Source of the DNA: Achromobacter sp. MFA1 R4
GTDB taxonomy: Bacteria > Pseudomonadota > Gammaproteobacteria > Burkholderiales > Burkholderiaceae_B
Length of the DNA stretch: 32,000 nucleotides
Assembly (NCBI RefSeq): GCF_900156745.1
Contig: NZ_LT707065.1
Location: forward strand, 5,064,086 to 5,096,085
Reading direction: 5' to 3'
A program made the translations under genes and the position numbers. A model generated the notes under the pieces. The model was given only the letters and a program-made list of their open reading frames with translations, was not told the DNA's origin and did no database searches. This document shows, piece after piece, positions 1 through 32,000 of the stretch. Each line of letters begins with the position of its first letter. The first letter of the stretch is position 1.

Positions 1-172
1 TCAGCGTCGCGCTGCGGGCGCTGCGGCTGAAAAGCTCGGCGCCCAGGGACGATTCCAGCTCGCCGATGCGCTTGGACAGCGAGGACACGGAAATATTCAG
101 GCGGTTCGCCGCGATGGCGAAGTTCTTGCAAGTGGCGGCCCAATAAAAGGCTTCGAGTTGCTTGAGGGTCAT
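1..172 (-). CDS. LysR-family transcriptional regulator, N-terminal HTH part (partial, continues off the left edge)
   Basis: Reverse translation from CAT at 170-172 gives MTLKQLEAFYWAATCKNFAIAANRLNISVSSLSKRIGELESSLGAELFSRSARSATL, a typical LysR winged-HTH N-terminus. It is divergent from the dehydrogenase gene at 375. Confidence 0.85.
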   Translation of the reverse strand, partial: MTLKQLEAFYWAATCKNFAIAANRLNISVSSLSKRIGELESSLGAELFSRSARSATL

Positions 173-234
173 GGCGGCGGGCTGGTCGGCGCAAAAGTCG
201 CTAAGGGTGAATAAAAGTGTAAAGACGGCAATCA

Positions 235-249
235 ATAAAGTCACTTTAT
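235..249. promoter_or_regulatory. Candidate LysR box (T-N11-A dyad) in a divergent promoter region
   Basis: ATAAAGT-C-ACTTTAT is a perfect 7-1-7 inverted repeat containing T-N11-A. It sits in an AT-rich island between the divergent LysR gene and the dehydrogenase gene. Confidence 0.45.
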
Positions 250-374
250 TCAAACGGACATGGGGCCTATAGTCTTCCGCCGTCACCACGTCACCACGTC
301 ACCACGACACCACGACACCCTGAGACCAGACCACAGCGCGGCGGCTCGCCTTGCGGGCGCTGCGAGGAGCCATC

Positions 375-1553
375 ATGCCCGACCCATTGCGCCGCATGCT
401 CAGCCTGCACGACTTCGAAGCCGCCGCCAGGAAGCGTCTGCCCAAGCCCATCCACGCGTACGTATCCGGCGCGGTCGAGGACGGCCAGTCCGAACGAGGC
501 AACCGCGAGGCATTCGTCGGGTATGCGTTCCGGCCGAAGGTGCTGGTCGACGTGTCCGCCCGCAGCACCCGCTGCACCGTGCTGGGACGGGAATACGCCG
601 CGCCCGTGGGCGTGGCGCCCATGGGGATTTCGGCGCTGTCCTGCTACCGCGGGGACATCGTGCTGGCACGCGCGGCCTTCGAGGCCTGCGTGCCGTGCAT
701 CATGAGCGGCTCGTCGCTGATCCGCCTGGAAACGGTCATGGAGGCGGCGCCCGGCACCTGGTTCCAGGCGTACCTGCCGGGCGATGACGCGCAGATCGCG
801 GCCCTGATCGACCGCGTTGCCGCCGCCGGCGTGACCACGCTGGTGCTGACGGTCGACACGCCGGTCGCGGCCAACCGCGAGAACAACGTCCGCGCGGGCT
901 TTTCCACGCCGCTGCGGCCCAGCGCGGGCCTTGCCTGGCAGGGACTGACGCATCCGCGATGGCTGTTCGGCACCTTTCTGCGCACGCTGGCGCGCCACGG
1001 CATGCCGCATTTCGAAAACAACTACGCGACGCGCGGCGCGCCCATCCTGTCGGCCAGCGTGCTGCGCGACTTCTCCGACCGGGGCCACCTGAACTGGCGG
1101 CACGTGGCGGCCATCCGGCGGCGCTGGCAGGGCCAGATGGTGTTGAAAGGCATCCTGCATCCGGACGACGCGCGGTCCGCCCGCGCGCTGGGCATGGACG
1201 CGGTCATCGTGTCCAACCACGGCGGCCGGCAACTGGACGGCAGCATGTCGCCCCTGCATGCCTTGCCGGCGATCCTGGACGCGGCGGGCGGCATGGAAGT
1301 GATGCTGGACAGCGGCGTCAGGCGCGGGTCGGACGTGCTGAAGGCCATGGCGCTGGGCGCGCGCTGCGTGTTCGTGGGGCGTCCCTTCAACTATGCGGCC
1401 GCGGTGGCCGGCCAGCGCGGCGTGGCCCACGCCATCGGCCTGATCGCCGAAGAGGTCAAGCGGAACATGGGCCTGCTGGGCGTGGTGGACCTGCGGGCGC
1501 TGGACGCCGGCTTTCTGCGGCGGGCGGGGGAGGAGGACTATCGCGCTTCGTGA
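375..1553 (+). CDS. FMN-dependent alpha-hydroxy-acid dehydrogenase (L-lactate dehydrogenase / mandelate dehydrogenase / glycolate oxidase family)
   Basis: Track ORF 351..1553. The ATG at 375 is preceded by GAGGAG (364-369). The N-terminus is LSLHDFEAAARKRLPKPIHAYVSGAVEDGQSERGNREAF and the family active-site motif VSNHGGRQLDG is present. Confidence 0.9.
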   Translation: MPDPLRRMLSLHDFEAAARKRLPKPIHAYVSGAVEDGQSERGNREAFVGYAFRPKVLVDVSARSTRCTVLGREYAAPVGVAPMGISALSCYRGDIVLARAAFEACVPCIMSGSSLIRLETVMEAAPGTWFQAYLPGDDAQIAALIDRVAAAGVTTLVLTVDTPVAANRENNVRAGFSTPLRPSAGLAWQGLTHPRWLFGTFLRTLARHGMPHFENNYATRGAPILSASVLRDFSDRGHLNWRHVAAIRRRWQGQMVLKGILHPDDARSARALGMDAVIVSNHGGRQLDGSMSPLHALPAILDAAGGMEVMLDSGVRRGSDVLKAMALGARCVFVGRPFNYAAAVAGQRGVAHAIGLIAEEVKRNMGLLGVVDLRALDAGFLRRAGEEDYRAS

Positions 1554-2446
1554 TGATCCGCCAGCGTGTCCACCACCAACTGGCGCAGCCACGTGGTGCC
1601 GGGATCGCTTTCAAAGCGCGCGTGCCAATGCACCGTGACGCACAGCCCCGGCAGCGCAATGGGCAGCGGGCGCACCTCGAACGCGTCGTCATGGTTGAAC
1701 CAGACGGCGGCGCGGTAGGGCAGCGTCACGGTCAGATCCGTGCGGCGGACGATCTCGGCCGCTGCCGAGAAGTGCGGTAGCGTCAGGTAGGGCTGGCGAT
1801 GCAGGCCGGCCTCGGCCAGCACGTCGTCGAGCAGGCGGTGCGCGCTGGCGCGCGAGGCCACCAGGATGTGGTCGAGCCGCTTGTACTGCGCGCGCGTCAG
1901 GCTTGTCGCCAGGACCGGATGGCCGCGGCGTCCCATGCAGACATAGCGTTCGCTGAAGAGATCGGCATGGCAGGTCTGGCGTCCCAGCCCCGCGAGATTG
2001 CCGATGGCAAGATCCACCGCGCCGTCCTTGAGCGCCTGTGGCAATTCCTCCAGCGGCACTTCGCGGACCTCGATCCGCAGGCGCGGCGCCTGCGCGTGCA
2101 CGCGCTCCATGATCGGCGGCAGAAACACCATTTCACCGATATCCGACATCGACAGTTGAAAGCGCCGCGTGCTGGTGGCGGGCTCGAAGCGCAGGCGCAG
2201 GCTGACCGCTTCGGCAAAGCTGTTCATGCCGCGTTCGATGGGGTCGGCCAGCGCAAACGCGATCGGCGTCGGCTGCATGCCGGATGGCGTGCGCAGGAAT
2301 AGCGGATCGCCGAATTGTTCGCGCAGCCGCCCCAGCGCGTAGCTCACGGCGGGCTGGGTCAGGTTCAGCCGTTGGGCGGCCCGCGTCACGCTGCGCTCTT
2401 GCAACACGGTCAGGAAAACCCGCATGAGATTCAGGTCCAGTTCCAT
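1538..2446 (-). CDS. LysR-family transcriptional regulator
   Basis: Track ORF 1538..2464. The likely start is MELDLNLMRVFLTVLQERSVTRAAQRLNLTQPAVSYALGRLREQFGDPLF (CAT 2444-2446). It has a LysR HTH and a substrate-binding region, and is divergent from the acyl-CoA synthetase operon. Confidence 0.9.
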   Translation of the reverse strand: MELDLNLMRVFLTVLQERSVTRAAQRLNLTQPAVSYALGRLREQFGDPLFLRTPSGMQPTPIAFALADPIERGMNSFAEAVSLRLRFEPATSTRRFQLSMSDIGEMVFLPPIMERVHAQAPRLRIEVREVPLEELPQALKDGAVDLAIGNLAGLGRQTCHADLFSERYVCMGRRGHPVLATSLTRAQYKRLDHILVASRASAHRLLDDVLAEAGLHRQPYLTLPHFSAAAEIVRRTDLTVTLPYRAAVWFNHDDAFEVRPLPIALPGLCVTVHWHARFESDPGTTWLRQLVVDTLADHHEAR

Positions 2447-2470
2447 GCATGCCCTTGATATCAATGGCGT

Positions 2471-2485
2471 TTATAAGGCGAATAA
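2471..2485. promoter_or_regulatory. Candidate LysR box (TTAT-N7-ATAA, T-N11-A)
   Basis: The dyad TTATAAGGCGAATAA lies in the AT-rich divergent intergenic region between the LysR gene (start 2446) and the acyl-CoA synthetase gene (start 2584). Confidence 0.35.
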
Positions 2486-2583
2486 TACCCATAAATTTGA
2501 CACATAAATAGTTGATTCCTAGACTAAATCCAGAAGGCTGCGGGGCCGTCTGGCCGCAGCCGCACAACAGGGGAAGCGTCGCC

Positions 2584-4164
2584 ATGCAAGCGTTGACATT
2601 GCCGTCGTTGTTGCGGGAACAGGGCGCCCGCCTGGGCGATCGGCTGTGGGTGCAGGCGCCTGGCGGCAGCTTGCGATATGCGGATGCGCCCGCACTGGCG
2701 GCGCACTGGGCGGCGCGCCTGGCGTCGGCCGGGATCCGGCGTGGCGACCGCGTCGGCCTGATGGCCGGGAACCGCATTGAATTCCTATCGGTGGTGCTGG
2801 GCTGCGGCTGGCTGGGCGCCGTGGTGGTGCCGATCAACACCGCGTCGCGTGGCATGCAGTTGCAGCACATCCTGGCCAATAGCGGCTGCACACTGGTCGT
2901 GGCGGACGCCGCAAGCTGTCCGGTTTTGGCGGCGCTGGAAAGTTGGCCGCAGGCCCTGGTCCGCGTCTGGGTGCTGGACGAGGACGCGGATGCGGTGTCG
3001 CTGCCCGCAGCGGTGGAGGCGCCGCCCGCCGAGCCTGAACAAGAGCCTGAACAAGGTATGCCGGCAGCGGACATCCAGCCCGGCGAGACGCTTGCCATCC
3101 TCTACACGTCGGGAACGTCTGGTCTGTCCAAGGGCGTGTGCTGCCCGCACGCGCAGTTCTACTGGTGGGGCAGGATCGCGGCGCGCAATCTGGAAATCAC
3201 ACAGGACGATATTCTCTACACCAGCCTGCCGCTCTTTCACACCAATGCGCTGAACGCCTGTTTCCAGGCGCTGGTGACCGGCGCCAGCATCGTCTGCGAC
3301 GAACGCTTTTCCGCCAGCCGCTATTTCGACCGGCTGACGGCCTGCGGCGCGACCGTGACCTATCTGCTTGGCGCAATGGTGCCGATGCTGCTGGCCCAGG
3401 AGCGGACCGGCGCCGAGCGCCAGCACCGCACGCGCATCGCCCTGGCGCCTGGCGTGCCGGAACGCTTCCATTCAGCCTTCGCCGAGCGCACGGGCATTGC
3501 CTTGCTTGAGGGCTACGGGTCCACGGAGACCAACTTCGCGCTCGGCGGCACGCTGGCGGAGCAGCGCGCCGGCTGCATGGGGCGCGTCGCGCCGGAGTTC
3601 GACGCCATGGTGGCCGACGCGCAGGATGCACCGGTGCCGGACGGTCAGCCCGGAGAACTGCTGCTGCGCGCGCGTCCGCCCTTCGCCATCGCGACGGGCT
3701 ATTTCGGGATGGACGACAAGACCGTGCAAGCCTGGCGCAACCTGTGGTTCCACACGGGCGACAGGGTGCTGCGGGATGCCGACGGCTACTACCGTTTCCT
3801 GGACCGCATGAAGGACGCGATCCGCAGGCGGGGCGAGAACATCTCGTCCTTTGAAGTGGAGCAGGTGCTGCAGGCGCATCCCGCCGTGGCCGCCGCCGCC
3901 GTGTATGCCGTGCAATCCGAATTGGCCGAGGATGAGGTCATGGCCGCACTCGTCTACAAGACCGGCCAGGCCATCACGCCGCAGGCGCTCCTCGATTTCT
4001 GCCAGCCGCGCATGCCGTATTTCGCCGTGCCGCGCTACTTGCGCGTCGTGGACGATCTGCCGCGCACCGAGAACGGCAAGGTCCGCAAGTTCCGCTTGCG
4101 GGAGGAAGGCATCACCGGCGACACCTGGGACCGGGACGCCGCCGGTTATCGCGTGGCGCGCTAG
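2584..4164 (+). CDS. AMP-dependent synthetase/ligase (acyl-CoA synthetase family)
   Basis: Track ORF 2512..4164. The ATG at 2584 (MQALTLPSLL) follows AGGGGA. It has the AMP-binding signature LYTSGTSGLSKGV and a C-terminal PRTENGKVRK motif. Confidence 0.9.
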   Translation: MQALTLPSLLREQGARLGDRLWVQAPGGSLRYADAPALAAHWAARLASAGIRRGDRVGLMAGNRIEFLSVVLGCGWLGAVVVPINTASRGMQLQHILANSGCTLVVADAASCPVLAALESWPQALVRVWVLDEDADAVSLPAAVEAPPAEPEQEPEQGMPAADIQPGETLAILYTSGTSGLSKGVCCPHAQFYWWGRIAARNLEITQDDILYTSLPLFHTNALNACFQALVTGASIVCDERFSASRYFDRLTACGATVTYLLGAMVPMLLAQERTGAERQHRTRIALAPGVPERFHSAFAERTGIALLEGYGSTETNFALGGTLAEQRAGCMGRVAPEFDAMVADAQDAPVPDGQPGELLLRARPPFAIATGYFGMDDKTVQAWRNLWFHTGDRVLRDADGYYRFLDRMKDAIRRRGENISSFEVEQVLQAHPAVAAAAVYAVQSELAEDEVMAALVYKTGQAITPQALLDFCQPRMPYFAVPRYLRVVDDLPRTENGKVRKFRLREEGITGDTWDRDAAGYRVAR

Positions 4165-4201
4165 GCGCCATTTGATCCATTCAGACAGACAAGGGGCGGC
4201 A

Positions 4202-5515
4202 ATGACGATGGCATACAAGGGGACGGCGGTGTCCGCCGGCGACGATGCGCGCAGAAAGCGCACGCGGCGTGTCGTGATGGCCTCCATCGCGGGCAACGCG
4301 ATGGAGTGGTACGACTTTTTCATTTACGGCACCGCGGCCGCGCTGGTGTTTGGCGAGCTCTTCTTTCCCAAGGGCACCGACCCGCTGCTGGGCACGATGG
4401 GCGCCTTCGCGGGCTTTGCGGTGGGCTTTCTGGCGCGGCCGCTGGGCGGCGTCATCTTCGGCCACATCGGCGACCGCTACGGCCGCAAGCTGGCGCTGGA
4501 ATGGACCCTGGGCCTGATGGGCGCGGCAACGTTCCTGATCGGGCTGCTGCCGACCTACGAACAGATCGGCGTCTGGGCGCCGGTGGCGATGGTGGTGCTG
4601 CGCATCCTGCAGGGCGCGGCGGCGGGCGGAGAGTGGGGCGGCGGCGTGCTGCTGATCAGCGAGGCGGTGGGGGGCAAGCGCCGCGGCTACTTTTCGTCGT
4701 TCAGCCAGTTGGGCGTCGCGGGCGGCTTCGTGCTGTCCTCCGGCGTGTTCATGCTGGCGCAGCAACTGCCGCAGGAGGCGTTCATGAGCTGGGGGTGGCG
4801 CCTGCCTTTCATCCTGAGCGTGCTGATCTTCGGCGTGGGGCTGTACATCCGCAAGCACATCCCGGAAAGCGAAGAGTTCGTGCAGGCGACCAAGACGGCC
4901 AAGCGCGGCATGCCGGCCGTGGAGGTGTTCCGGCGCTATCCGCGGCAGGTCTTCACCGCGATGGGCCTGCGTGTCGCGGAAAACGGCGGGTCTTACATCT
5001 TTCTGGCCTTTGCGCTGGCGTATGGCAAGTTCCTGGGCATCCCCAATGACGTCATGCTGGGCGGCGTGCTGCTCTCCATGTTCATCGAACTGGGAACCCT
5101 GGTGTGGTTCGGCCACCTTTCCGACCGCATCGGACGCCGCACCGTCTATCTGATCGGGTCGGTGGGCTTGATGCTGGTGGCCTTTCCGTTTTTCTGGATG
5201 GTGCAGACCAAGGCGCCGCTGTGGATCTTTCTTGCGTTCTTCCTGGGCAATACCGTCTGCCACGCGGCCATGATCGGGACCCAGCCCGCGTACTTCGCGG
5301 AGCTGTTCCCGGCCGAGGTCCGCTACACGGGGCTGGCCCTGGGCCACGAACTGGCGTCCGTGTTCGCGGGGGGACTGTCGCCGCTGATCGCCATGGCGCT
5401 GCTGCGCAAATATGAGTCGGCCACGCCGGTGGCGTGGTTCCTGGTCGGCATGGCGGCCGTCACGGTGGTCACGTTGTTGCTCACGCGCGAACCCAACCGG
5501 CAGGCCGAGGCATGA
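4202..5515 (+). CDS. MFS transporter, metabolite:H+ symporter (MHS) family
   Basis: The ATG at 4202 (MTMAYKG) follows AAGGGG. It contains GNAMEWYDFFIYG and GHIGDRYGRK motifs and has multiple hydrophobic segments. The track ORF start at 3851 is an off-target extension inside the upstream gene. Confidence 0.9.
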   Translation: MTMAYKGTAVSAGDDARRKRTRRVVMASIAGNAMEWYDFFIYGTAAALVFGELFFPKGTDPLLGTMGAFAGFAVGFLARPLGGVIFGHIGDRYGRKLALEWTLGLMGAATFLIGLLPTYEQIGVWAPVAMVVLRILQGAAAGGEWGGGVLLISEAVGGKRRGYFSSFSQLGVAGGFVLSSGVFMLAQQLPQEAFMSWGWRLPFILSVLIFGVGLYIRKHIPESEEFVQATKTAKRGMPAVEVFRRYPRQVFTAMGLRVAENGGSYIFLAFALAYGKFLGIPNDVMLGGVLLSMFIELGTLVWFGHLSDRIGRRTVYLIGSVGLMLVAFPFFWMVQTKAPLWIFLAFFLGNTVCHAAMIGTQPAYFAELFPAEVRYTGLALGHELASVFAGGLSPLIAMALLRKYESATPVAWFLVGMAAVTVVTLLLTREPNRQAEA

Positions 5516-6666
5516 GGGCGGATCCGGATCGCGGTCCCGGCGTGGTCGGCGTGGGCGAAACGCCCTCGCTACGCCATCCCGGCCCCGATTGCTCCACGGC
5601 GGCGCTGATGGCCCAGGCCATCCGGGAGGCGCTGGCCAGCGCCGGTCTTACGCCCGCGCAAGTGGACGGGCTGGGGGTGGCATCCTTCACGCTGCGTCCG
5701 GATCGGGCGATCGACCTGGGCTGGCGTCTGGGATTGCGCCTGAAATGGTGCATGCAGGACGAGATGGGCGGAGCCGGCGCGATCAATATGCTGCGCCACG
5801 CCTGGCTGGCCTTGCAGGCGGGCCAGGCCGAGACCATAGTGCTGGTGGCCGGCGACCACTTCGCGGAAGCCGACTTTGCGGCGCTCGTGCGCGGATACAA
5901 CCGCAGCGCCCAGGACTATCTGAGCCCGCTGGGCTGCGCGGGGCCGAACCCGCTTTTCGCGATGCTGACGCAGCGCCAGATGGCCCGCACAGGCCTGCAG
6001 CGCGAAGACTACGGCCGCCTGTGCGTTGCGCAGCGCGCCTGGGCGTCGGCCAATCCAAACGCGGCGTACAGGCAACCGCTGACGCTGGCGCAATACCTTG
6101 ATGCCCCCATGGTGGCGCCGCCGCTGGGGCGGCTGGACTGCGTGCCGGTCGTCAGCGGAGCCAGCGCGCTGGTGCTGCGCGCGCGGCCCGAAGGCGTCCG
6201 GGTGCGGCTGCTGGCGAGCGACGCGCGCTACAACTGGGATCAGCAGGAGGGCGACGGCCTGCAGACGGGCATAGCCGACTTCGCGCAGGCGCTCTGGCGG
6301 CAGGCAGGGGTGGGGCCGCAGGACATGGACGTGATCAGCGTCTATGACGACTATCCCGCGATGGCGTTGGCGCAGCTTTGCGATCTGGGCATCGCCAACG
6401 ACGCCGACCTTCCGGGTTTCATCGCGCGCCGGATCGCTTCGCGGGCGTTGCCGGTCAATACGGCGGGCGGTCAGTTGTCGGCGGGGCAGGCGGGCACGGC
6501 GGGCGGCATGCACGGCCTGGTGGAGGTCGCGCGCCAGTTGCTGGGCCGCGCGCAGGGGCGGCAATTGGACGGCGCGCGGTTTGGCGTTGCAACGGGCTAT
6601 GGCATGGTGCAGCTGCGATATGGCATGTGCGCGAACGCCGCCGTGCTGGCGAGGGAAGAGGCATGA
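5512..6666 (+). CDS. Thiolase-like protein (SCP-x / non-canonical thiolase that partners with DUF35)
   Basis: The start ATG at 5512 overlaps the MFS stop (ATGA). The N-terminus GVVGVGETPSLRHPGPDCSTAALMAQAIREALASAGLTPAQVDGLGV is typical of thiolase-fold proteins. It is followed by a DUF35 gene. Confidence 0.8.
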   Translation: MRADPDRGPGVVGVGETPSLRHPGPDCSTAALMAQAIREALASAGLTPAQVDGLGVASFTLRPDRAIDLGWRLGLRLKWCMQDEMGGAGAINMLRHAWLALQAGQAETIVLVAGDHFAEADFAALVRGYNRSAQDYLSPLGCAGPNPLFAMLTQRQMARTGLQREDYGRLCVAQRAWASANPNAAYRQPLTLAQYLDAPMVAPPLGRLDCVPVVSGASALVLRARPEGVRVRLLASDARYNWDQQEGDGLQTGIADFAQALWRQAGVGPQDMDVISVYDDYPAMALAQLCDLGIANDADLPGFIARRIASRALPVNTAGGQLSAGQAGTAGGMHGLVEVARQLLGRAQGRQLDGARFGVATGYGMVQLRYGMCANAAVLAREEA

Positions 6667-6977
6667 GCGTCCAGATCAGCCAATGCAGCGCCTGCGGGCA
6701 TCGGGTTTTTCCAGCGCGCCTCTGGTGCCCGGCCTGCGGACACGACCGGATGCATTCCGCGCCGGTGCAAGCGGCGCAGATCCAGGCTTGGACGGTGGCT
6801 CCGGCGCAGGGCTCGGCGCCGCCCGCCGTCGTCGCGACCGTGCGCGCGTTGCCTGACGGCCCTGTCCTGGTCGTCAGGCTTGAAGCCGCGCCGTCGCGGA
6901 TCGGACAGCGGGTCGACCTGTTTGAGCGTTCGATGCAGGGACAGCGATTGCCCTGGGCGCGCATCGTGCCGGACTGA
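6663..6977 (+). CDS. DUF35-type Zn-ribbon/OB-fold protein (thiolase partner)
   Basis: The start ATG at 6663 overlaps the thiolase stop (ATGA). CSACGHRVFPARLWCPACG is the rubredoxin-like CxxC..CxxC ribbon typical of DUF35 proteins. Confidence 0.75.
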   Translation: MSVQISQCSACGHRVFPARLWCPACGHDRMHSAPVQAAQIQAWTVAPAQGSAPPAVVATVRALPDGPVLVVRLEAAPSRIGQRVDLFERSMQGQRLPWARIVPD

Positions 6978-6986
6978 CATCCTCGG

Positions 6987-7844
6987 CTACTTGCTGGCCT
7001 TCGCCGGTACGGGTTGCCCGCCCGCGCTGCCCAGCGCGTCCAGACGCTGGGCTAGGGTTGCCGCCGACAATTCCCCCACGCGCAGGTCCACCAGCCGTCC
7101 GCCGGCATCCAGGAACAGCGTGGCCGGCAGCCCGCGATTGCTGAACTTGCGCGAGGCGTCGCTGGCCGGGTCCCGCAGCACATTCCGAAGGCCGGGGGCA
7201 TGTTGCCGCAGATACTGCAGGATCTCGGGGCTGGCCTCGCCCTGGTTCAAAAAGACGAAGTGCACGTCGGGGCGGCTGGCCTGCGCCTGCGCGAACGCGG
7301 GCATTTCGCGGCGGCACGGCGGGCACCAGCTTGCCCACAGATTGACGACGACGGGCCTGCCCTGAAAGGCGGCCAGCCCGGCTGGGACGCCGTTCAGGTC
7401 CTGGAGCGTCAGCGCCGCGAGCGCGGGCTGCGCCTGGCCCTCGGGGGCCAGCATCCGGCCGCCTGCCAGCCATGCCACGCTGGCCAGGGCCAGGGCCCCC
7501 AACACGGCCGGGCGGCGAGCGCCGCGCCGCAGCATGGCGACCACCGCATAGATCCAGCCGATCGCCAGGCCCGTCATGCCCGCCCAGCCGCCGTCGCGCA
7601 CGTCCAGGATGGACAGCGGATCCTGCGCGAACAGGTCCCGGTACTGCCAGACGAACCCCAGCCGGGCGGCCACCAGCCCGGCAATGAGGGCGCGCCACAG
7701 GACGCCCGACGCGTCCGCGCCGGGCCTGTCCCGGGCCGGACGGTCCAGGAGGCGCGCGGCCAGCAGGCCGAGGGCCACCGCGGCGGCGAGCACCGCCAGT
7801 TCGGCGGGAAAGACCAGGGGACCAAGACGAATGGCGGGCGACAT
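6987..7844 (-). CDS. TlpA/ResA-family thiol:disulfide oxidoreductase with N-terminal membrane domain
   Basis: The start is MSPAIRLGPLVF (CAT 7842-7844), with GGAG 5 nt upstream on the minus strand. There are hydrophobic N-terminal helices followed by the thioredoxin motif NLWASWCPPCRREMP. The track ORF extension to 8372 is antisense to the next gene. Confidence 0.85.
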   Translation of the reverse strand: MSPAIRLGPLVFPAELAVLAAAVALGLLAARLLDRPARDRPGADASGVLWRALIAGLVAARLGFVWQYRDLFAQDPLSILDVRDGGWAGMTGLAIGWIYAVVAMLRRGARRPAVLGALALASVAWLAGGRMLAPEGQAQPALAALTLQDLNGVPAGLAAFQGRPVVVNLWASWCPPCRREMPAFAQAQASRPDVHFVFLNQGEASPEILQYLRQHAPGLRNVLRDPASDASRKFSNRGLPATLFLDAGGRLVDLRVGELSAATLAQRLDALGSAGGQPVPAKASK

Positions 7845-8022
7845 GCGGACTCCGGGCGGGGAAGGGCGCCAGCCTAGCATGGCGGGGGCGTCCGCCAGGC
7901 GGACGCAGCCCGGGACAGGGCGCGCGCCGGCACTTCCCGGCGAGGAGGCTAAAATACCGCCTCGCGGCTTATGCCCGTCTTTCCGGCATTCTTCACTCCT
8001 CGCGCCTCGCGCACCCACAACG

Positions 8023-8814
8023 ATGAAAAAACTGACTGCTGTACTTCTTGTGTCCGCAACCACGCTGCTCACGGCCTGCGGTCCCGGCGACAAGGCGCCC
8101 GCCGCGGGCGCCCAGGCGCCGGCCACCCCCAAGAAGGTCGTCGTCGGTCTGGACGACAACTTCCCGCCCATGGGATTCCGGGACGCCAGCAACCAGATCG
8201 TCGGCTTTGACATCGACATGGCCAAGGAAGCCAGCAAGCGCCTGGGCATCGAAGTGGAATTCAAGCCCATCGACTGGAGCGCCAAGGAAGCCGAACTGAA
8301 CGGCAAGCGCGTCGATGTGCTGTGGAACGGCCTGACCATCACCGAAGAGCGCAAGAAGAACATCAGCTTCACCGCGCCCTACATGGCCAACCACCAGATC
8401 ATCATCGTGGGCAACACCTCGCCCATCAAGGTCAAGAATGACCTGGCCGGCAAGGTCATCGGCGCGCAGGATGGCAGCAGCGCCACCGACGCCATCGCCA
8501 AGGACCCCGTGGCCGCCCAGATCAAGGAAGTCAAGAAGTTCGGCGACAACGTCACGGCGCTGATGGACCTGGCCGCCGGCCGCCTGGACGCCATCGTCGT
8601 CGACGAGGTCGTGGGTCGTTACCTGATCAGCAAGCGCGCGGGCGAATACCGCGTGCTGGAAGAGAACTTCGGCACGGAAGACTACGGTGTCGGCGTACGC
8701 AAGGACGACACCGAACTGCTCGCCAAGCTGGACAAGACGCTGGATTCGATGAAGCAGGACGGCACCGCCGGCCGCATCGCCACCCAGTGGTTCGGCGCCA
8801 ACATCATCAAGTAA
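8023..8814 (+). CDS. Amino-acid ABC transporter substrate-binding lipoprotein (PAAT family)
   Basis: MKKLTAVLLVSATTLLTACGP carries a signal peptide with lipobox LTAC. The type-3 SBP core includes GFDIDMAKEASKRLG and WNGLTITEERKK. The track ORF start at 7576 is rejected. Confidence 0.9.
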   Translation: MKKLTAVLLVSATTLLTACGPGDKAPAAGAQAPATPKKVVVGLDDNFPPMGFRDASNQIVGFDIDMAKEASKRLGIEVEFKPIDWSAKEAELNGKRVDVLWNGLTITEERKKNISFTAPYMANHQIIIVGNTSPIKVKNDLAGKVIGAQDGSSATDAIAKDPVAAQIKEVKKFGDNVTALMDLAAGRLDAIVVDEVVGRYLISKRAGEYRVLEENFGTEDYGVGVRKDDTELLAKLDKTLDSMKQDGTAGRIATQWFGANIIK

Positions 8815-8942
8815 GCGCTAAGGCGCCCGCGGCCAGCCGGCCGGGGCGCCATGGCGTTGCAGTCCGCAGCCCGCCGCCGCGCCGCGAGGCCAGGCGGGCT
8901 TGCCCCTGATTTCCACTTGCCCCCGCGGCGCGAACCCACTGC

Positions 8943-9596
8943 ATGGACTACGTACTCTCCCTTCTGGGGCCCTTGGCGCAAGGCGCGAAAGTGACCTTGA
9001 CGCTGTTTTTCATCACGCTGGCGCTCGCGGTGCCGCTGGGCCTGGTGCTGGCCCTGGCGCGCATCTCGAAGTGGCCGCTGCTGAGCCGTGCGGTCAATGG
9101 CTATATCTGGCTGATGCGCGGCACGCCGCTCATGCTCCAGATGCTGTTCATCTACTTCGCGCTGCCGTTCGTGCCGGTAATCGGGATCCGGCTGCCTGAC
9201 TTCCCGGCCGCGGTCGTCGCGTTCGCCCTGAATTACGCGGCGTACTTCGCCGAGATCTTCCGGGCCGGCATCCAGTCGGTGGACCGCGGGCAGTACGAAG
9301 GCAGCAAGGTGCTGGGCATGACGTACCTGCAGACGCTGCGCCGCATCGTATTGCCGCAGATGGTCCAGCGTGTGCTGCCGCCCATGAGCAACGAGACCAT
9401 CACCCTGGTCAAGGACACCTCGCTCATCTACGTGCTGGCGCTCAACGACATCCTGCGCACGGCGCGGGGCATCGTGCAGCGCGACTTCACGACCACGCCG
9501 TTCCTCGTCGCCGCCGCCTTCTATCTGTTGATGACGCTGCTCCTGACGTGGTTCTTCCAGCACATGGAAAAGCGCTATGCCAAATATGACCAGTAA
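8943..9596 (+). CDS. Amino-acid ABC transporter permease (His/Glu/Gln/Arg/opine family)
   Basis: 217 aa with five hydrophobic segments and the EAA-like region [27 protein letters not shown]. Confidence 0.9.
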
Positions 9597-10380
9597 TTCC
9601 CCGGCCGGCGCCATCGCGCGACCCGTCATGATCCAGGCCCGCAACATCGTCAAGTCCTTCGGCGCGAACCGCGTGCTGGATCAGGTGTCGCTGACGCTGG
9701 AGCAGGGCGAAGTGGTGGCGGTGATCGGCCCGTCCGGCTCGGGCAAAAGCACCTTCCTGCGGTGCCTGAACCATCTGGAAACCATCGACGAAGGCAGTAT
9801 CGACATCGAGGGCGAGACCATGGCCGCCGCCGTTCCCGGCGGACGCAGCCAGTACGCCAGCGACGCGGACGTGCGGCGCATCTGCCGCAAGATGGGCATG
9901 GTGTTCCAGTCGTTCAACCTGTTTCCGCACATGACGGTGCTGCAGAACATCATCGAGGCGCCCATCACCGTAAAACGCCTGTCGCGCGCCGAAATCGTGC
10001 CCAAGGCGGAAGAGCTGCTGCGCAAGGTCGGCCTGCTGAACAAACGCGACAACTATCCCACGCGCCTGTCCGGCGGCCAGAAGCAGCGCGTCGCCATTGC
10101 CCGCGCGCTGGCCATGGAGCCCGACATCATGCTGTTCGACGAGCCGACCTCGGCGCTGGACCCGGAACTGACGGGCGAAGTGCTGCGCACCATGAAGCAA
10201 TTGGCGGATGAGCGCATGACCATGCTGGTCGTGACGCATGAAATGGGATTTGCCCGGGAAGTGGCGCACCGGGTCATCTTCATGGACGACGGCCGCATCG
10301 TAGAGGAAGCGCCTTCCGCCGAATTCTTTGCCGCGCCCAAGCACGCGCGCAGCCGGGAGTTTTTGGCGCACATGCTCTGA
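9577..10380 (+). CDS. Amino-acid ABC transporter ATP-binding protein
   Basis: Walker [10 protein letters not shown], signature [15 protein letters not shown] and Walker [12 protein letters not shown]. The start is ambiguous: ATG at 9577, 9586 or 9628. Confidence 0.9.
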
Positions 10381-10473
10381 GCGGTGCGCTGTCCGGGACA
10401 GGGGACTGGCGTTCGGGGCAGGGTATGGCCGGCAGGCCGATGGCGCCAGCGGCTGCGAATCGCTGGCGTGGCG

Positions 10474-10776
10474 TCAGAGTATGGCTTGCAGGCCTTTGTC
10501 GGCCAGGATGTTGAGAAGTTTCAGGGCGGGGCCTGTCGGGCGCGTGTCGCCTTGCTCCCATTTCCTGATCGTCGAAGCGCTGGTGTGCAGATGCAGCGCG
10601 AAAACGGGCTGGCTAAACCGTAAATCTTCGCGAAGCCGCTTGATGTCCCCAGGGCTGAAATTCCGGACGGGTGCGGGACAGATCGCGTCAAAGTCGCGCA
10701 TGGTGACTTTGTCGATCGACCCCGCCCGGTAAAGCGCGGCAAGATCGTCGCGCAGGGATTCAATGAGTTTGCTCAC
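10474..10776 (-). CDS. higA: HigA-2/XRE-type HTH antitoxin
   Basis: GTG start at 10776 with a strong GGAGGTG SD. The C-terminal HTH is LREDLRFSQPVFALHLHTSASTIRKWEQGDTRPTGPALKLLNIL. It lies downstream of the toxin gene and overlaps it by 17 nt, which is the inverted toxin-first order typical of higBA. Confidence 0.8.
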   Translation of the reverse strand: MSKLIESLRDDLAALYRAGSIDKVTMRDFDAICPAPVRNFSPGDIKRLREDLRFSQPVFALHLHTSASTIRKWEQGDTRPTGPALKLLNILADKGLQAIL

Positions 10777-11140
10777 ACTTCACCTCCAGTAGTACGCCGG
10801 CCTGCAACGCCCCGGATAGCGTGGCCCCCGTTAGGCTCAGAAAGACCTTGCCGGCGAATTGCAGGGCTTTTCGCTCGTCGGGGGTGATGTTGGCCTTGTC
10901 GCTTTTCGGGTAGCCGTGCAAGAAGACATAGCGGCTGCCGATACGGGCGGATAACAGCGTGCGATATCCGTCGCGCTTGCCTCTTCCGGGTCGGGCAATT
11001 CGCAATTTGTAGAGATGACCGCCCAGATCCGCGTCGACAAGGCCGCACTCCATTCCGCGGATTGCGCCGCACAGCGCGGCGTCGGACAGACCTTCTCCTG
11101 CCTGCCATCGGGAAAAATCCCTGCGTTTCAGCACCACCAT
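10760..11140 (-). CDS. higB: HigB-2/RelE-superfamily toxin (COG4737-like)
   Basis: The ATG at 11140 (MVVLKRRDFSRW) has GGAG 9 nt upstream. The core GGHLYKLRIARPGRGKRDGYRTLLSARIGSRYVFLHGYPKSDKANITPDERKAL matches my recollection of the Vibrio HigB-2 pattern (GGLRK.R....GKGKRGG.R.IYY...). Confidence 0.75.
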   Translation of the reverse strand: MVVLKRRDFSRWQAGEGLSDAALCGAIRGMECGLVDADLGGHLYKLRIARPGRGKRDGYRTLLSARIGSRYVFLHGYPKSDKANITPDERKALQFAGKVFLSLTGATLSGALQAGVLLEVKCEQTH

Positions 11141-11159
11141 TGCTGGCCACTCCAAAGTG

Positions 11160-11174
11160 TACCCTTAACGGGTA
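11160..11174. promoter_or_regulatory. Possible higBA operator (short inverted repeat TACCC-N5-GGGTA)
   Basis: The inverted repeat lies 20 nt upstream of the higB start, next to AT-rich -10-like sequence (TAAATATA on the minus strand). The arms are short, so support is weak. Confidence 0.25.
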
Positions 11175-11304
11175 TATTTATGCAGCGCTTCTTTCAAGCG
11201 AGTTCAGAGCAAAACATAAGCTCGGACGCGCACTAAGAGGTCGGCAGGACGACCGTAAGGCGGTCTGATATTGGCGATGACGCCAATGCGGCCGAAGTCG
11301 CACA

Positions 11305-11346
11305 CAAAAAAAGCCGGCAGCCCCGATTGGGACTGCCGGCTTTTTC
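11305..11346 (-). terminator. Rho-independent terminator of icd (bidirectional shape)
   Basis: AGCCGGCAG-12 nt loop-CTGCCGGCT forms a 9-bp GC-rich stem. It is flanked by an A7 run on the plus strand (U7 for the minus-strand transcript) and by T5 on the other side. It lies 40 nt past the icd stop. Confidence 0.85.
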
Positions 11347-11384
11347 CTGCTGGCCCGCTCACGCCTGCCAGCAACGCAGGGCGT

Positions 11385-13853
<2,469 letters not shown>

Positions 13854-14074
13854 CTACGCATTTCGCGGCGGAAATGGTTCTATTTCCTGCTTGAGCTGAA
13901 ATAAACAGGAATAAGCCGGAATAAGCCAATGGCATTTACCGGGGACGGATAAGGGCCGGGCAACCCGCTGCGGTCTGCCGCCCGGATGACAAGCGGCTGC
14001 GGACCCCGCCCGGCGGCCACGCCGATGGCATGCCGCGTTTGACAAAGCCGCCCGTTGAGAGGAAAGTAGCGGGC

Positions 14075-14137
14075 ATGAATTTCCGCGCTGTTCGCATTTC
14101 GCTGATTATTACCATCATTCCTGGAATGGTGGGTTAG
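14075..14137 (+). CDS. Ile-rich leader peptide of an ilvA attenuator (MNFRAVRISLIITIIPGMVG)
   Basis: 20 codons plus TAG, too short for the ORF track. GAGAGGAAAG lies upstream of the ATG. The peptide has 5 Ile, 2 Val and 1 Thr, including the run L-I-I-T-I-I. A terminator follows directly, then ilvA. Confidence 0.7.
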   Translation: MNFRAVRISLIITIIPGMVG

Positions 14138-14161
14138 CGCGCGACCGCAACAGTCACAGCC

Positions 14162-14186
14162 ACCCGCCCCACGAGGCGGGTTTTTT
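14162..14186 (+). terminator. Attenuator terminator upstream of ilvA
   Basis: ACCCGCC-CCACGA-GGCGGGT followed by T6, lying 43 nt before the ilvA ATG. The 5' arm can instead pair with GGTGGGT (14128-14134) at the end of the leader ORF. Confidence 0.7.
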
Positions 14187-14228
14187 GTGGCCGCCTCTGC
14201 CGGGCAAGCCTACCCAAGCAGAGAGTCC

Positions 14229-15800
14229 ATGTCCGCACCATCTCCCACCACGACCCCAGATTTCCAGGCCGGCAACGCCTCGCCCATGGAATACCTTCGG
14301 CACATCCTGACCGCGCGGGTCTATGACATCGCCCGTGAAACCGAACTGGACCTGGCGCGCGGCCTGTCCGCGCGGCTCGGCAACACCGTCCACTTCAAGC
14401 GCGAAGACAACCAGCCGGTGTTTTCGTTCAAGGTGCGCGGGGCGTACAACAAGATGCGCAATACGCCGCAGGCCGCGCTGGACCGGGGCGTGATCACGGC
14501 ATCGGCCGGCAATCACGCGCAGGGCGTGGCGATCTCGGCGGCCCGGCTGGGCGTGCGCGCCATCATCGTGGTGCCGCAGACCGCGCCGCAGGTCAAGGTG
14601 GATGCCGTGCGGGCCCATGGCGGACCGACCGTCACGGTGGTGCAGGCCGGCGATTCCTACAACGACGCCTACGCCCATGCGCAAAAACTGGCGCGGGAAC
14701 AGGACCTGACCTTCGTGCCCGCCTTCGATGACCCCTACGTGATCGCGGGGCAGGGCACGGTCGGCATGGAGATCCTGCGCCAGCACCCCGAGCCGCTGCA
14801 TGCGATCTTCGTGCCCATCGGCGGAGGCAGCCTGGCGGCGGGCGTGTCCACGTATGTCAAGGCGGTCCATCCCGGCGTCAAGGTGATCGGCGTGCAGACC
14901 GAGGATTCCTGCGCGATGGCGCAATCGTTGCGCGTGGGCGAGCGCGTCATCCTGGCCGAAGTGGGCCTGTTTTCGGACGGCACGGCTGTCAAGCTGGTCG
15001 GCGAGGAAACCTTCCGCCTGTGTCGCGAATACCTGGACGAGGTGATCCTGGTGGACACGGACGCGGTGTGCGCGGCCATCAAGGACGTGTTCCTGGATAC
15101 GCGCAGCGTGCTGGAGCCTGCGGGCGCGCTGGCGGTGGCGGGCTTGAAGAAGTACGTGGAGCGGGAAGGCGCGCGCGGACAGTCGCTGGTGGCGGTCACT
15201 TCGGGCGCCAACATGAACTTCGACCGTATGCGCTTCGTGGCGGACCGGGCCGAGGTGGGCGAGGCGCGCGAGGCGGTCTTTGCCGTGACCATCCCGGAAG
15301 AGCGCGGCAGTTTCCGGCGCTTCTGCGGCGTGATCGGCCAGCGCAGCGTGACCGAATTCAACTATCGCATCGCCGATGCACGCACCGCCCACATTTTCGT
15401 GAGCGTGCAGATCGCGCGCCGCGGCGAGGCCGCCGAGATCATGGCCGCGCTGACCACCGAAGGCTTCTCGGCCACCGATCTGACCCACAACGAGGTGTCC
15501 AAGCAGCACATCCGCTACATGGTGGGCGGCCGATCGCCACTGGCGGGCGGAGAGCGCCTGTTCCGCTTTGAATTCCCCGAGCGCCCGGGCGCGCTGATGA
15601 AATTCCTGTCGGCGATGGCGCCCAACTGGAACATCAGCCTGTTCCATTACCGCAACCAGGGCGCGGATTTCAGTTCGGCGCTGGTGGGCATCCAGGCCCC
15701 GGTCGCCGACGACGCGGCGCTGGACGCATTCCTGCGGCAACTGGGCTACGCGCATGCCGAAGAAACGGGCAACGCGGCTTACCGGCAGTTCCTGATGTGA
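14229..15800 (+). CDS. ilvA: Threonine ammonia-lyase (biosynthetic threonine dehydratase)
   Basis: EYLRHILTARVYDIARETELD..KREDNQPVFSFKVRGAYNKM contains the PLP-lysine motif. There are two C-terminal ACT-like regulatory repeats. The ATG at 14229 follows GAGAG. Confidence 0.95.
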   Translation: MSAPSPTTTPDFQAGNASPMEYLRHILTARVYDIARETELDLARGLSARLGNTVHFKREDNQPVFSFKVRGAYNKMRNTPQAALDRGVITASAGNHAQGVAISAARLGVRAIIVVPQTAPQVKVDAVRAHGGPTVTVVQAGDSYNDAYAHAQKLAREQDLTFVPAFDDPYVIAGQGTVGMEILRQHPEPLHAIFVPIGGGSLAAGVSTYVKAVHPGVKVIGVQTEDSCAMAQSLRVGERVILAEVGLFSDGTAVKLVGEETFRLCREYLDEVILVDTDAVCAAIKDVFLDTRSVLEPAGALAVAGLKKYVEREGARGQSLVAVTSGANMNFDRMRFVADRAEVGEAREAVFAVTIPEERGSFRRFCGVIGQRSVTEFNYRIADARTAHIFVSVQIARRGEAAEIMAALTTEGFSATDLTHNEVSKQHIRYMVGGRSPLAGGERLFRFEFPERPGALMKFLSAMAPNWNISLFHYRNQGADFSSALVGIQAPVADDAALDAFLRQLGYAHAEETGNAAYRQFLM

Positions 15801-15813
15801 CTGCGGCGCGGGT

Positions 15814-15853
15814 CGGTGCAGCCAGGCTGGGAGGCGGCTGCACCGCTGTTTTG
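15814..15853 (+). terminator. Probable ilvA terminator
   Basis: CGGTGCAGCC-12 nt-GGCTGCACCG forms a 10-bp stem followed by CTGTTTTGG, beginning 14 nt after the ilvA stop. Confidence 0.6.
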
Positions 15854-15857
15854 GAAA

Positions 15858-15877
15858 AGTAATGTTATTACATTACT
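15858..15877. promoter_or_regulatory. AT-rich inverted repeat AGTAATGT-TATT-ACATTACT (operator-like)
   Basis: Perfect 8-bp arms with a 4-bp spacer. It lies between the ilvA terminator and the DUF1624 gene and is compositionally very unlike its surroundings. Confidence 0.35.
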
Positions 15878-15941
15878 ATGCTGGGTTTTTGCGCGGCGCG
15901 GACGACGGTCCTTCGCGCGCTTTTCACCGCTGCATTCCAAG

Positions 15942-17114
15942 ATGGCTTCATCCATTCCCGTTCCCGCTTCCCCGCAACATTCCCGCCTGCAATCCATCGA
16001 CGCCTTGCGCGGCCTGGTCATCGTGATCATGCTGCTGGACCACGTGCGCGAGACCTTCTTCCTGCATCATCAGGTCGGCGATCCGATGGACGTGGCGGCC
16101 ACGCCGCCGGACCTGTTTTTCTCGCGGCTGCTGGCGCACCTGTGCGCGCCGGTGTTCGTCTTCCTGACGGGCCTGTCGGCCTGGCTGTACGGCGCCAAGG
16201 CGGGCAGCCGGGGTGCGACCGCCGCGTTTCTCGCCAAGCGGGGCCTCTTTCTCATCGCGCTGGAAGTCATCGTGGTGAATTTCGCCTGGACCTTCCAGTT
16301 TCCGCCCACCGTCGTCTACCTGCAGGTCATCTGGGTGATCGGCCTGTCCATGCTGTCGCTGGCAGCATTGCTCTGGCTGCCGCGCTGGGCGCTCGTCGTG
16401 ACCGGCGTCGTGCTGGTGGCGGGCCACAACGCGTTGGACGGGCTGCATTTTGCGGCCGGCCATGCCATGCACGTGCCGTGGGCGGTGTTGCACGACCGCG
16501 GCTGGCTCGAGGTTAGTGACACGTTGCGCCTGCGCACGTCGTACCCCCTGCTGCCGTGGATCGGGGTGATCGCGCTGGGCTATGCGGCGGGCGCCTGGTT
16601 TCAGCCGGGCGTGCAGGCCGGTGTGCGCCAGCGTCGCCTGTGGACGGCTGGCCTGGCCGCCGTGGCCGGCTTTGTGGTGTTGAGGATGCTGAACGGCTAC
16701 GGCCAGGCGCAGCAATGGGCCGTCCAGGACGACGCCCTGCATACGGCGATGAGCTTTCTGAACATCACCAAGTACCCGCCGTCGCTGCTGTTTCTGCTGC
16801 TCACGCTGGGCCTGGGCCTGTGCCTGCTGGTGCTGATCGAGAAGGCGCAATCGGCCGCATGGGTGCGGGCGCTGTGCGTTTTCGGGGCGGCACCCATGTT
16901 CTTCTACCTGCTGCACCTGTACGTGTTGAAGGCGCTGTACCTGGCGGGCGAGGGCATCTGGGGCCTGAACCAGGGCAAGTATTTCGGCGTGGACGGCATG
17001 GGGGCGGTGTGGGCGATCTCGATCCTGCTCGCCGTGGCGCTGTATTGGCCCGTGCGCCGGTTCGGCCGCCTGAAGGCGGCGCGCCGCGACATCGCCTGGC
17101 TCAAGTACCTGTGA
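15942..17114 (+). CDS. DUF1624 (heparan-alpha-glucosaminide N-acetyltransferase-like) integral membrane protein
   Basis: RLQSIDALRGLVIVIMLLDHVRETFF is a typical DUF1624/acyltransferase_3-like N-terminus. The protein has about 9 hydrophobic segments. ATG at 15942. Confidence 0.75.
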   Translation: MASSIPVPASPQHSRLQSIDALRGLVIVIMLLDHVRETFFLHHQVGDPMDVAATPPDLFFSRLLAHLCAPVFVFLTGLSAWLYGAKAGSRGATAAFLAKRGLFLIALEVIVVNFAWTFQFPPTVVYLQVIWVIGLSMLSLAALLWLPRWALVVTGVVLVAGHNALDGLHFAAGHAMHVPWAVLHDRGWLEVSDTLRLRTSYPLLPWIGVIALGYAAGAWFQPGVQAGVRQRRLWTAGLAAVAGFVVLRMLNGYGQAQQWAVQDDALHTAMSFLNITKYPPSLLFLLLTLGLGLCLLVLIEKAQSAAWVRALCVFGAAPMFFYLLHLYVLKALYLAGEGIWGLNQGKYFGVDGMGAVWAISILLAVALYWPVRRFGRLKAARRDIAWLKYL

Positions 17115-17122
17115 GGCCGGCG

Positions 17123-18211
17123 ATGGCGATGCGAAAATTTTCCGCGGGCATCGCGGTTCTGCTGGCCCCGTGGGCGGCCGACGCGCAGCCGGGCGCCGTG
17201 ACGCTGTACGGCGTCGTGGACCTCAGCGTGGCGGGCTTTTCCACGCAGGAGCGCGGCACGGCGATCAATATGCAGTCGGGCGTGCAGTCCGGCTCGCGTT
17301 GGGGGCTGCGCGGCAGCGAAGACCTCGGCAACGGGTTGCGCGCGAATTTCCAGCTCGAAAGCGGCGTCCTTGCCACCAACGGCAAGTCCGCGCAGGGCGG
17401 CCGCCTGTTCGGGCGAGCGGCCTGGGTGGGCGTGTCGGGCGGCTTTGGCGACCTGCGGCTGGGCCGGCAGACGTCGGCGTCTTCCGCCACGCTCGCCGAC
17501 TACGACGCCTTCCTGGCGTCATACCTGATCACCGGCGCGCAGACGACACTGTTGCCCTACAACGCCAATCGCGCCGACAACACCGTGGCCTACTGGACGC
17601 CGTCCGTCGGCGGCTTGCGCGCGGGCGTGGACGCCAGCCTGGACTACGACGGCGGAGGCGGCTTCCAGACCGGCACCACCAACAAGCTGTACAGCGCCGC
17701 GATCGTGTTTGACCGGCCAGGCTATTCGATCGCCGCGACCTACGAAGGCGCGCGCTGGGCCGATGGCACGGCGCAGTCCGCGGCAATGTCAAAGGCCGGC
17801 GCCGATCGCCAGCCCTTCGCCTATACGCTCGCGGGCCGCGCCATGGTGGACGCGTTCACGTTCTACGCCGGCTGGTCCGTGATGCGCAATGGGTCCACCA
17901 TCCCGGCCGTGCAATCGCCCGGCCAGCGCAGCTACTTCCCGGGCAGCACGGTCCACGGCGTGATGGCGGGCGCGACGTGGCGCGCGGGGTCGGGCACCGT
18001 GATGGCGTCATGGCAGGCCAGCCTGCCGGGCGGTGGTTCCCTTGAACGCGACGGCGCCACGCACTCCCAGCAGGTGTATTCGGCGGGCTACGTGTACGAC
18101 CTGTCCAAGCGCACCAACGTGTACGCGATCTACGGCTACATGCGGGGCGCCTGGGACGATCCGTCGTGGCACCAGGCGCAGTACGCGGTGGGAATGCGGC
18201 ACCGGTTCTGA
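17123..18211 (+). CDS. Outer-membrane porin (Burkholderiales OmpC/Porin_4 family)
   Basis: The signal peptide is MAMRKFSAGIAVLLAPWAADA. It starts VTLYGVVDLSV, contains GSRWGLRGSEDLGNGL, and ends in the beta-barrel terminus YAVGMRHRF. GAGG lies 6 nt upstream. Confidence 0.9.
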   Translation: MAMRKFSAGIAVLLAPWAADAQPGAVTLYGVVDLSVAGFSTQERGTAINMQSGVQSGSRWGLRGSEDLGNGLRANFQLESGVLATNGKSAQGGRLFGRAAWVGVSGGFGDLRLGRQTSASSATLADYDAFLASYLITGAQTTLLPYNANRADNTVAYWTPSVGGLRAGVDASLDYDGGGGFQTGTTNKLYSAAIVFDRPGYSIAATYEGARWADGTAQSAAMSKAGADRQPFAYTLAGRAMVDAFTFYAGWSVMRNGSTIPAVQSPGQRSYFPGSTVHGVMAGATWRAGSGTVMASWQASLPGGGSLERDGATHSQQVYSAGYVYDLSKRTNVYAIYGYMRGAWDDPSWHQAQYAVGMRHRF

Positions 18212-18232
18212 CTTGGCGCGGCAAGGGCGTCG

Positions 18233-18261
18233 GCGGGGCCGCCGGGGTCCCGCGTTTGTTT
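18233..18261 (+). terminator. Probable porin terminator
   Basis: GCGGGGCC-GCCGG-GGTCCCGC forms an 8-bp stem with one G-U, followed by GTTTGTTTG. It starts 22 nt after the porin stop. Confidence 0.6.
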
Positions 18262-18320
18262 GGATAGCCACGGCGAAACGGGTGCGCTGCGTCGCGGCTG
18301 ATCGCGTTCCGACGGGCGCA

Positions 18321-18360
18321 CCGGGCCAGATTTGACCCGGCCGGGCCAAATCTGGCCCGG
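18321..18360. repeat. Perfect 14-bp inverted repeat CCGGGCCAGATTTG-N12-CAAATCTGGCCCGG
   Basis: Read directly from the sequence. It is followed by the T-rich TGCGTTTTCTTATTT. Related direct copies of the arm occur at 18395-18410 and 18419-18434. Confidence 0.8.
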
Positions 18361-18547
18361 TGCGTTTTCTTATTTATCAATGACTTGGAAATAACCGGGC
18401 CAAACTTGGCTCGATTTTCCGGCCAAACCGCGGCTTTTCTTGAGCCGCGATGGCGATCGGCTGGCTGATTCGCGCGGGATTCAGCTTCAAGGCCTTGATG
18501 TTGCAGGGGTTTTCTTTGCACCGCTAACGCTGGCACGGATTTCGCAT

Positions 18548-21500
18548 ATGTCGCCGCATTCCCGACAACGGGATGCCTCCGGCCTCTTGAAGGCCATTGC
18601 GACGACACCGGACTCCGTCATGCCAACCCCGCCAGGCGCTGCCCCCTCCGTTCCAAAGCGAAACGCCCCTCCCGTCGAAGAGCACTACACCGACGCCGAA
18701 TACCAGGAAGCCGAAGCCGAGAACGACGGCATCCAATGGAGCGACGAAGACCTGGACGGCCCGCAGGGCGTGGTCGCCCCGCTGAACACCATTGCCCCCG
18801 AAGACGTCGAAGCCGGCCAGAACGCCTTTGACCAATGGCTGCGCGAGAACAGCGACGGCTGGGTCACGCTGCCGCGCATCAAGGCGGCAGCGGGCGCGGT
18901 GCCGGTGCTGGGCAACCTCATGGCGCTGGTGGATGCCATCGGCGACATCACGACATTGGTCGACAGCAATCCCACGCAATTCCTGGACTGGGTCAGCCTG
19001 GGCATCAACCTCTTTGGCGTGGTGCCCGCGCCTGGCACGGCGGCTGCGCGCATGAGCCTGCGGCCCGCGCTGTTTCTCGTGCAAAAGGAGGTCGCACGCC
19101 AGGCCAAGGCGGGCCTGGGCAACGCGATCATCATGGCCCTGGCTGCGCACCTGAGCGAGAACATCGCTGGCGACATCGAAGACTTCGCGCAACAGGCGCA
19201 GGCCCGGCTGGAAGGGCTGCTGCGGGATGCGGGGGCCAAGGCAGAGGAAATCATTCGGGCGCTGGCCGATGTCCTGGTCAGCCTGACCGTGCCGGCCAAC
19301 GCGGATGCCTCGTTCGAGAAAGCCGGCGCGCAGCTCTCGTCCGCGTGGGACAAGAAATGGGACTCGCCGCGGGGCGCCGCGCGCGACCTCTGGGATGGCC
19401 TGGGTAGCGGCGTGCGCGGCAGCAAGCAGTCGGTCGGCAACGCCGCCAAGGACCTGCTGCCCGGCAAGGCGCGCGACTTGATGCTGCGCTCCGCCCAGCG
19501 CCTGAACGCCCTGGCGCCGCAAGTCAATGACAGCATGCAATCGCTCGCCGACGAGAACAACGTCAACAGCATCGCGTCATTGCTCATGCACCTGTCGGTG
19601 GCTGTGGTGCTGTGGCGCCAGCGCAAGGGGTACGCCATCGGCACGAACGTGCGACCGGCCGTGGCGAGCAAGGCCCGGCAGATGGCGCGCTCGATGCGCC
19701 TGGCGCGCATCCGCCGCCAGGCCCGCGCGCGGCGGAATGCCAATCCGGACAAGAACGGCGCCTGCCCGGCCACTTGCCACAGCATCAGTTTTGCGATGGG
19801 CACGGAGCGCATCAAGCATGTGGATTTCTCGCTGCGCGGGCCTTTTGCGCTGCGCTGGGCGCGAACGTATTCGTCGGATCTCGCTGCGTTTGATAGGGGG
19901 CCGCTGGGCGCGCGCTGGATCAACGAGTACACCACACGCATCGACATCAAGACGGCAGGCGCGGATCGCGAAACCCTGCGCTATCACGCCGAGGACGGAC
20001 GCACGCACGCGTGGCCGCTACCGGCGGTTGGCAAGTTCCACTACGACCCGGTCGAGAATCTGACGGTGGTGCGCACTTCCGACACCGACCTAACCGTGGC
20101 GCAAGGGTACGAGCGGCGCGCCACCTACCAACGCGAGGGCCGGCGGTTTCGGCTGACGGGCATCTACCTGCGCAACGGTGCGCGCGTGGCGCTGCACTAT
20201 CGGCATGTCGTGGGACGGCGCAGCGTTCTGTCCGACCTCGTGACGTATCTGGACGATGCACCTCACACGCACGTCGGCACGCAGATCGACGCCGCCGGCC
20301 GCATCGTCGCGCTCTGGCAGCTCAAGGACGGAGAACCGCAGCGGCAACTGGCCGGTTACGACTACGACGAGCAAGGGGACCTGCTGCAAGCGCGCGACGA
20401 GCACCAGGCGCAGTGGGACTACCACTACCGACACCACCTCATCACCCGCTACACCGACCGCACCGGACGCGGCATGAACCTGGAGTGGAAGGGTTCAGGC
20501 CCCAAGGCGCGCGCCATCCGCGAATGGGCCGACGACGGCAGCTTCGACACGCGCCTGCGCTGGCACCCCGAGATCCGCCTGACCTATGTCACCGACGCGC
20601 TGGGCCATGTCACGGAGCACTACTACGACATCGACGGCTACACCTACCGCATCGTGCACCCGGACGGCCTGTCGGAATGGCTGTATCGCGACGACGGCAA
20701 GAACGTGGTCACGCACATCCACCCCGACGGCAACATCGACAGCTACGCCTACGACGAGCGCAGCAACCTGCTCGAACACTTGCGCGCGGACAGCACCTCG
20801 GTCCACTACGCCTACGACGACCAGGACCAGCTCTTCAAGATCCGCGACGCCGAAGGCGGCCTGTGGCAGCGCGACTACAGCCCGCGTGGGTATCTGACCG
20901 AGACGATCGATCCGCTGGGTCACAAGACCGAATACGCCTATGACGCGGCGGGCCATCCGGTTGCGATCCGGGACGCCCGGGGCGGAGAGAAACTGCTGGC
21001 CTACGACGCCGCAGGCCAGCTTACGCAGTACACGGATTGCTCGGGCAAGCGCAGCGCGTGGATGTATGACGAGGCGGGACAGGTGACCGCCTTCACGGAT
21101 GCGGCGGGCAACGTCACGCGCTACGGGTACGAGGCGGGGCACCTGGCCCTGGTCACGCACCCGGACCAGACGGTCGAACACTACGAGCGAGACGCCGAAG
21201 GGCGGCTACTGGCCCACACCGACGCGCTGGGCCGGCGCACGCAATGGACGTACAACGGCGCGGGGCTCCTTGCCCGGCGCCTGGACGCGGCGGGCAGGAC
21301 GCTCCAATACGAATGGGACAAGCTGGGCCGACTCACGGCGCTGGCGAATGAGAACGACCGGCAAGCGAGATTTGTCTATGACCCGGCCGGGCGACTGCTG
21401 GAGGAGCGAGGCTTCGATGACGTGGCCACCCGATATCGCTACGACCCGGACAGCGGAACGTTGCTGTCGGCGCAGGATGGTGACCGGGTAATCGAGTTCA

Positions 21501-23488
21501 TGTTCGACGCATTGGGCCGCGTGACACAGCGGCTGGCGCGGCCGTATGCGCCGCCGGCGCAGGCCCCGGTGCAAACGGTCGCGAAAAGGGGCGCGCAAAC
21601 GTCAGCGCGAGCCTCGACACGCTCAGCGCAGGTTCGCGTCGAGACGCAAACGGAGCGCTACGCCTACGACGGCAACGGCCGCCTGATCCTCGCCGAAAAC
21701 ACCGCCTGCCGGCTCCAATGGTTCCACGACGCCGCCGGCAACCTGACCCGCGAACACCAGCACTATCTGGCCCTGGCGCAGCCAGTCGTGGCGGTCTGGA
21801 AGCACGAGTACAACGAGCTGAACCAGCGCATCGCCACGCACCGCCCCGATGGCCATCGCGTCAGCGTGCTGACCTATGGCTCGGGCCACGTGCACGGCCT
21901 GATGTTCGACGACCATGAACTCGTCAGCATCGAACGCGACGACCTGCACCGCGAGACCACGCGCACGCAAGGCAATGGCCTGGCGCAGACGCAATCGTGG
22001 GACGCGATGGGGCGCCTCAATGCACAGAGCATCGCGCGGGGCGCGCAACGCCTGATCCACCGCGGCTACCGCTACGATGCGGCCGGCCAGTTGGAAGCAA
22101 TCCAGGACAGCCGCCGAGGCCCCTTGGCCTACCGCTATGACCCGGTAGGACGCCTATTGGAGGCCACCAGCAGCCTCGGCAAGGAAGCCTTCGCCTTCGA
22201 TCCGGCCAACAACCTGCTGGATCCGGCGAGCCACCCAGCACAAGAGTCCCCGGGCATGGCGGGCCCCGTCTACACCTACCGCCAGCGTTCCGCGCGCCTG
22301 GACAACCTCCTACGCGAATACGCCGGCACCCACTACACCTACGATGCCCGCGGCAACCTCGTTGAAAAGCTGCACAACGGCCAGCGCTCGCGCCTGCAGT
22401 GGGACCTTTTCAACCGCCTGACGGGCTACAGCAACGACCGCCTGCACGTGAGGTACCAGTACGACGCGCTGGGCCGCCGCCTGCTCAAGCAGTCCGAGGC
22501 TCACTGGCGCGAACGGCCGGGCATGACGCCCGCGCAGCGCCAGGAAGAGCAAGCCCGCCTGAACCGCGCGATGGGTTGCAGCACAACGCTGTACGGTTGG
22601 GATGGCGATACCTTGGCATGGGAAGGCCGCGACGACCAGACCACGCACTACCTCTACGAACCCGGCAGCTTCGTGCCACTGGCCCAGGCGATCAGCCGCA
22701 AGCCCGTGCTGCTGCATCAGCAACCGGCTTACGCGGATGCCTATGACATCGACCGCGATCCGCTATGGATATCCTCGCCCGACCCGGACCCGGTGGACGC
22801 CATGGCCTGGTATCACTGCGACCACCTGGGCACACCCCAGGAACTGACTGACGCGCAAGGCGAGGTAGTTTGGAGCGCGCAATACCACGCGTGGGGTGCA
22901 GCCAAAGAGGCCATCACCGATGCCGCCCGCGCGGCGGGAATCCGTAATCCGATCCGATTCCAGGGGCAGTATCTGGACCCGGAAACGGGCCTGCATTACA
23001 ACCGGCATCGATACTATGATCCGCAGATCGGACGGTTCATTGCGAAGGATCCGATCGGGTTTGCGGGTGGGCTGAATGTTTATCAGTATGTGGATAACCC
23101 GGTGGGATGGGTGGATCCGTTGGGGTTGGCTCCCCAATTGCCCAAAGCTTGCGGTTGTTTGGATTGGTCGAGAGTCCATCCCGCAACTGGGGAGAGTGCG
23201 ATCGATCACGTGCGCAAGCACGGAACAGACAATCTAGAAAAGCCATCACATGGAATTTTCAACGAGGATCCGATAACGACGACAAACGCGGCATGGAGTA
23301 AAGCGGTAAAGGATGGCGTGCGACCTACAGTAGGAGGAAATGGCAACTTCAACTACGACATCACATTTCCTAATGCAGGAAAGGCTGGGGGCTTTTCGGG
23401 CTTGGCGGCCGGCAATCCAACTTTGAATGGCGTAAAGATTGTCACTCTCCCCGGGACAAATAAGGTGGTGACTTCATTTCCAAAATGA
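18548..23488 (+). CDS. rhs: Rhs-family polymorphic toxin (YD-repeat shell with variable C-terminal toxin)
   Basis: Track ORF 18440..23488; the first ATG is at 18548 and the start is uncertain. From 19760 there is a DUF6531-like entry (CPATCHSISFAMGTERIKHVDFSLRGPFALRWARTYSS). Many YD repeats follow (YAYDxxGxL, RYxYDxxGRL). The Rhs core end is YYDPQIGRFIAKDPIGFAGGLNVYQYVDNPVGWVDPLGL (ends 23128), followed by a 119-aa unrelated tail. Confidence 0.93.
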   Translation: MSPHSRQRDASGLLKAIATTPDSVMPTPPGAAPSVPKRNAPPVEEHYTDAEYQEAEAENDGIQWSDEDLDGPQGVVAPLNTIAPEDVEAGQNAFDQWLRENSDGWVTLPRIKAAAGAVPVLGNLMALVDAIGDITTLVDSNPTQFLDWVSLGINLFGVVPAPGTAAARMSLRPALFLVQKEVARQAKAGLGNAIIMALAAHLSENIAGDIEDFAQQAQARLEGLLRDAGAKAEEIIRALADVLVSLTVPANADASFEKAGAQLSSAWDKKWDSPRGAARDLWDGLGSGVRGSKQSVGNAAKDLLPGKARDLMLRSAQRLNALAPQVNDSMQSLADENNVNSIASLLMHLSVAVVLWRQRKGYAIGTNVRPAVASKARQMARSMRLARIRRQARARRNANPDKNGACPATCHSISFAMGTERIKHVDFSLRGPFALRWARTYSSDLAAFDRGPLGARWINEYTTRIDIKTAGADRETLRYHAEDGRTHAWPLPAVGKFHYDPVENLTVVRTSDTDLTVAQGYERRATYQREGRRFRLTGIYLRNGARVALHYRHVVGRRSVLSDLVTYLDDAPHTHVGTQIDAAGRIVALWQLKDGEPQRQLAGYDYDEQGDLLQARDEHQAQWDYHYRHHLITRYTDRTGRGMNLEWKGSGPKARAIREWADDGSFDTRLRWHPEIRLTYVTDALGHVTEHYYDIDGYTYRIVHPDGLSEWLYRDDGKNVVTHIHPDGNIDSYAYDERSNLLEHLRADSTSVHYAYDDQDQLFKIRDAEGGLWQRDYSPRGYLTETIDPLGHKTEYAYDAAGHPVAIRDARGGEKLLAYDAAGQLTQYTDCSGKRSAWMYDEAGQVTAFTDAAGNVTRYGYEAGHLALVTHPDQTVEHYERDAEGRLLAHTDALGRRTQWTYNGAGLLARRLDAAGRTLQYEWDKLGRLTALANENDRQARFVYDPAGRLLEERGFDDVATRYRYDPDSGTLLSAQDGDRVIEFMFDALGRVTQRLARPYAPPAQAPVQTVAKRGAQTSARASTRSAQVRVETQTERYAYDGNGRLILAENTACRLQWFHDAAGNLTREHQHYLALAQPVVAVWKHEYNELNQRIATHRPDGHRVSVLTYGSGHVHGLMFDDHELVSIERDDLHRETTRTQGNGLAQTQSWDAMGRLNAQSIARGAQRLIHRGYRYDAAGQLEAIQDSRRGPLAYRYDPVGRLLEATSSLGKEAFAFDPANNLLDPASHPAQESPGMAGPVYTYRQRSARLDNLLREYAGTHYTYDARGNLVEKLHNGQRSRLQWDLFNRLTGYSNDRLHVRYQYDALGRRLLKQSEAHWRERPGMTPAQRQEEQARLNRAMGCSTTLYGWDGDTLAWEGRDDQTTHYLYEPGSFVPLAQAISRKPVLLHQQPAYADAYDIDRDPLWISSPDPDPVDAMAWYHCDHLGTPQELTDAQGEVVWSAQYHAWGAAKEAITDAARAAGIRNPIRFQGQYLDPETGLHYNRHRYYDPQIGRFIAKDPIGFAGGLNVYQYVDNPVGWVDPLGLAPQLPKACGCLDWSRVHPATGESAIDHVRKHGTDNLEKPSHGIFNEDPITTTNAAWSKAVKDGVRPTVGGNGNFNYDITFPNAGKAGGFSGLAAGNPTLNGVKIVTLPGTNKVVTSFPK
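22234..23128 (+). repeat. Direct repeat copy A (3' Rhs core, inside the main rhs gene)
   Basis: It aligns at nucleotide level with 24224-25001. Both start at ...CCGCACAAGA.TCC..GGGCATGGC.GGCCCCGTCTACACCTACCGCCA and both end at GATCCGTTGGGGTTGGC. Confidence 0.9.
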
Positions 23489-23500
23489 ACGAGGAAAGTT

Positions 23501-23809
23501 ATGGAAGATAAATATTACGTAGCCATGGCCGTGAGCGTGGACTGTTATGAGCAAAGCGACTATTTATATCTGATGGCACTGGATGGGGTTGAGATCATTG
23601 GTTACGCGGCGGAGTTCGATACGTGCACAAACGATGTGGCCTACGCGTGTGATCCTCACAACTATGAAAATGCAAAATGGTTCGCTTGGAACGAGAACTG
23701 GCAGTGGCGCCCAGCAACACTTGCAGAGATTGAGGCAGCAAAACTCGATAAATATCTGATCGGCGTGAAAGACGACATGAAGACGACGACGGCGATTCGC
23801 CGCTTGTAA
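23501..23809 (+). CDS. Putative cognate immunity protein of the main Rhs toxin
   Basis: The ATG lies 12 nt after the rhs stop and has a GAGGAAAG SD. The product is 102 aa, acidic and aromatic-rich (MEDKYYVAMAVSVDCYEQSDYLYLMALDG...). GC content is low like the toxin tail. I recognise no family. Confidence 0.7.
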   Translation: MEDKYYVAMAVSVDCYEQSDYLYLMALDGVEIIGYAAEFDTCTNDVAYACDPHNYENAKWFAWNENWQWRPATLAEIEAAKLDKYLIGVKDDMKTTTAIRRL

Positions 23810-23958
23810 CGGTCTCGCCGAGAAGAGGAAATGGCAAGCCGGGATGGGCTCCGCGCGCCTTCGCAACTTGCTGTTTGGGTACGTCGGGACGCAGTATCCC
23901 TCCAGGGCCGTGATCTCATCGAAAGACTCCACCACGTTCATCTCCGCAACCTAGGGTT

Positions 23959-24055
23959 CACTGCGACCAGTTGGGCACACCGCAGGCACTGACTGGTGAG
24001 TAAGGCGAGACTGGGAGGAACGCGCTATGGCACGCGTGGTGCGCAGCAAAAAGAG
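23959..24055 (+). pseudogene. Decayed remnant of an Rhs core end (HCDQLGTPQALTGE-stop, then frameshifted)
   Basis: CACTGCGACCAGTTGGGCACACCGCAGGCACTGACTGG...AAGGCGAG...ACGCGTGGTGCGCAGCAAAAAGAG aligns with main rhs 22813-22910 (YHCDHLGTPQELTDAQGE..YHAWGAAKE). It has substitutions, an in-frame stop and indels. Confidence 0.6.
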
Positions 24056-24100
24056 TCGATCGGTTCACCCAAGTAGTTCTGTTTCTTTGCGGGCCTGCGC

Positions 24101-24220
24101 TTAAGCCGGCTCGCTCGCGCCGATCCCGTCCAGCGCCCTCGCCACATCCTCCGGCAACCGCAACGACCCCGCCGCCATATTCTCCCGCAGATGGCCAGAC
24201 GATGACGTGCCCGGTGCGAG
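24101..24220 (-). pseudogene. 3' fragment of an aldo/keto reductase gene (last ~39 codons only)
   Basis: The minus strand reads LAPGTSSSGHLRENMAAGSLRLPEDVARALDGIGASEPA-stop. PGTSSxxHLxEN is the conserved AKR C-terminal motif. The reading frame is cut by a stop where the orphan Rhs homology begins (about 24221). Confidence 0.5.
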
Positions 24221-25229
24221 CTACCCCGCACAAGAATCCTCCCTGGGCATGGCCGGCCCCGTCTACACCTACCGCCATCGTTCGGCGCGCCTGGACAACC
24301 TCCTACGCGAATATGCCGGCACCCACTACACCTACGACGCGCTGGGCCGCCGCCTGCTAAAGCAATCCGAAGCGCACTGGCGCGAACGGCCCGGCATGAC
24401 GCCCGCGCAGATCCGGGAAGAACAAGCGCGCGCGAATCGCGCGTTGGGCTGCAGCACGACGCTCTACGGCTGGGATGGCGATACCCTGGCATGGGAAGGC
24501 CACGACGACCAGACCACGCACTACCTCTACGAACCCGGCATTTTCGTGCCGCTGGCCCAGGCGATCAGCCGCAAGCCAATTCTCCTGCACCAGCAACCGG
24601 CGTACGCCGGAGCCTATGACATCGACCGCGATCCGCTATGGACGACCTCGCCCGACCCGGACCCGGTGGACGCCCTGGCCTGGTATCACTGCGATCACCT
24701 GGGCACGCCGCAGGAACTGACCGACGCGCAAGGCGAGATCGCCTGGACTGCGCAATACCACGCGTGGGGCGCGGCAAAAGAAGCCATCACCGATGCCGCG
24801 CGCGCGGCGGGAGTCCGTAATCCGATCCGATTTCAGGGGCAGTATCTGGACCGGGAAACAGGCCTGCATTACAACCGGCATCGGTACTATGATCCGCACA
24901 TCGGACGGTTCATTACGAAGGATCCGATCGGGTTTGCGGGTGGATTGAATGTTTATCAGTATGCGGATAATCCGGTAGAGTGGGTTGATCCGTTGGGGTT
25001 GGCGCGTTCAGGTCGATGGACTCCAGTCGGGAATGGGCGAATACGGGTAGACCCCCCGCACGTCGAAAATACCGATCAGCAAGTACACGCACACTGTCAG
25101 TGCAAATCACGGCATCAAGAAGTCGTTGTTAACCGCGACGGTACACAAAGTCATGGATCGCGGGGCAAGATTTCCGACTTGACTAGAAAAGAGATGGAAT
25201 ATTTGCGAACTCAAGGATTTGATTTATGA
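24207..25229 (+). CDS. Orphan, 5'-truncated Rhs C-terminal fragment carrying a different toxin tail
   Basis: The open frame starts at a GTG with no SD. Residues from YPAQESSLGMAGPVYTYRHRSARLDNLL to NPVEWVDPLGL parallel the main Rhs. The frame then continues with a 75-aa unrelated His/Cys-rich tail (25002-25229). Confidence 0.8.
   Translation: MPGASYPAQESSLGMAGPVYTYRHRSARLDNLLREYAGTHYTYDALGRRLLKQSEAHWRERPGMTPAQIREEQARANRALGCSTTLYGWDGDTLAWEGHDDQTTHYLYEPGIFVPLAQAISRKPILLHQQPAYAGAYDIDRDPLWTTSPDPDPVDALAWYHCDHLGTPQELTDAQGEIAWTAQYHAWGAAKEAITDAARAAGVRNPIRFQGQYLDRETGLHYNRHRYYDPHIGRFITKDPIGFAGGLNVYQYADNPVEWVDPLGLARSGRWTPVGNGRIRVDPPHVENTDQQVHAHCQCKSRHQEVVVNRDGTQSHGSRGKISDLTRKEMEYLRTQGFDL
24224..25001 (+). 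repeat. Direct repeat copy B (orphan Rhs core end)
   Basis: Homologous to 22234-23128. It lacks 120 nt (one YD unit) found in the main copy at about 22340-22459/22349-22468, and has one extra codon near the 5' end. Confidence 0.9.
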
Positions 25230-25483
25230 GAAAGCTAGCCGGATTTAGAGCCCTAGGCACTGCAGTGGGCACCGATACGTCCATAGCGCTGGACGAAATT
25301 TCCATAATTGGCAGCGCAGACACCTTTCGTGCGCTCGGTAATTTTCTATTAAGGGCTTCCCGAGAAATCCAACTCCATGATATCGAGCATATGCACCTTC
25401 AAGATGCAATCGCGGATTTCTCTCAAGATAACCATGTCGACATCATCGTCCTCAATGAGAGGAGAATTAAACAGAAGGGGTGA
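25226..25483 (+). CDS. Putative immunity protein of the orphan Rhs toxin
   Basis: The ATG overlaps the orphan stop (ATGA at 25226-25229) and AAGGA lies upstream. The product is 85 aa, from low-GC sequence. I recognise no family. Confidence 0.6.
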   Translation: MRKLAGFRALGTAVGTDTSIALDEISIIGSADTFRALGNFLLRASREIQLHDIEHMHLQDAIADFSQDNHVDIIVLNERRIKQKG

Positions 25484-25721
25484 AGCGATATACGGGCGGT
25501 GGCAAGGTCAGGGGTGAGTTAGAAACACTCCCCGCGCCGCGTTGGCGTTGATGCCGAAAACCAGGAAATCGTTATTTTGGACAAGACAGTCACTCATCCA
25601 AATGGAGATGAAGAGTTTCACGGACATGTGCGGTGCTGGTGCGACTTGCATGATACGCACCGCTCCGCATTACAGAGATCTGGAATGGCTACAAGCAAAG
25701 GAAAACTCGGGAGATAGCAGA

Positions 25722-26045
25722 ATGGCGAATCTTTACACCAAATCTGAAATCGAACGTCTGCTTGGGTCCACCGACAGGAGTGTCGTTGCAGATGCATTGC
25801 TGAATCTGTGTTTCAACTCGGACGACCCGGAATGGATCCTGGATAAATGCATCCAAGCAATTAAGGATGGCGGAGATGATGAGATAAAAGGGCTGGCTAT
25901 TACCTGCATTGGGCACGTCGCCAGAATGCATAAGAGGATTGATCGAAACAGGGTGATGCCAATTCTCGACCGTGAACTTGATAACCCGGTGCTGTCGGGA
26001 AGAGCGCAAGATGCCCTGGACGACATCGACCAGTTCGTTGAATAG
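25722..26045 (+). CDS. Lone immunity-like small protein (helical, HEAT-repeat-like)
   Basis: The ATG at 25722 follows GGGAGA with a 7-nt spacer. The product is MANLYTKSEIERLLGSTDRSVVADALLNLCFNSDDPEWILDKCIQAIKDGGDDEIKGLAITCIGHVARMHKRI... There is no adjacent toxin gene. The track ORF starts at a TTG at 25542, which I consider unlikely. Confidence 0.5.
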   Translation: MANLYTKSEIERLLGSTDRSVVADALLNLCFNSDDPEWILDKCIQAIKDGGDDEIKGLAITCIGHVARMHKRIDRNRVMPILDRELDNPVLSGRAQDALDDIDQFVE

Positions 26046-26169
26046 TCTGGACGACATCAGAGATGATGCGGTTGCAGATATCAAGCCCCTATGAAAGCCG
26101 CGCGCTCGACACACAGGCGGCGACCTCGCTCGCCTGTGCGCGAAGCACACTTCAATCGTTGCCCCGGGC

Positions 26170-26910
26170 TCAATGCAGAATCTGACTCAAAAACAGCCTG
26201 GTTCTTTCATTCCGCGGATGATCGAAGAAGTCGTCCGGGTTGTTCTCTTCGATGATCTCGCCACGATCCATGAAGATCACCCGGTTGGCGACCTTGCGCG
26301 CGAAGCCCATTTCATGCGTCACGCAGATCATCGTCATGCCGCTTTCCTGCGCCAGCGTGACCATCACGTCCAGCACCTCCTTGACCATTTCGGGATCCAG
26401 CGCGGACGTGGGTTCGTCGAACAGCATGACCTTGGGATTCATGCACAACGACCGCGCGATCGCCACGCGCTGCTGCTGGCCGCCGGATAGCTGCCCGGGG
26501 AACTTGAGGGCCTGGTCCGGGATGCGCACGCGCTCCAGGTATTTCATGGCCGTGGCTTCGGCCTGGGCGCGGGATTGCTTGAGGACCCACATGGGACCCA
26601 GCGTCAGGTTTTCCAGCACGGTCAGGTGCGGGAACAGGTTGAAATGCTGGAACACCATGCCGACCTCGCGGCGGATGGTCTCGATGTGCTTCAGATCGCT
26701 GGTGAGCTCCGTGCCGTCGACGATGATCTGGCCTTTCTGGTGTTCTTCCAGCCGGTTGATGCAGCGGATCATCGTGGACTTGCCCGAGCCCGAGGGCCCG
26801 CATACCACGATGCGTTCACCCTGGGCGACGTTCAGGTTGATGTTGCGCAGGACGTGGAACTGGCCGTACCACTTGTTGACGTCCTGCAGGCGAATGATGG
26901 CATCGGACAT
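26170..26910 (-). CDS. aapP: General L-amino-acid ABC transporter ATP-binding protein
   Basis: Walker [10 protein letters not shown], signature [15 protein letters not shown] and Walker [12 protein letters not shown]. An AAGGAGA SD precedes the ATG at 26910. It is the last gene of the aapJ-..-QMP operon. Confidence 0.9.
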
Positions 26911-26928
26911 GCCTGGTCTCCTTCGGAT

Positions 26929-28029
26929 TTACCGGGCGTGCCCGGTGGCCAGGCGCTGCTCGAGCGCGCGGCTGTATTTGGACATGGAATAGCAGAAGAC
27001 GAAGTAGATCAGCGAGATGAAGAGATAGGCCTCCACCCCGAAACCTCGCCACGCCGCGTCGGACAGGGCCGCCTTGGCCGCCAGCGTCAGGTCGAAGATG
27101 CCGATGATCACGACCAGCGACGTGTCCTTGAACAGGCTGATGAAGATGCCCACCAGCGGCGGAATCACGATCTTGAGCGCCTGCGGCAGGATGATCTTGC
27201 GCATCTGCTGCCAGTAGTTCAGGCCGAGCGAGTCCGCGCCTTCGTACTGCCCCTTCGGGATGGCCTGCAAGCCGCCGCGCACCGTTTCGGCGATGTAGGC
27301 CGCGGCGAACATGATGATGGCGATCTGTGCGCGCAGGAGCTTGTCGATGGTGAAGCCTTCGGGCAGGAACAGCGGCAGCATGACCGAGGACATGAACAGC
27401 AGGCTGATGAGCGGCACGCCGCGGATCAGCTCGATGTACACGACGCACAGCGCCTTGATCGCGGGCATTTTCGACCGGCGTCCCAAGGCCAGCAGCACGC
27501 CGATCGGAAAGGCGAAGGCGATGCCGAAGGTGGCCAGGATCAAGGTGAGCGGCAGGCCGCCCCAGCGGGCGCTTTCGACGTAGGTCAGGCCGAATACGCC
27601 GCCCCACATCAGCACGGCCACGGCCGCCAGGCCCAGCGTCCAGATGAGTGCGAGCTTGCCGTTCCAGAAGCGGCGCATGCCGCTTGCCACGATCACGGCG
27701 ATGAGGATCACGGTGGCGATCAGCGGCCGCCATTGTTCGTCGAAAGGATACGTGCCGAACAGAATCAGCCGGTGCTTTTCAATGATGAAGGCCCAGCAGG
27801 CGCCGCCGGAGGCCCGGCATTCCTGCGCGTTGGCCGCGTCGAAGTTCGCCTTGATGAAGGCCCATTCCACCAGCGCCGGCACCGCCATCAGCAGGCCCCA
27901 CGCCAGCAGCACGGTGATCAGAAGATTGAGCGGCGACGAGAACAGGCGCGCCCGCATCCAGGCCCAAGCGCCGGTCTGCGCGCCGGGCGGGGCGAGGTCC
28001 GCGCCCAGGGTTTGCGTAGTGTTGCTCAT
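26929..28029 (-). CDS. aapM: General L-amino-acid ABC transporter permease
   Basis: A 366-aa polytopic permease with the EAA region IPKGQYEGADSLGLNYWQQMRKIILPQALK. Its size and position match AapM. Confidence 0.85.
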   Translation of the reverse strand: MSNTTQTLGADLAPPGAQTGAWAWMRARLFSSPLNLLITVLLAWGLLMAVPALVEWAFIKANFDAANAQECRASGGACWAFIIEKHRLILFGTYPFDEQWRPLIATVILIAVIVASGMRRFWNGKLALIWTLGLAAVAVLMWGGVFGLTYVESARWGGLPLTLILATFGIAFAFPIGVLLALGRRSKMPAIKALCVVYIELIRGVPLISLLFMSSVMLPLFLPEGFTIDKLLRAQIAIIMFAAAYIAETVRGGLQAIPKGQYEGADSLGLNYWQQMRKIILPQALKIVIPPLVGIFISLFKDTSLVVIIGIFDLTLAAKAALSDAAWRGFGVEAYLFISLIYFVFCYSMSKYSRALEQRLATGHAR

Positions 28030-28030
28030 C

Positions 28031-29221
28031 TCAACGCTCCACCAGCGCGATGCGCTTGTTGTACCAGTTCATGAATATCGAGATCGACAGGCTGACCGTG
28101 AGGTAGGCGCCCATGATGATGAGGATGCCTTCGATGGCCTGGCCGGTCTGGTTCAGCGTGGTGTTCACGACCGACACGATGTCGGGGTAGCCGATGGCCA
28201 CCGCCAGCGAACTGTTCTTCAACAGGTTCAGGTACTGGCTGGTCATCGGGGGGATGATGACGCGCAGCGCCTGCGGCAGGATCACCAGGCGCAGCACCAG
28301 GCGGCGCGGCAGGCCCAGCGAGCCGGCGGCTTCCCACTGGCCGTTGTTGACCGCCTGGATGCCCGAGCGCACCACTTCGGCGATGAAGGCCGAGGTGTAG
28401 ACGGTCAGGCCCAGGAAGAGGGCGACGAACTCCGGCGTCAGCGTCAGCCCGCCGACGAAGTTAAAGCCCTTGAGCGCCGGCATGTCCAGCGTCAGCGACG
28501 CGCCGCTCGCGAGCCAGCCGATGAGGGGGAACGCGACCAGCAGGCCGATGGCAGTGCGGCCCAGCTTGAACGGCTGCCCGGTCGCCTCCTGGCGCTTGGT
28601 GGCCCAATGCCCCAGGACGACGATCGCCACGATGGCCAGCGCCAGTCCGCCCAGCATCCAGTCCAGCGACGCGCCTTCCAGCCCCGGCACCTTCAGCCCG
28701 CGATTGGAGATGAAGACGCCCGGGAGCGGATGGTGCGCCTGCCGCGGACCCGGCATGTTTTCGGTGATGAGCGCGTACCAGAAGAAGAGCTGCAACAGCA
28801 ACGGCACGTTGCGCATCACTTCGACGTAAACGGAGGTGATCTTGTTGACCAGCCAGTTCTTGGACAAGCGGCCTACGCCGATGAAGACGCCCAGGACGGT
28901 CGCGGCCACCAGCGCCAGCAGCCCGACGCGCAGCGTGTTCAGCACCCCGGCGAAGATGGCCCGCCCGTAAGTGTCGGCGGGAGAGTAGGCGATGACCGTT
29001 TCGCCAATGGCAAAGCCCGCCTCGCGATTCAGGAAGCCGAAACCGGTCGAGATGTTGCGCAGCGACAGGTTGTGCAGCGTGTTGTGCACCAGGAACCAGA
29101 CGGCGGCCCCGACGAGCGCCAGGGCCAGCGCCTGGTAGACCAGCGCGCGCGTGGCCGGGTCGTTCCAGGAGACCCGGCGCGGCGGCCGCTGCGCCGGGCG
29201 TTGAGCGATATGCGGCGCCAC
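28031..29221 (-). CDS. aapQ: General L-amino-acid ABC transporter permease
   Basis: A 396-aa polytopic permease with GTG start at 29219-29221 and the EAA region VNNGQWEAAGSLGLPRRLVLRLVILPQALR. There is a 1-nt gap to aapM. Confidence 0.85.
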   Translation of the reverse strand: MAPHIAQRPAQRPPRRVSWNDPATRALVYQALALALVGAAVWFLVHNTLHNLSLRNISTGFGFLNREAGFAIGETVIAYSPADTYGRAIFAGVLNTLRVGLLALVAATVLGVFIGVGRLSKNWLVNKITSVYVEVMRNVPLLLQLFFWYALITENMPGPRQAHHPLPGVFISNRGLKVPGLEGASLDWMLGGLALAIVAIVVLGHWATKRQEATGQPFKLGRTAIGLLVAFPLIGWLASGASLTLDMPALKGFNFVGGLTLTPEFVALFLGLTVYTSAFIAEVVRSGIQAVNNGQWEAAGSLGLPRRLVLRLVILPQALRVIIPPMTSQYLNLLKNSSLAVAIGYPDIVSVVNTTLNQTGQAIEGILIIMGAYLTVSLSISIFMNWYNKRIALVER

Positions 29222-29224
29222 GGT

Positions 29225-30433
29225 TCAGCCCGCCATCAAGGCGCTGACCGCGACGGCCAGGCGGTCCATGCCTTGCTCGATGACCTCGGTGGAGGTCGCG
29301 AACGAGAAGCGCACATAGGGCGACAGGCCGTACGAACCGCCGTCGATCACGGCCACACCCGCTTCGCGCAGAAAAAAGAGGCTCACGTCCAGGTCGGTCT
29401 TCAGCTCCCCGTCGGGGCCTTTGCGGCCGATCAGGCCCTGCACGTTGGCGTACACGTAGAACGCGCCGTCCGGCATGGCGCACGAAATGCCCGGAATGTC
29501 GTTCAGGCGGCGCACGATCAGGTCGCGGCGGGCCTTGAAGATCTGGACCATCTCCGCGACGCTGGACTGGTCGCCTTCCAGGGCGGCCTGGGCCGCGGCC
29601 TGCGAGATCGCGCTGGGGCATGACGTGCTTTGCGACATGACCGTGCTCATCGCCTTGATCAGCTCGGCCGGGCCAGCGCCATAGCCGACGCGCCAGCCGG
29701 TCATGGCGTAGGACTTGGACATGCCGTTCACCACGAGCGTGCGTTCGATGAGCTGGGGCTCGACCTGCACGGGCGAGGCGTGCGCCTGGCCGCTGTAGGT
29801 GAAAGGCGCATAGATCTCGTCGCTCAGGATCCACACGTGCGGATGGCGCAGCAGCACGTCTGTCAGCGCGCGCAGTTCGGCGGCGCTGTAGACGGCGCCG
29901 CTGGGATTGCTGGGCGAGTTCAGGATCAGCCAGCGCGTGCGCGGCGTGATGGCCGCTTCCAGCGTGGCCGCGTCCAGCTTGAAGCCCTGCGATTCGGGGC
30001 CGGTCACGACGACCGGCTTGCCTTCGCCCAGCAGCACCATGTCCGGATAGGACACCCAGTACGGCGCGCACACGATGACTTCGTCGCCCGGCTCCAGGCT
30101 GGCGGTCAGCGCGGCGGCGATGATCTGCTTGGCGCCCGCGCCCACGGCGATCTGGTCCATGCCGTAGCGCAGGCCCAGGGTCTGTTCCAGGCTGTTGGCG
30201 ATGGCGCGGCGCAGGCCCACCGTGCCGTTGGGGCTGGTGTAGCGGATGTCGCCGCCGGCGATGGCGTCCTGCCCGGCGCGCGCGATGTGCGCCGGCGTGG
30301 GCATGTCGGGCTCGCCCAGCGTGAAGTCGGCGATCTCGCGGCCCTGGCGGCGCAGTTCGTCCACGACGATCTTGGCGGCCATGCTGGGCGAGGGTTTGAT
30401 CTGTTTGAGTCGGGCGTTGACGATGCTGTTCAT
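29225..30433 (-). CDS. Class I/II pyridoxal-phosphate aminotransferase (aspartate aminotransferase-like)
   Basis: The PLP-lysine motif NGMSKSYAMTGWRVGY and the N-terminal FTLGEPDMPTP are present. The start is ATG 30433 (MNSIVNARL) or GTG 30478, and neither has a clear SD. Confidence 0.85.
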   Translation of the reverse strand: MNSIVNARLKQIKPSPSMAAKIVVDELRRQGREIADFTLGEPDMPTPAHIARAGQDAIAGGDIRYTSPNGTVGLRRAIANSLEQTLGLRYGMDQIAVGAGAKQIIAAALTASLEPGDEVIVCAPYWVSYPDMVLLGEGKPVVVTGPESQGFKLDAATLEAAITPRTRWLILNSPSNPSGAVYSAAELRALTDVLLRHPHVWILSDEIYAPFTYSGQAHASPVQVEPQLIERTLVVNGMSKSYAMTGWRVGYGAGPAELIKAMSTVMSQSTSCPSAISQAAAQAALEGDQSSVAEMVQIFKARRDLIVRRLNDIPGISCAMPDGAFYVYANVQGLIGRKGPDGELKTDLDVSLFFLREAGVAVIDGGSYGLSPYVRFSFATSTEVIEQGMDRLAVAVSALMAG

Positions 30434-30530
30434 GGTGTTGCTGCGTAAAGGTGTTTCAGGGGCGGGCCGCGCCCGCACGCCAGGAAAATAGGGCGGCTGC
30501 GCGTGAGGCGCAGCCGCGTCATGCCGGGAC

Positions 30531-31547
30531 TTAACGCACCGGCCAGCCGTACATCAGGCCGCCTTGCGTCCACAGCTTGTTCAGGCCGCGCTCCAGCTTG
30601 AGCGGGCTGTTCTTGCCCATCGCGCGGTCGTAGCTTTCGCCGTAGTTGCCGACCTGCTTGATGATGTTGTAGGCCCACTTGTCGTCCAGGCCCAGGTTCT
30701 TGCCCATGCCCGGCGTCACGCCCAGGATGCGCTGGACGTTCGGGTTGGTGCTCTTGAGCATTTCATCGACGTTCTTGGACGTGATGCCGTATTCCTCGGC
30801 TTCGAGCATGGCGTTGAGCGACCAGCGCACGACGTTGAACCACTGTTCGTCGCCCTGGCGGACCATGGGGCCGAGCGGCTCCTTGGACAGGTTCTCGGCC
30901 AGGATTTCCCAGTCGTCCGGGTTGGCCAGGCGCGTGCGCATGTTGGCCGCGGTGTTGGACTTGTCGTTGGTGTAGGCGTCGCAGCGGCCGGATTCCAGCA
31001 GGCGGAAGTTCTCGTCGTAGTTCTCGACCAGCACGGGCTTGAAGCTCAGGCCGCGGCTGCGGAAGTAGTCCGACAGGTTCAGTTCGGTGGTGGTGCCGGG
31101 CTGCACGCAGATGGTGGCGCCGTCCAGTTCCTTGACGCTCTTGACGTTCATCGCCTTCTTCACGATGAGGCCCTGCGCGTCATAGAAGTTCACGCCCACG
31201 CCGATCAGGCCCAGCGTGGTGTCGCGGGTCAGCGTCTGCGTGGTGTTGCGCGACAGCATGTCGATCTCGCCCGATTGCAGCGCGGTGAATTTCGCCTGCG
31301 CCGTCAGCACGTTGCCCTTGACCTTGGAGGCGTCGCCGAACATCGCGGCCGCCACGGCGCGGCACATGTCCACGTCCAGGCCGGTCCATTCGCCCTTGCT
31401 GTCGAGCACCGAGAAGCCGGGAATGCCGGCAAAACCGCATTGCAGGAAACCCTTTTTCTTGACGGCGTCGAAGGTCACGCCGGCCTGCGCGCCGGAAGCA
31501 ACGCACAGCAAGGTCGCCGCGACGGCGGAGCTCAGAAACTTGCGCAT
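30531..31547 (-). CDS. aapJ: General L-amino-acid ABC transporter substrate-binding protein
   Basis: It has the signal peptide MRKFLSSAVAATLLCVASGAQA. The 338-aa type-3 SBP has the conserved C-terminus LWTQGGLMYGWPVR. It is the first gene of the operon. Confidence 0.85.
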   Translation of the reverse strand: MRKFLSSAVAATLLCVASGAQAGVTFDAVKKKGFLQCGFAGIPGFSVLDSKGEWTGLDVDMCRAVAAAMFGDASKVKGNVLTAQAKFTALQSGEIDMLSRNTTQTLTRDTTLGLIGVGVNFYDAQGLIVKKAMNVKSVKELDGATICVQPGTTTELNLSDYFRSRGLSFKPVLVENYDENFRLLESGRCDAYTNDKSNTAANMRTRLANPDDWEILAENLSKEPLGPMVRQGDEQWFNVVRWSLNAMLEAEEYGITSKNVDEMLKSTNPNVQRILGVTPGMGKNLGLDDKWAYNIIKQVGNYGESYDRAMGKNSPLKLERGLNKLWTQGGLMYGWPVR

Positions 31548-31943
31548 GGAGATTTCTCCTGGAGATCGAAAGTGCTTGAAAAAGCGGATGGGTCGGAAAC
31601 GGCCAAGCGTGCGGGGACCGCCCCGGCAAAGCCGGGGAGGGCGCGTCGCGCATTCGGACGGGGGTCGAAAAGGGATGTGAGGCAGGCAGGCCGGCGGGGC
31701 CGGTCAGTCGTCGCGCCGGTGCCGGCGCGTGGTGTAGCGGTGGTACGTACTGCGGAGGGTAAGAATGGGGCTCATCGGCGGCACTGGTACGTCATGGGTC
31801 TAGTGGCGGCGCGCGGGTCGAGGGCCGGTATCGCGGCCGACGCCGTGCGTCATCCAATAAGACGTATGATGGCAGCCGTCATACAAGTAGACAAGTAAGG
31901 GGATTCCCGTAATTCGACACACGGGAAGGGTCTGGCTTCGGTG

Positions 31944-32000
31944 TTATTGCGCCGGCGGATGGGACAGCAGCTTGCGGTAACGCGCAATGCTGTCGCCCAG
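31944..32000 (-). CDS. 3' end of an unidentified gene (partial, continues off the right edge)
   Basis: The minus strand reads ...LGDSIARYRKLLSHPPAQ-stop (TAA, complement of 31944-31946). A 7-bp hairpin (31904-31927) follows. Only 18 codons are visible. Confidence 0.3.
   Translation of the reverse strand: MGDSIARYRKLLSHPPAQ

Follow-up and report, generated by a model that had tools for sequence, protein, structure and literature searches.

What does an Rhs protein of Achromobacter carry beyond the end of its conserved core, and what does the small gene directly behind it encode? The window analyzed here, a stretch of 32,000 nt, contains an uninterrupted ORF (18440..23488, + strand) for an Rhs/YD-repeat polymorphic toxin of 1682 aa, counted from the first possible start. 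Pfam matched DUF6531 and the RHS core PF03527 in this ORF, and 13 stretches of RHS_repeat PF05593 (E=1e-58) mark the protein as a YD/RHS shell; TIGR01643 (E=9e-56), RHS_core, YD_repeat_2x, and Rhs_assc_core were also matched. The Rhs-associated core domain TIGR03696 covers positions 22883..23128 on the + strand (residues 1482–1563, model positions 1–76 of 76), with its final model position on residue 1563, the last L of ...NPVGWVDPLGL, which ends at nt 23128. At this motif the conserved shell gives way to the variable toxin, and, by analogy with other Rhs proteins, it would be the site of self-cleavage. Behind the border lies a tail of 119 aa (23129–23485; stop codon TGA at 23486–23488) that is unrelated to the tail of a neighboring orphan copy, i.e., an Rhs core followed by a variable tail. 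In 300-nt windows, GC content is 0.64–0.70 across the Rhs core versus 0.47–0.53 across the tail and the downstream ORF. The original prediction had placed the core end at this motif and had described a 119-aa tail, a visible drop in GC, and, 12 nt further on, a 102-aa ORF with a strong Shine–Dalgarno sequence; TIGR03696 ends precisely where it was said to end, and the tail read from the ORF, the GC values, and the position of the second ORF (23501–23809, with GAGGA 5 nt before its ATG) all bear that description out.

Within the tail, the first ten residues, APQLPKACGC (23129..23158, +), form a linker whose columns are unconserved across the family, and the toxin domain follows at 23159..23488 (+; tail residues 11–119 plus the stop codon). 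Column conservation among 146 aligned sequences gave H27, H31, K/R38, H/Q41, T115, F/Y117, and P118 as invariant, with further invariant positions at L11-D12-W13, G21, G42-V/I43-F44, A55-W56, G84, and G87-G88. The motifs DHVRKHG, PSHGIF, and VVTSFP, to which attention had been drawn beforehand, contain such invariant positions. All of the family-invariant residues are intact in the Achromobacter tail, in frame with the complete 1682-aa Rhs protein; on the + strand, their codons lie at 23207-09 (H27), 23219-21 (H31), 23240-42 (K38), 23249-51 (H41), 23471-73 (T115), 23477-79 (F117), and 23480-82 (P118). The toxin has a pI of 9.0. Since single-sequence AlphaFold reached a pLDDT of 34, an alignment-based AF2 model was used instead (pLDDT 93.1, pTM 0.85; mean pLDDT 61 for residues 1–10 and ≥94 for the remainder). 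This model places helices at 24–32 and 48–62, a long beta segment, read as two strands, at 74–87, and strands at 98–106 and 112–118, with T115 on the last strand. The order of elements is thus a helix with H27 and H31, a strand from H41, a second helix, and four more strands, which gives the tail, as modeled, a compact alpha+beta fold.

An exhaustive HMMER search recovered toxin homologues in 313 clusters at 50% identity (E≤1e-3), from Beta-, Alpha-, and Gammaproteobacteria and from Firmicutes. Their carriers are Rhs, PT-HINT, CdiA-like, and LXG-locus proteins, and in every case the domain occupies the extreme C-terminus, after DPLGL or in PT-HINT (..VHN), VENN, or LXG-locus contexts. Judged by these sequences, the tail belongs to a widespread family and is a genuine toxin domain that moves between carriers. 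Neither the tail nor the 102-aa protein had a match in Pfam, NCBIfam, PHROGs, or PDB sequences, and searches of sequence libraries with the toxin-family profile and the immunity family likewise returned nothing; both proteins therefore stay outside named families, as had been supposed, and the suggested profile search for a characterized family among the Pfam polymorphic-toxin families produced no confident match. The Pfam EndoU_bacteria, RNase A-like, and Ntox models matched 0 of 166 toxin-family members, with 34 domain sequences scanned at E≤1, one member (UniRef100_A0A645AB82, hereafter P0110) at E≤10, and 132 further members at E≤0.1. The cargo toxin family is absent from the domain libraries searched, and the overall system is of an ordinary kind; since the family lies outside these libraries and comes with partner immunity proteins, we regard it as a new family in a familiar type of system. 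The locus DNA had no match in plasmid and phage DNA, and the corresponding protein search yielded one Rhizobium CdiA-like gene as its sole match.

The immunity gene (23501..23809, +; 102 aa) stands directly 3' of this toxin subtype in all paired loci. Between the toxin stop and its ATG lie 12 nt, ACGAGGAAAGTT, including the Shine–Dalgarno-like GAGGA (23491..23495, +) 5 nt upstream of the ATG at 23501. The encoded protein is acidic (pI 4.3, net charge about −9), has no signal peptide and no transmembrane segment, and has 9 homologs, with E down to 5e-63. All 14 of 14 immunity homologs have a pI of 4.2–5.1 and are without a hydrophobic segment, which argues that the toxin's target is cytoplasmic; without a signal peptide on the immunity protein, a periplasmic target was discarded.

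At least 7 other independent loci, from 4 genera, have a toxin next to a 102-aa homolog, and the two have kept this adjacency while diverging jointly in Paraburkholderia, Burkholderia, Methylobacterium, and Pseudomonas. An intact toxin is followed by a 102-aa homolog in Paraburkholderia BCC1885 (70% and 61% identity to the toxin and immunity protein of the window, respectively), in Methylobacterium indicum (60% and 38%), and in three Pseudomonas (45–49% and 24–28%). Adjacency and co-divergence at the locus level are what a cognate immunity gene downstream of its toxin would be expected to display, and they uphold the toxin/immunity layout originally proposed. In Paraburkholderia antibiotica and in four metagenome loci (L004–L007), the toxin is frameshifted and the immunity gene intact, while two other loci (L002 and L003) hold the immunity gene without a toxin. 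An intact immunity gene beside a decayed toxin, or on its own, is the pattern expected of an immunity gene, and its retention where the toxin has decayed is a signature of selection for protection. From sequence, then, the 102-aa acidic protein is the immunity partner of the toxin, with protection as its predicted function. A second toxin subtype has an unrelated 4-Cys protein as its partner, and one Paraburkholderia array holds two toxin subtypes (37% identical), one with the 4-Cys partner and the other with the 102-aa type. Neither immunity type, the acidic 102-aa protein or the zinc-ribbon-like 4-Cys protein, matches a Pfam family above threshold; the '4Cys-Imm' family and the S8-BECR families (PMC9424270) are candidate counterparts of the 4-Cys partner and of the toxin.

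The tail had been likened to EndoU/BECR-fold RNase toxins, and this resemblance held in part. When the toxin family was compared by hhalign with the RNase A-like family of CdiA-CT(Ykris)/5E3E, the score was 31.1 (P=4.2e-5 to 5e-5), against a maximum of 18.9 in 150 column shuffles and 8–10 for reversed profiles, and swapping the query alignment for another left the match in place. Only the C-terminal strands contribute to the signal; compared separately, the N-terminal half with its histidines scored at the null median, so that the equivalences H27=H175 and K38=R186 are not independently significant. With that N-terminal part non-significant by itself, the alignment is nevertheless collinear and places H175, R186, T276, and Y278 of Ykris onto H27, K38, T115, and F117. 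Mutation of these four Ykris residues lowers activity (PMC5435912), and both families place the basic residue at +11 from the histidine. Scored against sequences of the RNase A-like family, an HMM of the toxin family stayed at noise level. The CdiA-CT(Ykris) RNase A-like family and EndoU form one superfamily (PMC7297114), and, at the level of secondary structure, BECR and RNase A/EndoU-like RNases share the helix/strand order of the tail model (PMC3482391, PMC7297114). We therefore read the toxin as probably a distant cousin, by sequence, of the bacterial RNase A-like/EndoU RNA-cutting toxins. Two further checks gave the resemblance no support: the EndoU_bacteria model matched 0 of 166 members, and the recommended modeling and Foldseek search of the tail gave a confident model (pLDDT 93.1) and noise-level matches only. 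No RNase A, EndoU, or BECR structure was found in PDB or BFVD, 5E3E was not retrieved, and the matches obtained were NTF2-like noise (E≥0.3, TM≤0.38).

Taken with the locus organization, we favor, at a probability of roughly 0.6, a metal-independent RNase toxin, its activity predicted, with a cognate immunity protein in a standard Rhs module. As in Rhs/Tc proteins, the YD-repeat shell would cleave itself at DPLGL and free the 119-aa tail into a neighboring bacterium, where it would cut RNA without a metal, as an endoribonuclease belonging to the prokaryotic RNase A-like/EndoU superfamily. H27 would serve as general base and K38 as transition-state stabilizer, the T115-x-F117-P118 strand at the C-terminus would complete the active site, and the general acid could be H31 or H41, both specific to this family. 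[quoted passage not shown] Synteny and charge suggest that the basic toxin is bound by its acidic, cytoplasmic 102-aa partner, probably across the RNA-binding face, which would shield the producer and its kin.

The closest known counterpart is the CdiA-CT(Ykris)/RNase A-like family (5E3E, PF18431; 'RNase A-like domain-containing protein' in PGAP), which likewise consists of C-terminal domains of ∼110 aa carried by Rhs, CdiA, PT-HINT, and T7SS proteins, with the gene for an acidic, cytoplasmic immunity protein immediately behind. The two families share a G-x-T-x3-H-V helix near the N-terminus, a basic residue 11 positions beyond its His, a last strand of the form hydrophobic-hydrophobic-T-[GSA]-[YF]-P at the C-terminus, and a comparable succession of helices and strands. 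For Ykris and its RNase A-like relatives, a kidney-shaped two-sheet RNase A fold with RNase and cCMP hydrolase activity is characteristic. However, the family of the Achromobacter toxin has Glu or Gln in place of H170, the first histidine of Ykris, and it alone has the invariant H31 and H/Q41 and the LDW, AW, and GxxGG motifs. The Achromobacter toxin domain is also ∼18 residues shorter between His and Thr, the immunity proteins are unrelated, and there is no match at HMM level.

The EndoU toxins (PF14436; CdiA-CT STECO31, 5HKQ; MafB MGI-1 NEM8013) are, as predicted for the toxin here, polymorphic-toxin C-terminal RNases. They have two N-proximal histidines in a helix-turn-strand, an aromatic-Pro closing the last strand, and an additional strand at the N-terminus that bears a conserved Leu (PMC7297114); the would-be counterparts in the tail are H27/H41, F117-P118, and L11. 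In contrast, the Lys/Thr pair K261/T262 of 5HKQ has no counterpart at the same place in the tail, and the HMM scan and Foldseek, with the Pfam model unmatched and no structural match, set the tail apart. At the level of description only, Ntox35 and the BECR-fold Ntox domains (Zhang et al. 2012, PMC3482391) are alike in having two N-terminal histidines, a Ser/Thr on the last strand, a fold of a helix plus a four-strand meander, and the same polymorphic-toxin carriers, but no Pfam Ntox model matches any toxin-family member scanned.

A toxin/immunity pair at this locus need not be an RNase, and we therefore weighed whether H27-x3-H31 and H41 could instead bind a metal in a metal-dependent hydrolase (a DNase, a peptidase, or other) with a cytoplasmic target. 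The H-x3-H lies on one helix face, with the invariant His/Gln ten residues on and an acidic residue at 26, and this reading would suit both the lack of a structural neighbor among known RNases in Foldseek and an N-terminal half without significant similarity to the RNase A-like toxins. On the other hand, position 41 is Gln, a poor metal ligand, in 24% of members, and H27 is always followed by V or I, leaving no zincin-type glutamate; with the spacing to the third His also wrong, a zincin/metzincin peptidase was rejected. An HNH nuclease was rejected as well, because the AF2 model has the His helix ahead of the strand, whereas HNH/beta-beta-alpha-Me folds have it behind. A metal site would also leave unexplained the invariant T-x-[FY]-P strand and its significant RNase A-like match, and we consider this reading unlikely. 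Also unlikely is that the toxin has no kinship with RNase A/EndoU at all, in which case it would have an unseen fold or catalytic type with a His-His-His/Lys site, a non-RNA cytoplasmic target or a metal, a T-x-[FY]-P strand arisen by convergence, and two new immunity folds beside it. Such a type would extend over Rhs/CdiA toxins of Gram-negative and LXG/PT-HINT toxins of Gram-positive bacteria.

In another reading, the tail would simply be a divergent EndoU_bacteria (PF14436) member, with the His-His-Lys triad of XendoU, Nsp15, and CdiA-CT STECO31 and no separate family to its name. UniRef gives P0110, which belongs to the toxin family, the name 'Bacterial EndoU nuclease domain-containing protein', a lead only; H27 and H41 are 14 apart, inside the 12–18 range of EndoU histidine pairs (PMC7297114), and a basic K38 is invariant. 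However, P0110 itself was unmatched by Pfam EndoU_bacteria at E≤10, as were the other 165 members at E≤0.1 to 1; PF14436 is absent from the precomputed Pfam annotations of the database matches; and the toxin-family profile retrieved neither 5HKQ nor any other EndoU chain from PDB sequences at E≤10. The Foldseek match to Nsp15 (E=2.7, TM 0.15) is noise, and in EndoU the histidines come well before the catalytic Lys (H187, H204, and K261 in 5HKQ; PMC9086364), whereas here K38 lies between them. Membership in PF14436 is accordingly quite doubtful. That the tail and the downstream ORF are merely a decayed or non-toxic cassette next to an unrelated small ORF is hardly credible: many homologous cassettes elsewhere are frameshifted orphans and T6SS genes were not found nearby in the window, but the Achromobacter tail continues the frame of a full-length Rhs and is complete in its invariant residues, the pair is conserved and co-diverging in Beta-, Alpha-, and Gammaproteobacteria, and the immunity gene is retained intact beside decayed toxins.

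Polymorphic toxins supply new enzymes and give rise to competition at the strain level, and here a widespread toxin family, accompanied by two immunity families, has been missed by Pfam, NCBIfam, and PHROGs. If the RNase A/EndoU link is true, the family would add a branch with a different histidine set to that superfamily and would bear on how a catalytic site is rebuilt in an old RNase scaffold. With the family annotated, several hundred toxin tails now called 'hypothetical', and their immunity genes, would receive names.

The surroundings of the gene resemble the Rhs loci of E. coli, Dickeya, Salmonella, and Pseudomonas: a YD-repeat shell and a DPxGL border lead into a variable tail of low GC, an immunity gene follows, and orphan pieces of the core with other tails and immunity genes lie further downstream. 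Unlike in those systems, no VgrG, PAAR, or Eag gene occurs among the large ORFs of the window, and domain-library scans found no PAAR domain in the Rhs protein and no recognized trafficking domain in its N-terminal 440 residues. Downstream of the immunity gene lies a 94-nt Rhs-core relic, HCDQLGTPQALTGE* (23958..24051, +), which is 78% identical to 22813-22906, is related to 24686-24779, and is probably the scar of an earlier cassette exchange. It is followed by an orphan Rhs C-terminal fragment with a different toxin tail of 75 aa (24207..25229, +), whose core repeats 22247-23128 at 87–89% identity. Since this core is repeated between the orphan and the main Rhs gene, it is a substrate for toxin-swapping recombination, through which such orphan fragments would supply alternative toxin/immunity cassettes. 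The putative immunity gene of the orphan toxin (25226..25483, +; 85 aa) overlaps the orphan's stop with its start, and its product scores against Imm32 at E=4.8e-5 and 23.6 bits, below the cut-off of 27. This orphan toxin/85-aa pair also occurs in Paraburkholderia antibiotica.

The Rhs protein is encoded by an uninterrupted ORF of 1682 aa on the forward strand (18440-23488), and it matched 13 RHS repeats (E=1e-58), DUF6531 and the RHS core motif in Pfam, and RHS_core, YD repeats and TIGR03696, the Rhs-associated core, in NCBIfam; several hydrophobic stretches lie within its first 440 residues. The TIGR03696 match reached the last position of the model at residue 1563, the final Leu of ...NPVGWVDPLGL (nt 23128), which is where the original prediction had ended the Rhs core, and the remaining residues (23129-23485, followed by the TGA stop at 23486-23488) are identical to the 119-aa tail it quoted. 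GC content, said to drop at this point, was 0.64-0.70 over the Rhs core, compared to 0.47-0.53 across the tail and the following small ORF. This ORF of 102 aa (23501-23809, forward strand) is separated from the stop codon by 12 nt (ACGAGGAAAGTT), in which GAGGA, 5 nt ahead of the start codon, would serve as the expected Shine-Dalgarno sequence. The observation is thus confirmed in every detail.

Homologs of the 102-aa protein were found in Achromobacter, Burkholderia, Paraburkholderia and metagenomes (best matches: 98% in a sequencing-run assembly and 79% in Achromobacter sp. MFA1 R4), and wherever the window's toxin subtype occurs, such a homolog lies directly 3' of the toxin. Identities to the window proteins were 70% for an intact toxin and 61% for its immunity protein in Paraburkholderia sp. 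BCC1885, 60% and 38% in Methylobacterium indicum, and 45-49% and 24-28% in three Pseudomonas genomes. Since the paired identities fall together, toxin and immunity protein co-diverge. Paraburkholderia antibiotica and the metagenome loci L004-L007 have an intact immunity gene beside a toxin broken by a frameshift. A frameshift also interrupts the toxin of Burkholderia diffusa, where the match to the immunity protein falls into two parts at residue 77/78, and the loci L002 and L003 carry the immunity gene alone. An immunity gene that outlasts a decayed toxin is the pattern expected from selection for protection. The pI is 9.0 for the window toxin, a basic protein, and 4.2-5.1 for the 14 immunity homologs, all of them acidic and devoid of any hydrophobic segment; these properties of the immunity homologs therefore indicate a cytoplasmic target for the toxin. 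Together, adjacency and co-divergence across genera, with intact immunity genes beside frameshifted toxins, give the proposed toxin/immunity layout good support from comparative genomics, and the 102-aa protein is very probably the cognate immunity partner of the tail.

Members of another toxin subtype (37-44% identity) have a different neighbour directly downstream, a protein of ~80 aa that is unrelated to the 102-aa one and carries a CxxC...CxxCxxxW pattern. This 4-Cys partner occurs in Rhizobium tumorigenes, Herbaspirillum, a Firmicutes LXG locus and the main Rhs of Paraburkholderia BCC1885, and the longer pattern CxxC...CxxCxxxW.xP[ED] was located in four loci (L008 3354-3605, L016 2973-3212, L009 866-1102 and L101 5592-5831). 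Its only Pfam matches were sub-threshold ones to zinc ribbons (TFIIS-type); a "4Cys-Imm" partner of BECR toxins is described in PMC9424270, and the two may be one family. One Paraburkholderia Rhs array (L009 1-864 and 2048-2434) holds two family members sharing 37% identity: the 4-Cys partner goes with the tail of the main Rhs, and the 102-aa partner with an orphan of the same subtype as the window toxin. The presence of both subtypes in one array, each with its own partner, argues for specific pairing.

As originally stated, neither the tail nor the 102-aa protein can be placed in a named family, there being no match for either in Pfam, NCBIfam or PDB sequences, nor any for the immunity family in Pfam or the PDB. 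A word-indexed protein search returned two relatives of the tail only, both Burkholderia ubonensis Rhs fragments, and an exhaustive HMMER scan of 1.8 billion representatives gave 313 clusters at E<=1e-3 and 140 at E<=1e-10. The domain stands at the extreme C-terminus in 152/152 retrieved proteins, with 0-37 residues after it, and is preceded by the DPLGL of Rhs, the ..VHN end of PT-HINT or the hemagglutinin/VENN regions of CdiA-like proteins. In Firmicutes, it is found as an orphan cassette that follows a toxin locus of the LXG (type VII) kind, and the family therefore spans the Gram-negative/Gram-positive divide; on the metagenome contig concerned (L101 1016-5831), the LXG locus upstream of the cassette is complete and includes DUF4176 and YwqH-like genes. 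The HMMER comparison with Pfam polymorphic-toxin families, suggested earlier as a route to a characterised family, led to none, since 0/166 members matched any Pfam toxin family; the toxin family also had no match in PHROGs or NCBIfam, and its profile had none among PDB sequences at E<=10.

Across 146 near-full-length domains, the invariant or near-invariant positions (tail numbering) were L11-D/N12-W13, G21, A55-W56, P66, Y76, P79, G84 and G87-G88, together with H27 (144/146), H31 (145/146) and K/R38 (146/146). Position 41 is His in 109 and Gln in 35 domains, followed by G42-V/I43-F44, and near the end T115 is kept in 131, F/Y117 in 137 and P118 in 141 of the 146. When its codons were checked, the window copy was found to retain every one of these residues. 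A single-sequence AlphaFold model of the tail reached pLDDT 34; the model of the tail alone that had been proposed was built with a 50-row alignment and was confident (pLDDT 93.1, pTM 0.85). It predicts short beta bridges at tail residues 12 and 16, a helix bearing H27 and H31 (24-32), a strand beginning at H41 (41-44), a helix (48-62), a long beta segment that we read as two strands (74-87), a short helix (88-93), a strand (98-106) and a last strand carrying T115-x-F117-P118 (112-118).

Bacterial RNase A-like toxins and EndoU enzymes are described as one superfamily, marked by an N-terminal helix-turn-strand element bearing two histidines and by a C-terminal strand that closes with an aromatic residue beside a proline and packs on the histidines and on a conserved Leu of an extra N-terminal strand (PMC7297114). 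For comparison with the RNase A-like toxin CdiA-CT(Ykris), two of its pieces, HLIDRHVGKTEAELLNRVSTGNVK and GYKIITGYPTP, were rebuilt from mutagenic primers in PMC5435912; the former equals residues 3-26 of PDB chain 5e3e_B and, as query, retrieved toxins annotated as "RNase A-like domain-containing" on Bacillus and Streptomyces plasmids. These plasmid toxins and 80 metagenome loci yielded an alignment of 29 sequences, and profile A5, built from three plasmid seed sequences, matched the whole 5e3e_B chain (E=2e-30). In hhalign, the 146-sequence toxin family matched the RNase A-like alignment with Probability 69-70%, P=4e-5 and score 31, compared to 8-10 for reversed profiles, <=18.9 (median 10.9) for 150 column shuffles and 12 for the immunity family as negative control. 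The match was reproduced with an independent query alignment of 34 sequences (P=5e-5 over 44 columns). Its significance lies in the C-terminal part, which reached Probability 90% and P=1.7e-6 when compared alone; the N-terminal halves alone scored 8.4, at the null median, and an HMM-versus-sequence comparison of the two families stayed at noise level. The extended alignment is collinear over 97 columns and places Ykris T276 on T115, Y278 on F117 and P279 on P118; in its N-terminal part, not significant alone, G169-x-x-x-x-x-H175-V176 falls on G21...H27-V28 and R186 on K38, both +11 from the His. Mutation of H175, R186, T276 or Y278 lowers the RNase activity of Ykris, and Y278 is often Phe in its homologs (PMC5435912).

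With this profile match in the C-terminal half and a compatible order of secondary-structure elements, the toxin family most likely forms a distant branch of its own within the RNase A-like/EndoU assemblage. The earlier motif-based guess of an EndoU/BECR fold thus appears to have been close as to remote kinship, but the tail belongs to no curated family. We infer the equivalence of the N-terminal residues, the RNase chemistry and the substrate, and put the probability that the tail acts as an RNase at about 0.6-0.65. Ykris has its first histidine and is missing a general acid, whereas the toxin family has Glu or Gln at position 22 and the extra H31 and H41. The family would thus have retained the general-base His, the basic residue and the Thr-x-aromatic-Pro strand, lost the first histidine and gained H31 and H41, one of which probably supplies the general acid absent from Ykris. 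The full mechanistic statement, toxin/immunity pairing together with RNase activity, we consider on balance probable.

The same histidines could instead build a metal-dependent enzyme on H27-x3-H31 and H41. This main alternative is unlikely, since a hydrophobic residue invariably follows H27, one member in four has Gln at position 41, and the C-terminal motif and its profile match would be left unexplained. Direct membership of Pfam EndoU_bacteria is brought to mind by one family member, P0110 (UniRef100_A0A645AB82), which UniRef names "Bacterial EndoU nuclease domain-containing protein". We treat this name as a lead, not as evidence: an earlier Pfam model may have extended into the toxin family, and P0110 had no match in the current Pfam copy at E<=10. 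Such membership is improbable, given that the HMM test failed and that the catalytic Lys position in the EndoU toxin structure 5HKQ does not fit. A non-functional cassette is very unlikely, with the tail in frame with a full Rhs and its invariant residues all intact. The toxin family is new, although the kind of system is known and the finding will not surprise a specialist; the family should be of use to annotators and is worth studying by structure and enzymology.

The Rhs locus lies between housekeeping genes, with isocitrate dehydrogenase, threonine dehydratase, acyltransferase and porin genes upstream and an amino-acid ABC transporter downstream. Since no VgrG, PAAR or Eag gene was found in the window, and Rhs residues 1-440 (18440-19760) showed no recognised trafficking domain and no PAAR or prePAAR motif, T6SS delivery is assumed by analogy with other Rhs systems. 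Behind the immunity gene, a 94-nt Rhs-core remnant (23958-24051, translating to HCDQLGTPQALTGE*) shares 78% identity with 22813-22906 and resembles the scar of an earlier cassette exchange. Next comes an orphan C-terminal fragment of Rhs (24207-25229), whose core repeats 22247-23128 at 87-89% identity and which ends in a different 75-aa tail (…QQVHAHCQCKSRHQEVVVNRDGTQSHGSRG…GFDL) with no Pfam family. An overlapping 85-aa ORF (25226-25483) is Imm32-like at a sub-threshold Pfam score (23.6 bits, cut-off 27), and the same pair of orphan tail and Imm32-like ORF occurs in Paraburkholderia antibiotica (L001 1365-1783). After this second immunity gene, a 167-aa ORF (25542-26045) with no family match may be a further orphan immunity gene. 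These downstream features form the usual orphan-cassette array, permitting toxin replacement by recombination, and the scar, the orphan fragment, the Imm32-like ORF and the 167-aa ORF all lie inside a low-GC tract.
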